Source: a virus
Taxonomy: Duplodnaviria; Caudoviricetes
IMG/VR virus record: IMGVR_UViG_3300035670_000238
Span: 1 to 58,981 of that record
Reading direction: 5' to 3' (one strand)
Length of the DNA stretch: 58,981 nt
Part shown: positions 1-58,981 of the stretch, piece after piece
Layout: each line of letters starts with the position of its first letter
How positions within the stretch are numbered: the first letter of the stretch is position 1
Notes under the pieces: generated by a model
Databases searched by the model: none
Seen by the model: only the letters and a program-made list of their open reading frames with translations
What the model was told of the DNA's origin: nothing
Program-made: the position numbers and the translations under genes

Positions 1-147
1 AAGGCCTGTTCGACACCGCCACTGCGACGGATGCACTGGCTAAGTCGATGGGCAAGTTATTGCCCGGAGAGACGGCTACAGCGCTGGATTCACCAGCCAA
101 GACGTTCGGTAAGTTCTTGACGTCCACTGCAACGGTTACAGACGATC
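1..147. repeat. Terminal direct repeat, left copy (circular assembly overlap)
   Basis: Identical to 58835-58981 except A21 vs G58855; 126 bp match exactly. Confidence 0.95.
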
Positions 148-362
148 TGGATGGCGAGGCAACGACTGAGGACGACCAAGAGATTCAGTTCTTCAAAGTC
201 CTGAATCACACGACCTCAGCGGCCGATACAAAGACGTTGACAGTGAGCTTGGCAAAGGCTGACACCACCAACGCATCGGATGCCGGGTCTTTGCGTAGCC
301 AGAACTACTGCGACTTCACCTACTTCGCCGAAGACTACGTCGGCCAATCACGAACCTTCTGA
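1..362 (+). CDS. 3' part of a virion structural protein that starts at 58552 and spans the junction (about 214 aa)
   Basis: The ATG at 48 is in frame with 58552 across the overlap; ~18-19-aa repeats carrying FGK; C-terminus DFTYFAEDYVG. Confidence 0.8.
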   Translation, partial: GLFDTATATDALAKSMGKLLPGETATALDSPAKTFGKFLTSTATVTDDLDGEATTEDDQEIQFFKVLNHTTSAADTKTLTVSLAKADTTNASDAGSLRSQNYCDFTYFAEDYVGQSRTF

Positions 363-371
363 GAGGGAAAC

Positions 372-830
372 ATGATCAACGATCAACTGAAATTCACAGG
401 CGAAGTCAAGCTCGTTCTTCGCGACAAAGACGGCAACGTCAAGGACACGCGCGAGGTCAAGAACCTCGTAGTCCGTACGGGCCTTGCTTTCATCGCCAGT
501 CGGATGGTGAACACCTCGAAGGCAGTCATGTCGCACATGGCTCTGGGGTCGTCCAGCACGGCAGCAAGTGCTGAGCAGACCGATCTGGTGAGTATGCTTG
601 GCTCGCGTGAGGCTCTCGATAGCACGACGATCACGGGCACCTACAACGAGAAGGTCCAGTACGTCGCCACGTTTGAGGCAGGTGATGCAACCGGCGCGGT
701 GGTTGAGGCCGGTATTTTTAACGCATCGACAGGCGGCGATATGCTATGCCGAACTGTGTTCTCAGTTGTGAATAAAGCAGCCGACGATACGCTCGCGATC
801 ACCTGGACAATCACGCTCGCCGCTGCTTAA
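372..830 (+). CDS. Conserved phage virion/tail protein
   Basis: GAGGG RBS; KNLVV...HMALG...VEAGIFNA..GGDMLCR..F.VVNK...D.L.ITWTI pattern, commonly found ahead of tail fibre genes. Confidence 0.75.
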   Translation: MINDQLKFTGEVKLVLRDKDGNVKDTREVKNLVVRTGLAFIASRMVNTSKAVMSHMALGSSSTAASAEQTDLVSMLGSREALDSTTITGTYNEKVQYVATFEAGDATGAVVEAGIFNASTGGDMLCRTVFSVVNKAADDTLAITWTITLAAA

Positions 831-859
831 TTGTTTTGACCGAGTTTTGAGGTAGTGAA

Positions 860-3800
860 ATGACTACGATTGTTACGAGAGCGGGAAAAGGATCACCTCT
901 AACGAATACAGAGGTTGACAATAATTTTACGAATCTCAACACGGATAAACTCGAACTCGGTCAGACATTCTCTTCAGGAACGGCTAATGCACTGCTGTTC
1001 CTAAACGCTTCTAAAGTAGCATCTAGCGGAACGTCTGTCGGATCTGACATGACGTTCAACGGTGTTTTGGTAGGCCGTGGTGGTGGTGCTGTGTCCACCA
1101 ACACTGCGGTGGGTGCGAGTGCGTTGGCGGCGAATACGACTGGCAATAATGGTACTGCTGTTGGATTTGACGCGCTGAAGTTGAACACGACCGGGGTAGT
1201 CAATACCGCTTTAGGCGCAAACTCGTTGGCGGCAAATACGACGGGTTCTCAAAACACCGCTGTCGGTGATGGAGCGCTTCAATCGAACACCACCGCCTCT
1301 TTCAACACTGCCGTTGGCCGTGACGCGATGGAGGCCAATACAACGGGGGCAAATAATACCGCCCTCGGTTGGCAAGCCCTCCTTTCCAACACCACCGCCT
1401 CTAGCAACACCGCTGTTGGATATCAGTCTTTGTACTCGTACACCAGTGGCTCTGGTGGCACGGTTGCTCTTGGATACCAAGCCGGTTACTCAACAAATGC
1501 TGCTTATGGGACGTTTATTGGGCAGACTGCCGGATATTCGTCTACGGGCGCAAATAATACGCATGTTGGTTTCCAAGCGGGTTACTACACCACAACTGGA
1601 ACCAACAACACCTCGCTCGGATGGTCTGCGTTGCAAAGCGGAGCATCTGGATCTACTGGCGCATCGAATACCGCTATTGGTTCTCAAGCCCTCTACTCCA
1701 ACACCACCGCCTCCAACAACACGGCTGTTGGCTACCAAGCAGGGTATGCAAACGTAACAGGAGGGGTTAATTCATTTTTTGGTAGGCTTGCCGGTTTTTC
1801 GAATACAGCTAGTGGAAACAACTTTTTTGGTAGCTATGTTGGTTACGCAAATACTAGCGGCACTGAGAATGTAGCTTTTGGCGGCTCAAGTGCAAGCGGT
1901 TCTGCTTTGCAAGCTAATACGACAGGTTCTTACAATACCGCAATCGGTAATGCTGCTCTTCAAGCCAACACTACCGCCTCCAACAACACCGCTGTGGGGT
2001 ATCAGGCGGGGTATAGTAATCAAACTGGCGCGCAAAACACCTTTATTGGTCGCGGCGCTGGCTACAAGGTAACTGTTAGCGAAAACGTGCTGATTGGCGA
2101 TGTTGCCGGTTACAACGTCACGACTGGTGTTCAGAATACGGCTGTTGGCATTGCGGCACTTGGCTATAACTCATCTACAGGGGTTACAACCGGAAGCGGC
2201 AATATTGCGCTTGGTCAATATTCTTTGACGGCACTTCAAAGCGGTGCTAGTAATACTGCGCTTGGTTACGATGCACTCCGCTCCAACACCACCGCCTCCA
2301 ACAACACTGCTGTTGGTTATCAGGCCGCGTATACAGTCTCTGCAAATAACGGCGTTACCGCAATTGGATACCGAGCTGCTTATGCTAACACTTCCGGCAA
2401 TATTACGGCGGTTGGTTCTAATGCTTTGTTGGCTAATACTTCCGGCATTTCAAACACGGCAGTTGGTGTTAATGCGCTTCTTGCCAATACGACAGGTTCC
2501 CGTAATGTTGCGCTAGGCTTATCTGCACTAGAAGCTAATACTACCGGCTCCGATAATGTGGCTATCGGTGGTAATGATGCGCTAGCAGCAAACACGACGG
2601 GTGTAGCAAATGTAGCTATCGGTCAACAGGCCCTTAAAGCCAATACTACAGGATATTACAATGTAGCTATTGGCTCTTATTACGATTCGGGTGGCACATC
2701 GGCTCTTTTTAGTAATACTACAGGGACGACAAATATTGCCGTAGGGTCTGCGGCAATGAGGGACAATACTACGGGTAGTGAAAATGTAGCGATTGGTTAC
2801 GCCGCACTACGCCTTAATACTACGGCAGGGAGAAACAGTGCGTTCGGGACATCTGCGTTAGAAAACAACACGACGGGTTCATACAACACCGCTGTTGGTT
2901 ACTACGCACTCAACTCCAACACCGCCGCCTCCAACAACACTGCTGTTGGTTATCAGGCTGGGTATAGCAATACGACAGGCACAGGCAATACATTTTTAGG
3001 CTATCAAGCCGGTTATGGGGTAACGACAAGTAACGGACAGGTGTTTATTGGTCAAGGTGCGGGCGCGGCAAAAACAACAGGAGGCAATAATACTTTTGTT
3101 GGGACAAGTGCGGGTGGATCAGCAACTACCGGTACCGGCAACACATTTGTCGGTGTAAACGACAGCACCAATGGTGCCGGATACGCAGTAACCACCGGCT
3201 CCAAAAACACCATCCTCGGCGGCTACACCGGCAACCAAGGCGGCCTCGACATCCGCACTCTCAGCAACTACATCGTGCTGTCGGATGGGGATGGGAATCC
3301 GAGGCTGATTGGGGATGCGGCAGGCAATTTCGGCGTGGGGATATCACCCAGTCCGTGGAATTCGGTAATGAGGGCCATTCAGCTTGGCTCTGGAGGATCT
3401 CTTTTTAACTGGACTGGAAGCTCCGCCACAATTAGTTTGGGCGCTAATGTATACGATGTTGGTAGTGGTGTTCAGCGGTATGTACTTACAGCAGGAGCAG
3501 CGACGTTTGATGTAAACAACGGTTCTTTTGGTTGGCGTATTGCTGGTTCCGGCACGGCTGGAACAAACATCTCCTTTACCGATGCAATGGTTCTGGATGT
3601 TAATAAGAATTTGTTGACTGGTGGGAAAACATCCGCTACGGCAAACGGTGGCGATGTTCAAGTCTCCAAGGGCATCACATTCCCCGCCACCCAGAGTGCA
3701 TCGTCCGACGCCAACACGCTGGATGATTACGAGCGTGGGAGCTGGACGCCGACCTACTATGGCTCAACATCGGCAGGAACTACAACCTATACGGGCCAGA

Positions 3801-4102
3801 TTGGGGAATATGTAAAAATTGGTCGCCTAGTTACTGTAAGTTTTACTTTGGGGGTTTCTAACGCCACTGGGACAGGCGACATTCGGATTGGTGGTTTGCC
3901 GTTTACTTCAAATAGCATTCTTGGCACTGTTGGATCTGTTATGGCAGATAGTCTTACATGGTCAGGGGATTATCTTTCGTCCTATGTTGATGGTGGTGGA
4001 ACGGTTATTCGTATATACAGAACCACAGCAAACGCTGGTATAAATGACACTGCAATTGATACATCTTGCACTCTGTACGGAACAATTACTTATCAAGTAT
4101 GA
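860..4102 (+). CDS. Long tail fibre with 14-aa NTAVG beta-solenoid repeats
   Basis: N-terminus TIVTRAGKGSPLTNTEVDNNFTNLN; dozens of NTAVG..AL..NTTG repeats; C-terminal LDDYE.G.WTP...YVKIGRLV...GLPF tip domain. Confidence 0.9.
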   Translation: MTTIVTRAGKGSPLTNTEVDNNFTNLNTDKLELGQTFSSGTANALLFLNASKVASSGTSVGSDMTFNGVLVGRGGGAVSTNTAVGASALAANTTGNNGTAVGFDALKLNTTGVVNTALGANSLAANTTGSQNTAVGDGALQSNTTASFNTAVGRDAMEANTTGANNTALGWQALLSNTTASSNTAVGYQSLYSYTSGSGGTVALGYQAGYSTNAAYGTFIGQTAGYSSTGANNTHVGFQAGYYTTTGTNNTSLGWSALQSGASGSTGASNTAIGSQALYSNTTASNNTAVGYQAGYANVTGGVNSFFGRLAGFSNTASGNNFFGSYVGYANTSGTENVAFGGSSASGSALQANTTGSYNTAIGNAALQANTTASNNTAVGYQAGYSNQTGAQNTFIGRGAGYKVTVSENVLIGDVAGYNVTTGVQNTAVGIAALGYNSSTGVTTGSGNIALGQYSLTALQSGASNTALGYDALRSNTTASNNTAVGYQAAYTVSANNGVTAIGYRAAYANTSGNITAVGSNALLANTSGISNTAVGVNALLANTTGSRNVALGLSALEANTTGSDNVAIGGNDALAANTTGVANVAIGQQALKANTTGYYNVAIGSYYDSGGTSALFSNTTGTTNIAVGSAAMRDNTTGSENVAIGYAALRLNTTAGRNSAFGTSALENNTTGSYNTAVGYYALNSNTAASNNTAVGYQAGYSNTTGTGNTFLGYQAGYGVTTSNGQVFIGQGAGAAKTTGGNNTFVGTSAGGSATTGTGNTFVGVNDSTNGAGYAVTTGSKNTILGGYTGNQGGLDIRTLSNYIVLSDGDGNPRLIGDAAGNFGVGISPSPWNSVMRAIQLGSGGSLFNWTGSSATISLGANVYDVGSGVQRYVLTAGAATFDVNNGSFGWRIAGSGTAGTNISFTDAMVLDVNKNLLTGGKTSATANGGDVQVSKGITFPATQSASSDANTLDDYERGSWTPTYYGSTSAGTTTYTGQIGEYVKIGRLVTVSFTLGVSNATGTGDIRIGGLPFTSNSILGTVGSVMADSLTWSGDYLSSYVDGGGTVIRIYRTTANAGINDTAIDTSCTLYGTITYQV

Positions 4103-4596
4103 AAACCTGTCCCCACTGCCAGCAAGAAAAGCCTTTAGACCAGTTTTACAAACGGTCTGATCGTGATTCATACCATTCGTGGTGCAAATCCTGCAAGCAC
4201 GAGTCAGGCAAGCGTTGGGTTGCAAAAAACAAAGACCGGCACGGCGAACTGACTCGTTCTTGGTACGCCAAAAACCGTGAGCAACACCTTGCGAATTCAA
4301 AGGCGTACTACGAGGCAAACAAGGAGAACTACCTTGAATACTTCTACGCAAGGCAGGAACGAACCAAACGGGCAACGCCACCTTGGGTAGATCGCAAGGA
4401 GATTCGGGCCTTCTACGCTGAAGCACAGCGCCTAAGCGCAGAGACAGGCGTTCAGTATGATGTTGATCATATCGTGCCGTTAAGAGGCAAAACAGTCTGC
4501 GGTCTTCATGTGCCGTGGAATCTTCAAGTAATACCGTCGAGCGACAACAAACGCAAGGCGGCTAAGTTGACGGAGGTTATTCGTGGCACAGTTTGA
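4099..4596 (+). CDS. Free-standing HNH homing endonuclease with N-terminal Cys zinc finger
   Basis: ATGA overlap with the fibre stop; KTCPHC...CKSC and VDHIVPL...CGLHVPWNLQ...N motifs. Confidence 0.9.
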   Translation: MKTCPHCQQEKPLDQFYKRSDRDSYHSWCKSCKHESGKRWVAKNKDRHGELTRSWYAKNREQHLANSKAYYEANKENYLEYFYARQERTKRATPPWVDRKEIRAFYAEAQRLSAETGVQYDVDHIVPLRGKTVCGLHVPWNLQVIPSSDNKRKAAKLTEVIRGTV

Positions 4597-4843
4597 AGAA
4601 GTAACCCGCATCAGCGAGTTCAACATCCAGCCCAACGGCTGCATCGGAGTCCGCAAAACCACCGATGTCCTGAAGGACGGTGTTGTCATCTCGTCAACCT
4701 ACTGGCGTTGCGTCCTTGCGCCCAACGACCCGCAGGCTGCTACGGTTCTTGACGAGCCGTACTACCTCAACATCGCCAACTACGCTTGGAGCCAGCCGTC
4801 GCCCCAGCCGTATGATCCCAATCCCCCAACCCCCGGAGTATGA
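4583..4843 (+). CDS. Small tail-fibre-associated protein (chaperone-like)
   Basis: GTG start with GGAGG RBS; NG.I.VR..T....DGV.IS..YWR.VL.P pattern typical after such fibres. Confidence 0.7.
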   Translation: MAQFEEVTRISEFNIQPNGCIGVRKTTDVLKDGVVISSTYWRCVLAPNDPQAATVLDEPYYLNIANYAWSQPSPQPYDPNPPTPGV

Positions 4844-5076
4844 CCATGACCGACATCATCGACACCCCCTCCGCCGAAGAGATCGCGCGCCACTACAGCG
4901 CCGCCATGGACTCGGTAAACCTCCTGAACGCTGGCAAGCCCGAAGGCATGACCGATGCCGACTGGGCAGACTGTGTGGCCCGGAACGTCGCTCACCTTGA
5001 GATCATGGTTGCAAAACCGTGGATGTCCGGGCAAGATTTGTCTCCGCTGCAAGATGCAATCGCAGCGAACTCGTAA
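4840..5076 (+). CDS. Hypothetical phage protein
   Basis: ATGA coupling, GGAG RBS; EEIARHYSAAMDSVNLLN...RNVAHLEIM. Confidence 0.75.
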   Translation: MTMTDIIDTPSAEEIARHYSAAMDSVNLLNAGKPEGMTDADWADCVARNVAHLEIMVAKPWMSGQDLSPLQDAIAANS

Positions 5077-5097
5077 ACCCACAAAAGGACCACTCAC

Positions 5098-5271
5098 ATG
5101 AACGAAGTCAACATCTCCCTGACCGTAGACGAACTGAACGGCGTGCTGGCTGCGCTGGGCAAGTTGCCTCTTGAGGCTGTGATCGGACTCTTCTCCAAGA
5201 TCCGCGCGCAGGCTGAAACACAACTGGCTCAAGCCCAACCTCAGCCCGAGCCGCAACCTCAAGCTGAGTAA
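5098..5271 (+). CDS. Hypothetical 57-aa protein (not in ORF track)
   Basis: AAGGA RBS; MNEVNISLTVDELNGVLAALGKLP...KIRAQAETQL; fills the gap between neighbours. Confidence 0.75.
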   Translation: MNEVNISLTVDELNGVLAALGKLPLEAVIGLFSKIRAQAETQLAQAQPQPEPQPQAE

Positions 5272-5273
5272 TC

Positions 5274-5762
5274 ATGATTGAAGTCGCCGTCGTACTCGCC
5301 ACTGCGCAAGCTGCCGTCGCAGGTATCAAGCAAGCGATTCAAGTCGGTCGCGAAGCGCACGAGTGCCTCGGCGATTTCATGAGGTTGTTCGATGCGCAAG
5401 ACCAATTACACAGAGCATCGTTAGAAGAAAAAGCAAAGCAGAAGCCCGCCGAGCAACAACAATCGGCAATGTCCGAGGCTCTTGAGACCGTCATCGCGGC
5501 CAAGAAGGTCCGTGAGATGATGCAGGAATTGCGGCAGTTCCTCATCTGGTCGGGTCAAGCCGATGTTTGGGATGACATCCAGCGCGAGCACAACGCAGTC
5601 GTGCAGAAGCGTAAAGCCGCTGAACTGGCCGCTCAGCGAGAGCGCGAGCGACTGGCCAAGCAAAAGAAGGAAAGAGCATTGATCGCTGTCGTGGTCGGTA
5701 CCGGCGGCATCATCCTCTTCCATCTCGTCAACTACATCATCGACGCATGGCCTGGACGGTGA
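5274..5762 (+). CDS. Coiled-coil protein with C-terminal transmembrane helix (lysis region)
   Basis: Helical N-terminus; C-terminal ALIAVVVGTGGIILFHLV. Confidence 0.75.
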   Translation: MIEVAVVLATAQAAVAGIKQAIQVGREAHECLGDFMRLFDAQDQLHRASLEEKAKQKPAEQQQSAMSEALETVIAAKKVREMMQELRQFLIWSGQADVWDDIQREHNAVVQKRKAAELAAQRERERLAKQKKERALIAVVVGTGGIILFHLVNYIIDAWPGR

Positions 5763-5830
5763 AGTTTCTGGTCGCGGTCATCGCGGTCATCGTGGTGCTG
5801 ATGTTCGTATTGGCAGGGGTCTCAACATGA
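5759..5830 (+). CDS. Putative 23-aa membrane peptide
   Basis: GTGA and ATGA overlaps with both neighbours; MKFLVAVIAVIVVLMFVLAGVST. Confidence 0.45.
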   Translation: MKFLVAVIAVIVVLMFVLAGVST

Positions 5831-6117
5831 AGATGAGCACAGAGGAGGTCGAGGTTAGGGTGTGGGCAATTATTGCTCTATCACTAACCGGCATCCTCGT
5901 TGCCAGTGTTGTTGGCATCATCCTTGGTGTCTTGTTCGTCGAACACGACATGGACAAGATCTCGCCGATCGACACTCAGTTCATGGCGATCCTGAAAGAC
6001 ATCATGCTGCTCTGCATTGGCGCTGTCGGTGGAATCGTCGGGCGCAAGGGGGCGTATGCCGCAGCCAACATAATCAACAAGGAGAAAGACGATGCTGCCA
6101 CTCGGACCCCTTCTTGA
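5827..6117 (+). CDS. Two-TM membrane protein (holin-like)
   Basis: Two hydrophobic helices; lies in the lysis cluster. Confidence 0.65.
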   Translation: MKMSTEEVEVRVWAIIALSLTGILVASVVGIILGVLFVEHDMDKISPIDTQFMAILKDIMLLCIGAVGGIVGRKGAYAAANIINKEKDDAATRTPS

Positions 6118-6502
6118 AGTTGGCTCGAAAATCTTAGACCGTGTGCTACCGGACCAAGCCGCAGCAGACAAGGCAAAAGCAGAACTTGCAAAACTCCATC
6201 AGGACGGTGAACTCGCAAAGCTTGCAAACGAAACCAAACTTTTTGAGATCGAGCAGAACAATCTCACCGATCGTCTTAAGGCTGACATGGCCAGCGATAG
6301 CTGGCTGTCAAAGAACATCCGCCCGATGACGCTGATCGCAATTCTGCTCGGCTATTTTACGTTCGCCATGATGTCGGCATTCGACAAGAATACCAACCAA
6401 GCCTATGTTGAGTTGCTGGGGCAATGGGGTATGTTGATCATGTCGTTCTACTTCGGCGGTCGCACACTGGAAAAAATCATCGATATGAAGGCTAAGAAAT
6501 GA
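6092..6502 (+). CDS. Holin (GTA 3TM-holin-like)
   Basis: D..SDSWLSKNIRP and FYFGGRTLEK signature; directly upstream of the endolysin. Confidence 0.85.
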   Translation: MLPLGPLLEVGSKILDRVLPDQAAADKAKAELAKLHQDGELAKLANETKLFEIEQNNLTDRLKADMASDSWLSKNIRPMTLIAILLGYFTFAMMSAFDKNTNQAYVELLGQWGMLIMSFYFGGRTLEKIIDMKAKK

Positions 6503-7161
6503 TCATCACGCTCGAACAACTACGTGCCGCTACTGGAGCCAACGAGGCAAACGCATCCAAGTACCTTGCGCCGCTAAACGATGCTATGGGGCTGTACAAC
6601 ATCGACGATCCGTTGGTGGTTGCAGGGTTCTTGAGTCAGGTCGGTCATGAGTCCGGTGCGCTGTCTACCGTAGTTGAGAACCTCAACTACCGGGTCGAGG
6701 CGTTGCTCTCCCTCTTCTCTCGCCAACGAATCAGCGAAGACGACGCTCGGACCTTTGGCCGTAACGACGCCATCAAGCAGCCCGCCGATCAAGAGACGAT
6801 TGCCAACATCATCTACGGCGGTACGTGGGGTGCCAAGAACCTCGGCAACCTTGACTATGGCGATGGCTGGAAATACCGTGGGCGCGGTCTCAAACAACTG
6901 ACCGGCAAGTACAATTACAAGCAGTGTGGGGACGCACTCGGGATCAATCTTGTCGATGACCCGGATCAACTTGCGCAACCAATTGCGGCGGCGTTGTCTG
7001 CTGCGTGGTTCTGGGTTTCGCGCCGACCGAATGGTATCGAGGATGCTGCAAAAGCTCGCGATGTCGGTAAAATGACGAAGTTGATCAACGGTGGCGATAT
7101 CGGTCTGGCGCAGCGCACGGATCTCTTCGCCAAAGCCCTAGAGGCCTTTGAGGTGGCGTAA
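6499..7161 (+). CDS. Endolysin, glycoside hydrolase family 19
   Basis: FLSQVGHESG, ENLNY, DGWKYRGRGLKQLTGKYNY, INGG motifs. Confidence 0.92.
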   Translation: MIITLEQLRAATGANEANASKYLAPLNDAMGLYNIDDPLVVAGFLSQVGHESGALSTVVENLNYRVEALLSLFSRQRISEDDARTFGRNDAIKQPADQETIANIIYGGTWGAKNLGNLDYGDGWKYRGRGLKQLTGKYNYKQCGDALGINLVDDPDQLAQPIAAALSAAWFWVSRRPNGIEDAAKARDVGKMTKLINGGDIGLAQRTDLFAKALEAFEVA

Positions 7162-8780
7162 TGACAGCGATAGCGATCAAGTCGTTCGATGGCATTGCTC
7201 CCAAGATCCCGGCGCGGTATCTGCCTGACACCGGGGCGCAGACTGCGCTTAATGCGAACGTCTTCAATGGATCGCTGCAACCGCTTGCCAACGTAGGCTC
7301 TTCCGTTACTACGCTCACGAAGGTCGGCACCCCGCTTACCCTGTACCGCTTCGGCCAAGACATCGTCTCCGACACGCAGTATTGGTTCCACTGGACAACC
7401 GATGTTGATGTGGTGCGCGGACAGATCGCGGGCGACACCTCTGAGTGGACGTACTACACCGACGGAGTGCAGCCAAAAGCCACCTACGCTTCGATTGCGA
7501 CCTCGGGGTCTGATTACCCCACCAACTCCATCCCGTTAGGCCTTCCTGCGCCTGCTACGGCCCCCGTAGCGACCGCTGGTGCATTGCCGCCCAGCACAAA
7601 CGCCGTTCAGGAAACCCGTGTCTATGCGTTCACGTACGTCAACAAAGTTTCGGGTATTGAAGTTGAGTCGGCACCCTCTCCGGCCTCTTCTGAGGTCACG
7701 GTCTATCCGACTCAGTCTGTCACGGTGGGCACTTTTGCTTCGGTCCCCGCAGGTTACACTGCTACACACCGTAGGATTTACCGGTCGACGGCGGGTACTT
7801 ATCTGTTTGTCGCCGAGATCGCGATTGCTACAACGTCGTACGTCGACTCTGTTCTTGCTGAAGATCTCGGCGAGGAACTTCCTTCTCTGACGTGGTCCAC
7901 ACCGCCTGACACGTTGGTGGGGCTTACGAACCTGCCGAACGGCATGATGGCTGGGTTCAAGGGACGTGATGTCTACTTCTGCGTGCCCTACCGCCCGTTC
8001 GCGTGGCCAGTGCAGTACATCCAGTCGCTCGACTACCCCGTCGTGGGTCTTGGGCGTATGGACACGACGCTAGCGGTGCTGACCAAGGGTGTACCGTACC
8101 TGATCCAAGGCGCGTCGCCTGACGCGATGGTTGTGGTCAAGTCGAATCTGGAGCAGGCCTGCGCTTCCAAGCGCAGCATTGTGAGCTTTAATGGCGCTGT
8201 GTTGTATGCGAGCCCAGATGGGCTGGTGATGCTGTCTCCGGGTAACTCCAGAGTGATCACCGAACAGATGTTCACACGGGCGCAGTGGCAGTCGCAGATC
8301 CTGCCGACATCGATCCATGCGTACTCGCATGACATGAAGTACATCGCGTTCTATAACAACGGATCGACCTCGGGTGGGTTTGTCTACGATCTTTCTACGG
8401 GCAAGTTCACGCTCAACGATACCTACGCTACAGCGGCCTACGCCGATCTTCAGAATGACAAGCTGTTCTTGACCTTTGCCGATCGTTCGGTGAAAGTCTG
8501 GCTCGCAGGCAGCGCGCGTACTGCGACGTGGAAGTCGAAGAAGTTCACCCTGCCTCGGTTTATGGGGTTTGCAGCGGCCAAGGTTGAGGCTGAGTCCTAC
8601 AACCTGACTGCGAAGTTCTACGCTGATGGGGTGCTCATCCACACCCAGACGGTGACAAGTCGCGAGCCGTTCCGCCTGCCGCCCGTACAAGGGCGTGATT
8701 GGGAGATTCAGATCGAGACTGCGGTCGAGGTCTTCTCGGTGTCGATGGCTGAGGCTGTGGAAGAGCTGAAGAATGTCTAA
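7161..8780 (+). CDS. Tail tube/nozzle (stabilisation) protein
   Basis: 539 aa beta-propeller-like; F.G.APKI..RYLP N-terminus, PYRP.AWP, YASPDGLV, WKSK.F motifs. Confidence 0.7.
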   Translation: MTAIAIKSFDGIAPKIPARYLPDTGAQTALNANVFNGSLQPLANVGSSVTTLTKVGTPLTLYRFGQDIVSDTQYWFHWTTDVDVVRGQIAGDTSEWTYYTDGVQPKATYASIATSGSDYPTNSIPLGLPAPATAPVATAGALPPSTNAVQETRVYAFTYVNKVSGIEVESAPSPASSEVTVYPTQSVTVGTFASVPAGYTATHRRIYRSTAGTYLFVAEIAIATTSYVDSVLAEDLGEELPSLTWSTPPDTLVGLTNLPNGMMAGFKGRDVYFCVPYRPFAWPVQYIQSLDYPVVGLGRMDTTLAVLTKGVPYLIQGASPDAMVVVKSNLEQACASKRSIVSFNGAVLYASPDGLVMLSPGNSRVITEQMFTRAQWQSQILPTSIHAYSHDMKYIAFYNNGSTSGGFVYDLSTGKFTLNDTYATAAYADLQNDKLFLTFADRSVKVWLAGSARTATWKSKKFTLPRFMGFAAAKVEAESYNLTAKFYADGVLIHTQTVTSREPFRLPPVQGRDWEIQIETAVEVFSVSMAEAVEELKNV

Positions 8781-11700
8781 GCGGCTCCCCTTTATCGTCT
8801 CTGATATCCCCAGAGACCTTCGTACCTTTCTTGACCGGATCCGAGAGCTGATCACAGGTGCAGGACAAGAGCGACTTGTCACGGCCAAAGAGCTTGCGGA
8901 TTCTGGTATTGCAACGATCGATCAATCCGGCAACCTGACGCCGTCCACCAGCGCGGCCTACTACGCTACGCCACCTGCACCGACCAACGTCACGGCAACG
9001 GCTGCAACACGCAACATCATCGTTGAGTGGGACGCTCCGCTTTACAACGGCCATGCGTACGCTGAGATCTGGCGACACACGTCGGACGTCATCGGTTCGG
9101 CTGTGCGAGTGGGGATGGTGCCGGGGTCGGTATTTACTGACTCGGTAGGGCCGGGTGCTACGCGCTACTACTGGGTGCGGTTTGTCAATGTTGATAGTAC
9201 GCCGGGGGCATACAACGCAGTATCAGGTGTAAGCGCCACGACATCGACTGAGGTGTCGTACCTTCTGTCCACTCTTACCAGCCAGATCACGTCATCACAG
9301 CTTGCATCTTCGCTGAATTCTCGCATTGATCTGATCGATGGACCGTCGACAACGGTCGGTACCATCCCTTACCAGCTATCGACGTTGCAGGGTCAGATCG
9401 ACGATCTGAACGACACGCCTACCTACGACAACGGCACTACATACGCAGCCGACGACATCGTTAAATACGATGGCGGGCTGTACAAAGCTTTGCAGGCTAC
9501 GACCGGCAACCTTCCGACAAATACAACGTACTGGGAGAAGATCGGTGACTATACGTCGTTGGCTGACGCGGTTGCTGCACACTCCACAGACATCGCAACA
9601 CTAACAACAGATTTATCCGCAGAAACATCTGCTCGCACAACGCTGGCGTCTCAGATCCGAGGGTCGTATACCGGCAGTGATTTGGCGCTTGTGACGTCGG
9701 GTTTGATCTACGACGAGAAGGTGGCGCGGTCTCAGATTGCAACGGACCTTGGTACCGAGGTAACGGCGCGTGAAGGCCTTGCAGCTCAGATCCGGGGGAG
9801 TTACACCGGTAGTGATCTCGCGGCGGTCACGTCAGGCCTGATTTACTCCGAACGTGAGGCTCGGGTCACAGCAGTTACGGCCGTAGCTAGCTCGGTTACT
9901 ACGCTTGACGCGCAGGTCAACGACGTCACAACAGGCCTTCCAGCGACTCGTTCGTTGCTTCTGACGGACTACTATACCGGTGCTACAGTCGACTCATCGA
10001 TCACGTCGGCAAAGACCTCGCTCAAAGCCTATGCTGATATCCAGTCCAAGGTATTCCGACAAGCAGCGGCTCCGACAAAGCGTGGTGTAGACCCTGACAC
10101 CGCAGCAGACCTGCCGCTCAAGGCAGGCGACATCTGGATTGATTCGGATGATGCGAACAAGAACTATGCATGGAGCGGGTCGGCATGGGTCGCGACGACG
10201 GATACCGCCGCTTTCGATGCGTGGATCTTGGCTACGTACACCCCGGGTGTCACGTCATTGCAGACTCAGGTCGATGCCAAGGCCGAGACGTGGTTCCAGA
10301 CCTCAGACCCCAGCACTGCGTGGACAGATCAGCCCACCCGTGACAAACACAACGGCGACCTTTGGTATGACACGGATGCAGCTACCAAAAAGCTGAAGCG
10401 ATACCGGGCCTCAGACAACACATGGGTCGATATCGACGATCAGACGGCGATTGATGCGGCAGCGGCAGCAGCCACAGCTCAGTCCACTGCGGATGGCAAG
10501 ATCACGACGTTTGCCCAGAATGACGCTCCCACGGCCGAGGGTGAAGGCGATCTGTGGATTGATACGAACGACAGCAACAAACCGTATCGTTGGAATGGTT
10601 CCGCATGGGTAGAGGTGCGGGACGGCACGATTGCGACGGTAGATGCCCGAGTCACGACGGTTGAGCAGACCAAGATCGGCTACGCCACCCGTAACTCGAC
10701 GGGGTTTGCTTTCGACAACAGTGGAGCGATCCGATACAAGACCGACGTTGATGCGTGGAATGCTCTGTACCCTCTTGACCAATTGACGTGGAACGTCGGG
10801 CTTCCGCTCGCTACAGCGGTCAAACAGGTCTCGGTCACCGACGGACAAGGCAACACGGCTGCGATTGAGCAGGCCTTCACAACCCAGAAGACGGTCAATG
10901 ATGGCCTGTACGCGCAATACTCGGTCAAGATTGATAACAACGGCTACGTATCAGGATTTGGGTTGTCGTCGACACTTGTCAACGCAACGCCGTTTAGCCA
11001 GTTCGCAATACGCGCGGATCGTTTTAGTATCACCAACCCTTCTGTCAGTCGCGTTCAGCTAACATCTGCTGGCACGATTGGTAGTAATACCAGTACGTAT
11101 TGGTATTCATCAGGCCCCCATAATTTTATTGTTGGGGACATCATAGAAATAACTGGCGCTGATGTTCCACAAGCGTTGACTGTCAATTATGTAGATGGTT
11201 ATCAGTTTAGGACACAGTACACGGGCACCGTTGCCTTTACACTAACTAATGTTTACGCCGCAAAGATATCTATACCCTTTATTGTTGACAGCGGCGTTGT
11301 TTACATCGACTCAGCGTTTATAAAAAACGCTTCGATTACAAACGCGAAGATAGAAAACCTAGCTGTTGATGCAGCCAAGATTGCTAACGCCACCATCACA
11401 GGTGGCAAGATTGCGAATGCAACGATCACAGCTTCTAATATCGCAAATGCTACGATTACCGGTAGCAAGATTGCCAACTCTACAATTACCGGTTCGCTTC
11501 TTGTCAACGCAACTATTACAGACGTGCAGATTGCTACGGCTGCAATTACCTCCGCTAAGATCGGAGACCTTCAGGTCGACACGATCAAGATAGCCAACAA
11601 CGCTGTTACTACAACAGCTAGCGCGTTTACCGCTGGAGCTGTTCAGCACCCCGACACCGCGTGGCTTTGGTTGCAGCAAGTTACCATTACTACGACTGGC

Positions 11701-11982
11701 GCTCGGGTGTATGTTTCGTTCACAGCCTATCCGTTCGGTAGCGCCGAGGTATTAGACGGTAGTGTTTATTTTGTGTATCCCATTTATCGGTTGCAACGCG
11801 GTTCTACAGTTGTATTAGAGACGGGTACTAATGCTTCTGGTTCATATTCTGAAGTTTTAGCGGCTGGTACATATACGTTTTATTTATATGGTAGTCGCAC
11901 TACGTACGGCGGCGTACTCCCTATAGATCGCATACCTACGTCTAGTTATAGGTCTATGTTTGCAATTGAGACTAAAAAATGA
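8773..11982 (+). CDS. Host-specificity/tail fibre protein (J-like C-terminal domain)
   Basis: FN3-like N-terminus, CBM-like Y..DDIVKYDG.LYKAL segment, GDLWIDT repeats, YSVKID.NGYVSGFGL...FAIRADRF, and ITxAKIANAT repeats. Confidence 0.85.
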   Translation: MSKRLPFIVSDIPRDLRTFLDRIRELITGAGQERLVTAKELADSGIATIDQSGNLTPSTSAAYYATPPAPTNVTATAATRNIIVEWDAPLYNGHAYAEIWRHTSDVIGSAVRVGMVPGSVFTDSVGPGATRYYWVRFVNVDSTPGAYNAVSGVSATTSTEVSYLLSTLTSQITSSQLASSLNSRIDLIDGPSTTVGTIPYQLSTLQGQIDDLNDTPTYDNGTTYAADDIVKYDGGLYKALQATTGNLPTNTTYWEKIGDYTSLADAVAAHSTDIATLTTDLSAETSARTTLASQIRGSYTGSDLALVTSGLIYDEKVARSQIATDLGTEVTAREGLAAQIRGSYTGSDLAAVTSGLIYSEREARVTAVTAVASSVTTLDAQVNDVTTGLPATRSLLLTDYYTGATVDSSITSAKTSLKAYADIQSKVFRQAAAPTKRGVDPDTAADLPLKAGDIWIDSDDANKNYAWSGSAWVATTDTAAFDAWILATYTPGVTSLQTQVDAKAETWFQTSDPSTAWTDQPTRDKHNGDLWYDTDAATKKLKRYRASDNTWVDIDDQTAIDAAAAAATAQSTADGKITTFAQNDAPTAEGEGDLWIDTNDSNKPYRWNGSAWVEVRDGTIATVDARVTTVEQTKIGYATRNSTGFAFDNSGAIRYKTDVDAWNALYPLDQLTWNVGLPLATAVKQVSVTDGQGNTAAIEQAFTTQKTVNDGLYAQYSVKIDNNGYVSGFGLSSTLVNATPFSQFAIRADRFSITNPSVSRVQLTSAGTIGSNTSTYWYSSGPHNFIVGDIIEITGADVPQALTVNYVDGYQFRTQYTGTVAFTLTNVYAAKISIPFIVDSGVVYIDSAFIKNASITNAKIENLAVDAAKIANATITGGKIANATITASNIANATITGSKIANSTITGSLLVNATITDVQIATAAITSAKIGDLQVDTIKIANNAVTTTASAFTAGAVQHPDTAWLWLQQVTITTTGARVYVSFTAYPFGSAEVLDGSVYFVYPIYRLQRGSTVVLETGTNASGSYSEVLAAGTYTFYLYGSRTTYGGVLPIDRIPTSSYRSMFAIETKK

Positions 11983-12413
11983 AGTACGTTATTTATCGTC
12001 CGTCGGGAGAAATATCTCGCGTTGTAGAGTGCGATGACCCTGACGAACAACTAGGTGATGGCGAGCGGTGGATACGTGGTAACGCTGATGACGTTACGCA
12101 GTGGGTAAAAAATGGTCAGCTTGAGCACCGAGGCCCGCCGCCTAGTTCGTTTCATGTATTTGACCACCGTACCGAGCAATGGGTCGACCCTCGTTCTAAG
12201 TCCGATATCGACAAACATGCCGCAATGACTGTAAGAGTGGAACGAGATAAGCGGTTGCTTGCCTCAGATTGGACCGATACCTCCACTGCGCCAACACGTT
12301 TAGGTGAGCAATTGTATTCTGCGTGGCAATCCTATCGACAATCACTGCGGGATATCCCTAAACAGGCTACTTTCCCACACAACGTCAATTGGCCAACACC
12401 TCCGCAATTATGA
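11979..12413 (+). CDS. Tail fibre assembly chaperone (XkdW/Tfa-like)
   Basis: R.ERD..L..SDWT...W..YRQ.LRDIP.Q..FP..V.WP..P. Confidence 0.88.
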   Translation: MKYVIYRPSGEISRVVECDDPDEQLGDGERWIRGNADDVTQWVKNGQLEHRGPPPSSFHVFDHRTEQWVDPRSKSDIDKHAAMTVRVERDKRLLASDWTDTSTAPTRLGEQLYSAWQSYRQSLRDIPKQATFPHNVNWPTPPQL

Positions 12414-12703
12414 CGACCTCAACCACACCCAAACGAAAGCCCCGTCGCACCGTTGTCTCTCGGATCGTTCTGACCGAAGCCGAGATTCAGGCCATGGTTG
12501 ACCAAGCTGCCAAGCGGGCGCTTGAGTCCGTAGGGCTTCATGATGAGACGGCAGGTAAGGACGTGCAGGATCTTCGCTCTCTGATCGATGCATGGCGAGG
12601 GATGAAGAAGACGGCGATGCGCACTGTCGTGCAGTTTGTGACGGTCACCTTGCTGGGTGTCCTCGCCATCGGCGCGTCAGTGAAGTTCTGGCGTAATGAA
12701 TAA
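12410..12703 (+). CDS. Small membrane protein (DUF6127-like)
   Basis: AL..VGLHDE.AGKDV.DLRSLIDAWR plus a C-terminal TM helix. Confidence 0.7.
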   Translation: MTTSTTPKRKPRRTVVSRIVLTEAEIQAMVDQAAKRALESVGLHDETAGKDVQDLRSLIDAWRGMKKTAMRTVVQFVTVTLLGVLAIGASVKFWRNE

Positions 12704-12725
12704 GCCTGCGTCATAATACGGCTCT

Positions 12726-13142
12726 ATGACTCAGCTTGTCTTCCATGATAAGGCTCGCGTCGCAGCGTGGGTCGCGGAAAGAGTGGGTCAGGGTGCTGAT
12801 TGGGGTTCCTACTACGCCATGGGCGTTGAGCGAGACGGTCAGATGATTGCCGGTGTTGTGATCAACAATTTCAACGGGGCTAACGCCACGGCACACATCG
12901 CGATCGACCGATTCACCAAAGCTATCGTTCCGCTCTTCCAAGCTATCTGCGACTACGCTTTCAACCAGTGCAAGCTCAAGCGCTTGACTGGCATGGTCCC
13001 GTCCAACGAACCCCGCACGATCGCCTTCGACAAGCATATTGGCTTTGAAGACGAGTTCATCATGAAAGACGGCGCACCCGGCGCTGATATGCACGTTCTT
13101 GTAATGTGGCCCGACAAATGTCGCTGGCTGCGTAAGGAGTAA
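12726..13142 (+). CDS. GNAT-fold acetyltransferase-like protein preceding the ejection proteins
   Basis: YAF.Q....RLTG.V...N.......GF..E pattern; typical position in podoviruses. Confidence 0.8.
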   Translation: MTQLVFHDKARVAAWVAERVGQGADWGSYYAMGVERDGQMIAGVVINNFNGANATAHIAIDRFTKAIVPLFQAICDYAFNQCKLKRLTGMVPSNEPRTIAFDKHIGFEDEFIMKDGAPGADMHVLVMWPDKCRWLRKE

Positions 13143-13144
13143 TC

Positions 13145-14188
13145 ATGGGTGGAAAATCCGCACCGCCGCCAGACTATAGCCCGCTGGCCAGCGCTAGCAA
13201 AGAAGCCGCCGAGACGATGGCAGGCCTTGGTCGCGAGCAACTTGCGTTTGCTCGTCAGCAGTACGGTGAGCTTTCGCCTATCGCACGTGAGATCGCGCAG
13301 TCACAGATTGCTGCTCAGCGACAACAGATGGCGCAGGCCCAAGACTACTACGACTACGCTCGAACTACGTTCAGGCCTGTCGAGCAGGGGTTGGTTCGAC
13401 AAGCCATGGAATTCAACACTGACGCATACCGAGAACAACTGGCGCAAGAGGCTGCGGCCGCAGCCGGTCGTGCGTTCGGTACGACGCAGGCCGCCTCAGA
13501 GCGCGCGATGCGCTCGATGGGTGTCAATCCCAACTCAGGTGCAGGTCTCGCATTGCAGTCTCAGGCCAACCTTGGGTTGGCTGCGCAACGCGCAGGGGCT
13601 ATGACCGGTGCTCGCAGACAAGCCGAGCAGCTAGGCTGGGCTCGGCAGATGGATGTCACGGGTCTCGGTCGTGGCCTCCCCGGTGCGTCGCTCGCCGCGT
13701 ACGGCGGTGCTACAGGTGCAGGTTCGGCAGGCCTTGCGTCGTCGATGGCTCCGGCCAATCAGTTTGGTGCGCTGTACGGACAAGGTGTTGGGTCGATCCA
13801 GAGCGGTCTCGGTATGCAGATCCAAGGGCTTGGCTCGGTACTTAATGCACAGACCAGCTACGCCAATGCAATGAACTCTCAGGCCGATCCATTCGCCAGC
13901 ATTGTTGGTATGGGTCTGGGCGCGTACGCAGGTGGGTTTGGTGGTGCGGCAGGAAGAGCTGCTGGCTCCGACCGACGGCTGAAGACCAACATCACGCAAG
14001 TCGGTGTCGATGTACGCACCAGCCTCCCGCTTTACGAGTTCGAATACAAGTCTGAGCCCGGCAAGCGCTTCCGTGGTGTCATGGCCGATGAGGTCTTGCA
14101 GAAGTACCCGCACGCAGTGCATAAGACAACCGACGGCATCATGTACGTCGACTACGGTGCTCTTGGCATCGCGATGACGAGGGTCTGA
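13145..14188 (+). CDS. DNA ejection (internal virion) protein with C-terminal peptidase S74/intramolecular chaperone domain
   Basis: MGGKSAPPPDY start; Ala/Gln/Gly-rich body; SDRRLKTNI...LYEFEYK...GVMADEV...YVDY. Confidence 0.85.
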   Translation: MGGKSAPPPDYSPLASASKEAAETMAGLGREQLAFARQQYGELSPIAREIAQSQIAAQRQQMAQAQDYYDYARTTFRPVEQGLVRQAMEFNTDAYREQLAQEAAAAAGRAFGTTQAASERAMRSMGVNPNSGAGLALQSQANLGLAAQRAGAMTGARRQAEQLGWARQMDVTGLGRGLPGASLAAYGGATGAGSAGLASSMAPANQFGALYGQGVGSIQSGLGMQIQGLGSVLNAQTSYANAMNSQADPFASIVGMGLGAYAGGFGGAAGRAAGSDRRLKTNITQVGVDVRTSLPLYEFEYKSEPGKRFRGVMADEVLQKYPHAVHKTTDGIMYVDYGALGIAMTRV

Positions 14189-14190
14189 TC

Positions 14191-15882
14191 ATGGCTAATT
14201 TCTTCAAAGGCCTCGCCGGTGGCTTTCAGACCGGTCTGCAATTCAGTGACGCCATGCGCCGCCGTCAGGAGTATGAGGAGCAGCAGGCTGAACGCGAGCA
14301 ACTACGCGGCATTTTTACTGGGCAGCCTACGGTAACGCCCGGTACTGCGGCGACGCCTGAGCAAATTCGTAGCGCAGGTCTTGAGACTGGCCGCATGCAA
14401 ATGCAGGACATCGCCGACTTCGGTTTGTCGGCGCAAGAGGCTGCACGCTACGCACCGCAGATGCCCTCAGAGGCGGCAACGACCACGCCGACGATGTACA
14501 GCTATGGTGGGCTGACTCGCCAGACGCCGTTTACTCCGGCTGAACTTGATCGCTCGCGGATGGAACAGGCTGCTCGTGTTATCGCAGTGCGAGATCCAGT
14601 GCGGGCTGCTCAGCTCATGCAAGGGATACGGCGCGAGGATATTGTAGCGGCTCAAGAAGAGCGTGCTGCACGGTTGTTCCCGGGGCAGTTGCAGGCTCAA
14701 GAGCAGGCGTTGAAAACCGGTGCGCTTGGGTTAGCGGCAGCACTACGTACGGATGCAAAGAATCGTGCCTTCGACACTGGATGGGCCGAACTTAACCAGC
14801 AGACGTTTGAGACGCCAGAAGCACGTGCGAATGCGTTTGTAGACCTTGTGGCGCGCACCCAAGGTCCTGTAGCTGCGGAGAATTTGCGGGCGTCGATGAC
14901 TACGAATCAGATCAATGACCTTACTCTTCAAACCTCAAGACTCACGCAAGGGTTCAATGAGGCGTTCCGTAAAGGTCCTGATGCCGTGATGAAGTGGGTT
15001 GATGAGCAAAACCCTGACTTCACTCTCAAGCGCGACGGCAACAACCTGACCATTACCTATGCCGATGGGCGTTCGGAAGTTGAAAGTTTCGAGTCGCCAG
15101 CTAAGCTGATGTCGTACTTTGCAGCACAAGCGTCGCCTACAAATTTTATAACTTACGAGAACAACCGACTGAAACGCGAGAACGAAGCTGAACGTAACAG
15201 AGTTTTACGTGAAGCATACGGCGCAAAAACACCGTCTGCGCGTATTTCCGACGCAGAAGCCGCGCTTGGTCGACCACTAACTCCACAAGAAAGATCTACT
15301 CTTTTGGGGCTTACTCCCAAGGCTGCTGTACGTGACCTAACGGTTCCGCAGCAAAGGGCGTATGAAGAAGCCATCAAGAGTGACCAATGGAAAATGGCGC
15401 GAAGTGATGCTGAGCGTATCCAGATTCTTCGAAATTATCGTGTGCCGCCTGAGCTTGTTGGTTTTGAGGGTATGCCGTCACCCAGAGTGGGTGGAGCACC
15501 CGGTTCAGAAACACCGTCGCCTGCTACACCACAACCGGGGCTCACCCGTCCTAGCGGTACGCAGAATTTGCAATCGATGGTTGCCGGTCCTGAGCGCATG
15601 CCTCAAGCTGAAAGGTTACGTCGCATTCAAGAAGAAGCTGACATGCGGGGGCTGGCCCGAGATGAAGAGCGAGCTATTAGGCGAGCACAGGTTGATGAAA
15701 GGCGAGCAGAGGTTGAGAAACTTGGACTTACCGCAGCAGAGGTTCCTACACGGGTATCTCCTGAGCGTGCTCGCATCTTGCGCAACTCCGCGTACTTCGA
15801 GTTATTTCCGCGAGATGTTCAGCAAGCGCTTACTGAGCAATCAGGTATGACTCAGCGTAGTTGGGAAAACCGGTCTCGCTAA
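14191..15882 (+). CDS. Putative ejection/internal virion protein
   Basis: 563 aa; N-terminal FFKGLAGGFQTG amphipathic segment; lies between ejection genes. Confidence 0.7.
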   Translation: MANFFKGLAGGFQTGLQFSDAMRRRQEYEEQQAEREQLRGIFTGQPTVTPGTAATPEQIRSAGLETGRMQMQDIADFGLSAQEAARYAPQMPSEAATTTPTMYSYGGLTRQTPFTPAELDRSRMEQAARVIAVRDPVRAAQLMQGIRREDIVAAQEERAARLFPGQLQAQEQALKTGALGLAAALRTDAKNRAFDTGWAELNQQTFETPEARANAFVDLVARTQGPVAAENLRASMTTNQINDLTLQTSRLTQGFNEAFRKGPDAVMKWVDEQNPDFTLKRDGNNLTITYADGRSEVESFESPAKLMSYFAAQASPTNFITYENNRLKRENEAERNRVLREAYGAKTPSARISDAEAALGRPLTPQERSTLLGLTPKAAVRDLTVPQQRAYEEAIKSDQWKMARSDAERIQILRNYRVPPELVGFEGMPSPRVGGAPGSETPSPATPQPGLTRPSGTQNLQSMVAGPERMPQAERLRRIQEEADMRGLARDEERAIRRAQVDERRAEVEKLGLTAAEVPTRVSPERARILRNSAYFELFPRDVQQALTEQSGMTQRSWENRSR

Positions 15883-15891
15883 GGAACCACC

Positions 15892-18800
15892 ATGGCTGTC
15901 TACTCCATTGACGATGTTCGGCAACAGATGCCGGAGGAATTCCGGTCGTTGGGTGATATCGAGTTGTTGCAGGCGTACAGCCGAAACGTTGGTCTCCCGT
16001 TCGAGCAAGTCGCCGATTACTTTGGCACACGTCCTCGGGGTACCGCAGCCGAAGCAGGGCGGCAGTTCGTTGGTGGGTTGGTATCAGGTGTGCCGCGTAT
16101 GGCGGGCATGGCCGCGCAGGCCTTCAGTGAGCCCGGTCGACCGCTGTATGAGTTGGGTGCGCAGGCTCGTGAGTTCGGTGAGCGTCAGGGCCTTCGTTAC
16201 GAACCCGATTTGCGGGGTCGTGGGTTGTTGGGTGAGGCGGTTGTAGAAGGCGCACGTGGGCTTGGTGAGGCAGCACCGGTCATCGGGTCTGCGTTCATCC
16301 CCGGTGTCGGGCTCTACGCGGCTCCTACGGCCGCTGCGGCGCTGTTCGGTGGATCTTCGTACCAAGAGGCTTATGAACGTGTCCTGCGGGACACTGGCGA
16401 CCCCGAGGCGGCCCGGGCTGCCGCTACGCAAGTCGGCGCAATTCAGGGTGTGGGCGAGGCGGCTGCTACGGTTGCGACAGTGGGTCTTGGTCGTGCGGTA
16501 CGCCCGCTGTTACCCGGTGCTCGGACAACTACAGAAGTTGCGGAGCAGATGACCCGGCCGGGTGTTGCTGCACCCTTCGCACGTGCTTACGCGACCAACC
16601 TCGCTGTACAGCCTGCAACTGAGGTCATCCAAGACATCTCGTCAGAGTACGTCCAGCGGCAGTATGGCGCTGCACCCGAGGATATGGGTGGGATCGCTCG
16701 TGAGAGTGCGATCGGCGGCTTCGGTATGGCCCTGTTGCTGGGTCCTGTCCAGTTTGGCAATGCGTACCAGCGAGCACAACGTGCTGACTCTCTGCGCCAA
16801 GCCCTTGACCCAGCCTCGACTGAGCCGCTTCAGAAGAAGATGCAGGCGTTTGAGCTTGTACGTGCTGAGGCCCAGCGAGCAGGTGTGCCTGAAGCCGACG
16901 CCCGTCAGTGGTTCGACACTCAGATTGCGCGTGAGGGCGACCTCATCTCGAAGCAAGTGCGTCTCGAAGAAGCTGCTCAGCGCCTGCAATCATGGCAGGA
17001 TGCTGTTGCTCAGGGCGATACGCGCACGGCTCAGTCGCTTCAGGACGAGCTGAAGACGGCGCAGTGGCTTGCTCCTGATGAGCAAGAGCGAGTGCAGAAG
17101 GATTTTCTCACTGCATACAACCAACCGAGCGGTATCTCGGTCACGGCTACGGCCCCCGATGGCACACCCAGCAGTCGCGAACTCACGATGGGTGAGCTTC
17201 TGACGCGACGTCAGGAGCAAGAGGCGGGTGGTATCGACCTCATGGGCATGACAGGCCCTGCAACCGGTGCTACGCAGCAAGCTGCTGTGTTGTTGGGTGA
17301 ACTCACGCAAACCCAAGCACCTGCTACCACTGCGCCCACTACGCCGCGTACTGCAACGGGTATCGACCTGACTGGGCGTGGCACGCCCATGCTTCTACGG
17401 CCTGAGAGTGTCACGACGGCTGCGCCCGGTGTGTACAACGTGCCGGGTGCCCCGGGGGTTATGACTACTGAGTTGCCTGCACCGCTTCAGCCGGGTACCA
17501 CTGCTGCGCCCACCGTAGGGCTTGAGGCGGGACGCACTGCACGTCGTGCGCTCCCGGGTAACATCACTGAGGTATCTCCGGGTGTGTTTCAGGTGCCCGA
17601 GACCCCGCAACAAATTGAGACTGGGGCGAACGTGCCTCCGGTCAATCTGGTGTCTCCTGTGAGTGGTCCTTCCGGCGTTACTCCTTCCGCCGGTTCTCCC
17701 GCCGCTGTTCCCCCAGCGGCGGGAGTTTCTTCTACTGCACCCACACCTTCTGCACCGCCTGTCGCGCCTGTTGTAGAGACCAAAGGCAAGAAGGCTAAGA
17801 AAGCCAAGGTGGTACCCGCCGAGACCCCAGCGGAAGGCGGTCCTGCCAATGTCTCCGACGCGATCAAGGAAGACGCTGAGATCGAAAACCTGCGCAAACA
17901 GATCGAGCAGGAGGACATCAAGGCTGACAAGCTGTTCGCTGAGGTTCAGGGTGCGACCCGTAAAGCACCCGGTCGCCCGTCTTTGCCGACGCAGGTCTAT
18001 GCTGCGATCCGTAACGCGATTCTGAACCCCAAAGCTGCGGTTCTTGTTCGCAAGCCCAAGTCCGTCGAGCGTGACGATGCACTGACTCAGCAGTACGGTG
18101 AGAAGGTCAAAGAAATCGCTGAGGCGATGCGTGCGCTGGGTGATGCATATGAGGCGTATTCCAGTCAGAACTTGGTGCGGTCTGACGAGATCATCAAGCG
18201 TGGTGAAACTGCTGAAGGTCGCATCGCTACACGTGCTGAGGCCCTGCAAACCAATGCTGCGGCTGTTCAAGCTGCACTTGCTCGTGTCGGCCGCGCTGTA
18301 GACGGCAATGCCAAAGATGTAGAGACGATCGTTCGCTTTGTAAAAGATCGGGCGCAGAAAGAGCGTAGTAATGCCCGCGCGGAAGAGGCTGACATCCTAA
18401 TCTCTCGTGCGTGGGCGGCGGCCAAGCGTGAGTCGTTCATTGGTGAGCCTGATCTGCTTGATGTCAGCCCTGCTGAAGTGCGGCAGTCCCGCGAAGCTAC
18501 AGCCAAGGGTGCAACGCCACAGCTAGTGGATGCAGTCAACGAAGGCTACGCAACGATGGGTCGCGGAGCCAAGCAGACAGGACTCAACGGTCTTCTGAAC
18601 TATATCCGTACGTCAGGTACACCGTTTGAACGGACGTTGGCGCAAGCCATCAAGCTGGCTGTTGCGGGTAAGCGTGAGGTAAAGGTCGAGTTCACTGCGG
18701 ATGGCAACCCGCGCTATGACCCGAAGACCAACACCATCTTCATCGAACCGACCAGTAGCCGAGAGGTAGCCCTGCACGAAGCCTTGCACGGTGCTCTGCA

Positions 18801-21800
18801 ATGGTTCGTCTACAACAATCCCGCTGCGCCGCAAGTCACGGCGCTCAAGAACGCTCTGAAGCGGGTCGTCAACTACGACACCGCCAAGCTGCCGCCTAAG
18901 GCAGCAGAAGTGCAGACCGTGCTCAAGCGCACGCTCGCAGGCGAGTCGCCCACCGCCGAACTCGACGCAGTGCTGGAACTCATCTCCTACGGCAACACGC
19001 TCAACGACTTCCGTCGTGCACTGCAACAAATGGAGAGCGACGCTCCTCGCACGTTCGTCAAATTTGCCAACGATGTCCTGCAAACCATCTACGCTCTGGT
19101 GCAGCGTATGTTGGGTGTACGGCAGACAGTGGCCCGTGACGTCATCGACAACACCTTCCAGCTTCTCGAAGCCGCTCGTGCGGCAGAGCAGACTGCTGCA
19201 CCGCAGGGTAATGTCCTGCGAATTGATACAAATACGTCTGCGTTTAAGAGATGGTTTGGTAGTAGCAAAGTCGTAGGCGACGACGGTAAGCCCTTGGTTG
19301 TGTACCACGGCACAACAAAGTCGTTTGATACTTTTTCTGAGACGGCCAAATCAACTAGCGGTGCTTATCACGGCAAAGGTTTTTATTTTGCTAGCGCTGA
19401 CCATGCATCTGATTTTGCAACTATTGAGAACGGCAATGTTGTTCCAGTCTATCTAAGAATGGAAAATCCGTTTGTTGGAGAACTTACCGAAAAAGACATT
19501 GCCACTCTGCAAGAACAAATGCCTGAGTTTGAGCAGGCATACCAAAGATATTTGCAAGAAGAAGGGGCTGACGCGCCTATACCAGAAATCGAGCGGTTGG
19601 GTGTGCTTTCAGGCGATCGGAATAACTTCATTCAAAAAGCGTTAAAAACCGCTGGATATGATGGCCGCATCGTCAAGTTTGCTAAGAATGATTCTTTAAC
19701 TAACTACGATACCGAGTTCGTTGTATTCGATCCAACACAGATAAAGTCTGTGTTCAACCAAGGCACGTTCGATCCTACTACTGGCAATATCCTCCAAGCC
19801 GCAGTACAGACCAACCGCGATACGCAGGCCGCAGCAGGCATCACGGCAACGGACTACCGCAACTTCACCAAGACGACGATGCCGAGCCTCTTGAGCTGGC
19901 AGTTTGCGTTTGATGCCCTCGGCTGGCAAAAGGGCGCTACGAAGTTCTCGGAGAACGCGACCAAGATTGCTGATCGGATCCGGCAAGACTTCCCGGCTGC
20001 TACTCGCTGGCTGACGTACGTCAATTCGCGGTTCAACGTGGCTCAGAAACCCAGCGAGCTGATGGATCAGTTCAAGCTTGATAAGAACACCGGCTATTCG
20101 TTCATGGAAGTGCTGGTCAACCAAGTCGAGTCTAGGCCCGGCACTGAGGCTAAGGCGATCTTTGATTACCTAGACGGTAAACGGGATGCGCTCGATAACC
20201 TACCCGGTGCGAATAAGCTGAAGATGCTGGCCGACAAGGTCAAGGACTTCCTGAACATCTACATCGCAGAATTGCCACCGTCTGATCGCGCGTTCTTCGA
20301 GCGTACGAAGTTCTCTGAGTCGCTTCTCTTTGCAAGCCGCACAAGCCAAGTCGCGACTCATCGCTTTGGTTCCCGTGATGTTAACGAGCTGATCGGTATG
20401 GAGCGCCGAGGCGAGCCTTCGCTCGAAGGATTCAAGGCGGCAGGGTGGCTTAACACCAACAAAGATGGAGATGTCGTACTTGACGGCACGTTCTACCAAG
20501 TTGTGCAGAAGGCTGCTGACTCAAACACCATCACACCACAGGGCTTCATAAGCAGCGAGATCTTCGAGAAGAACGGTGCGCCGCTAGGTTTTCAGGTCGA
20601 CACCACCCGTCAGTGGCGCATCCGCAAGTACGATCGTGGCTATCAGTTCTACTCCAACATGACGGCTCAGCAAGCCTTTGCTGAGAACCGGGTCACTGAT
20701 CTTGCCAACGCCATGCGGAACACCATGGCAGCACTGGCCAACAACTACGCTTCGAAGAACTTTTCGTCAGCAGCCGCTACGCTGGGTCAGGTCGACAACA
20801 AGCCGACGGCTGAGTCAATTGCGTTCGACAGCCTCGACCAGATCAACGAAGTGTTTGGTTGGTCGCCTGATGCTAGCCAAGTGCTTAAAGTCTCAGAGGG
20901 TGAGGCCCGCACTCCGTTGATCCGCAACGATTACCGGTCATCGAATACGTGGGTCAAGCTGCCGGACTCCAAGAACTATGGAGACCTTGCAGGCAAGTAC
21001 ATGCCGGGTCCCGTATGGAGCGCGATGACTGATATGTCAGACCGGCAACCGCTCGTGCCGGTCCGCACGTACAACAACACGATGCGTTGGTTCAAGAAGT
21101 CGAAGACGGTCTATAACCCCGGCACGCATATCACGAATATTGCCTCCAACATTACGCTGGCCATGATGCACGACATCCCGCTCAGCACGATCGGCAAGGC
21201 TACGGCGTTGTACACGAAGTACCAACTGCGTCCTGACAGCCTCACCCGAGCCGAACTCTCGCTTGTGTCAGAGTTCATGTCGTCAGGTGCCATGCTGGGT
21301 GACTATTCCAGCATTGAGGTCAAGCAAGCCATCTACGACGCATGGCGCAAAAACATGAAGCCTGATAGCGATACCAGTCTTCTGAAACGCCTCAGCGCGT
21401 TTACTGGGTACGAGAAAAGCAAGGCTGAAGCAGGCGTCGCGCTAGCTGCACGTGGTGTTCGCAAAATCGACCAGATCGCTACCGAGTTGTACGCAGCCGA
21501 GGACAACGTGTTCCGCCTTGCTGCGTTCATGAAGAAAGTCGGTGAGTTGCAGGAGCGGGATAAGGCCGCGACGCCGTCAGAGCAGAACATCAAAGACGGG
21601 GCCAAATTTGCACGCGAAGCGTTCCTTGACTACGACATCGACTCCAAAGCGGTTAGGGTTTTGCGTCAGTCAGTGATGCCGTTTGTGTCGTGGACCTACG
21701 CGATCATGCCGGTGCTCGGCCGCATCGCCCTATACCAGCCGTGGAAGCTCGTCAATGTGCTGACAGCATACTACCTGCTGGATGTTGCGCTGAGTGCCAT

Positions 21801-22494
21801 GGCAGGCGGCGATGATGAGGAAACCCGCAAGAAAGGTCCCGAGTGGGTGCGCGATCGTATGTTCGGCGTTGGTCCGTATATGAACATCCGCATCCCGTTT
21901 ATGGGCGACGACCAGAACCCGGTCTACTACCGCCTCGGCGACTACGTGCCGCTTGCCTCTTCGACCAAGGGCTTGCCCAACGGATTCATGGGGCAGTCGT
22001 GGATCCCGCAAGCGCTCACGCCGGGAGGTCCGTTCGTATCTGCAATCCTTGGATGGGTGGGTGGCGTTGATCCGTACACCGGCAAAGACATCCACAAAAA
22101 GACCGATACTGACTTTGACAAGCTATGGAACATCACCAAGTTCACGTATGATTTAGCGATGCCCCCCGCCGTGTCTAGCCGTCAGATTACCAAGGTGCAG
22201 GACATCATGGATGAGAAGCGCGGCGTGACGGGTGTATTGCCCAGTGGGTTGCCGCTGGCCCGCAGCTTTGGTATGAAGTTCTATGACTACAATGTCGCGG
22301 AGTCAGAAGCTGTTCAGTCGATGGTTGCCAAGCGTATCGAGCGAGAGTTCAAAGATGAGATCCGCAAGCTTCGTCGGGATGAAATGCGCAAAGGTACGCC
22401 AGACTTCGAGGGTCTCAACGATGCAATCCAGCGGCTTGAGAAGCGCATGCGTGATGAGATAACCAAAGCCCGAGGGGGCGAGAGAGAAGAGTAA
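15892..22494 (+). CDS. Giant polyvalent internal virion protein (HExxH metallopeptidase + ART-like domain + C-terminal large polyvalent domain)
   Basis: 2200 aa; ALHEALHG; FKRWFG.SKVV..DGKPLVVYHGT...GKGFYF...PVYL..ENP...GYDG...VVFDPTQIKS. Confidence 0.85.
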   Translation: MAVYSIDDVRQQMPEEFRSLGDIELLQAYSRNVGLPFEQVADYFGTRPRGTAAEAGRQFVGGLVSGVPRMAGMAAQAFSEPGRPLYELGAQAREFGERQGLRYEPDLRGRGLLGEAVVEGARGLGEAAPVIGSAFIPGVGLYAAPTAAAALFGGSSYQEAYERVLRDTGDPEAARAAATQVGAIQGVGEAAATVATVGLGRAVRPLLPGARTTTEVAEQMTRPGVAAPFARAYATNLAVQPATEVIQDISSEYVQRQYGAAPEDMGGIARESAIGGFGMALLLGPVQFGNAYQRAQRADSLRQALDPASTEPLQKKMQAFELVRAEAQRAGVPEADARQWFDTQIAREGDLISKQVRLEEAAQRLQSWQDAVAQGDTRTAQSLQDELKTAQWLAPDEQERVQKDFLTAYNQPSGISVTATAPDGTPSSRELTMGELLTRRQEQEAGGIDLMGMTGPATGATQQAAVLLGELTQTQAPATTAPTTPRTATGIDLTGRGTPMLLRPESVTTAAPGVYNVPGAPGVMTTELPAPLQPGTTAAPTVGLEAGRTARRALPGNITEVSPGVFQVPETPQQIETGANVPPVNLVSPVSGPSGVTPSAGSPAAVPPAAGVSSTAPTPSAPPVAPVVETKGKKAKKAKVVPAETPAEGGPANVSDAIKEDAEIENLRKQIEQEDIKADKLFAEVQGATRKAPGRPSLPTQVYAAIRNAILNPKAAVLVRKPKSVERDDALTQQYGEKVKEIAEAMRALGDAYEAYSSQNLVRSDEIIKRGETAEGRIATRAEALQTNAAAVQAALARVGRAVDGNAKDVETIVRFVKDRAQKERSNARAEEADILISRAWAAAKRESFIGEPDLLDVSPAEVRQSREATAKGATPQLVDAVNEGYATMGRGAKQTGLNGLLNYIRTSGTPFERTLAQAIKLAVAGKREVKVEFTADGNPRYDPKTNTIFIEPTSSREVALHEALHGALQWFVYNNPAAPQVTALKNALKRVVNYDTAKLPPKAAEVQTVLKRTLAGESPTAELDAVLELISYGNTLNDFRRALQQMESDAPRTFVKFANDVLQTIYALVQRMLGVRQTVARDVIDNTFQLLEAARAAEQTAAPQGNVLRIDTNTSAFKRWFGSSKVVGDDGKPLVVYHGTTKSFDTFSETAKSTSGAYHGKGFYFASADHASDFATIENGNVVPVYLRMENPFVGELTEKDIATLQEQMPEFEQAYQRYLQEEGADAPIPEIERLGVLSGDRNNFIQKALKTAGYDGRIVKFAKNDSLTNYDTEFVVFDPTQIKSVFNQGTFDPTTGNILQAAVQTNRDTQAAAGITATDYRNFTKTTMPSLLSWQFAFDALGWQKGATKFSENATKIADRIRQDFPAATRWLTYVNSRFNVAQKPSELMDQFKLDKNTGYSFMEVLVNQVESRPGTEAKAIFDYLDGKRDALDNLPGANKLKMLADKVKDFLNIYIAELPPSDRAFFERTKFSESLLFASRTSQVATHRFGSRDVNELIGMERRGEPSLEGFKAAGWLNTNKDGDVVLDGTFYQVVQKAADSNTITPQGFISSEIFEKNGAPLGFQVDTTRQWRIRKYDRGYQFYSNMTAQQAFAENRVTDLANAMRNTMAALANNYASKNFSSAAATLGQVDNKPTAESIAFDSLDQINEVFGWSPDASQVLKVSEGEARTPLIRNDYRSSNTWVKLPDSKNYGDLAGKYMPGPVWSAMTDMSDRQPLVPVRTYNNTMRWFKKSKTVYNPGTHITNIASNITLAMMHDIPLSTIGKATALYTKYQLRPDSLTRAELSLVSEFMSSGAMLGDYSSIEVKQAIYDAWRKNMKPDSDTSLLKRLSAFTGYEKSKAEAGVALAARGVRKIDQIATELYAAEDNVFRLAAFMKKVGELQERDKAATPSEQNIKDGAKFAREAFLDYDIDSKAVRVLRQSVMPFVSWTYAIMPVLGRIALYQPWKLVNVLTAYYLLDVALSAMAGGDDEETRKKGPEWVRDRMFGVGPYMNIRIPFMGDDQNPVYYRLGDYVPLASSTKGLPNGFMGQSWIPQALTPGGPFVSAILGWVGGVDPYTGKDIHKKTDTDFDKLWNITKFTYDLAMPPAVSSRQITKVQDIMDEKRGVTGVLPSGLPLARSFGMKFYDYNVAESEAVQSMVAKRIEREFKDEIRKLRRDEMRKGTPDFEGLNDAIQRLEKRMRDEITKARGGEREE

Positions 22495-22748
22495 TGGCGA
22501 AGACTCCAGCATGGCAACGCAAAGAAGGCCAAAGTCCCTCTGGTGGTTTGAATGCCAAAGGGCGCGCCAGCTACAACAAGGCGAACCCGGGGAAACCGGG
22601 GCTCAAAGCTCCGCAACCGGAAGGTGGTCCGCGCCGGGATTCATTCTGTGCCCGGATGACAGGCATGAAGAAGAAGCTGACTTCGGCGAAGACAGCGAAA
22701 GATCCCAATAGCCGCATCAACAAAGCCCTGCGGGCGTGGAAGTGCTGA
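22494..22748 (+). CDS. Small basic protein (DUF6321-like)
   Basis: AWQRKEG..PSGGLNAKGRASYN...RR.SFCARM...DPNSRINKALRAWKC. Confidence 0.85.
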   Translation: MAKTPAWQRKEGQSPSGGLNAKGRASYNKANPGKPGLKAPQPEGGPRRDSFCARMTGMKKKLTSAKTAKDPNSRINKALRAWKC

Positions 22749-22749
22749 C

Positions 22750-22926
22750 ATGGCTACATCACCCAAACCTAGCAATCCGGCGCTTTGGAGCCGTGTAAAG
22801 GCGGAAGCCAAACGCAAGTTTGACGTGTACCCCAGTGCCTATGCAAACGCATGGGCTTCAAAAGAGTACAAGAAGCGAGGCGGTTCTTGGTCTGGCCCTG
22901 ACAACCGGGTGAAGAAGAATGGCTAA
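22750..22926 (+). CDS. Small basic protein, 58 aa (not in ORF track)
   Basis: P.NPALWSRVKAEAKRKFDVYPSAYANAW..KEYKKRGG; tightly packed between neighbours. Confidence 0.8.
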   Translation: MATSPKPSNPALWSRVKAEAKRKFDVYPSAYANAWASKEYKKRGGSWSGPDNRVKKNG

Positions 22927-23155
22927 GGGCGGGCTCGGCAAGTGGTTCGGTGAGAAGTGGGTCGACGTGAAGACCGGCAAAGAGTGCGGGCGCTCTGGTT
23001 CCGAGAAGTCTGCCCGGGGTTACCCTGCCTGCCGTCCACAACAAGCTGCGAAGAAAATGTCAGCGGCCGAGAAAAAAGCAATATCAGCTAAGAAGACTGG
23101 TCCTGCTCGACAGTCGTGGCCAGTAAGTCCCTCTGGTAAACGAAAGGGTAAGTGA
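22919..23155 (+). CDS. Small basic protein (DUF5872-like)
   Basis: GL.KWF.EKWVDVKTGKECGR...YPACRP. Confidence 0.8.
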   Translation: MAKGGLGKWFGEKWVDVKTGKECGRSGSEKSARGYPACRPQQAAKKMSAAEKKAISAKKTGPARQSWPVSPSGKRKGK

Positions 23156-23331
23156 TGGCTAAAAACTGGATCAAATCTGCAATCAAGAAGCCCGGTGCGC
23201 TTCGTGCGTCGCTGGGTGTAAAGAAAGGTGAGAAGATTTCTGCACCGACTCTTGCCAAGGCTGCCAAGGCCCCGGGTAAGATGGGTCAACGCGCGCGTCT
23301 CGCTCAGACGCTTAGGTCTTTCAAAAGGTGA
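23155..23331 (+). CDS. Small basic protein, 58 aa (not in ORF track)
   Basis: TGATG coupling; KNWIKSAIKKPGALRASLGVKKGEKI...GQRARLAQTL. Confidence 0.8.
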   Translation: MAKNWIKSAIKKPGALRASLGVKKGEKISAPTLAKAAKAPGKMGQRARLAQTLRSFKR

Positions 23332-23336
23332 CCGCG

Positions 23337-23483
23337 ATGATGAAGAAGACGATGCTCTTCAAGGGCAAAGAGTCGAAGAAAGAAGAACGTATGGAAAAGA
23401 AAGCTGCAGGTTCTAAGGCAGCCTACGCTAAAATGGAGCGTGCCGAGGGCAAGAAATCAACTTCAATGCGCAAAAAGGGGTGA
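23337..23483 (+). CDS. Lys-rich 48-aa protein (not in ORF track)
   Basis: AGGTG RBS; MMKKTMLFKGKESKKEERMEKK... Confidence 0.65.
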   Translation: MMKKTMLFKGKESKKEERMEKKAAGSKAAYAKMERAEGKKSTSMRKKG

Positions 23484-23488
23484 CCGCC

Positions 23489-23620
23489 ATGATGAAGAAG
23501 CCTATGATGTACGCCGCCAAAGGTGCCAAGAAATCCGCAGCTTTCAAGCCTTGCAAGGGCTGCCCGACTCCGGCCAAGTGCACAAAGATGGGTATGTGCG
23601 CTATGAAGGCCAAGAAGTAA
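23489..23620 (+). CDS. Lys-rich 43-aa protein with four Cys (not in ORF track)
   Basis: GGGGTG RBS; FKPCKGCPTPAKCTKMGMC; last gene of the + arm. Confidence 0.7.
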   Translation: MMKKPMMYAAKGAKKSAAFKPCKGCPTPAKCTKMGMCAMKAKK

Positions 23621-23872
23621 TCAGCGCATCCTCGCACCCTTGGTGCGGGGGAACGACCTGTTAGAACTTGCGGGCACCGCCCGCAAGTTGCCTTTTCCAT
23701 TCCCACCGCCTTTTGCGATCGGTGTCTTGTGGTCGACATCCTTACCGTCGCCTTTACTCACTACGCCTTTGCGTTCCATCTCCCGACGAGCAGCGTTGCG
23801 CATAGCGCGATTACGCTTCTGCTCTGGGGCTGCGTGATATTTGTCGTACTCGGCGCGGTAGTTGCGTGCCAT
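23621..23872 (-). CDS. Small HNH-motif protein
   Basis: GDGKDVDH..P..KGG.N...NLR......NRS; GGAG RBS. Confidence 0.85.
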   Translation of the reverse strand: MARNYRAEYDKYHAAPEQKRNRAMRNAARREMERKGVVSKGDGKDVDHKTPIAKGGGNGKGNLRAVPASSNRSFPRTKGARMR

Positions 23873-23882
23873 GTCGGCGCTC

Positions 23883-26843
23883 CTAAGACTGTCCACCCTG
23901 CAACACCGCGAGCGCTACAGGACTCTGAGGTCTAGCTGTTGTGCTGGTCAGAGCCGCCGCAAAGCGCGGGTGGTTCGCATTGATGATGACGCAGTGCGCT
24001 TGTCCCGGGTTCCGGTTTGCACACCCCTTGAACATAGTAACCCGTTCACGTGCGGCGATCAATGCCGTGGCCTGATCCAACTCGCGGGTCAGCCGCTCGA
24101 CCGAGTCCTTGGTGCGCTGTAGCCACTTCTTGAGCGTTGTGTGGTTGATCGCGATGACGCTACCCGGCATCACTGGTGTGTTGCTATCGTAGACAATCTT
24201 CACCCGCACAACTGCTCGATCGGGTGCAGGCTGCCGCACTTGTTCTTTGCCTGAGCCGTAGACCTCGGTGACCTCGATCATCTGGTCGTTATGTTCCTGC
24301 AAAAACTGGCCGATGATGTCAAATACATCCTGTCTGTTGTCCAGCGTACCCTGCCGGAATGTCTCGACGTGATCAATTAGGTGCTGGGTTGTCGCATCGA
24401 TATCGAACGTGAATAGCCCGAGACGCTGCCCGAGCTTGCCCATGACCCAGCCTGCGATGATAGAAGTCCGGTAGTACCGCTCCTGCGGCTCGAACATGAA
24501 GCCGAACTTGCGCATGAACGCAGCCTCGCCCTTCGTCCATACCTCACGCGGACCGCCCATTGCCAGCACTGCTTCGACAAGTTCGGGGAATGCCCATCCA
24601 TTGTTCTCGGCGAGCAGATCGAAGAACCGGTAGCCGTTGCTGGATCCTGATGCATCGGTCTGGATGAACGTACGATCGTGGTGGTGTAGCTCCATCGTCC
24701 GCGCTTTGAGCGGGTCGTTGTTCGCCTGCACGAGTTCGAACTTCTGGTGAAGCGATATGTTGGTCGTGATCAGCGTCGGTCCATCCCACAGCACCGGTGT
24801 ACGGATCTCACGATCGCGAGTCATTGCCAGCTTCTCACGCCCTTGGCTCAGGTCGTAGGCCAGATTCACGACGTCGTTCTCGTCGGCCGAGGTCAGTTCG
24901 TCGATCGTGCAGGGCAGGTTGTTGAGAACCCCACGTACCTTGAACAGCGCGTTAGCTGTATCGTTCTTGTTCAGGAACAGCTTCTTCGGTGCGCCGATGA
25001 GACTGTTGGCCGCGATGAGCGCCAGTGACTTGCCGGTCGTGGTCTCGGTTGAGTAAATCGACAACACCATCGATGCGTTGCCCGCTGCGGGTCCCAGAAT
25101 GCCTGCGCATGCCACGAGCAGCGCCGAGCGTATCGTCTGCGTACCGGGCTCGTTCAGCATGTCCATAGCCTGCACCCACAGGTCACGTGACCCATGGGGT
25201 TTGATGACGTCAGCGTAGCTCGACGCAGGCCCTCGCAGCCTGCGATCGGTGTGGCCCGTAGGCGACCCCAGCACCCGCTCACCGCACAGGAATGAGCCGT
25301 CTGGCTGCCAGCCGAACGCAACGTAGTCCAGTCCAGTGGGTGCGGCTTTCTGCACCATGGTTAAGTAGTCCATCAAGTAGCCCCTTAGTTTCTCCTGTTG
25401 CCCGATCGCTTTGACGCTGTAGACCTGACGGTGCAGCATGAACGTCGAGAACTCTTTTCCGATCGTAGCGATCACCCCGATGTCGTGGTCTTCTTCTTGC
25501 CACCCGGTCATGGGGTATTTGATCGCCAGCCTGAATGTTGATTTCGTTGTCTGATGGTCTTTGTATATGCCAGTGATATGCATCGGGTAAGGACTGACCA
25601 GTTCCCACTCAACGACTTCTTTGGCAACTTTGTTGCCGTTGGCATCGACCTCCTCGATCTCGGTCTTGATCTCTTTCCACAGCTTCCCATCACGCTCGAC
25701 GTACCCCTTGGGTAGCTCGATCTCAACTTCGCTCCCGTCCTCGACAGTCAGCGTACTGCTGGTGCTGGAGGTCAGTTGTGCAGGGCTTGTGATCTTACCT
25801 TTGTGCGGGCATCCCTTGCACCCATCGGAGCACAACTGCTCGAACTTCGCACACGTCGTGGGGCCGGTTCCTGCCCACGCCGAGAGCTTCGCCATGTTCT
25901 TGTCAAGGTCGAAATCCGGGTGCTTGCCTGCAATCATGATGACTGCCTGCGGCACGTCTACAGCATGCCTTGCGAGCCCCAGCGAAGCCCGCCAGAGCGG
26001 TTCCTCTACATTGCGACCTGCTGCATCCACAACGCCGCCTGACTCCACCAGTGCCCTGACCTGATTGCAGTGCTGGGCCACAACATCCAGCAAAACATCA
26101 TTGGAGTTCAGGACTGCTGCGGAGATCGATGACCGTGCAGCTTTACGGTCAGGCGGCAGAGTCTTTGGGACTTGGTTGAGCCACGGCTTGAGTAAGGTCA
26201 GTAGCGCTACGGGTTCGTAATCAGGGCAATCGAGTTTGCATACTACAGGTTTGTGGGTCGCTTGTTTTTTGTTCATTGTACCCACCGGGCGCAGCACCAT
26301 CGATGGGTCGTGTATCTTGCTTGTGTCGATCAGCACACCTTGCTGCTCTAGTGCCACGCGAAGCGCCATCGACGCCTTGACCCAGTGTGCTTTGGGTATT
26401 GGCTCTGTCATGGGCCAGTAGCAGTGTATGCCGTATCCCGATGACACCACCATGGGCTGAGGCAACCCCAGTGTCTCGATCGCTGTACGCATCGCAGCCC
26501 AGCCTTCTTTCTGCGTGGCATAGGGCTTGTCAGGCCCGATGTCCAGATCGAGAGCGAGAGCCTTGAACCATGTAGCCTGCTCTTGTTTGCGCGAGTAAGC
26601 GGTCTTGCCTTTGTCGTTGGTGTACGAGTGACCGGCGAAGGAACCCACTGTGAAGTAGATCGTGTTGCTCGGGTCTGAATCCCACCGCACCGCTGCATCC
26701 GCAGCGTCTTGCGCATTGCTGAACGACCCACGGTTCCAGAAGAACCCACGCGGGTTCTTGCCCGATGAATCAGGGCGCAGTACGCAGATCAGGGTCTCAT
26801 CACGCTGGGCGGTCACTCTAGTCAAGAAGTCTTTTGTATTCAC
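23883..26843 (-). CDS. Primase-helicase (AEP/RepB-like primase + DUF927-type helicase)
   Basis: LDLDIG, SSGYGIHCYW, VLRPVGT.N, TTC..F....C..CPH, FGWQ, TTTGKS (Walker A), CTIDE (Walker B). Confidence 0.88.
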   Translation of the reverse strand: MNTKDFLTRVTAQRDETLICVLRPDSSGKNPRGFFWNRGSFSNAQDAADAAVRWDSDPSNTIYFTVGSFAGHSYTNDKGKTAYSRKQEQATWFKALALDLDIGPDKPYATQKEGWAAMRTAIETLGLPQPMVVSSGYGIHCYWPMTEPIPKAHWVKASMALRVALEQQGVLIDTSKIHDPSMVLRPVGTMNKKQATHKPVVCKLDCPDYEPVALLTLLKPWLNQVPKTLPPDRKAARSSISAAVLNSNDVLLDVVAQHCNQVRALVESGGVVDAAGRNVEEPLWRASLGLARHAVDVPQAVIMIAGKHPDFDLDKNMAKLSAWAGTGPTTCAKFEQLCSDGCKGCPHKGKITSPAQLTSSTSSTLTVEDGSEVEIELPKGYVERDGKLWKEIKTEIEEVDANGNKVAKEVVEWELVSPYPMHITGIYKDHQTTKSTFRLAIKYPMTGWQEEDHDIGVIATIGKEFSTFMLHRQVYSVKAIGQQEKLRGYLMDYLTMVQKAAPTGLDYVAFGWQPDGSFLCGERVLGSPTGHTDRRLRGPASSYADVIKPHGSRDLWVQAMDMLNEPGTQTIRSALLVACAGILGPAAGNASMVLSIYSTETTTGKSLALIAANSLIGAPKKLFLNKNDTANALFKVRGVLNNLPCTIDELTSADENDVVNLAYDLSQGREKLAMTRDREIRTPVLWDGPTLITTNISLHQKFELVQANNDPLKARTMELHHHDRTFIQTDASGSSNGYRFFDLLAENNGWAFPELVEAVLAMGGPREVWTKGEAAFMRKFGFMFEPQERYYRTSIIAGWVMGKLGQRLGLFTFDIDATTQHLIDHVETFRQGTLDNRQDVFDIIGQFLQEHNDQMIEVTEVYGSGKEQVRQPAPDRAVVRVKIVYDSNTPVMPGSVIAINHTTLKKWLQRTKDSVERLTRELDQATALIAARERVTMFKGCANRNPGQAHCVIINANHPRFAAALTSTTARPQSPVALAVLQGGQS

Positions 26844-26857
26844 GCCGTCCCCTAGAT

Positions 26858-26886
26858 AAAAAACGCCCCGGCCTCACAGCCGGGGC
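26858..26886 (-). terminator. Rho-independent terminator after the SSB gene
   Basis: Minus strand reads GCCCCGGC-tgtgag-GCCGGGGC-GTTTTTT. Confidence 0.85.
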
Positions 26887-26904
26887 ACCGCGACAACGAT
26901 TCTA

Positions 26905-27813
26905 TTACTCGTCGAACAGACTGTCGAGCTTCGCTGCAAGCTCCTCCGAAGCCTTGACCGGCGCTACCGTGGGTTTGGGTTTTGCAGGTGCCGGGGCAGG
27001 AGCCGCCGCTACAGGCGCAGCCTCTTCTTCGTACGCATCATCAACCGCAGGAGCAGGCGCAGGAGCCGCAATCGCCGCAGCCTTGGGAGGTGCAGCCAGA
27101 GCCGGTCCAGCAGCCGACGGTGCGATCTGCCGCGTCGCGACCTTGACAGAGTCACTCTCCAGCAGCGTGTCGACGCGAGCAATTGCTTTCTCCGGCACGT
27201 ATCCTTTCTGCTTGAACGTGATCTTGGGGAACGAGGCCTGATCGTCGAAGCCCAGTTCAGTGATCGCCTCCTCGGGTCCGATGCCGTAGTTGCTGAGTTC
27301 CTTGAAATACTCACGCAGGGCTTTCATGCCTGACACCGGGATCGTGATGCTGTAGACCTTGTTGGGATCCGCAGCCGGTACCACCGCGAGATGCCGCTGG
27401 TCTGCGCACATTTTCGACTTGGCACCCGACGGCAGGATCTTCGAACCCAGCACGTTGTTCGGGCAATCAGCGCAGCTTGTGTGCACGGGCTTCTCGATCG
27501 ATGCATCCGGCCGCAGTCCGTCGTTGGACCAGCAGTCAGGGCGAACATTCTCAGCCGCCTGATCGAACGCTTTGCCGTAGAACACCTTCGACACGCGCGG
27601 GTTGGCACCCACGATGATTGTGTCCAGAGTCGTGCCTACTACAGTCTCTACGCCGTCTTCGACAAGTCGATAACGACCTGCACGAATGCTGATCCGAGGA
27701 ATGCTCGGGCCGTCGTTGACGATCGCTGCGGCGATAGCCGAGCGGGTGCCTGCTTGCTGGCGCGCTGCAATACGCGCTGCAATATGGGCTGGTACGTTTG
27801 CAATAGCACTCAT
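26905..27813 (-). CDS. Putative single-stranded DNA-binding/annealing protein
   Basis: RISIR.GR.R, PDCWS.DG..P, C..CP.N..GS; Pro/Ala-rich linker; acidic C-terminus (LDSLFDE); lies in the replication module. Confidence 0.7.
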   Translation of the reverse strand: MSAIANVPAHIAARIAARQQAGTRSAIAAAIVNDGPSIPRISIRAGRYRLVEDGVETVVGTTLDTIIVGANPRVSKVFYGKAFDQAAENVRPDCWSNDGLRPDASIEKPVHTSCADCPNNVLGSKILPSGAKSKMCADQRHLAVVPAADPNKVYSITIPVSGMKALREYFKELSNYGIGPEEAITELGFDDQASFPKITFKQKGYVPEKAIARVDTLLESDSVKVATRQIAPSAAGPALAAPPKAAAIAAPAPAPAVDDAYEEEAAPVAAAPAPAPAKPKPTVAPVKASEELAAKLDSLFDE

Positions 27814-27824
27814 TGAGTTTCCCC

Positions 27825-28037
27825 TTACTCGTCAGAACCAGAATCCGGCTTGGCCGTTGTTGCGTCTTGTAACTGCATACCTGCACGCATTGCGTTGATA
27901 AGTTCATGCTGCCGTGCGCTGCTTACATCGAAGTGTTGCTCTGCCATATGACGCAGAGCAGCGGTCTTTGACATGGCAGAAACGAGTGCAACAGCATTGC
28001 CATCAGCTTTGTTACGAATGATATAAACACGAGACAT
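27825..28037 (-). CDS. Hypothetical protein, 70 aa
   Basis: AGGAG RBS; MSRVYIIRNK...LV.A.SK.AALRH.A. Confidence 0.7.
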   Translation of the reverse strand: MSRVYIIRNKADGNAVALVSAMSKTAALRHMAEQHFDVSSARQHELINAMRAGMQLQDATTAKPDSGSDE

Positions 28038-28038
28038 C

Positions 28039-28434
28039 TTATTTCTCCTGTGAAGAACTTTTGCGGAAGTTGAAGACACGGTTAGTCGAGAAGTTGACGC
28101 CGGGTGGCGGTTCGCCATGAGCCTCGATGAAGCTCTTGACCCCAGACTTCGACGCACGGGCCTCGACCATATCCCAAGCATCGTTCTCTTTGCAGTACGC
28201 AAAGAAAGCTTCACGCGACGCTACCGTCGCAGTGTTATGCGTAGACCAGTACCCCGTACCAACAGCGGTCTTAACCGTCTCTAGTCCGTCTTCCTGAGCC
28301 TTCGCAGTAAACCAGTTCTCAAGCACTACAAGTTTTTGTGTCAGGACAGCTTTGGCTGCCTTGTGTTCTGCTTCTAATTTGTCAATCTCTGCACGAGTCT
28401 CTAAGTAGCGTTCTGCTGCAAGTTCGTAGTTCAT
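28039..28434 (-). CDS. Conserved replication-module protein (coiled coil, ...PPGV; Gp157/Gam-like)
   Basis: AAGGA RBS; N-terminal coiled coil, KT..GT.Y, PPGVN. Confidence 0.7.
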   Translation of the reverse strand: MNYELAAERYLETRAEIDKLEAEHKAAKAVLTQKLVVLENWFTAKAQEDGLETVKTAVGTGYWSTHNTATVASREAFFAYCKENDAWDMVEARASKSGVKSFIEAHGEPPPGVNFSTNRVFNFRKSSSQEK

Positions 28435-28458
28435 GATCGATTCCTTTGACTGTGTGTC

Positions 28459-30009
28459 CTACTGGTCACTGTTGACGCCGCGAACGAGCGCCAGGAATTC
28501 CGCCAACGTGTTCTGCTTGAGACGGAGTCGGCGGTATAACTCTGCCTCAAACTCTGTGGCCCAAATGTGCCACACAGTAGTTTTGCCGGTTGTAGACAAC
28601 CGACGAATTCGTGCATTGGCTTGCTCGTACTGTTCGAGTGAATAAATAGGTGCGTACCAGATGATGTCTTTAGCGCGCGTCAGTGTCAAGCCATGTGATG
28701 CAACTTTTGGATGAGCCAACAATATACGAATGCTATCAGTGTGCTGGAAGTCATTGAATATCTGATCCCTGTTCTTCTTGCTCGTATCGCCGTTGACCAA
28801 CGCTACGTCGTACTTGTCGATCTGTAACCGCTCAAAGAGCCATTTCTGCACGCCTTTCAGTGGGACGTAGATGATGACTTTGTCGCCGATCTCGTCCAGC
28901 AATTCAGTAAGCGTATTGTATCGCGCTGTTGCGTCGATAGCAATCGTTTGATTGTCGCCGTACACCACTCCACAGCAGATCTGCAACAATTTACTGAGCA
29001 CCACCGCTGCGTTCGGAGCCGTGACTTCTCCCGCTGCAAAAACTGTTACGGCTTTGTCCTTCATATCCTTGAAGGCCTTGGTTTGCTGTGGTGTCATCTC
29101 CGTGCGTCGGCCTACGAAGTTCGTGTCAGGCAGGTCCTTGCACTCGTCCAGCGAAAAGCGAATCGACGGTTGTAAGACCTTCTTGCAGATATCAAGCGCG
29201 TCCTTGCGAGGCACCCACTTAAACGTGGTTACCTTCTGCATGACCATGTCTTTGAATGTTGTGTAACTCCGTGGCGCAAGTGGTGCGTCTACAAGTCGCG
29301 CAAGCGACCATGCATCGGTCGGCGTCTGTGAGATCGGTGTGCCGGTCAGCAACCACAGCCACGGCTGATTCGTCTGCACCCACTTGTAAAACGTCTTGAA
29401 CCGCTGAGACCCCGGCGTCTTAAGCGCCGTTGCCTCGTCGTAGATCACGACATCGAAGCCTGTGAGCGACGACTGCATGTTGGTAAACCCGTCATGGTTG
29501 ATGATGACGTACTGCACACCGGGCTGCGCCAACAACTCCTCCCGCTTCTGTCGGGTACCTGTGCAGATCACGAACGAGCGATGCGGCAGGTGATGACGCA
29601 GCTCACGACCCCATACCACCTTGACCGTCGAGAGCGGGGCCACGATCAACACTTTGCGAGCATGTCCCTCCTGCAACAGAAAGTCCGCAGCCCAGATCGA
29701 GCTGAGGGTCTTGCCCGTCCCCGGCGCATTGAGGCACAACGCACGCTTGTGCATCGTCAGAAACGCAGCCGTCTCCTTCTGATGCTCCATCGGTGCGAAC
29801 CGCGCAGGCCAGTCGTAGAAGTGCAGGATGGGCGCAGGCACATGGAAGCCGAGGTTCTTCAGCACCAGCGACTCATCAATACCGTAGTCCATCGCCACGA
29901 GAGCTTCGCCATTGTGCGTGAACGCACGTGCATGCGGCACTGCGCTGGCAACGGCTGAGTTGGCCGTGCTGTTGATGACGATCTTCCGCTTCTCAGGGAT
30001 TACAAGCAT
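28459..30009 (-). CDS. SNF2-family helicase
   Basis: PGTGKT, IYDEATA, LTGTP, HGLTLT, QANARI.R. Confidence 0.92.
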   Translation of the reverse strand: MLVIPEKRKIVINSTANSAVASAVPHARAFTHNGEALVAMDYGIDESLVLKNLGFHVPAPILHFYDWPARFAPMEHQKETAAFLTMHKRALCLNAPGTGKTLSSIWAADFLLQEGHARKVLIVAPLSTVKVVWGRELRHHLPHRSFVICTGTRQKREELLAQPGVQYVIINHDGFTNMQSSLTGFDVVIYDEATALKTPGSQRFKTFYKWVQTNQPWLWLLTGTPISQTPTDAWSLARLVDAPLAPRSYTTFKDMVMQKVTTFKWVPRKDALDICKKVLQPSIRFSLDECKDLPDTNFVGRRTEMTPQQTKAFKDMKDKAVTVFAAGEVTAPNAAVVLSKLLQICCGVVYGDNQTIAIDATARYNTLTELLDEIGDKVIIYVPLKGVQKWLFERLQIDKYDVALVNGDTSKKNRDQIFNDFQHTDSIRILLAHPKVASHGLTLTRAKDIIWYAPIYSLEQYEQANARIRRLSTTGKTTVWHIWATEFEAELYRRLRLKQNTLAEFLALVRGVNSDQ

Positions 30010-30314
30010 AGTGACACCCACGCTGCGAATTCGTTCTCGAACCAGTCGATGTTTGTCTCACGAACAATCCACGCCTTGCCGCCTGCGAGTATGAACACCT
30101 CAAGCTCTTTGGCCTGATGTGCGGTAAGGTCCCCTTTGCCGAACTTGGTCTCGACAGCAAACGCACACCCGTTTACATGACCGACAAAGTCAGGGATCCC
30201 TGCGCGACCGAAGCCGTTGGCAGACGGCATGAACCACCACAACCGCCCGTGTTGCGCCGCAACTTCCTTGAACAGCTTCTTGACTCGGGCTTTGACATCG
30301 CTTTCGTTCTTCAT
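30000..30314 (-). CDS. VRR-NUC domain nuclease
   Basis: E..VK...G.AGIPD......G.AFAVETK...T..Q. Confidence 0.88.
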   Translation of the reverse strand: MKNESDVKARVKKLFKEVAAQHGRLWWFMPSANGFGRAGIPDFVGHVNGCAFAVETKFGKGDLTAHQAKELEVFILAGGKAWIVRETNIDWFENEFAAWVSLCL

Positions 30315-30997
30315 CTCTTTCTCCGTGGTCTTGCGTCGGGGCATATCTCTTGTGCAGGGCACCAGCCACACAGCGCTGACGGCTTGGGCGTAAACACGTC
30401 GACGTCTACCGTGTCCTGCACCTTCACAAACCGAGGCTCCAATGCCCCCCACAGTGCGCCAAGAAACCTTCGTTCATACGTTGCGTTTGTCGTATCGTTG
30501 TGAGCCAGCCAGATGAACGAGGTCTTGACCTTCTGCACCTGTGGGAAGTGCCACATGACCATGGCCGCGAACAACTGCAACTGTGATGGGTTGTCTTTGA
30601 CTTTGCCGGTCTTGTAGTCGCAGCAGTACGCGGTCTCACCGTTGACAATCAGCACGTCTGCTATCGACCGCAGCCATACATCACCTGCAAACCAGTCGAC
30701 AGGCTGAAGCTCGCGGTTTACTGCCATCTGATACTCGAAGTATTTCTCACCCGGTTGAGCCAGAATCTTGTCGACCAGCACTCCCCACCGCTCTCTCGTA
30801 TCCTGTGACTCAGGGTCCGTGCCGACCTCACGCCCCTGTCCGATCGCCTCCAACACGGCATGGACACGTTCGCCATACTGCGTTGCTTCGCCACCCGTAT
30901 CTTTGACTTTCTTGCTGACATACAAGTAATCGAATTTGGCTTCGCACTGCTCAAACGTCGACAGGCGACTGAAGGACAAGGGCATGAGTTTCGACAT
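30311..30997 (-). CDS. Cas4/RecB-like PD-(D/E)XK exonuclease
   Basis: SFSRL..FEQC, G..VH..LE, DYKTGK, QLQLFA, C.WCP...C. Confidence 0.9.
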   Translation of the reverse strand: MSKLMPLSFSRLSTFEQCEAKFDYLYVSKKVKDTGGEATQYGERVHAVLEAIGQGREVGTDPESQDTRERWGVLVDKILAQPGEKYFEYQMAVNRELQPVDWFAGDVWLRSIADVLIVNGETAYCCDYKTGKVKDNPSQLQLFAAMVMWHFPQVQKVKTSFIWLAHNDTTNATYERRFLGALWGALEPRFVKVQDTVDVDVFTPKPSALCGWCPAQEICPDARPRRKR

Positions 30998-31009
30998 CAA
31001 TGGCTCCGG

Positions 31010-32845
31010 TTATTTGGCTGCGCCGTAGCTCTCTCCATGCCCAGTCTCACAAGCGACAGGCAAGATGTGACGACACCACTTCGGTGCCATGGAGAGACAC
31101 TCCGACATGTAGGCTTCTGCGTCAGCAAGTTCATCTTTGTGCACCACCGTCACCGCCTCGTCGTGAACCGACAACTTGATGGGGTAGCGCTCGTTGATGC
31201 GTGCAGTTTGCCACATAACGACTTTCATTGCAGCATGTTGTGCCAGATTTTCTACGACCTTGGGTCCGAAGATCCGTACGCGGTTCTTGCCCATCTGATA
31301 CGTCCACTCTTTGCCGTCCCACTGAAGATCGTGGTACATGACACCGGGCTCGCCCGGGCGGCCGAAGCCCTCACGCTGCGTGATAAACCATCCGTTGTCA
31401 TCGACTGGGATCAGGCTGCATCCGTTCGCAATGTCCGGCAGGATGACATCGTTGCAGTGCTTCCATAGCTCCACCACACGTCCATGCACTTGTCTGTACA
31501 GATCCACCACGGCGTAGGCCCGGTTGAGGTCGATGGGTGTGACAGACGGATCAGCCCGTGCTGCGATGCGTACCATCTCCACGAACCGTTCAGCACCCGC
31601 TCCGTATTGCAGACCCAGCATGGCGGTCTTGCCGAGGAACCGCTCTGCCTTGTCAGCCTTGGTGATCGTGCGACCAAACAACTTGCTCGCGAAGTCGCAG
31701 TACAGATCGACCCCCGCGCGGAGTTTGTCTAGGACATCGTCTTGTCCTGCGAGTGCCATTACCACACGAAGCTCAATGTTCGAGGAGTCGCCTGCCAGCA
31801 CAACGTGACCCGGGGGCGCAAGCAATGCGTCCCGCAGTCCAGCCGACGGTCCGCGCGCTGGTAGGTTCTGCCAGTTGACCATATTGCCGCCAGAGTACCG
31901 ACCTGTGGTCTTCGCACCCCAGAAGTTCAGGAACACCGGCAACGGTCCACGCTGAGTCATCTCGACAAACCGCAGTGCCCGCGTCTCTGCGATCGTGGTT
32001 TTCACACCGAGTCGTGCAGCAACCAGCGCTTGCACCTGTGGGTTGTCGTGCTCCAGCAGATCCGTGAACTCTTTGTCGGTCTTGGCGAAGGCGTACGTCT
32101 CCTTGCCCGTGGTCTTGCTGATCTTGCGAGGCGCAGACACACCGAACATCTCCAGTGCTTCAGCGAACTTGTCGTTCGACATGATCGTCTCGCGATCTAC
32201 AAACGCTGAGTTCAGCAACTGCTCTTTGCGCTGCACCTCTGCCTGATACAACTCCTGCATCTTGTCTTTCTGCCCGATGAACTTGGGCTCGGTGAACATC
32301 CGCACCGTCATGTCGATCAGCCGCGCTTCAAGCGTCGGCGTGAACTTGTCCATCTCTTGTCCGATGCTGCGGCACAGCTCTGTGTCGTGCTTGCAATACT
32401 CGGCGTACTCGCTCAGGGCCTCGGGCGTGAAGTCCTCACGACGCTTGCCGATCGCATCCAGCACAGCCGTGCCCTTATCAGGCAGGTTGTAGAACTTCGC
32501 CATGTTCGCGAGCGAGTGTGACGGCAGCCATGGGTGCAGCATCCGAGCTTGAGCCACTGTGTCCATCCACAGGAACGGACGAATGCCGAACTTCTGTGTG
32601 AGGATGAACCCATCGAACATCGTGTTGTGGCAGCGCACGGCGCTGGTCCGCCATTCGAACTTGTTCAGCCACCGCTGAGTCTCTTCGAACGTACCGCTGA
32701 ACCACTCAGGCGGGTTATTGTTCACAGCCACACAAACCCCGATGACCTCGAACTGCCTGTCAAGCACGTACGCATCAGTCTGCATCTTCGACAACGAGAA
32801 GTCGCGGTCGTAATATGTCTCCATGTCTACCGTCAGGATGTCCAT
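31010..32845 (-). CDS. polA: DNA polymerase family A with 3'-5' exonuclease
   Basis: DMETY, HN.MFD, YCKHD (exonuclease); TGRYSG; DSSNIELR (A); R...KTAMLGLQYG (B); VHDE (C). Confidence 0.95.
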   Translation of the reverse strand: MDILTVDMETYYDRDFSLSKMQTDAYVLDRQFEVIGVCVAVNNNPPEWFSGTFEETQRWLNKFEWRTSAVRCHNTMFDGFILTQKFGIRPFLWMDTVAQARMLHPWLPSHSLANMAKFYNLPDKGTAVLDAIGKRREDFTPEALSEYAEYCKHDTELCRSIGQEMDKFTPTLEARLIDMTVRMFTEPKFIGQKDKMQELYQAEVQRKEQLLNSAFVDRETIMSNDKFAEALEMFGVSAPRKISKTTGKETYAFAKTDKEFTDLLEHDNPQVQALVAARLGVKTTIAETRALRFVEMTQRGPLPVFLNFWGAKTTGRYSGGNMVNWQNLPARGPSAGLRDALLAPPGHVVLAGDSSNIELRVVMALAGQDDVLDKLRAGVDLYCDFASKLFGRTITKADKAERFLGKTAMLGLQYGAGAERFVEMVRIAARADPSVTPIDLNRAYAVVDLYRQVHGRVVELWKHCNDVILPDIANGCSLIPVDDNGWFITQREGFGRPGEPGVMYHDLQWDGKEWTYQMGKNRVRIFGPKVVENLAQHAAMKVVMWQTARINERYPIKLSVHDEAVTVVHKDELADAEAYMSECLSMAPKWCRHILPVACETGHGESYGAAK

Positions 32846-32847
32846 TC

Positions 32848-33159
32848 TTATTCCTTCTCTAAGTTGCTAATTGCCAGTCGCTTCAGTATCAGGTCGCTGA
32901 TGTCTGCTGGTGTGTGGGCTATGAACGTCTCTCCATTGATCCGCACCACGTACCCATTGACTGCGTTATGAACTTCCATGCTGATGACGGTGTTGCCGGG
33001 GTATAAGGATCTACCGACAGCGATGTTGGTGCTGTGAGTTCCCAACCCCAACTTGCCCGATGAGTCTATGCTCATGTCATGCGATGGTGAGTAATACGGA
33101 ACCGAAGTTGTCAACGCTTTAGCCTGTTGATTAGTCGTATCACTTTGGTACATGTCCAT
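32848..33159 (-). CDS. Hypothetical protein
   Basis: GGAG RBS; tiled ORF with AVNGYVVRI. Confidence 0.65.
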   Translation of the reverse strand: MDMYQSDTTNQQAKALTTSVPYYSPSHDMSIDSSGKLGLGTHSTNIAVGRSLYPGNTVISMEVHNAVNGYVVRINGETFIAHTPADISDLILKRLAISNLEKE

Positions 33160-33334
33160 CTCCCGGGTGTTGTTGGGCTAGCTGGTCACGGAGTTGTTGG
33201 CTCAGCACCTTAGCTTCCAAGCAGAGCGTACGAGCCTCGACAAAGTTCTGGGCACACACCTGCCGCCAGATCTGATCGACCCGCGCTTTGAGTTCCAGAT
33301 ACACACCACTGTAGTCAACGATCGGTTCATTCAT
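33140..33334 (-). CDS. Hypothetical protein
   Basis: GGAGG RBS; tiled with neighbours. Confidence 0.7.
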   Translation of the reverse strand: MNEPIVDYSGVYLELKARVDQIWRQVCAQNFVEARTLCLEAKVLSQQLRDQLAQQHPGDGHVPK

Positions 33335-33719
33335 CTTTCATCCTCCGTGCAAATTCAGCCATGAGTTCTTGTGCAATCGCCTGTATGGCATAGGCCTCCT
33401 GCTCGCTGGCAGGCGTACGCTCACCAATCGTCTCGGTGTACCACTGCCACACGTGTACCGCCTCATGCACGAGCATGCCTGCAACTTCAATCGGGCTACG
33501 ATCTTTGTAGTCGCCTACGCATACGACGGACGTGATGGCACCCTCTTTATTGATCATATGGTGACTTGTTGCCCCAGCATTTTCTGAAACCCACTGATTG
33601 AAGTATATGACCTTGAGTTCCTTCATCACTTGCAGGTACTCGACCTCGGTCAGACACAACATCAAATACGGACCCGGACGTGCAACACGTCTATCCAACC
33701 ATTTAGTTTTTCGTTTCAA
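33327..33719 (-). CDS. HExxH-motif protein
   Basis: LVHEAVH...E.EAY. Confidence 0.75.
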   Translation of the reverse strand: MKRKTKWLDRRVARPGPYLMLCLTEVEYLQVMKELKVIYFNQWVSENAGATSHHMINKEGAITSVVCVGDYKDRSPIEVAGMLVHEAVHVWQWYTETIGERTPASEQEAYAIQAIAQELMAEFARRMKDE

Positions 33720-34072
33720 CGCTCTACTCCATTCAGCCGATCAGCAACAAGCTGCGCGTATCCTGCAATGTCCACCCACGAGTCTGCGTAGTCCGGGTCG
33801 CCGTTGATGATGCGGCCGATCTTGTGAGCAATCATCTCAAGCGCTTCGCGCTGATCTGCGGCCAGCACAAGGTTCGGGCGGCTGTTGAACATCACCGACT
33901 TGATCGCCTGTGTGACCTCCGCATGTCCAGTGAACTTGCCGTACCGCTTACCGCGCTCGTTAAGCGTAGCGGTGATATTGGTCGCTTCCATGTTTTTGTA
34001 AACCTCTTCTTCTGCTGGGGTTGTGACCCACGTGTTGATGACATCACCTAGTGTATACAGCGTTCTTTCCAT
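33716..34072 (-). CDS. DUF6378-like (dNTP pyrophosphohydrolase-related) protein
   Basis: L.ERG..YG.F...MI.HKI.RI..GDP.Y.DSW.DIAGYA.L; start position uncertain. Confidence 0.8.
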   Translation of the reverse strand: MERTLYTLGDVINTWVTTPAEEEVYKNMEATNITATLNERGKRYGKFTGHAEVTQAIKSVMFNSRPNLVLAADQREALEMIAHKIGRIINGDPDYADSWVDIAGYAQLVADRLNGVER

Positions 34073-34074
34073 GG

Positions 34075-34266
34075 CTAATCCCATAGTTTGAGTGTTTGTT
34101 GAACCTCTACCTTTCCGCACAGCAGGCATTTGCGTTTGTTGACGAATGCAGCGCTGTCTTCTCGGTATTCCCAGTTTCCCCATACATGCCAACATCGATC
34201 AGTGAGCATGCGTGCTACGAAAAAGATAAAGGCACCTATGAGCAGGTACGAGAGGTTCTCTAGCAT
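34075..34266 (-). CDS. Small membrane-anchored protein with Cys/His motif
   Basis: GGGAG RBS; N-terminal TM helix; C.H.W...RKCLLCGK. Confidence 0.65.
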   Translation of the reverse strand: MLENLSYLLIGAFIFFVARMLTDRCWHVWGNWEYREDSAAFVNKRKCLLCGKVEVQQTLKLWD

Positions 34267-34421
34267 GGTGGTTCTCCCAGTTCAGTGATCAGGTCATCGT
34301 AAGTTGCCGGTGAGTCCTTCTCCGGCGGAGGTGCTGTACGTGAATGAGTGATGAGAGTCTTCGGGAACGGCCATGGTACATCAACTTTCTTAGGCTTGTC
34401 ACTATCGTTCGAGTTTTCCAT
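34260..34421 (-). CDS. Hypothetical 53-aa protein (not in ORF track)
   Basis: MENSNDSDKPKKVDVPWPFP...LGEPPC; fills the gap between neighbours. Confidence 0.5.
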   Translation of the reverse strand: MENSNDSDKPKKVDVPWPFPKTLITHSRTAPPPEKDSPATYDDLITELGEPPC

Positions 34422-34593
34422 TGGGGTCACCCATACCTTCGACGGTTACGTTTTCAACGGGCATCTCATAAGTAGACCAGCGGTTGTCACAGCTTGTGCA
34501 ATCGCGCAGTCTCCACTTCCACCCAAACCGAGTGTCACGACGACTTTCTTTGACTTGCGACTGCCATGACCCGCATTCGGTGCACTGACTCAT
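34402..34593 (-). CDS. NrdR-N/Ogr-like zinc-ribbon protein
   Basis: C..C.....V.ESR......R.R.C..C..R.STYE. Confidence 0.8.
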   Translation of the reverse strand: MSQCTECGSWQSQVKESRRDTRFGWKWRLRDCTSCDNRWSTYEMPVENVTVEGMGDPNGKLER

Positions 34594-34775
34594 GCTTCCT
34601 TCTCCTTCTCATTTCGCACTACTCGTATTGGATCGAGGTTGATGAACAACTGCACAAGGCGTGGCACCTTGTCTTCGGCGATCCATCGTTTCACAGTACG
34701 TGGGGGTACATCGATGTAATGAGCGAACTCGGCCTGCGATACCCCCAGATGTTTCAGGTACTCACGTAGGGTCAC
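34590..34775 (-). CDS. XRE/Cro-like helix-turn-helix regulator
   Basis: LREYLKHLGVSQAEFA..I.V..RTV.RW. Confidence 0.85.
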   Translation of the reverse strand: MTLREYLKHLGVSQAEFAHYIDVPPRTVKRWIAEDKVPRLVQLFINLDPIRVVRNEKEKEA

Positions 34776-35019
34776 AGTTCTTCTCCTTCAGCTTTGCTTC
34801 GATGGCTTCAAGCGTTGATGCGCTAATGATGTAAAAACCAACTGGCGTATCCGGGTACCACTGTAGTGTCCAAACGCTATCGGTTGCGACTGCTTTTTTC
34901 CATTCCTGATCGCTGATGAATTGTTCACGGTTGTAATATTTTTCGACCGTTTCATAGTAGTCACGATGATCATTGTGAGACAAATACAAGCCGCATTTGT
35001 GTTCTGGCAGCCAGTTCAT
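34762..35019 (-). CDS. Hypothetical protein
   Basis: L.HN.H...Y...W.LQWYPDTPVGF; ends AIEAKLKEKN. Confidence 0.75.
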   Translation of the reverse strand: MNWLPEHKCGLYLSHNDHRDYYETVEKYYNREQFISDQEWKKAVATDSVWTLQWYPDTPVGFYIISASTLEAIEAKLKEKNCDPT

Positions 35020-35618
35020 GTGTTCTTCTCCTTTAGCTTTGCTTCGATGGCATATTTGAAATCCATCAACGTGTGGTAGTTGAACTTGTAGGTGTGGCTA
35101 TGGGCTGGGTCGGAGCTGTGCTTGTACTCCCAGCATTTGCGGTGTGCGATCTCTACCATCTCCTCATCCGTCAGCCCGACCCATTGGCGCGGTGCAGTGT
35201 AGAGAGGCACCGTATGTGGTGGGTCTGGCTCCATCACAAAACAATCGGGCCAGCCGTGAATGCGCTCGTCAACGTAAGCGACGGGTTGCTGCGTGATGGT
35301 AGGCGGTGCAGTGTAGAGCGGCACAAAATCAGGCAAACGCTTCGTCGGTTCGACGCGGCACATCGACGGCTCTCGCTGTGCGCTCTCTAGGTGAGTGCGC
35401 GGAATCCATACCGGCGTAGCTTTCTGTCGCGCACAGACCAAGCAACCATCACCGGGAATCAACGCTCGCCAGCCGCATTCCTTGCACAGTTCGAGTGAGG
35501 TTTGGTCGTACTGCTCGATGGCAGCGCGGAGAGCGGTGATGATTTGCTCGTCAATTTCATCGCCGTGACTATGGAACTCAAGCGCCTCCAACGCCTGCTT
35601 CATTGTTTCGATGCTCAT
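35016..35618 (-). CDS. Modular phage protein with PLYTAP repeats
   Basis: MKQALEALE...ALRAAIE, two PLYTAP, WVGLTDEE, AIEAKLKEKN. Confidence 0.8.
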   Translation of the reverse strand: MSIETMKQALEALEFHSHGDEIDEQIITALRAAIEQYDQTSLELCKECGWRALIPGDGCLVCARQKATPVWIPRTHLESAQREPSMCRVEPTKRLPDFVPLYTAPPTITQQPVAYVDERIHGWPDCFVMEPDPPHTVPLYTAPRQWVGLTDEEMVEIAHRKCWEYKHSSDPAHSHTYKFNYHTLMDFKYAIEAKLKEKNT

Positions 35619-35661
35619 AGCCAACTCCCTTTCAATATGACGTAGTACAGACGGTTCCGGA

Positions 35662-36057
35662 TCATTCCTTACCTCTTAATTCATCCGTTGTTCTGATGTT
35701 AGTCGGCACAGGTAACAACCGTCCTGATCTTGTACGCCATTTCCACCGCATGCCGACAACTGCGCGATAGAGTTCATAACCGTAGCCGTCATGGTTAAAA
35801 ACGTGCTCACGAACATCTTCCTCGACCCCGCCATATACAAACCCTCCGCACTCGTCTTGCAGCCAGTTGCGCACTCCCATGCAGTGCGAACAGGTTTTGT
35901 GGTTGGTAAATTTCCCATCAAAGACAAAAGCATCGACGTGATACCGCTCGCCAGCATCAATGACGCGAAAGCACTCGCGGCATTTGTGCGGAGTCTTGGC
36001 TGTTTGAGTTTTTTCGCGTAGCAACTCTACGTACTCAGCATCATCGGTCATGCACAT
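35662..36057 (-). CDS. Cys-rich hypothetical protein
   Basis: HKCREC...I..GE.Y...KTCSHC. Confidence 0.75.
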   Translation of the reverse strand: MCMTDDAEYVELLREKTQTAKTPHKCRECFRVIDAGERYHVDAFVFDGKFTNHKTCSHCMGVRNWLQDECGGFVYGGVEEDVREHVFNHDGYGYELYRAVVGMRWKWRTRSGRLLPVPTNIRTTDELRGKE

Positions 36058-36074
36058 GATTAGTCCGTCCTGTT

Positions 36075-36302
36075 TTAGTATTTCCACGTAGCAGCTTTCA
36101 CTGCCCACATCTGCCCGGTCTGAATCTCGGTAATGGCAATGCTCGCCATCCGTGCAATCTCAGCGTTGGGTTGGTTTGTACGCAGCTCGTTGATCTCGTC
36201 AATTAACTCAGCGGCCTTTCGCTTGATTTCATCAACCGTCGGGTCGTTGCTGGGGTTAAACGTCAGGCCAACTGCTTTCATACCAAAGGTCAAATCACTC
36301 AT
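36075..36302 (-). CDS. Acb2/Tad1-like helical hairpin protein (candidate anti-defence nucleotide sponge)
   Basis: AGGAG RBS; FNPS...V..IK..AAELID...R.ASIAITEIQTGQMWAVKA. Confidence 0.65.
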   Translation of the reverse strand: MSDLTFGMKAVGLTFNPSNDPTVDEIKRKAAELIDEINELRTNQPNAEIARMASIAITEIQTGQMWAVKAATWKY

Positions 36303-36338
36303 TTCAAGCTCCTGTTGCGGTTAAAAAACTTTTGACGC

Positions 36339-36569
36339 TCATAGCTCAACTCCAAAATGTTTTTTCAAGACACGAGCAACTTCGTGACCACTTACCCCAG
36401 AATTGCCGTATACAAATTCGAACAAGTCGGCACATTCCCTGACAATCAACTCGGCAAACGCCTCTATTTCATCGCCTACCAATGAATCCTGCGAGCAATC
36501 GTTCAGCCCGTTAGTCTTTTCAAACTCTGCTCCGGCTCGTTCAGCAAGTTCACGGATTCGTTTGTTCAT
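36339..36569 (-). CDS. Hypothetical protein
   Basis: MN.RI.ELAE.AG...FAELIVRECA...KHFGV. Confidence 0.8.
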   Translation of the reverse strand: MNKRIRELAERAGAEFEKTNGLNDCSQDSLVGDEIEAFAELIVRECADLFEFVYGNSGVSGHEVARVLKKHFGVEL

Positions 36570-36697
36570 CTTCGCCTCCACAAAAATCGCAACGTCAGTC
36601 CATCAACGAAGTTCTTCTTGAACCGCGTCTCAGGTGCCCAGATCACATAGCCAAGCACGATGCCCACGGCCCAGCCAATGAAGAAAAATTTGGTCAT
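36566..36697 (-). CDS. 43-aa membrane protein (not in ORF track)
   Basis: ATGA coupling at both ends; GAGG RBS; MTKFFFIGWAVGIVLGYVIWAP. Confidence 0.7.
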   Translation of the reverse strand: MTKFFFIGWAVGIVLGYVIWAPETRFKKNFVDGLTLRFLWRRR

Positions 36698-36945
36698 TTC
36701 TCACCTCGTGCTTTTGCAATGGCGGCGCGGTCTCCACCGATCAATCCATGCGCTATATGGCCACATACAGTTAGATCAGCCCTGCGAAGGTTGTGCTCTG
36801 CAATCCACTCCAGCGTTTCCAGCAGTTTCTGATTGAGCTCATGCAGGCGGCGCAGTTCGGCGGCGGCTTGCATCATGTGGACCACCTGCGTCCATTCGCC
36901 TTCAAGCTGGTCAGCCAACCGCAACGCTTCGGGTTGTGTGCTCAT
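36694..36945 (-). CDS. Hypothetical protein
   Basis: QPEALRLAD.L...AAELRRLH...RAAIAKARGE. Confidence 0.8.
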   Translation of the reverse strand: MSTQPEALRLADQLEGEWTQVVHMMQAAAELRRLHELNQKLLETLEWIAEHNLRRADLTVCGHIAHGLIGGDRAAIAKARGEK

Positions 36946-37166
36946 ATCTCCCCCTGCAGCACTTTGGCTGCGTGCAAGTAGTAGTTGTACTGACCACCAG
37001 ACCGCTCGTGCAGGCGCTCCAGGATCAGGATGCACCGATCACGCTCGTAGGCTGCAACACGCTCTACAACGCGCATCAGAAATGCCAGATCCTTCTCTGG
37101 CGTCTCCGATAGCTCCCAGAACGCTCCGGCCTCGGCAGCGATCTTCAGGATTTTGTTTTGGTTCAT
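36942..37166 (-). CDS. Hypothetical protein
   Basis: ATGA-coupled; I.KIAAEAG...ER..C pattern. Confidence 0.75.
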   Translation of the reverse strand: MNQNKILKIAAEAGAFWELSETPEKDLAFLMRVVERVAAYERDRCILILERLHERSGGQYNYYLHAAKVLQGEI

Positions 37167-37474
37167 TTCTCACCTCTGTATCGGATGGCTGCGGCGCACT
37201 CGGCTGGTTGCATTCCAACGTCACGTGCCTGAAACCTGTCGCAGATAGCCGCACACGCTTCACGCTCGGCCTTAACTGCTTCACGCACCGCAACACACGC
37301 AGGACGCTGGCACTCAGCGTGGCAGGTGTGGATGCCGTCGTAGGACAGGTGCTGCTCGATGAGGGCGGCGAAGCGGTAAAGCACTGCAAAATACATGTCG
37401 TCGGCAAAGCTATTACCCGGCTCCGCACGAATCCCAGCCTCCCGCGCCATGCGGATGATGTAGTCTTTGTTCAT
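37163..37474 (-). CDS. Hypothetical protein
   Basis: IIRMAREAG...RFAALI...EREACA...AAAIR.RG. Confidence 0.8.
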   Translation of the reverse strand: MNKDYIIRMAREAGIRAEPGNSFADDMYFAVLYRFAALIEQHLSYDGIHTCHAECQRPACVAVREAVKAEREACAAICDRFQARDVGMQPAECAAAIRYRGEK

Positions 37475-37851
37475 GAGAACTCCCTGCTGCTGAACGCATA
37501 CCCGTCAGGGTCATCCCAGTCGTACTCAGGGTTGAACCATGAATGCGGGTCTTTGCGCCCCTGATCGTTGTGTTGCAAGTTTTTAGCCCCGCTGGGAATT
37601 ACATAGTTTGGTGACTTGTACGTCTCAATCATCGCAACGAATTTCTCGTACGGAATTATATCTCCGTACTCGTCCTTGATGATCTTGTCCTTGAGAAACT
37701 CCTTCCATGCCTGCCACGATACCAATCGCTCAGGACGGTAGCCATGAAAGCTAAAGCTCCACCCGTACGATGATTTGCCGATGTGATATGCCCGGTCGTA
37801 CCGGTCGCAGCATTCACACAGATTCTCAGCAACGTAGTAGTTAGTTCCCAT
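37471..37851 (-). CDS. Hypothetical protein (MGTNYY...HIGKSS.GW family)
   Basis: MGTNYY, HIGKSSYGW.F, I.DEYG, D..GY.FS..EFS. Confidence 0.8.
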   Translation of the reverse strand: MGTNYYVAENLCECCDRYDRAYHIGKSSYGWSFSFHGYRPERLVSWQAWKEFLKDKIIKDEYGDIIPYEKFVAMIETYKSPNYVIPSGAKNLQHNDQGRKDPHSWFNPEYDWDDPDGYAFSSREFS

Positions 37852-38071
37852 TGGTCTTCACCTTGTAACTCGGTTCAATCAACTTGCGAATCTCCGGCGG
37901 GATCTTCGGCAGCGGATACCACGCGATGTACCAGTCGTCTTTGCCGTCCCACCACCACGTCTGTGCAATGCCTGCCCTGTTCAGCAGCAACACCTTCGGG
38001 CCTGTTGGGCAGGTATCCATCGGCATCCAGATCAATGCCGGGTCAGTAATCGCTTCTTTATTGGATCTCAC
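37841..38071 (-). CDS. DUF551-like small protein
   Basis: W.P..TCP.G.KVLLL...AW.PLP. Confidence 0.7.
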   Translation of the reverse strand: MRSNKEAITDPALIWMPMDTCPTGPKVLLLNRAGIAQTWWWDGKDDWYIAWYPLPKIPPEIRKLIEPSYKVKTNGN

Positions 38072-38240
38072 GGTGCGGCTCCTGCGGACCTAAGAATTTC
38101 TCCAACCGTACGATTGCCTCGGTGTAGTACGCAGCCATGTGAGCGTGATACTCCGCTGCGCTCTGATGTTCGAGCAGCAGGCGTCGAGCGTCATCGAGTT
38201 GCTTCTGAGCGATCTTGTGAGCAGATGGTTTGCTGAACAT
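38058..38240 (-). CDS. Hypothetical protein
   Basis: GGAGG RBS; first gene downstream of the palindrome at 38270. Confidence 0.75.
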   Translation of the reverse strand: MFSKPSAHKIAQKQLDDARRLLLEHQSAAEYHAHMAAYYTEAIVRLEKFLGPQEPHREIQ

Positions 38241-38269
38241 GATAGTTTGCCTCCAGTGATTGAGTTGGT

Positions 38270-38285
38270 TAATCCCACGGGATTA
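38270..38285. promoter_or_regulatory. 16-bp palindrome copy 1 (TAATCCCACGGGATTA)
   Basis: Includes the TAA stop of the upstream minus-strand gene; centre inverted relative to copies 2-5. Confidence 0.8.
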
Positions 38286-38555
38286 AGCGGTGCGTCGAAA
38301 GATCACAGTACCCACGACCTCGCCCTTGTGGACGATCTCGTATTCCTTGCCTACGTGCGTTGCACCTGCACGCTCCATGTCGCTCAGCATCACAGTCATC
38401 GACCGACCGAGTGTACTGATGAACACAGTGCGTGCTGCGTTGTCTATCGTGAGCCAGTCGTCCCGGCTCACGATGTTGACCCCCAGTTCCTCGAATCCCC
38501 GCACCAGCTTTGACTCGATGCGGATCAGTCGGTTAATAACATCTCGTTCACTCAT
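38283..38555 (-). CDS. Hypothetical protein, 90 aa
   Basis: AAGGA RBS; MSERDVINRLIRIESKLVRG. Confidence 0.75.
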   Translation of the reverse strand: MSERDVINRLIRIESKLVRGFEELGVNIVSRDDWLTIDNAARTVFISTLGRSMTVMLSDMERAGATHVGKEYEIVHKGEVVGTVIFRRTA

Positions 38556-38568
38556 TAGAGTTCCTTGG

Positions 38569-39723
38569 TTAGAGCGGTACTTTGACGGCAGTGCCGAACG
38601 GGGCCGTGTAATTCCCCCTACCGATGTTGGCCCAGATGACCGGGCATGGCGGCTCAACGCATTCATCGAGGTCGCCTTCCATGTCCGTGAAATAGATGAT
38701 CCCCGCATAGTGTTCTCCTGTTTCATCAAAGTGTTCGAATACAGGTTGGAAGCGTGTGCCGCCACCGCCCTTGGGTTTAAGTTCCAGCAAGTCGTCGCGC
38801 TCGAATCGCTCAGTATGTGTGACGTTGTAGTCGCAGTACACCACCTCGACAAACGCAGGTTGGAGATCATCGACGATCGCCTGCAACTCGGCGGCGATCT
38901 GATCACACTCCTCCTGCCCCATCGAGCCTGACGTGTCGAAGCCAATACCGAGCCCACCGAGTGCCTCGGTGCGAAGCGAAGGCAGATACAGACCCGATGC
39001 AATGAACCGCCGTGACGGCCGCATGTAGGTGTAATCCGCAGCCGCTGACTCGGTCATCATCGAGCGCAGCACGTCCTGCCAGCGTACGTTGGCTTTGCCT
39101 GTGTTGGCAAGAATCCGGTCGATGAGCGCAGACCCGTGCCCGCAGTCCTTGGCCATCTTCGCAGCAGTGACGATCGTTGCCTCCATGTCGGTGCGTGTGG
39201 CCTCGTCGACTGCATCCTCAAGGTCGCCTGTGCCATCGAACCCACCAGCCATGGGCTCACCCTGCTCATCACCCTGACCGTTACCGTCCTTACCCCCACC
39301 CTGCTGTTGCTGCTGTTGCCTCTGCTCCTTCAGTTTGTCGTAGACAAACTCGGACGAATGCTCGTCCCGCACCCACCGCAGGTTCACACCGCCCTCGGGC
39401 AACTCGTAGTTCCGAGCACGAATGTAGGCGTTGATGATCGCGTCGTTGGCATAGTTCCAGAGTGCAGGGTCACGACCCTCGCGCCGCCACATGTGCATCA
39501 GCACCACGTGACACGACTCGTGCAGCACGAGACCGAACAACTGCTCGTCGGTGATCTTGTCCATGAACGCAGCACCGTACTTCACAACCGATCCGTTGGT
39601 CATGGCGGTCGACACTTTGTCCGATACCTCACGCTTCACACGTGTCATCACAGCTGCAATGAACGGCTCGCGCAAGCCCAGCTTGCTGTATGCCAGATCC
39701 AGTCTTTGAGTGTGGCTTTCCAT
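38569..39723 (-). CDS. DUF2201-type metallopeptidase + VWA domain protein
   Basis: TAMTNG, HESCHV...H, WNYAND..IN, RPSRR, DTSGSM, GGGGT.F, YFTD. Confidence 0.9.
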   Translation of the reverse strand: MESHTQRLDLAYSKLGLREPFIAAVMTRVKREVSDKVSTAMTNGSVVKYGAAFMDKITDEQLFGLVLHESCHVVLMHMWRREGRDPALWNYANDAIINAYIRARNYELPEGGVNLRWVRDEHSSEFVYDKLKEQRQQQQQQGGGKDGNGQGDEQGEPMAGGFDGTGDLEDAVDEATRTDMEATIVTAAKMAKDCGHGSALIDRILANTGKANVRWQDVLRSMMTESAAADYTYMRPSRRFIASGLYLPSLRTEALGGLGIGFDTSGSMGQEECDQIAAELQAIVDDLQPAFVEVVYCDYNVTHTERFERDDLLELKPKGGGGTRFQPVFEHFDETGEHYAGIIYFTDMEGDLDECVEPPCPVIWANIGRGNYTAPFGTAVKVPL

Positions 39724-39724
39724 C

Positions 39725-39982
39725 TTAGTTCTCCAGTGCGTATATAGCTTCAGCATGACGCTTGGCGTCATCAACCGTTGCAAACCAGTGAAACCCAAGT
39801 TCAGGGTTGTTGGGAAACGACAGCACAGTCTCTCCTTTGTTCCGACGCTTCTGCATTTGTGGTGACATCCACGCCATGATGTTGATATGTGCCCACCTGC
39901 TGTACACAAGCCTTTGGCCGAGTCTGCGATTTACCCTGCCGACAAGCTGGTCAGGTCCGTCCTGCTCGACCCACTCGATCAT
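39725..39982 (-). CDS. Hypothetical protein
   Basis: GGAG RBS; ends AKRHAEAIYALEN. Confidence 0.7.
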   Translation of the reverse strand: MIEWVEQDGPDQLVGRVNRRLGQRLVYSRWAHINIMAWMSPQMQKRRNKGETVLSFPNNPELGFHWFATVDDAKRHAEAIYALEN

Positions 39983-39983
39983 G

Positions 39984-40274
39984 TCAGTTCTCCAATGCGA
40001 ACAGTGCCTCGACGTACACCTTGGCCTCGCTCAACGTGGCATGCGCCGACAAGTCATCGAAACTGCCGCGTGTCACGATAAACATACCGCCATCCGCGAA
40101 CACCCCAGCCTCGTTGTACGTGGGCCGCACGATGGCAAAGGTCTCCCGCACGTCATACGAAGCACCACGGCGATACTTGGCCTCCTGCACCCTGATCGCT
40201 ATGTGTACTCCTGTGACGGTCTTTTCCCATTGCAAGCGTGCACGCCCTGTGTACGGGTGCCTGATCGTTGCCAT
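39984..40274 (-). CDS. Hypothetical protein
   Basis: Tiled ORF; ends AKVYVEALFALEN. Confidence 0.7.
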   Translation of the reverse strand: MATIRHPYTGRARLQWEKTVTGVHIAIRVQEAKYRRGASYDVRETFAIVRPTYNEAGVFADGGMFIVTRGSFDDLSAHATLSEAKVYVEALFALEN

Positions 40275-40275
40275 G

Positions 40276-41283
40276 TCAGGTGCGTGAGAACGCTTGCTGG
40301 ACAGTCACCCCCCATGCCGAGAACGCAGGGCTCTGAGCGATCGTCTTGTCACGCCTGTACGCAAGCTTGATGGTAAGCGTCTGGATGTCGGCTGGCATCT
40401 TCTGCAAGAACTTCCATGCGTTGTCGAAGTTGGCAGCGGTGAGTCGTGTGGCCATACCCATGGCTACGCAATACCGCACGTTGAGTTCCTTGGGCACAGG
40501 TACATCTTTGCCTTCGAGAATGTCATCGATGCGCGGCATTGTCTCGAACACCCGCAAGTGCGTCTCGAACACCATGGCTGCCTCCTCGCCGATGTCGCCT
40601 TTGTTCATCTCGACCCGATCAGCAACGGGCAGGTCCAGCTCAAGGTTGGCAGACACCGCGAACCACGCACGAGGCGAGGGGAACGGCCGAATGTCACCCG
40701 TGGGCTCGAACTTATGCAGCAGGTCAGGGCGATCCCGCAGGAACGACAGGATCTCAGGGCGAATGCCGCAGGTGATCGCATGGTTGGTGAAGTCATCGAT
40801 CGTGGTGATGACCTCGACGTCACACAGACGATTCTGTAGGGGTGCAGCGATGTTGTACGTAACGCCTCGGTCGCTCTTGCGATTGCCTGCTGCGATGACC
40901 ATCCACGTCGACGGTATGCCGAAGTCCTCGGGTGTGAGTGTGAGCTGATACGCAGCAGCCTGCACCGCAGGCGGAGCTGAGGTGATCTCGTCCAAGAACA
41001 GAATGCCTGCACCGTCTGCTGGCAAGAAGTCAGGCCTCGCCCACTGTGTACGCCCGTTCACGACGTGAGGTATGCCACGCAGGTCGGTGGGATCCATCTG
41101 TGCAAGGCGCAGGTCGACGACGCCCTTCCAGTTCTGCACATGTTCAGCGAGCAACGCGCTTGTCTGGAACACGACCTCAGACTTGCCAATACCCGACGGC
41201 CCGCGCAGAAACACAGCACGACGGCGAGTCTTCTCGTTGAGGTAACGCTTCACGAGGATGGGAGTTACATGTTGAATACGCAT
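40276..41283 (-). CDS. MoxR-like AAA+ ATPase
   Basis: GPSGIGKS, D.TDLRGIP, LFLDE, AAGNR..D, PL.NR, PSPR.W. Confidence 0.92.
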   Translation of the reverse strand: MRIQHVTPILVKRYLNEKTRRRAVFLRGPSGIGKSEVVFQTSALLAEHVQNWKGVVDLRLAQMDPTDLRGIPHVVNGRTQWARPDFLPADGAGILFLDEITSAPPAVQAAAYQLTLTPEDFGIPSTWMVIAAGNRKSDRGVTYNIAAPLQNRLCDVEVITTIDDFTNHAITCGIRPEILSFLRDRPDLLHKFEPTGDIRPFPSPRAWFAVSANLELDLPVADRVEMNKGDIGEEAAMVFETHLRVFETMPRIDDILEGKDVPVPKELNVRYCVAMGMATRLTAANFDNAWKFLQKMPADIQTLTIKLAYRRDKTIAQSPAFSAWGVTVQQAFSRT

Positions 41284-41329
41284 GATGCTTCCTTTCAGTT
41301 GTGAGTGATGAAGTGATGAGTGACTGCGT

Positions 41330-41345
41330 TAATCCCGTGGGATTA
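41330..41345. promoter_or_regulatory. 16-bp palindrome copy 2 (TAATCCCGTGGGATTA)
   Basis: Intergenic, upstream of the AAA+ gene. Confidence 0.8.
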
Positions 41346-41372
41346 GTTGGTACTACTGGGTACTGCGGGGTA

Positions 41373-41597
41373 CTACTCTAACGCCAGCTTAGCATACTCT
41401 ACAAGTGTGAACACATGCAACGACGGCTGGTGCTCGCTGCGTTTGTAGGTCTTGTCCTGCCAATCATACGACACTGCCTCAGCCGCACACAATGCTTTGA
41501 AAACCTCCATGCCCTCGTCGACGGGCATGATGATGCTGTGCGGAAACTCAAGGCGCACGTAGCGATGCGGTTGTCCTGATGCGTTGGGCTTAGTCAT
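41373..41597 (-). CDS. Hypothetical protein
   Basis: GGAGG RBS; ends KLALE. Confidence 0.7.
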   Translation of the reverse strand: MTKPNASGQPHRYVRLEFPHSIIMPVDEGMEVFKALCAAEAVSYDWQDKTYKRSEHQPSLHVFTLVEYAKLALE

Positions 41598-41600
41598 GTC

Positions 41601-42479
41601 TCAATCCTCCAGCATAGCGTCGATGGCAGCCAGCAGTCCAGCACTCTGTGTGTGGATGTCACGCCGCTTGTCCGGGTCGTCACGCAAGGTCTGGGCACGG
41701 GGCACCGTGTCAATGATGTTCTTACCCAAGGCCAGCATGTCGTCGGGCAGCACGTCAGCGAAGTCATGCAGCAGGTTGATCTCCTCGATGATGTTCTCGA
41801 CCAGCGAGTCACGGAAGATCGGTGACTTCACCACCGTGGCTCCCCGCTTGTCTACCACCTCACGGTCGGGCTTACCCGTGGCCTCGTTAAGACGCAGCAC
41901 TACCCGACGCAAACGCTCAAGCGGCGAGCGCAGCATAGCCTCCACCGACTCACGTGCCGCCGCCTCGACCTGACTGCGCAGGGTGTCCAGCTCGGTTTCT
42001 TGCAGTGACACACGGAAGTCGCCCATGTCAGTCACCGGACGGTACACCACACGCCAGCGGAACTGGTCGCGTAGCTCTGTCACGTCTGGGTACACACTCT
42101 GGTCGAACAGCGCACCCTGTGACTGCTGTGCAGTCAGCATGACGTTGGTCCAGTTGTTGAGGAACGCAGTCACGGCTTGGTTGAACTCAACCTCGAATTT
42201 CGACATCCGCTCGGCGAAGGTCATGAACCGTGCTGTGGGCAGCAGGTCTGCACCCCGATCCCAGCGATACGTCGTGCTGTCGATATACGCACGTGCCGAA
42301 GATTCCACCGTGATGATGGGCTGCACCAGACCCCGTGGGTACAGGTCTTTGCGATACTTCCCGGCACCGTGCGCGTCGTTCGCCGCCTCGGCATCCTGCG
42401 TTGCCTTGCGATCGGTCTGTGTCATCTGCGGCTTGCTGACGCTCAGCGAAACCAGCAATGCATGGTCTTTGAGAGACAT
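41601..42479 (-). CDS. Conserved early protein (DUF3150-like), often found next to AAA+/VWA genes
   Basis: AGGAG RBS; ALLV.LSVS, K.L, W....LLP...F, YP...EL...F, IFRDSLVEN. Confidence 0.75.
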   Translation of the reverse strand: MSLKDHALLVSLSVSKPQMTQTDRKATQDAEAANDAHGAGKYRKDLYPRGLVQPIITVESSARAYIDSTTYRWDRGADLLPTARFMTFAERMSKFEVEFNQAVTAFLNNWTNVMLTAQQSQGALFDQSVYPDVTELRDQFRWRVVYRPVTDMGDFRVSLQETELDTLRSQVEAAARESVEAMLRSPLERLRRVVLRLNEATGKPDREVVDKRGATVVKSPIFRDSLVENIIEEINLLHDFADVLPDDMLALGKNIIDTVPRAQTLRDDPDKRRDIHTQSAGLLAAIDAMLED

Positions 42480-42505
42480 GATGTTGCTCCTGTAAGTGAT
42501 GAAGT

Positions 42506-42521
42506 TAATCCCGTGGGATTA
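42506..42521. promoter_or_regulatory. 16-bp palindrome copy 3
   Basis: TAATCCCGTGGGATTA, between a sigma70 promoter and the RBS. Confidence 0.8.
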
Positions 42522-42573
42522 GGCGGTACTGCGTGGTGTTGCAGATGAGGGGGTGTTCTCCCACTCAACAAAC

Positions 42574-42602
42574 ATTATACCAATATACCTGTAGCTTGTC
42601 AA
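42574..42602 (-). promoter_or_regulatory. Consensus sigma70 promoter
   Basis: TTGACA-17 bp-TATAAT on the minus strand. Confidence 0.9.
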
Positions 42603-43210
42603 TCGAAGGGCAGCGAGAGCTGGTCGTGTACTGCACCGCTGTCGATCTCCATCCATTTCCTGCAATCTTGCCAGAGTTCCTCGACAACCGCCTCGTTGTA
42701 CGTCATATCGAACGAACACAATCCTCCTAGACCCTGTGCGTACTGTTCCATGGGCTCGCCCTCATCGTCGAGCGGCATCACCTCGATAACCGCCCACCAC
42801 CAGTCTGCGGTGTACCACCCGCGCAGGTAGTCATAATCGGCGTTGACCGCCGCCATGAGGGCGTTGTGATCGGTCGAATCTGCACCGTTCCACTGTTCTT
42901 TCCGAGCTTTTTGCAGTGACATCCACACGTCGTAATACCGTGGCCACGAGCGCAAGGCTTGGTCATCGAGACGCTGCATCATGTCAACACGCAGGCGCAG
43001 TTCTACCGCCTCGTCGGTGTTCTCCTCCTCAGCGTAGGCCAGTGAGTCCTGCACCGACTGGTAGTCATCCTGATCCAGCACAACCCCATGGCCGTCGTTA
43101 AGCACGTCGGGTGGTGTCATGTCGGCGTCGTAGTAGAAATTGACGACGTAGCTCAGGCCTGTGCGTGAGCAGTCACGGGTCTCTGAGTGGTACTTGTCAC
43201 AGGCTTTCAT
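42599..43210 (-). CDS. Acidic hypothetical protein
   Basis: GGAGG RBS; DYDYLRGW...WWW. Confidence 0.75.
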   Translation of the reverse strand: MKACDKYHSETRDCSRTGLSYVVNFYYDADMTPPDVLNDGHGVVLDQDDYQSVQDSLAYAEEENTDEAVELRLRVDMMQRLDDQALRSWPRYYDVWMSLQKARKEQWNGADSTDHNALMAAVNADYDYLRGWYTADWWWAVIEVMPLDDEGEPMEQYAQGLGGLCSFDMTYNEAVVEELWQDCRKWMEIDSGAVHDQLSLPFD

Positions 43211-43442
43211 GGACGATACCTCCTTTGTTGTTGATGCCGATCAGGTCGGCACGTGACGTGATGAGCATGTAATTGCTCTTGTGCATGGGTGCCACGGTGT
43301 GTTTATGCTGGCGTGACTCTGCCTCACCGCATGACAGACACGTTGCATAACCCAACGCCTTGCGCGCGTCGGGGTACGGTGCGTCGCACACTCTGCACTG
43401 AGGTATGGGTTTGGTGAGGTCGATGTGTGTATCAATGAACAT
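43197..43442 (-). CDS. C4 zinc-finger protein (TraR/DksA-finger-like)
   Basis: CRVC......R..LGY.TCLSC...PMHKSNY. Confidence 0.7.
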   Translation of the reverse strand: MFIDTHIDLTKPIPQCRVCDAPYPDARKALGYATCLSCGEAESRQHKHTVAPMHKSNYMLITSRADLIGINNKGGIVHESL

Positions 43443-43692
43443 GGGTTGCCTCTCGTGGGTTCTCTGCGTAGTACGCGGCGTTCACGTCATACACCTGTGA
43501 CACGGCTTCCATGAACACGTGTTTGGGTACTTTGCAGTAGATTGTGAAGTCAGCGAGGATGTCAGTCAGCACCATGGCAATCAGGTTCGGTGGTAGTGCT
43601 GGGCCGTGGATGGCGAGAGCCTCGATGATTGCTGAGCGCAGCGGGTTCTCGGGATGGTTTGTGGGGTTGTTGGGTTGGTTGCTGGTTGTCAT
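43432..43692 (-). CDS. Hypothetical protein
   Basis: ATGA coupling; AAGGA RBS. Confidence 0.7.
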   Translation of the reverse strand: MTTSNQPNNPTNHPENPLRSAIIEALAIHGPALPPNLIAMVLTDILADFTIYCKVPKHVFMEAVSQVYDVNAAYYAENPREATHVH

Positions 43693-44030
43693 TTCAGTTC
43701 CTTTGGTAAGTCGATGGTGTCGCCAAGTTTGCTGGCAACGTAGCAGCGCATGGCTGCGATGAGTGGGGTGGGGCCGCTAACTTTGCACCCCGCTGAATCG
43801 GATATAGCCCACCACGGCGCAGTAGACGGGTGCCTAGGTGCCGACATGCAAATAAATTCCCTCTCAATGATCGGCCCGCCCTGCGCCCAGTTGGTTGATG
43901 GGCTGAATCTAGCCCCTGCCCGCATCAGCAGGCACCGAGTGATCCCGTCGTCGACGTACTCGACGGATACCCCCTCACACTTCGCCACTGCCCAGTCGAG
44001 GGCGGCACCCTGCAAGTTCTCTGTTCTCAT
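43689..44030 (-). CDS. NinX/DUF2591-family protein
   Basis: L.G.ALDWAVAK.EG...SPSTNWAQGGPIIERE...GPTPLIAAMRCYVASKLG. Confidence 0.85.
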   Translation of the reverse strand: MRTENLQGAALDWAVAKCEGVSVEYVDDGITRCLLMRAGARFSPSTNWAQGGPIIEREFICMSAPRHPSTAPWWAISDSAGCKVSGPTPLIAAMRCYVASKLGDTIDLPKELK

Positions 44031-44167
44031 CGTTTCTCTCCTCGTACCACGTACACGTGGTCGCAGTGTTTGCATCTGATGGTGGACACGCCACCCTCGC
44101 GGGTGGCACGGAACCTCATGACGATCACGTCGGTGTGTGCACACCGTGGGCAGGCTGTTACCGGCAC
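44027..44167 (-). CDS. 46-aa zinc-ribbon protein (not in ORF track)
   Basis: GTG start; CPRC...CKHCDH; ATGA coupling to the next gene. Confidence 0.6.
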   Translation of the reverse strand: MPVTACPRCAHTDVIVMRFRATREGGVSTIRCKHCDHVYVVRGEKR

Positions 44168-44370
44168 GGCTCACCCAGCCTTTCCATGTAAATCCGCAGG
44201 ATCTCGTCATCCTCGAAGTCATTGCTGAACTTCCTCAGATCCGAAGCGCTCTCATCCTGCACCCAGAACGAAAACCCGGATCTGATGTCCTCAACCTCGT
44301 ACGCCCAGCCGTTGCCATACGACGTGATGAGGTACTTATCATCGTGTGTGCTGTATGTCTGTGAGTTCAT
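44158..44370 (-). CDS. Hypothetical protein
   Basis: AGGAG RBS directly after palindrome copy 4. Confidence 0.75.
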   Translation of the reverse strand: MNSQTYSTHDDKYLITSYGNGWAYEVEDIRSGFSFWVQDESASDLRKFSNDFEDDEILRIYMERLGEPCR

Positions 44371-44387
44371 CTCGTTCTCCTGTGTCT

Positions 44388-44403
44388 TAATCCCGTGGGA
44401 TTA
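44388..44403. promoter_or_regulatory. 16-bp palindrome copy 4
   Basis: TAATCCCGTGGGATTA; includes the TAA stop of the upstream gene. Confidence 0.8.
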
Positions 44404-45081
44404 GTAAGTTCTCGGCGTGATGTCGTTCAGCGCCAGCCAGCCCTGCGCTGCTGCCTTTATGCTCTCCGGGGTCTGCATCATCGTCTCGGCCATGGCGATA
44501 TACCCCGCGAACTCCTGCACCATGGTTGCGTCGATGCAGTCTGCGGGGATGTCCACGGTCATGTGCCTGATGGCATTGGCTGTGTGACCGATGATGTTCC
44601 GCAGTGCCTGAAGTCTCGTTGCAGTATGCACCCCCTTGCGCGCGGCTTGGATCATGTAGTGCTCGACACGGCCATGGATGTAGCTGTGCATGTGTGAGTG
44701 ATGCCGCAGGTTTGTGTTGAAAGTGGATGAGGTGTTGGTGTGGTAGATGCGGGGCGCGGTGTCGGTAGCCCTGCACTGACTGATGTACGCTGAGCGGTAC
44801 ATATCCTTATGTCGACGGGTTGATGGGCTGAAGCTGTTGTGATGCAGCCAGAGTTCGGTGTGGGCTGTGTGCTGGTTGTAGACCAGCAGCGCCACGCAGG
44901 TGTCGTAACTGATGCCCATTGCGGTGTATCTGAACAGGGCGTTGGGATCCATCGAGAGGGGGAACAGTGCGTTGGGTTCGACACGCATGCGTGAGGCTTT
45001 GAGCGGCCGTTGCATGGTGAGCTTCCCGTCGATCGGCATAAACTGCCCGAAGCGACGCGCTACGTCTGCATGAGTTGCCAT
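44401..45081 (-). CDS. Hypothetical early protein, 226 aa
   Basis: AGGAG RBS; SY.T.VA...S.STRRH motif; first gene after the promoter at 45181. Confidence 0.75.
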   Translation of the reverse strand: MATHADVARRFGQFMPIDGKLTMQRPLKASRMRVEPNALFPLSMDPNALFRYTAMGISYDTCVALLVYNQHTAHTELWLHHNSFSPSTRRHKDMYRSAYISQCRATDTAPRIYHTNTSSTFNTNLRHHSHMHSYIHGRVEHYMIQAARKGVHTATRLQALRNIIGHTANAIRHMTVDIPADCIDATMVQEFAGYIAMAETMMQTPESIKAAAQGWLALNDITPRTY

Positions 45082-45129
45082 GGTCTGTGCTCCTGTAAGT
45101 GATGAAGTAGGTTGGTGAAGCTGTGGTGC

Positions 45130-45145
45130 TAATCCCGTGGGATTA
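45130..45145. promoter_or_regulatory. 16-bp palindrome copy 5
   Basis: TAATCCCGTGGGATTA, about 30 nt downstream of the predicted +1. Confidence 0.8.
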
Positions 45146-45180
45146 GGCGGGGCCTGCACTGGCCTTGACCAGCAAAAGAC

Positions 45181-45209
45181 ATTATCCCACCGGGGCGTCG
45201 GCGTGTCAA
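45181..45209 (-). promoter_or_regulatory. Sigma70 promoter
   Basis: TTGACA-17 bp-GATAAT on the minus strand. Confidence 0.85.
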
Positions 45210-45214
45210 GTCAA

Positions 45215-46028
45215 GCTGCGGGTATGTTTGAGTGAGTAGATTGTGGTGGTTATGTAGTGGATATGTTTTTATGAGTAGATTGGAGGGGGTTTAGTAAGTT
45301 ACGGGTATGTTTGAGTGAGTAGATTGGTAGAAATAAGTTGCGAGTATGTTTGCGTGAGTAGATTCCTGCACAAGAGGAAGGCGGGTCGGGTTGTTTTTGG
45401 TGGGGGCTGTGGATATCTACTCATAAAAAGTTGCCCGTGGGATGTTGATTTTGACTATTTCTGTCTACTCATAAAAAGATTATATATGGATGTAAGTTGT
45501 GGGTATGTTTTACTGAGTAGATCGGATTTTAGATTGGAGCGTAGTCAAAAATGTTGATTTTTAGGATGAGCGGAATCCTGCAAGTGATTGATTTCCCTCA
45601 CTTTAGATAATTAGTTAGTTTTTTGGAGCAGAGAGAGATTTCTTTGGCGGGGTTGGTGAGGATTACGTGGGCAACTTTTCGTTCACGTGTTGGAGGGGCG
45701 GTCAAACTTTTCTGTCTAGTTTTGACTAATCTAAATACATAACTAACTAATGCCTATCTTTTGTGCAGATTGAAAAAAAAATCCTTTGCAGATCAATGAC
45801 TTAGTTTACGAATATTAACTTCGTCACGTAATCTGTAGATTGCTAAAATCCGGTGCACGCAAGTCCTTGATTTTGCTCACATTTGTCAATCTACAACACA
45901 TGCAATATAGTGCATGTCCTGTGGATATCTACTCAGCCAAACATACTCGTAGTTTGTCGAAATTCTGTCTACTCAGTCAAACATACTCGTCAGATAACCA
46001 ATCTACTCAGTCAAACATACCCGCCACG
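45215..46028. other. Non-coding control region: probable replication origin (or packaging site) with iterons, AT-rich core and IHF sites
   Basis: About 10 copies of GTATGTTTnnnTGAGTAGAT in both orientations; AT-rich centre; three WATCAANNNNTTR-like sites. Confidence 0.65.
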
Positions 46029-46044
46029 TAATCCCATGGGATTA
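46029..46044. promoter_or_regulatory. 16-bp palindrome copy 6 (perfect: TAATCCCATGGGATTA)
   Basis: Borders the iteron region. Confidence 0.8.
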
Positions 46045-46050
46045 GCCCAC

Positions 46051-46097
46051 CGTCGTTCGTCGTTCGTCGTTCGTCGTTCGTCGTTCGTCGTTCGTCG
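46051..46097. repeat. Tandem heptamer (CGTCGTT) x6.7
   Basis: Perfect tandem repeat. Confidence 0.95.
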
Positions 46098-46193
46098 GTG
46101 CGCAGCCCGACGCGCACTGCGACGTTTCGCGCCACGCGCCCGCGCGAGCGTGATAGTAGGCCTGCCCGGGATGATAGTAGTTTGTTCAGACGC

Positions 46194-46225
46194 AAAAAAG
46201 CCCGCTCCGGTTTCCCGGGCGGGCT
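46194..46225 (-). terminator. Rho-independent terminator
   Basis: Minus strand reads AGCCCGC-CCGGGAAACCGGA-GCGGGCT-TTTTT. Confidence 0.85.
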
Positions 46226-46258
46226 CGGAGGGTTGCGGGGCTTGCGCCCCGCCTTGGT

Positions 46259-46894
46259 TTACGCTGAGGCCTTGCCCTTGATGACCTTGCCAGTTGCGGC
46301 CTTGTTCAGACTGTATCCGCATTCAATCAGACGCGCCACGATGCGCGGGTGATATACCGCATCTTTGAGGTATTCCTCGAGGTTGTCGAGCCATGCCGAA
46401 AAGGCGTCAACTTCAGTCTTGTCAACTGTTGCCGGTTGCGCCACGGGCGCGGCCGGTTTTGCAGCGGGTTTGCGACCTCCGCCTGTCTTGCGGCCGAACC
46501 CATGGGTTTCGCGCACCTGCTTTGCAGCATCGCGCATCGCATGCTTGCTCAGGTCGACTGCCTCGCCTGCGGTGATTTGCTGATCGGCAAGCTTGCCATC
46601 CTTGCCCATGGTACGCACGGAAACCGGACACTGCGCGGCCGCAAGGATCGTCAAGGCGTCAACGAACAATGCGCGCACGTTGTGGCCTGCGGCCTCGAAG
46701 TCGGCCTTGTACACTGCCGCCACGGCCGCGATACGCTCTGCGATCGGCTTGGACCCGTTAAGCTGAACGGCCGCAAGCTTGGCGGCCTCACGGGCCTTTG
46801 CCAGCATTGTAGTGGCGGCCGCGCCTGCCTCAAGAATCAGGGAACCAACGGCCGCGTCGCGGGTGAGAACAACGGGAAGGGTTGCTGCTGTCAT
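46259..46894 (-). CDS. Ala-rich hypothetical protein, monocistronic
   Basis: GGAG RBS; has its own terminator; flanked by palindrome copies 6 and 7. Confidence 0.85.
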   Translation of the reverse strand: MTAATLPVVLTRDAAVGSLILEAGAAATTMLAKAREAAKLAAVQLNGSKPIAERIAAVAAVYKADFEAAGHNVRALFVDALTILAAAQCPVSVRTMGKDGKLADQQITAGEAVDLSKHAMRDAAKQVRETHGFGRKTGGGRKPAAKPAAPVAQPATVDKTEVDAFSAWLDNLEEYLKDAVYHPRIVARLIECGYSLNKAATGKVIKGKASA

Positions 46895-47003
46895 GACAAT
46901 CTCCAAGTATTCCGGGCAAGCCCGGCAAGTATCCGGGGGTCCGCCCGGCCGGCAGTCGCATTTGCAACGTGAAACAAGTATATAACAAATCCGTAGCTTG
47001 TGC

Positions 47004-47024
47004 TAATCCCATGGGATGGGATTA
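47004..47024. promoter_or_regulatory. Palindrome copy 7 (variant with a 5-bp duplication)
   Basis: TAATCCCATGGGATGGGATTA. Confidence 0.7.
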
Positions 47025-47144
47025 TTTCGCGCCCACGCATGATAGTAGTTGGGTAGGTGTGGCGCACGCTGGCGCAGCCGCGTCAAGCTCAGCGGCCCGG
47101 ATTACATGATAGTAGTTGGTCTGGCCCGCTATGCGGGCCGCGCG

Positions 47145-47231
47145 CTAGCGCGCGAGGTGCTCGACGACCTGCCACGTCCAGAAGGCGACGACAGCGGCGA
47201 GGGCGATGAAGGCGAGGGGTTCGCGAAGCAT
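47145..47231 (-). CDS. 28-aa single-TM peptide (not in ORF track)
   Basis: GGAG RBS 6 nt before ATG; MLREPLAFIALAAVVAFWTWQVVEHLAR; followed by a GC hairpin. Confidence 0.6.
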   Translation of the reverse strand: MLREPLAFIALAAVVAFWTWQVVEHLAR

Positions 47232-47445
47232 GCTGATCTCCAGTGATTAAGTGCAGCTATATTGTATAGGTATTCGACGACTTGTACGCAGGCAACGCGG
47301 CCGGACATGATAGTAGGCAAGGGGGGTACAGGACCCCCACCCGCCCCCTCCCCGGGGGAGTGGTTTTATCCGTCACCCTCATAACTTTCCTCATTTTTCA
47401 AAGTCCGACATCCACGTAACATATCCACAACTTACTCTACCCCCC

Positions 47446-47474
47446 TTGCACCCCGACAAAAGTTCTGTTAGGTT
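47446..47474 (+). promoter_or_regulatory. Candidate promoter for terS (possibly leaderless mRNA)
   Basis: TTGCAC-17 bp-TAGGTT with a TG extension; ATG 7 nt downstream; no SD sequence. Confidence 0.45.
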
Positions 47475-47480
47475 CGAGTC

Positions 47481-48029
47481 ATGCATAGTGCGATTCATGC
47501 CGATCAATTACTTCGTAGCGTAGCGTTAGCCGTAGCGCGTAACGCAGTGGGCGCAATGCGCCCAGAAAACGAGGTAGCGGCTTCGGAAGGGATAACCGTG
47601 CAGGAATTGCGGTCAATCTCACAGAATCCGCAGTTTCAGCGCTATGTCGACACGTTTACAACTGAATTACGCGACTCAGGGTTCTCTTTTGCAGCGAAAT
47701 GTCGTGTGCTGGCCGAAGATCTGTTGCCGAACGCATACCACATGGTCAAAGACCCTGACGTACCTGCCGCAGTTCGAGCAAAAGTCATCGAAAATCTGGT
47801 GGAGTGGGCTGATTTGAAGCCCCGTCGAGACACCAATACCGCTGCTCAGGGTGCAGGATTCAGCATTACGATCAATTTGCCGAGTGCAGCCCAGATTGCC
47901 CAAGGAAAAACCACAGAAATCGTCGAAGTAACGACGGTTGACGAGCAACTTACCACGTCACCAACCCCTCAGATTGCATTTGAGGAGCCAGAGGATTACG
48001 AATACGCTGGTGACGACATCTACGCCTGA
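47481..48029 (+). CDS. terS: Terminase small subunit (putative)
   Basis: Directly upstream of terL; HTH-like N-terminus, GFSITINL strand, acidic tail. Confidence 0.7.
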   Translation: MHSAIHADQLLRSVALAVARNAVGAMRPENEVAASEGITVQELRSISQNPQFQRYVDTFTTELRDSGFSFAAKCRVLAEDLLPNAYHMVKDPDVPAAVRAKVIENLVEWADLKPRRDTNTAAQGAGFSITINLPSAAQIAQGKTTEIVEVTTVDEQLTTSPTPQIAFEEPEDYEYAGDDIYA

Positions 48030-48037
48030 GCTTTTCC

Positions 48038-49438
48038 GTGACGCACTCGGTTATTTACACCCCACCCCTGTCGCTTGCTGGCTTTCTGACGTCTGAGTCG
48101 TTCATTTCGCTCGTGTCAGGCCCGGTTGGGAGTGGTAAATCCAGTGCAGCCATGATGAAAATCGCCTACCACGCAAAGCAGATGCGCGCAGGTAGAGACG
48201 GTGTGCGACGTTCACGTGCAGTAGTGGTGCGAAATACCAACCAGATGCTGACGGATGCGACGATTCCGACGTTTATGACGTGGTTTCCAGAGGGTACTGC
48301 GGGTCACTACGCACGCACAGACAAGCGTTTCTTCTTGCGGTTTGATGATGTCGAGTGCGAGGTGCTGTTTCGAGGCCTTGACGATGCGAACGACGTACGT
48401 CGTCTGCTGTCTCTGGAATGTTCGTTCGGTGTGCTGGACGAGTATCGAGAGATTCACCCGGACATTTTCAACGCATTGCAGGGTCGTGTGGGGCGGTATC
48501 CGTCGGTGGCCAATGGCGGCTGTGTGACAGACACAGGGGATCCCAACCATCACATATGGGGTGCGACGAACGCGCCTGACTCGGATACGTTCTGGGAAGA
48601 GTACATGTCCAGCCCACCGTCGACCGCGCAGATATTCATGCAGCCGTCGGCACTCTCCCCTGAAGCGGATTGGAAAGAGAATCTGATTGCGGGTTATTAC
48701 GAGACACTGGCGGAAGGTAAGACCGAGGATTGGGTAGACGTCTATATCCACAACAAGTTTGGGCGCAGTCTGTCGGGTACTCCGGTGTATCAGCGTTCGT
48801 TTGTGCAGGATTTTCACGTGTCCGACGAGCCTCTCAAGGCCATACACAGCCCGAGTTATCCCATAACACTAGGTGTGGACTTTGGGCGCACACCTGCGGT
48901 GGTGTTTATGCAGCGGGATCCGCGTGGGCGGGTGTTGGTGCTGGATGAGTTGACGTCGGTCAACATGGGTATTGAGACGTTTATCAGAACAGAACTCAGT
49001 CCGTTCATAGCCAATCACTATCCGGGGTATGACTTCGTGGCGGCACCGGACCCAGCGGGGTTTATGAAACAGCAGTTAAACGAGATGACGCTCGTCGATG
49101 CGCTGAAAGAGGCTGGGTTTCGGTGTGTCAGACCGCCGACGAACGACCCGGAGAAACGCATTGCAGCGGTGGAGCGTCTGCTGGCTCAGCAGATCGATGG
49201 GAAAGCGATGTTTCTTGTGTCACCCACGTGCAAGCAGTTGATAAAAGGGTTCAGGTCCGGCTATCGGTACAAGCAGAAAAAGAACGGCGAGGTTGAGGAT
49301 CGGCCGGAGAAGAACGAGTCATCGCACGTGCATGATGCACTGCAATATGGGTGCGCGGTGATTGACATGAACATACGCGGGTTTGGGATACAGCCTGCAC
49401 GCAAAGAGATCCGTCGCGTTCGGTACGCCTACACCTGA
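48038..49438 (+). CDS. terL: Terminase large subunit
   Basis: GPVGSGKS, VVRNT, LDEYRE, TNAP, ENL..GYY, GVDFGRTPA, DPAG, SH..DALQY. Confidence 0.95.
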   Translation: MTHSVIYTPPLSLAGFLTSESFISLVSGPVGSGKSSAAMMKIAYHAKQMRAGRDGVRRSRAVVVRNTNQMLTDATIPTFMTWFPEGTAGHYARTDKRFFLRFDDVECEVLFRGLDDANDVRRLLSLECSFGVLDEYREIHPDIFNALQGRVGRYPSVANGGCVTDTGDPNHHIWGATNAPDSDTFWEEYMSSPPSTAQIFMQPSALSPEADWKENLIAGYYETLAEGKTEDWVDVYIHNKFGRSLSGTPVYQRSFVQDFHVSDEPLKAIHSPSYPITLGVDFGRTPAVVFMQRDPRGRVLVLDELTSVNMGIETFIRTELSPFIANHYPGYDFVAAPDPAGFMKQQLNEMTLVDALKEAGFRCVRPPTNDPEKRIAAVERLLAQQIDGKAMFLVSPTCKQLIKGFRSGYRYKQKKNGEVEDRPEKNESSHVHDALQYGCAVIDMNIRGFGIQPARKEIRRVRYAYT

Positions 49439-49493
49439 CACTGTGCAGACTTGACAGATCGGGGTACAATGCGCTAACGCCCGTGGAGGCCGC

Positions 49494-50306
49494 ATGTCGT
49501 TTTTCTACCCGTCGATTTCGTTCGAAGACCTCACCGAGCCTTTTGAGCTTCAGGTGGCACGAGGACAAGTGCCGGGGCATCGCGTCGTTCATGTGTTTGG
49601 GTACAACCCGGATATTGACTCTGGGGTAGAAGAGACGGTGTGGACATACGGCGGGATATACAGCCACCTTGCAGCACCCTCCATCCTTACAGTCTCATCA
49701 GGTAGCACAGACGACGCGGCAGCAGGTACTGGTGCGCGGACAGTGTTTATCGAGGGGATCAGCGGCACTGGGGCCGAGGTGTCGGAATCAGTCACGCTCA
49801 ACGGACAGACTGCGGTCAGTACAACGCATGCCTACACAGAGATTAACTTTGTGACGGTGACAAGCGCTGGAAGTGGTGGCGCGAATGCCGGGGCGATCTA
49901 CGTTGGGTATGGGACAGTCACACTGGGTGTGCCTGCGCAGGTATACGGACACATTCTCGCGGGTTACAACCGCAGCCTGACTGGGCATTATCAGGTGCCT
50001 TCGGGCCATACAGGGTTTATCGTGCGAGGCAGCATCTCGTCGGGCACGGAGAACAACAGCGGATACGTGTTGGGTAAACTCGTGTTGCGAGATCCGGTTT
50101 CGAATCTTAACCTTGTGTCGGCAGCGGTGACGTTTAGTACAAGCAAAGTCGACTTTGAGTTTCCGTACGCCATAAAGGTACCGGCAGGGGCGTGTGTGAC
50201 TGCACGGGCCTTGACAAACAAAAACGACGATCAGGTATCGAGCTATTTTCAGATCGTGCTGATCGAAGGGGCACCACAACCCGGCCCCGGTACACCGAGG
50301 ATTTAA
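49494..50306 (+). CDS. Conserved virion-associated protein
   Basis: GGAGG RBS; LQVARG...G......FG.N.D...ET.W, D...GTGAR.V.I.G. Confidence 0.75.
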   Translation: MSFFYPSISFEDLTEPFELQVARGQVPGHRVVHVFGYNPDIDSGVEETVWTYGGIYSHLAAPSILTVSSGSTDDAAAGTGARTVFIEGISGTGAEVSESVTLNGQTAVSTTHAYTEINFVTVTSAGSGGANAGAIYVGYGTVTLGVPAQVYGHILAGYNRSLTGHYQVPSGHTGFIVRGSISSGTENNSGYVLGKLVLRDPVSNLNLVSAAVTFSTSKVDFEFPYAIKVPAGACVTARALTNKNDDQVSSYFQIVLIEGAPQPGPGTPRI

Positions 50307-50307
50307 C

Positions 50308-52392
50308 ATGGCACTTGGACTTGCGATCATACCCGTTGCCAGTGCGACGGACCTTGAGAACGAGGCTCGCAAACGCAACGACGAGATGCAGGCGCAGCCT
50401 GTCATTCAGGGCCTCGCGTCATACGTCAAGCAACGATGGGAAAGCGCAAGGATTGCCAAACGGCAGTTGGAAGAGCGCATGCTTAAATGCTTGCGTCAGC
50501 GCAATGGTGAGTACGACCCCGACAAGCTCGCTGAGATCAAGGAGCAGGGTGGGTCTGAGATCTTTATCCAGCTAAGTTCGGTCAAGTGTCGGGCAGCGAC
50601 AAGCTGGCTGCGAGACACGCTGTTGGGTACGGGTGCAGATAAACCATGGGGGCTTGATGCGACACCCGAGCCCACGCTGCCGCCGGAGATTATGGCGGGT
50701 TTGCAGCAGCAGTTGACACAGCAGTTGATGACGCACATGGAGCAAGGCGGTGTGCCACCGACCGAGGAGCAGCTTCGTGAGATCGCGTCACAGATGAAAG
50801 ACGTGGCCATGCGGCAGGCGCAGGAAGAAGCCAACCGCCGTGTTGACCGCATGGAACGCAAGATGGAGGACCAGCTTGTCGAGGGTGGGTGGTTGAAAGC
50901 ACTCAATGAGTTCCTCGATGACATCGTCACGTTTCCCTACGCGGTGATCAAAGGTCCGATCAAGCGCAAACGCAAGACACTGGAGTGGCAGAACGGACAG
51001 CTCGTCCCTACCGAAAAGATTCGCAATGAGTGGGAGCGTGTCGATCCGTTCTACCTGTACTGGGCTCCGTGGGCGTGGGAACTGAACGACGGCTATGTGA
51101 TCGAGCGGCATCGTCTGACCGCTGATGAGTTGCAGGCTCTCATCGGTGTGCCGGGTTACAACGACGATGCTATTCGTACGGTACTCAATGACTTCTCGTC
51201 GATGGGTATGAAGCAGTGGCTGTGGACTGACGCATCCAAAGCACAGGCTGAGGGCAAGTATGTCACCGAGGCGATCATCAGCGACGACTTGATCGATGCG
51301 CTTCAGATGTGGGACTCGGTCAAGGGCAGCTTGCTGTTGGAGTGGGGCCTGACTGAGAAAGAGATTCCTGACCCTGCACTGAGCTATCCGTGTGAGGTGT
51401 GGCTGATCGGCACGCAGGTCATTCGCGCGGTTCTGAACTATGACCCGCTCGGGCGCAAGCCGTACTACCTCACGTCGTACGAGAACCTGCCCGGGTCGGT
51501 TGAGGGCAAGGGCGTGACGGATCTCTGTCGTGACTCACAGGCGATGGTGAACGCATCGGCGCGTGCTCTTGCGAACAACATGGGCATCTCGTCAGGTCCA
51601 CAGGTGGGTGTGAACATCAGCCGCTTGCCTCCGGGCGAGGATCTCACGGATATGCACCCGTGGAAGATCTGGCAGTTCCAGAGCAGTGAGATCAACGACG
51701 GCTCACAGCCGCTTCAGTTCTTCAGCCCACAGAGCAACGCCAACGAGTTGATGGGTGTGTTCGAGAAGTTCTCGGCGCGTGCTGATGAGGACACGATGAT
51801 CCCGCGTTACATGACAGGTGAGACGACTCCCGGCGCAGGCCGTACGTCCTCGGGTCTGTCGATGCTCATCAGCAATGCTGGTAAAGGGATCAAACAGGTC
51901 ATCACCAACATCGACCACAACGTCATCATCCCAGCGATTGAACGCCTCTACCAAGACAACTTGCGCTATAGCGATGACCCGGATCTGATCGGCGATGTCG
52001 ACATCGTGGCCAAGGGCGCGACGAGTCTGGTTGTGAAAGAAGCCGAGGCGATTCGCAAGAACGAGTTCTTGCAGTTGATTCTGAACAGCCCTGTGGCTCA
52101 GCAGATCGTTGGGCTGCCCGGAACGGCCGAGCTTCTGCGTGACTCGGCTCGCAACCTGAGTGGCAACGTCGATCGTATCGTGCCGGAGCGCTCGCAACTG
52201 AACGTCATACAACAACAGCAGCAGATCATCACTCAGCTACAGCAGCAACTTACCATGCTCATGGGTGAGATGCAGCAACCCGGCGCTGCGCCACAGCAAG
52301 GACCGATGCGTCCGAAGAACATGCTCCCCGATGGTTCGCAGGTAGGCGGGCGTGAATCGAACTTTGTCTCAGCAAGACCAAACGGAGTCTGA
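50308..52392 (+). CDS. Portal protein
   Basis: 694 aa between terL and scaffold; KCRAA.SWLRD, RVDPF, G.RT.SG.SML, Gln-rich C-terminus. Confidence 0.9.
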   Translation: MALGLAIIPVASATDLENEARKRNDEMQAQPVIQGLASYVKQRWESARIAKRQLEERMLKCLRQRNGEYDPDKLAEIKEQGGSEIFIQLSSVKCRAATSWLRDTLLGTGADKPWGLDATPEPTLPPEIMAGLQQQLTQQLMTHMEQGGVPPTEEQLREIASQMKDVAMRQAQEEANRRVDRMERKMEDQLVEGGWLKALNEFLDDIVTFPYAVIKGPIKRKRKTLEWQNGQLVPTEKIRNEWERVDPFYLYWAPWAWELNDGYVIERHRLTADELQALIGVPGYNDDAIRTVLNDFSSMGMKQWLWTDASKAQAEGKYVTEAIISDDLIDALQMWDSVKGSLLLEWGLTEKEIPDPALSYPCEVWLIGTQVIRAVLNYDPLGRKPYYLTSYENLPGSVEGKGVTDLCRDSQAMVNASARALANNMGISSGPQVGVNISRLPPGEDLTDMHPWKIWQFQSSEINDGSQPLQFFSPQSNANELMGVFEKFSARADEDTMIPRYMTGETTPGAGRTSSGLSMLISNAGKGIKQVITNIDHNVIIPAIERLYQDNLRYSDDPDLIGDVDIVAKGATSLVVKEAEAIRKNEFLQLILNSPVAQQIVGLPGTAELLRDSARNLSGNVDRIVPERSQLNVIQQQQQIITQLQQQLTMLMGEMQQPGAAPQQGPMRPKNMLPDGSQVGGRESNFVSARPNGV

Positions 52393-52393
52393 T

Positions 52394-52768
52394 ATGAAAG
52401 GCATCACGGCAACTGCCACGTTTGAGGGCTTCGTTGCGATGGCGCAGCACGCCATTACGAATGCTCAGCAACAGCACTGGAGAACTCGTAGCTTTGCTCA
52501 ACACCAAGCCCTCAGTGAGTTCTATGAGAACTTCGCAGATAAGCTTGACGAGCTTGTGGAGTGCTATCAAGGGCGTGAGGGGTTGATCCTTATCCCCGAG
52601 ATGTCGTTTCACAAAGAAGCCGATCCTGTCGTCATGATTAAGACGATGCGGCGCTTTCTGGACGAAAACCGCGAAATCATCACAAGCTATAAAGAGATTC
52701 AGAATCAGTTCGACGAGCTGATTGCGATCATGAACAAAGCTTTGTACAAACTTCAATTTCTAGCTTGA
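52394..52768 (+). CDS. Ferritin/Dps-like four-helix protein (DUF5856-like)
   Basis: HW.T.SFA.H.AL.EFYE....D.LVE.YQG...N..DE.......Y.L.FL. Confidence 0.8.
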   Translation: MKGITATATFEGFVAMAQHAITNAQQQHWRTRSFAQHQALSEFYENFADKLDELVECYQGREGLILIPEMSFHKEADPVVMIKTMRRFLDENREIITSYKEIQNQFDELIAIMNKALYKLQFLA

Positions 52769-52801
52769 CGCCATTTGGGCGTCAGTGCTATAAACAGGTA
52801 T

Positions 52802-53044
52802 ATGAGTCATTTTATTGGGTCCAAACCTGAACGGAAGCACATGCAAGCGCTTATGCGCTGCAAGCTGCCGGAGAACGAGGCGTTGTTGGATTTGTTTCGC
52901 ACTGTTTTGTTCGAGATCAAATCGCGATTGATCGAGGCAGAACAACCAGCACGTATCGCTCAGCTTCAGGGGCAGGCTAAATTGATTCTTGATTTCCTCG
53001 ACGCGATTGAAAAATCGCCCGAGATCTTAACGCGGCTCAAGTAG
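52802..53044 (+). CDS. Small head-morphogenesis protein
   Basis: Helical ...LQG.A..I..FLD pattern; sits between portal and scaffold. Confidence 0.7.
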   Translation: MSHFIGSKPERKHMQALMRCKLPENEALLDLFRTVLFEIKSRLIEAEQPARIAQLQGQAKLILDFLDAIEKSPEILTRLK

Positions 53045-53126
53045 CCGCATCCGTAGCAAACCATTATGTTGACAGCAGACCGGACAGCCGGAGCTTGAAA
53101 ACAGAGTTGGAGCGAAAGGAAAACGT

Positions 53127-54095
53127 ATGGCTCTCCCGAAACAGGTCGAAGAACAACTGAAGCAACTCGAAGAGATTGAGAAGCAGCTTGAGGCTGCGAA
53201 GACCCCGAAAGATCAACCTCCGCAAGAGGCATCTGAGGGCGATACGCAGGCGCAAGCAGAGCAGGATACTCAGACGGTCGCTGAAGCCCCGCCTGTTGAA
53301 GCGAAGCCAGATACATCAGCAGAACCGGCTGTACCAGAGGATACGTGGCAGCAGAAGTACAAGACCCTCAAGGGTATGTACGATGCAGAAGTTCCCCGTC
53401 TCCATGCTCAGGTGAAAGAACTCACAGCGCAAATGAATCGTCTTCAGAGCGCGGTTGAGAAGCCTACGCCGAAAGAGCCTGATAAGCCGACCAAGCTGGT
53501 AACGGATGCTGATGTTCAGACATTCGGTGAGGATTTGATTGAGGTACAACGCAAGGTTGCACGCGAAGTAGCGATGGAGTTCCGCTCTGAGATCGATGCC
53601 CTGAAAGCCGACAATGACAAGCTGCGCGAGCAGCTCCAGTCAACGGGCTCGAAGGTGGTCGAAGCCTCGTTCGAGCAGAAATTGCACCGTTTGGTGCCGG
53701 ATTTCGATGCGGTCAACGTCGATCCCAAGTGGGTCGAGTGGCTCAACGAGTACGATCCGATTCTGCGCGGGCCTCGGAAACTTGTCGCACAGGATGCGTT
53801 CAACCGTGGCGATGCTGATGCGGTAGCAGACTATGTGGTCATGTTCAAAAAGAGCATTGCACCCGTAGAGCCGCCGAAATCCAAAGCTGAAGAACTGAGC
53901 AAACAGGTCCAACCTCGTCGAACGGGTTCTGGTACTGGCCAGCCTGCTCCGCAGGGCAAGACGTACTCAAGTCGTGATATTGAGCGTCTGTTCAAGCAAG
54001 CGGCTGATTTCGGGGCCAAGGGCAAGTTGGACGAGGCACGTAAACTTGAAGCTGAGATCGATGCAGCGTATATGGACGGCCGGGTTACCGCCTGA
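53127..54095 (+). CDS. Capsid scaffolding protein
   Basis: AAGGA RBS; WQQKYKTLKGMYDAEVPRL, coiled coils, EID.A..DGRV; precedes the capsid gene. Confidence 0.85.
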   Translation: MALPKQVEEQLKQLEEIEKQLEAAKTPKDQPPQEASEGDTQAQAEQDTQTVAEAPPVEAKPDTSAEPAVPEDTWQQKYKTLKGMYDAEVPRLHAQVKELTAQMNRLQSAVEKPTPKEPDKPTKLVTDADVQTFGEDLIEVQRKVAREVAMEFRSEIDALKADNDKLREQLQSTGSKVVEASFEQKLHRLVPDFDAVNVDPKWVEWLNEYDPILRGPRKLVAQDAFNRGDADAVADYVVMFKKSIAPVEPPKSKAEELSKQVQPRRTGSGTGQPAPQGKTYSSRDIERLFKQAADFGAKGKLDEARKLEAEIDAAYMDGRVTA

Positions 54096-54145
54096 TATGA
54101 TTGCTGCATCAAAATTCACCAACCTGTTTTATCTAGGAGTCTAAA

Positions 54146-54286
54146 ATGGCTGCCGTTTATCCGGTACAAGCGCCTTTCGATACGAGTACCTCGTATTCAG
54201 GCGCGTTTATCCCGACCCTGTGGTCGGGCAAGCTGCTCGCCAAGTTCTACCAGAACACTATGTTGTCTGAAATCGCCAACACGGAT
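54146..54286 (+). CDS. Major capsid protein exon 1 (47 codons)
   Basis: AGGAG RBS; FIPTLWSGKLL.KFY.......IANTD, which continues as YEGE in exon 2. Confidence 0.9.
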
Positions 54287-55284
54287 TAACCTCATGGTCC
54301 GTGTAAAACTCGGTGAATTGCGGGAAGGCTGAAACGTCAATCCGCAGCCAAGCCCCGAAAGGGGAAGGTTCAGAGACTAGGAATTTAGGTGTGATCTCCG
54401 GGCTTGATGCCCTGAATGGAGGTAGAGATGGAGGCAGTAAATCGAGGTGCCCTTGTTGGTATGTTGTTAGGTGATGGCTATGTCAACACCACCAATGGCA
54501 AGCACGAGTTATCCGTACTGCATAGCATCGCGCAGAAGGACTATTGTGAACACAAAGCTGCTAGGGTCAAGCAGATTTTAGGCGGCAAGTTCAACGTACG
54601 AGAGTACGCAAATGGTCCGGGTGGGCGTTACCGCGCTGTCAAGTTCGTGTCCAGTCATCCGTACTGGGCAAATTTGAAATCGTGGGTTTACCCAAATGGT
54701 CGCAAGACCTATACGCGGCGATTGCTTGAGATGCTAACCCCCGAAGGGATAGCGTTTTGGTACATGGATGACGGTAGTGCTCGTCGCAACACCAACAAAG
54801 ATGGGTGGGTCACTTCGGTTGCTACTGACATAGCTACTATGTGTAGTGAGTCTGAGTGCTTGACCATTCGTGACTACTTCTTAGAAGTGCATCAGATCGA
54901 ATGGAATATACGCTGTAAAAAGGGTTCGCCCTCTGACAAGGCGTTTTACATTCAGTGCAATACGGCTCAATCGCGCAGGTTCGCCGAACTTGTTCGCCCC
55001 TACATCATTCCGTCCATGCTGTATAAGCTGGTCCATGTAGCAAACCTAGATTCCCACGAGTGCCGAGCACCTGTTGGAGCTTGTGACACTTGCGGTGCTA
55101 CGATATACGAACACCGACGCACTGGGCTTTGCTCAGCGTGTTACAGTAAGCGGTACTACCGCACTGTTCGTAGATTTGTAGAGGGCCGCAAACCACGAGT
55201 TGCAGGTGATGAGATAGTCCGACCTAACGCGAATAACGAAGCGTTAGAAGTGGTGGATAAAGAGCCGCCACGATAACAGCCCCG
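54287..55284 (+). mobile_element. Group I self-splicing intron (998 nt) in the major capsid gene
   Basis: Exon ends in U, intron ends in G; P1 ACACGGAU/GUCCGUGU with U.G pair; P10 CCUCAUG/UAUGAGG; P (GAAUUGCGGGAA), Q (AAUCCGCAGC), R (GUUCAGAGACUA), S (GAGAUAGUCC). Confidence 0.95.
54428..55276 (+). CDS. Intron-encoded LAGLIDADG homing endonuclease with C-terminal zinc finger
   Basis: LVGMLLGDGY and GIAFWYMDDGS motifs; GGAGG RBS before 54428; CDTC...CSAC. Confidence 0.92.
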   Translation: MEAVNRGALVGMLLGDGYVNTTNGKHELSVLHSIAQKDYCEHKAARVKQILGGKFNVREYANGPGGRYRAVKFVSSHPYWANLKSWVYPNGRKTYTRRLLEMLTPEGIAFWYMDDGSARRNTNKDGWVTSVATDIATMCSESECLTIRDYFLEVHQIEWNIRCKKGSPSDKAFYIQCNTAQSRRFAELVRPYIIPSMLYKLVHVANLDSHECRAPVGACDTCGATIYEHRRTGLCSACYSKRYYRTVRRFVEGRKPRVAGDEIVRPNANNEALEVVDKEPPR

Positions 55285-56145
55285 TATGAGGGCGAATTGA
55301 AGAACCAAGGCGACACCATCCGCATCCGTCTCGCCCCGACGATCAGCATTTCTGATTACACGGCTGGTATGAACCTGAACTACGAGGTTCCGACCCCGAT
55401 TTATCAGGACATGCAAGTCAACAAGGGCAAGTATTTCGGTGTTCAGGTCAACGATGTTCTGGCGTATCAGTCGGACATGAACCTCATGAACATGTTCACC
55501 GAGGACGCGGCCAAGCAGTTGAAGATCCAGATCGAGAACGAGGTCTTCTTCAACTCCTTCGTCACCGAAGGCCCGGATGCTGCGAACAAGGGTGCGTCGG
55601 CTGGTGCGATCTCCGCTGCCTATAACCTCGGTACGGACACCACTCCGATCGATCAGGCAACGCCCGAGAACGTCCTGAAGGCAATCCTGCGTATGTCGAC
55701 GGTTCTGGACGAGCAGAACGTGCCGGAAGACGGCCGTTGGCTGGTTCTGAGCCCGTTTGACCGCCATCTCCTGATGCAGTCGAACCTTGCGCAAGCCTAC
55801 TTCACCGGTGACTCGTCTAGCACGATCCGTACTGGCAAGATCGGTATGATCGACCGCTTCACGGTCTACGTGTCGAACCTGCTCCCGCGTGGCGCTGCTG
55901 GTAAGGCGTTGGTGGCTGGTTTGTCTGACACCGCGACGGGTGCGGCGGTTGCGAGCGCTAAGGCACGTCGTGTGATGATGGCCGGTACCAAGGCTGCGGT
56001 TTCGTTTGCGATGACCGTAAACAAGACTGAGCCCCTGCGTAACCAGACCGACTTCGGCGATATCGTCCGGGGTCTGGCGGTGTATGGTCGCAAGACTGTC
56101 AAGCCGCAGGCTCTGGTTCTGGCTCAAGTTGGTTCGGCGACCTGA
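55285..56145 (+). CDS. Major capsid protein exon 2 (spliced product 333 aa)
   Basis: YEGELKNQGDTIRI, LDEQNVPEDGRW, GKIG.IDRF.VY.SN.LP, R....FGD.VRGL.VYG.K.V.P. Confidence 0.92.
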   Translation, partial: YEGELKNQGDTIRIRLAPTISISDYTAGMNLNYEVPTPIYQDMQVNKGKYFGVQVNDVLAYQSDMNLMNMFTEDAAKQLKIQIENEVFFNSFVTEGPDAANKGASAGAISAAYNLGTDTTPIDQATPENVLKAILRMSTVLDEQNVPEDGRWLVLSPFDRHLLMQSNLAQAYFTGDSSSTIRTGKIGMIDRFTVYVSNLLPRGAAGKALVAGLSDTATGAAVASAKARRVMMAGTKAAVSFAMTVNKTEPLRNQTDFGDIVRGLAVYGRKTVKPQALVLAQVGSAT

Positions 56146-56154
56146 TCGTGATCA

Positions 56155-56178
56155 CGGGGGCTTCGGCCCCCGGCTTAT
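56155..56178 (+). terminator. Hairpin after the capsid gene (weak terminator or mRNA stabiliser)
   Basis: CGGGGGC-TTCG-GCCCCCG with a UUCG loop and a poor U tract. Confidence 0.55.
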
Positions 56179-56191
56179 CTAGGAGATTGAT

Positions 56192-56560
56192 ATGCCTAAT
56201 GTGACTTCGTACGGCCGCGTAGTTGGCGGCGTTACCACTGGCCTCACGGCTGGTACCACCCAGACGGCTGCTGGCGCTACGGCTCTGACCGGCGCGATCA
56301 ACACCGTCACCGTTGTTGGCACTGACAACGACGGCGTCATTCTGCCCTCGGGCCGTGGTCAAGGTGATCGTGTAACGGTCGCCAACCTCGACGCGGGTCA
56401 GGACATCAAGTTGTACCCCAACACGGGCGGCACGATCAATGGCGCAGCGGCTAACACCCCGCTCGTCGTCGGTCAGCAGCAAGTGGTGGATTGTGTTCAA
56501 ATCGGTACCGATGGTCTGACTTGGATCGCCATTCTTGGCGCTGTCGCAACGCCTGCGTAA
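56192..56560 (+). CDS. Capsid decoration/cement-like protein
   Basis: AGGAG RBS; directly after the capsid gene; small, Gly/Thr-rich, beta-rich. Confidence 0.7.
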   Translation: MPNVTSYGRVVGGVTTGLTAGTTQTAAGATALTGAINTVTVVGTDNDGVILPSGRGQGDRVTVANLDAGQDIKLYPNTGGTINGAAANTPLVVGQQQVVDCVQIGTDGLTWIAILGAVATPA

Positions 56561-56566
56561 TAGGCG

Positions 56567-56597
56567 AGTGGAGGGGGTAACACCCCTCCACTTTATT
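56567..56597 (+). terminator. Rho-independent terminator
   Basis: AGTGGAGGGG-GTAACA-CCCCTCCACT followed by TTATT. Confidence 0.75.
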
Positions 56598-56608
56598 CGG
56601 AGCACTTC

Positions 56609-56869
56609 ATGACTCTTGACGATATTCTGGCCCACACCAAAGGCGAGATCCTCGCCAACAAAGCAACCGCCATCATCGATGGGGTGTACACCGTTCTAGC
56701 TGTTGTCGAAGGCTCGGAATGGGTATTGACGGAAGCAGGACGCGCTGCGGAAGCCGAACTTTCGAACGTGTTGGCACAGAAGCCTCGCAAAACCAAAAGC
56801 ATGCTGGTAGAATCACAAGTGGCTGTGTCTGAGCCCGCACTGGGGCTCCAACCCCAAGGGACGCCATGA
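56609..56869 (+). CDS. Hypothetical protein
   Basis: GGAG RBS; ATGA coupling; LTEAG motif. Confidence 0.7.
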   Translation: MTLDDILAHTKGEILANKATAIIDGVYTVLAVVEGSEWVLTEAGRAAEAELSNVLAQKPRKTKSMLVESQVAVSEPALGLQPQGTP

Positions 56870-57498
56870 AAGCTCTGAGCGCATTCTTTCCGCGTATCCT
56901 GCCGTACCTACCGGGCTGCTCGGAGCCGCTTGCTGAGCAAGCGTTGCGGAATGCCGCTATAGAGTTCTGTGAAGCTGCACAGGTTCTCCGACAGGACCTC
57001 GACCCGTTCAACACGGTCGCGAACGTCTTTCAATACGACCTAGACCCCCCGACGAACCAGCACGACATCTGCCGTGTGTTCAGTGTCATCCTCGATGACA
57101 TCTACTCGTTGCAGGGGGTCCCAGTCGAGGCCGTTCGTACTGTTCCTCAGACCAATTCCCTTCCCCGTGGGTTCTATACTGACCGCACGGACTCGCTGCT
57201 TACGCTCAGGCTGACGCCCACGCCTGACAAAGCCTATGCAGCCGTTGTCAACGTCGCTCTGCGGCCGAAAATCACGGCAACGACGCTTGACGACGACCTT
57301 TACAATATCTGGATTGATCCGCTGGTGGCGATGACCATCTCCAAGCTGGCGCTTATTCCGGGTCAACCATTCACCAATCCCGGCCTTGCACGTTACATGG
57401 AAGAGGCCGCAGCCCGTCAGACAGTGAGTTCTCGCATCGAAGGCAACTATGGCCTTCTGCGTGGCTCCATGCGCGTGCGTACGCGCCCCTTCGCGTGA
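56866..57498 (+). CDS. Head-tail adaptor protein
   Basis: P.LPGC......ALR.AAIEFC; L.PTPD..Y; PGQP.TNP..A. Confidence 0.75.
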   Translation: MKALSAFFPRILPYLPGCSEPLAEQALRNAAIEFCEAAQVLRQDLDPFNTVANVFQYDLDPPTNQHDICRVFSVILDDIYSLQGVPVEAVRTVPQTNSLPRGFYTDRTDSLLTLRLTPTPDKAYAAVVNVALRPKITATTLDDDLYNIWIDPLVAMTISKLALIPGQPFTNPGLARYMEEAAARQTVSSRIEGNYGLLRGSMRVRTRPFA

Positions 57499-57506
57499 GG
57501 TAACCC

Positions 57507-58208
57507 ATGGCTCTTACTGCTCAGTCCATCATTCGTCGTGCGGTTGAGACGCTGCAAGACACCACGTCGGTTCGTTGGCCGGTAAACGAGCTGGTTCGGT
57601 ACCTCAACGACGGTCAGCGAGAGGTTGTTCTCTATCGTCCTGACTCGATGGTCACCAACTCCACCATCACGTGTGTGGCGGGTACCAAGCAATCGCTTCC
57701 GGCTAACGGCGCGAAGCTGATCGAGGTCATTCGAAACGCTGCGGCTACGAGTGACAAGAAGGCCGTACGGATGATCAACCGAGAGATTCTCGATGCTCAG
57801 ACCTCTGGCTGGCACAACATCACTGGGTCGGTGAACATCCTGCACTTCATGTACGACCCGCGTGACCCGAAGGTCTTCTACGTTTATCCGCCTGCTACGA
57901 CTTTAGCGCAGTTGGATATCGTCTACTCGGCCTACCCCACCGACATCACTGAGCCTGCTGATGGCGCGCTCTATACGGCTGTCTCGGGCAACATCAGTCT
58001 GCCGGATATCTACGGCAACGTGCTGCTTGACTACATTCTGTATCGGGCGTACACCAAGGACAGTGCTTACGCTGGCAACGCGGCTCGTGCGCAGGCTCAC
58101 TATGCTGCCTTTGCCAACGCGCTGGGTATTGAGATCCGCGCCACCGTTTCCGTCGCACCCAACCCGGTTGATAATCCCAACCGTGGCACGATGACACAAG
58201 CCGCGTAA
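57507..58208 (+). CDS. Head-tail adaptor/connector protein (DUF6682-like)
   Basis: LQD...VRW...EL..YLN.GQR......PD; FYVYPP; DY.LYRAY.KD. Confidence 0.8.
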   Translation: MALTAQSIIRRAVETLQDTTSVRWPVNELVRYLNDGQREVVLYRPDSMVTNSTITCVAGTKQSLPANGAKLIEVIRNAAATSDKKAVRMINREILDAQTSGWHNITGSVNILHFMYDPRDPKVFYVYPPATTLAQLDIVYSAYPTDITEPADGALYTAVSGNISLPDIYGNVLLDYILYRAYTKDSAYAGNAARAQAHYAAFANALGIEIRATVSVAPNPVDNPNRGTMTQAA

Positions 58209-58219
58209 GGACATGAGCA

Positions 58220-58555
58220 ATGGCCGAAAAGATCAGGCTTGTACAGGGTGATACAGGACCGCAGGTTCGTCTTACCTTCACCGATGAGACCTCTGGTGAC
58301 CCGACGGATCTGACGGGCGCTACGGGCACGCTGTACGTTCGGCTGGTGGGCAGTACGACGGTTGTCATCACTCGTGCGTTGTACATCAACCCAGCTACGG
58401 CCGTTGACGGTGTGGCGTATATCGTCTGGGGCGCTGGTGACCTTGACCAGCCGCCGGGTGACTACGAGGGTGAGGTTGAGATCATCCTTGGTACCGGCGA
58501 GAAGATCACGATCTTCGATCTGTTGAAGTTCAGGATCCGCGCGGACTTCACATGA
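58220..58555 (+). CDS. BppU-N-like Ig-fold virion protein
   Basis: LVQGDT.P.......D......DLTGA...G.Y.GEVEI. Confidence 0.75.
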   Translation: MAEKIRLVQGDTGPQVRLTFTDETSGDPTDLTGATGTLYVRLVGSTTVVITRALYINPATAVDGVAYIVWGAGDLDQPPGDYEGEVEIILGTGEKITIFDLLKFRIRADFT

Positions 58556-58981
58556 ACCTTGATGTTGTCTGGAAGAAGCTTGTAATCGATGCCGACAATG
58601 GGTCCATCGAGCTTGTTGCTTCGCCTGAATACGTCACGCTGGCTACCGAGGTAGGTCTCTTCATCTGGTTCATCTACAAGGAAGACACCGCCACGCTCAG
58701 TGACGGCACGGCGTTCTCGTTCGGCAAGCTTCTGACAGACACACCGTTCGTATCAGACGCACAGGCTCGTGCGTTCGGCAAGTACGCTGCTGACACCCTG
58801 ACCGCGATGGATGCGCGGACATTTGCGTTTGGTAAAGGCCTGTTCGACACCGCCGCTGCGACGGATGCACTGGCTAAGTCGATGGGCAAGTTATTGCCCG
58901 GAGAGACGGCTACAGCGCTGGATTCACCAGCCAAGACGTTCGGTAAGTTCTTGACGTCCACTGCAACGGTTACAGACGATC
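58552..58981 (+). CDS. 5' part of the virion protein that continues at position 148
   Basis: ATGA coupling at 58552; open to the window end; FGK repeats. Confidence 0.8.
   Translation, partial: MNLDVVWKKLVIDADNGSIELVASPEYVTLATEVGLFIWFIYKEDTATLSDGTAFSFGKLLTDTPFVSDAQARAFGKYAADTLTAMDARTFAFGKGLFDTAAATDALAKSMGKLLPGETATALDSPAKTFGKFLTSTATVTDD
58835..58981. repeat. Terminal direct repeat, right copy
   Basis: Matches 1-147 with one substitution. Confidence 0.95.

What the first reader, a model, noticed from the sequence alone, without database searches (positions are those of the whole stretch)
54380..55284. LAGLIDADG ORF is threaded through the ribozyme core, with a zinc finger encoded inside P8
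Seen: the ORF starts in the loop of a P7.1-like stem (GGAAUUUAGGU 54380-54390 pairs with ACCUAGAUUCC 55044-55054). It does not stop there. It reads through P3' (CCGAG 55063-55067, partner CUCGG 54309-54313), P8 (CACCUG 55068-55073 / CAGGUG 55203-55208), P7' (UAGUC 55215-55219) and P9, ending 8 nt before the terminal G. The ~129-nt P8 loop encodes a CDTC...CSAC finger and a basic helix. Inference: two separate loop insertions have fused into one protein (extensive core creep), so translating the nuclease must unfold the catalytic core. This could couple homing to capsid output.
Basis: partly seen in the sequence, partly recalled or inferred. Interest (0 to 1): 0.7.

Follow-up and report, generated by a model that had tools for sequence, protein, structure and literature searches.

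The report
Capsid-gene intron with threaded nuclease gene
A self-splicing intron in a phage capsid gene carries a homing-nuclease gene that runs straight through the ribozyme's own helices and has picked up a zinc-finger module inside one of them, an extreme but understandable case of a known phenomenon.

Summary
Window 54287-55284 is a 998-nt group I intron in a phage major capsid gene. 79 of 80 related capsid loci lack it and join exactly at this point. A metatranscriptome contig joins 54286 to 55285 exactly.

88.6% of cells pair, against 31-45% when partners are slid. The P3' placement from the Rfam model is rejected.

The LAGLIDADG ORF (54428/54416-55276) starts in the P7.1 loop. It reads through P7.1', P3', P8, P7', P9 and P9.1.

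The ~129-nt P8 loop encodes a conserved Cys4 finger with a coding signature. The same finger occurs in HNH and GIY-YIG nucleases.

Two corrections:
- Threading predates the finger. 15 of 16 finger-less relatives already stop inside the 3' core.
- The last 24 codons look like by-product. Relatives enter P8' in all three phases (10:7:7), the tail shows no coding signal, and it is predicted disordered.

This is "core creep" plus domain accretion: a new variant of a known kind. Coupling of homing to capsid output is untested.

The parts
54146..54286 (+). Exon 1 of the major capsid gene (47 codons, ends ...ANTD). The last base is the U of the 5' splice site.
   Evidence: PHROG major head protein. 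In 79 of 80 related loci exon 1 directly abuts exon 2.
54287..55284 (+). Group I intron, 998 nt. It begins with UAA in frame with exon 1 and ends with the terminal G.
   Evidence: An RNA-run contig skips exactly 54287-55284.
54281..54302 (+). P1: 54281-86 pairs with 54297-54302, with a U-G pair at the splice site.
   Evidence: Read from the sequence. 84% of cells paired; 6 of 6 pairs covary.
54290..54295 (+). P10 5' strand. It pairs with 55286-55291 in exon 2.
   Evidence: 6 perfect pairs in the window. The helix is weak across the family: one pair 80.6% and the other five 58.3% paired.
54309..54313 (+). P3 5' strand (partner 55063-55067).
   Evidence: 97.4% paired; 4 of 5 pairs change on both sides.
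54319..54368 (+). P4 (54319-24/54341-46), P5 (54327-29/54336-38), P6 (54348-49/54367-68) and P6a (54353-56/54361-64).
   Evidence: RF00028 partial match, 38.7 bits. P4/P5 94% paired, P6 100%; of the four P6a pairs, three are 99.1% paired and the fourth 79.5%.
54373..54379 (+). P7 5' strand (54373 and 54375-79; A54374 is bulged). Partner 55215-55220.
   Evidence: 100% paired. Pair 54373:55220 is GC in 29 rows and AU in 10.
54380..54390 (+). P7.1 5' strand (partner 55044-55054). The nuclease ORF sits in its loop.
   Evidence: 11 of 11 pairs covary. ORF-less relatives have a 29-32-nt hairpin at this position.
54394..54423 (+). Two-tier hairpin that pairs the Shine-Dalgarno GGAGG (54418-22) with 54395-99. 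The inner stem is 54400-03/54409-12.
   Evidence: MFE -13.7 kcal/mol, z -1.9. SD at least 75% paired in 21 of 34 relatives folded. Inner stem 85.8% paired, outer stem 61.4%, on A2.
54428..55276 (+). LAGLIDADG homing-endonuclease ORF: 282 aa from ATG 54428, or 286 aa from the first ATG at 54416. Stop TAA at 55274-76.
55044..55054 (+). P7.1 3' strand, inside the ORF.
55055..55062 (+). Junction CACGAGUG. It is conserved in ORF-less relatives too, and in the ORF it is read as the invariant His-Glu.
55063..55067 (+). P3 3' strand, inside the ORF.
55068..55208 (+). P8: stem 55068-73/55203-08. The 129-nt loop (55074-55202) encodes the Cys4 finger and a basic helix (about residues 220-262).
   Evidence: 93.6% paired; 6 of 6 pairs covary. 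P8 span is bimodal in relatives, 14-53 nt or 93-244 nt, over the 39 introns with a measurable span. The loop shows coding periodicity. The finger is modelled confidently.
55209..55220 (+). J8/7 (55209-14) and the P7 3' strand (55215-20), inside the ORF.
55224..55271 (+). P9 (55224-30/55241-47) and P9.1 (55250-56/55265-71), inside the ORF. Together with P8', J8/7 and P7' (55203-20) they are translated as the last 24 residues.
   Evidence: 94.8% and 88.5% paired. The tail shows no codon periodicity and has pLDDT below 50.
55285..56145 (+). Exon 2 of the major capsid gene.
   Evidence: PHROG major head protein, E 6.6e-42.

Best explanation
Window 54287-55284 is a mobile group I intron in the major capsid gene of a ~59-kb phage. 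It belongs to a large family of capsid-gene introns.

The ribozyme has P1, P3-P9, P9.1 and P10, plus a native P7.1 hairpin between P7 and P3'. A monomeric, two-motif LAGLIDADG homing-endonuclease gene sits in the P7.1 loop. Its reading frame was extended ('core creep') through the P7.1 3' strand, the CACGAG junction, P3' and P8.

In one clade, the tolerant P8 loop then received an in-frame segment of about 100-170 nt (244 nt in one member, L098) that encodes a Cys4 zinc finger and a basic helix. This module also occurs in HNH and GIY-YIG nucleases and in DNA-binding regulators, so it is most likely an extra DNA-binding module for the homing site.

In the window's lineage the frame enters P8' in the phase that has no early stop. 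P8', J8/7, P7', P9 and P9.1 are therefore translated as a 24-residue, probably functionless tail that ends at the UAA of the conserved GAUAAC.

The intron splices at exactly these borders in nature. A conserved hairpin pairs the nuclease's Shine-Dalgarno sequence, which would keep ribosomes from often invading the 3' half of the core.

Shown: borders, helices, conservation, coding signatures, the exact exon join in RNA.
Inferred: order of events, DNA-binding role of the finger, translational repression.
For: Borders:
- 79 of 80 capsid loci are intron-less at exactly D47|Y; the 80th lacks exon 1.
- P1 has a U-G pair, and the window has a 6-bp P10.
- In RNA run X13 a contig joins 54286|55285 with 0 mismatches over 187 + 79 nt. 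DNA run X4 of the same study carries the whole stretch with the intron in one contig. No joint was seen in X4 or X11.

Structure: 79 pairs are 88.6% paired against 31-45% when slid, with 0 of 500 shuffles as high.

Native P7.1 and short P8: seen in ORF-less relatives.

Nuclease:
- Pfam LAGLIDADG_2, 93.4 bits.
- D118, D119 and G120 are invariant; D20 is at least 90% conserved.
- AF2 model pLDDT 88.7. Best PDB match is I-SceI, E 2e-12.

Finger:
- The four Cys are conserved.
- 119 of the 120 homologues listed have it.
- Per-codon-position differences in the P8 loop are 0.47/0.42/0.67, like the core at 0.40/0.32/0.65.
- A finger profile finds 58 representative proteins at E up to 0.001. I scanned 16 of them in Pfam. 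One carries HNH (P0138), two carry GIY-YIG (P0134, P0152), one ArgR-N (P0132) and one HTH_31 (P0143).

Tail is a by-product:
- The phase at P8' is 10:7:7 among 24 finger-bearing introns.
- Tail differences are 0.29/0.27/0.31, with no periodicity (n=10).
- pLDDT is below 50 for residues 263-286.
- The same RNA motifs (CACGAG, GAUAAAGAG, GAUAAC) occur in ORF-less introns.

Order of events: 15 of 16 short-P8 ORFs already stop inside the 3' core. The long-P8 introns form a derived clade.

SD hairpin.
Against: - Rfam gives no match at its gathering score. The sub-threshold match covers only the 5' half and places P3' at 54396-54403.
- The exon-joined RNA contig could in principle come from an intron-less strain. 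Such strains are common, contigs cannot prove absence in DNA, and an RNA library may contain DNA (notes).
- The tree was rooted at the midpoint only. One short-P8 intron (L204) lies inside the finger clade, and the branch placing it has 93/54 support. One gain plus one loss, or two gains, are both possible.
- The outer stem of the SD hairpin pairs in only 61.4% of cells on the MAFFT alignment. The window's hairpin has z = -1.9 only. The SD was at least 75% paired in 21 of 34 relatives folded, and 6 of 40 had no start located by my rule.
- No Pfam family names the finger; the best is DUF7685, E 0.071, below its cut-off.
- Endonuclease activity, zinc binding and self-splicing in vitro were not and could not be tested.
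Confidence: 0.8

Rival explanations
1. The finger and basic helix encoded in P8, or the whole protein, act on RNA. They would form a maturase or autoregulator that binds its own intron, so that translation through the core and splicing are actively coupled, and capsid output with them.
For: LAGLIDADG proteins with maturase activity exist, including one bacterial case in Thermotoga (passage of review PMC3984707). Foldseek lists the bI3 maturase and I-AniI among the matches. The helix after the finger is very basic. The ORF necessarily competes with folding of P3', P8 and P7.
Against: ORF-less and finger-less relatives keep the same core, so the ribozyme does not need the finger. The finger's relatives sit next to DNA nuclease domains and DNA-binding domains (HNH, GIY-YIG, ArgR-N, HTH). 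Both LAGLIDADG acidic residues are conserved, as expected for an active DNA nuclease. There is no direct evidence of RNA binding.
Confidence: 0.1
2. The whole C-terminal extension, including the 24-residue tail through P7', P9 and P9.1, is a functional part of the nuclease. It would be kept under dual protein and RNA constraint in this lineage.
For: About a third of homologues keep the read-through form: 40 of 120 by my pattern, plus 4 more read by eye among the 'other' class. 21 of the 40 end in the DKEP-type motif. 6 of 24 introns share the same stop, 59 nt after the start of P7'.
Against: All three phases occur at P8' (10:7:7) within one clade. The tail shows no third-position excess (0.29/0.27/0.31). 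The conserved 'residues' coincide with RNA motifs that are also present in ORF-less introns. The tail is predicted disordered.
Confidence: 0.1
3. The element is a decaying, no longer mobile intron. The long ORF would be an annotation artefact of read-through in a dead gene.
For: Homing endonuclease genes commonly degenerate after fixation (general knowledge of the field). Review PMC3073962 warns that some reported overlaps are mis-called ORF ends.
Against: The ORF is intact. Its catalytic motifs are conserved, and it shows a strong third-position excess over 200 codons (0.40/0.32/0.65). 194 homologues were found at E up to 0.001. The intron is sporadic: none of the 79 scorable best-matching capsid loci has it, while capsid genes only 27-40% identical carry related introns at the same site. 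That pattern fits ongoing gain and loss.
Confidence: 0.05

Closest known systems
Phage T4 td intron with I-TevI, and the 'core creep' hypothesis (Edgell, Chalamcharla and Belfort 2011, PMC3073962; passages and Table 1 read)
   Same: A phage group I intron whose endonuclease ORF sits in a peripheral loop and runs into core helices. The ribosome-binding site is sequestered in a hairpin. The extension is predicted to vary in length and to be dispensable, and the relatives here meet both predictions. I-TevI also has a zinc finger.
   Different: The td overlap is 20 nt (P6a, P6.0, P7) and the enzyme is GIY-YIG in P6a. Here the enzyme is LAGLIDADG in P7.1. The ORF covers 233 nt from the P7.1 3' strand to the stop. 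It crosses seven paired strands or hairpins, and a whole protein module is encoded inside the P8 loop.
Synechococcus lividus LSU rDNA intron with a LAGLIDADG ORF (Table 1 of PMC3073962; primary paper PMC1995217 seen as a search listing only)
   Same: A bacterial group I intron whose LAGLIDADG ORF overlaps many core elements. The table lists 81 nt over P6/P7/P3/P8/P9.0/P9.
   Different: There the ORF is inserted in P8 and the host gene is rRNA. Here it is inserted in P7.1 and the host is a protein-coding phage capsid gene. No finger module is mentioned in the table.
Mycobacteriophage LittleE capsid-gene intron with a LAGLIDADG gene (Pope et al. 2013, PMC3706429; passages read)
   Same: A phage capsid gene interrupted by a group I intron that carries a LAGLIDADG-type nuclease. 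[quoted passage not shown]
   Different: That ORF is on the opposite strand, is 177 aa and I-CreI-like, and does not thread the ribozyme. No sequence comparison with it was made here.
I-SceI and I-WcaI (PDB 1r7m, 6x1j)
   Same: Best structural matches of the modelled nuclease core: E 2e-12, TM-score 0.70-0.72 on the target, about 207 aligned columns. Both are monomeric two-motif LAGLIDADG enzymes.
   Different: Identity is 21-23%. The alignment stops at about residue 207, so neither has the C-terminal finger.

Membership tests
Group I intron (Rfam RF00028) | Score at or above Rfam's gathering threshold (50 bits) | tested here: not met
   No match at gathering score. 38.7 bits over model positions 47-158 only. 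The ORF in P7.1 splits the core, so the model cannot span it.
Group I intron (Rfam RF00028) | 5' splice site after a U paired with G in P1; terminal G at the 3' end; P10 with exon 2 | tested here: met
   U54286 pairs with G54297. G55284 is the last intron base. P10 is 54290-95/55286-91. Borders are fixed by 79 intron-less loci.
Group I intron (Rfam RF00028) | Pseudoknotted core P3-P8 with P4-P6 and P7, supported by covariation | tested here: met
   P3 97.4%, P4/P5 94%, P6 100%, P7 100%, P8 93.6% paired. Controls give 31-45%.
Group I intron (Rfam RF00028) | Exact excision and exon ligation in RNA | tested here: met
   A contig of metatranscriptome run X13 skips exactly 998 nt, 54287-55284. DNA runs of the same study show no such joint. 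Caveat: these are contigs, and intron-less strains exist.
Group I intron (Rfam RF00028) | Self-splicing with guanosine in vitro | not testable with these tools
   Needs a bench assay.
Subgroup IA-type architecture (extra P7.1/P7.2 between P7 and P3'; definition as in review PMC3984707, passage, and recalled) | A helix between the P7 5' strand and P3' | tested here: met
   An 11-bp stem with 11 of 11 covarying pairs. It is a 29-32-nt hairpin in ORF-less relatives.
Subgroup IA-type architecture (extra P7.1/P7.2 between P7 and P3'; definition as in review PMC3984707, passage, and recalled) | A second helix, P7.2, and the other subgroup-specific features | tested here: inconclusive
   Only one stem closes the insertion. 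The inner SD hairpin might stand for P7.2. No subgroup classifier was run, so I do not assign a subgroup.
LAGLIDADG homing endonuclease (Pfam PF03161 LAGLIDADG_2) | Profile match above the curated cut-off | tested here: met
   93.4 bits against 25, residues 11-189. PHROG 11023, E 1e-20.
LAGLIDADG homing endonuclease (Pfam PF03161 LAGLIDADG_2) | Two LAGLIDADG motifs with their acidic residues (monomeric form) and the alpha-beta-beta-alpha-beta-beta-alpha fold | tested here: met
   Motifs lie around G19-D20 and D118-D119-G120, invariant or at least 90% conserved. The model matches I-SceI at E 2e-12.
LAGLIDADG homing endonuclease (Pfam PF03161 LAGLIDADG_2) | Site-specific cleavage of the intron-less allele | not testable with these tools
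   Needs a cleavage assay.
'Core creep' ORF extension (as defined in PMC3073962) | The extension into the core varies in length among relatives | tested here: met
   Among the 24 long-P8 introns, stops fall 8 or 5 nt before the start of P7', at it (0), or 38-71 nt after it, depending on phase. Short-P8 forms mostly stop 10 to 67 nt after the start of the CACGAG junction.
'Core creep' ORF extension (as defined in PMC3073962) | The extension is not essential for the protein | tested here: inconclusive
   Indirect support only: no codon periodicity, three phases, predicted disorder. The finger part, by contrast, does look functional.
Cys4 zinc finger | Four conserved metal ligands in a CxxC...CxxC arrangement | tested here: met
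   C223, C226, C239 and C242 are at least 90% conserved, and invariant in A3. Three of the 24 long-P8 introns (L004, L178, L179) have CxC in the first pair.
Cys4 zinc finger | Membership of a curated finger family | tested here: not met
   Best Pfam matches are DUF7685 (E 0.071), HypA and ZZ, all below their cut-offs. PDB sequence matches have E of 0.39 or worse.
Cys4 zinc finger | Zinc binding | not testable with these tools
   Needs metal analysis of the purified protein.

The most novel reading that the evidence does not exclude
The threading is used, not merely tolerated. Each ribosome that escapes the Shine-Dalgarno hairpin and translates the nuclease melts P3', P8 and P7 of that pre-mRNA, so nuclease synthesis and capsid mRNA maturation would be mutually exclusive on one molecule. 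The finger and basic helix made from the P8 loop would bind back to the intron or its homing site and set that balance. The result would be a built-in switch between selfish spread and virion yield in the phage's most highly expressed late gene.
Probability: 0.12. Interest if true: 0.7.

Novelty: new variant of a known kind. Interest (0 to 1): 0.5.

Why it matters
The overlap of endonuclease ORFs with ribozyme cores is known, and the 'core creep' model made predictions that had little comparative backing.

This family offers a natural series:
- ORF-less introns.
- Introns with an ORF in P7.1 that stops in P3', in P8 or at P7'.
- Introns with a finger added in the P8 loop.
- Three alternative C-terminal ends, set only by reading phase.

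The series separates RNA-imposed from protein-imposed conservation, residue by residue.

It also shows that a tolerant ribozyme loop can serve as the landing site for a new protein domain, so one stretch of RNA grows both as ribozyme periphery and as coding sequence.

The family is abundant in capsid genes of environmental phages and uses LAGLIDADG enzymes, which review PMC3984707 does not list among those most often found in phage introns. The finger module shared by LAGLIDADG, HNH and GIY-YIG nucleases has no curated family.

The system is small enough for direct tests of how translation and splicing compete on one RNA.

Tried and rejected
- Rfam at gathering score found nothing. The sub-threshold RF00028 alignment puts P3' at 54396-54403, right after P7. 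On A2 that pairing is 57.6% paired against 55.8% in shuffles (70 of 500 as high), so I rejected it. That stretch belongs to the SD hairpin instead.
- My first count of structure pairs used one bracket type for P3 and P7, which cross as a pseudoknot. The tool therefore paired them wrongly. I discarded its P3 and P7 rows and repeated the count.
- blastn of the intron against the phage collection: no match. tblastn there found 15 nuclease relatives covering only residues 1 to about 205, none with the extension.
- A word-based search with the finger alone found only two near-identical proteins. The HMMER profile search was needed.
- P0121 (695 aa, 8 stretches), the top hit of that search, is a repetitive Cys-rich protein without nuclease domains. 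I give it no weight.
- The promoter scan found no + strand promoter-like site inside the intron upstream of the ORF. This is a weak negative from a consensus scan.
- RNA run X18 and DNA run X11 gave only partial cover of the stretch, and I draw nothing from their gaps.
One paper reading failed on a too-short term and was not repeated.
- NAR 2026 paper PMC13619312 (passages) does not deal with this family.
- Three literature searches and one on LAGLIDADG plus zinc finger listed no paper describing this intron family or an ORF in P7.1 with a finger in P8. The library lacks most subscription journals, and supplements were closed.
Full report
**What is there.**
The window is a virus record of 58,981 bases, estimated 98% complete. 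At 54146 a major head protein gene begins (PHROG 267). It breaks off after 47 codons at a TAA and resumes at 55285.

Among the 80 best capsid relatives fetched from viral contigs, 79 have exon 1 directly followed by exon 2 at exactly ...ANTD|YEGE. The 80th lacks exon 1 because its contig ends. The insert is therefore 54287-55284, 998 nt. It follows a U and ends in G. The last six exon bases pair with 54297-54302, with a U-G pair at the splice site (P1). Positions 54290-95 pair with the first bases of exon 2 (P10).

Rfam finds nothing at its gathering score. In E-value mode RF00028 matches 54306-54403 at 38.7 bits, covering model positions 47-158, which span P3 to P7.

**Evidence of splicing.**
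In a freshwater metatranscriptome run (X13), one contig joins 54286 to 55285. It skips exactly 998 nt and has no mismatch over 187 and 79 nt on the two sides. A DNA run of the same study (X4) holds the whole stretch, intron included, in one 7-kb contig. Neither X4 nor X11 shows the joint.

The limits of this evidence: these are contigs, intron-less strains exist, and RNA libraries can contain DNA. I take it as good but not conclusive evidence that the borders are used in nature.

Searches with the nuclease protein and a profile of it brought in related loci. Anchoring on the conserved P7 and junction motifs gave 40 distinct related introns including the window. I aligned 39 of them; L208 was dropped because its P7' anchor was not found.

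With P7 written as a pseudoknot, 79 pairs are 88.6% paired. With partners slid by 1-3 columns the figure is 31.5-44.5%. No shuffle out of 500 reached any of the five measures.

| Helix | Cells paired | Covariation |
|---|---|---|
| P3 | 97.4% | 4 of 5 pairs change on both sides |
| P7.1 | 94.8% / 87.7% | 11 of 11 pairs |
| P8 | 93.6% | 6 of 6 pairs |
| P7 | 100% | invariant, except 54373:55220 (GC 29 rows, AU 10) |
| P9 | 94.8% | 6 of 7 pairs |
| P9.1 | 88.5% | 7 of 7 pairs |
| P1 | 84% | 6 of 6 pairs |
| P10 | 58-81% | weak |

The alternative P3' implied by the Rfam alignment (54396-54403) is no better than chance: 57.6% paired against 55.8% in shuffles, with 70 of 500 as high. Comparison with relatives overturns it, because the general model cannot bridge a 650-nt insertion between P7 and P3'.

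**P7.1 is native.**
A pattern for the P4'-P6-P7 core found more than 80 further viral loci. Many are ORF-less, with only 60-77 nt between P7 and P7'.

Seven were written out in full. Each shows P7, then a 29-32-nt hairpin, the CACGAGYG junction, P3', an 11-17-nt P8 hairpin, J8/7, P7', P9, and P9.1 with a GAUAAAGAG loop (GACAAAGAA in one, AAUUAAAAAAAUC in another), then GAUAAC or a close variant.

The stem is thus a true P7.1. The conserved 'codons' of the ORF's 3' part are ribozyme sequence: His-Glu is CACGAG, DKEP is the P9.1 loop, and the TAA stop lies in GAUAAC.

**The ORF.**
The frame is open from ATG 54416 to TAA 55274-76. Most homologues start at the position of ATG 54428, which lies 5 nt after GGAGG.

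It is a two-motif LAGLIDADG enzyme. Pfam LAGLIDADG_2 scores 93.4 bits, and the acidic residues of both motifs are conserved. The AlphaFold model has mean pLDDT 88.7. Its best PDB matches are I-SceI and I-WcaI over about 207 columns.

Phage-database relatives stop at about residue 205. In the large protein collection, 194 homologues exist at E up to 0.001, and most of the 120 listed are 250-296 aa long. 119 of those 120 carry the Cys4 motif.

**The finger is a protein domain.**
It lies entirely in the P8 loop (55074-55202). The four Cys and the Tyr after the last one are at least 90% conserved. The region is modelled with confidence, with a helix at residues 240-255.

Pairwise differences by codon position in the P8 loop are 0.47/0.42/0.67, close to the nuclease core at 0.40/0.32/0.65. 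This third-position excess is the signature of selection on protein.

A profile of the finger finds 58 representative proteins at E up to 0.001, many with several tandem copies. I scanned 16 of them in Pfam:
- one carries an HNH domain (P0138);
- two carry GIY-YIG (P0134, P0152);
- one carries an ArgR DNA-binding domain (P0132);
- one carries HTH_31 (P0143).

No Pfam or PDB entry matches the finger significantly. I infer a modular DNA-binding finger shared among homing-nuclease classes.

**The tail is not a protein domain.**
Among 24 distinct finger-bearing introns the frame enters P8' in three phases:
- Phase 1, 10 introns: read on through P7'. Six stop at the same UAA, 59 nt after the start of P7'; the others stop 38, 38, 41 and 71 nt after it.
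- Phase 2, 7 introns: stop at a UGA in P8'/J8/7.
- Phase 0, 7 introns: stop at the UAG of P7' itself.

The 120 listed homologues split similarly. 40 match the read-through pattern, with 4 more seen by eye in the 'other' class. 23 end in VMI or VMR. About 52 end earlier.

Tail codon positions differ equally, 0.29/0.27/0.31 (n=10). Residues 263-286 have pLDDT below 50. The stretch P7.1'-J-P3'-P8a is intermediate at 0.34/0.24/0.36, as expected under double constraint.

**Order of events.**
P8 spans are bimodal over the 39 introns with a measurable span: 14-26 nt in 14 introns, 53 nt in one (L218), and 93-244 nt in 24.

In 15 of 16 short-P8 introns the longest ORF already ends beyond the start of the CACGAG junction: in P3', in P8 or a few bases after P7'. 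The exception is L228.

In a tree of the nuclease cores the 24 long-P8 rows fall in one clade of 25, with support 96/92. One short-P8 row (L204) lies inside it on a weakly supported branch. The short-P8 rows are basal under midpoint rooting.

The simplest reading has four steps:
1. The nuclease gene was inserted in the P7.1 loop.
2. The frame was extended into the core.
3. The finger was added in frame in the only tolerant place along that path, the P8 loop.
4. The C-terminus was then set by phase.

Rooting and the position of L204 leave one gain plus one loss, or two gains, both open.

**Spread.**
35 of 39 related loci are flanked by homologues of this capsid protein, at 27-88% identity. Most sit at the same site. 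Some sit 20-57 residues further on, for example L005, L221, L227, L231 and L240.

The element is absent from all 79 scorable loci among the 80 best-matching capsid relatives. Sporadic presence across very divergent hosts fits active homing.

**Control of translation.**
Between the P7.1 5' strand and the start codon, 54394-54423 folds into a two-tier hairpin that pairs the whole GGAGG. Its energy is -13.7 kcal/mol, it makes up 84% of the ensemble, and z is -1.9.

In MFE folds of 34 relatives the SD motif is at least 75% paired in 21; in 6 of 40 my rule located no start. Complementary changes are visible, for example CUCC/GGAG, CCUC/GAGG and GUUC/GAAC. On the MAFFT alignment the inner stem is 85.8% paired and the outer stem only 61.4%.

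No + strand promoter-like site lies inside the intron. I infer that the nuclease is made from the capsid transcript or the excised intron, at a low rate.

By analogy with I-TevI, ribosomes on the ORF would disrupt P3', P8 and P7. The review reports a splicing defect when the td hairpin is mutated; I read passages of PMC3073962 but not the primary paper. This step is inference.

**Comparison with what is known.**
ORF-core overlap and its name come from PMC3073962. Its Table 1 lists overlaps from 0 to 81 nt, the largest for a LAGLIDADG ORF in P8 of a cyanobacterial rRNA intron.

Capsid-gene introns with LAGLIDADG genes are known in mycobacteriophage LittleE. There the protein's C-terminus resembles that of HNH proteins.

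Review PMC3984707 says phage introns most often carry GIY-YIG, HNH, PD-(D/E)xK or EDxHD enzymes.

The searches listed no description of this family, of an ORF in P7.1, or of a finger encoded in P8. The library is incomplete, and supplements were closed.

**Verdict.**
Its functional coupling idea is untested. The case is an extreme, well-documented variant of core creep with domain accretion inside a ribozyme loop.

Noticed in passing
L095:1085-2574 and L207:2236-3431: In two related loci the capsid exon-2 match is itself interrupted by about 900 nt (L095) or about 575 nt (L207). This suggests a second insertion, possibly another intron, in the same capsid gene, near the site that L005 uses.
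   Followed up: no
L265, L279, L294, L312, L321: Five viral loci carry two copies of the P4'-P6-P7 core pattern within 0.3-3 kb. These phages hold several introns of this class close together.
   Followed up: no
L326, L303, L317, L329, L333, L321, L270: These are ORF-less introns with the same core, the same CACGAG junction and mostly the same P9.1 loop as the window's intron. They are candidates for the ancestral, empty form, and useful for a structure-guided model of the class.
   Followed up: partly
P0125, P0129, P0132, P0134, P0138, P0141, P0152: The Cys4 finger with the G-L-C-x-x-C-Y signature occurs as 2-4 tandem copies (by eye in the printed sequences; P0134 was not printed) next to HNH, GIY-YIG, ArgR-N or sigma-like domains. 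No Pfam family covers it above threshold. It looks like an undescribed modular DNA-binding repeat.
   Followed up: partly
window 54287-54289: The intron's first three bases are a TAA in frame with exon 1, so ribosomes on unspliced RNA stop at the splice site. L001, L003 and L004 also have a stop as the first intron codon; in L002 it is the third.
   Followed up: partly
window 54346-54382 (table 7): DNA runs X4 and X11 hold short contigs that share only the P6-P7 core and then diverge. One continues like an ORF-less intron, another like the L227/L231 type. Several members of the intron class therefore coexist in the same samples.
   Followed up: no
window, whole record: Near-identical sequence is held by runs labelled subsurface, drinking-water, freshwater and lake-water metagenomes from at least six studies (shares 0.39-1.00). 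Only four runs were laid, so this says little about habitat.
   Followed up: no
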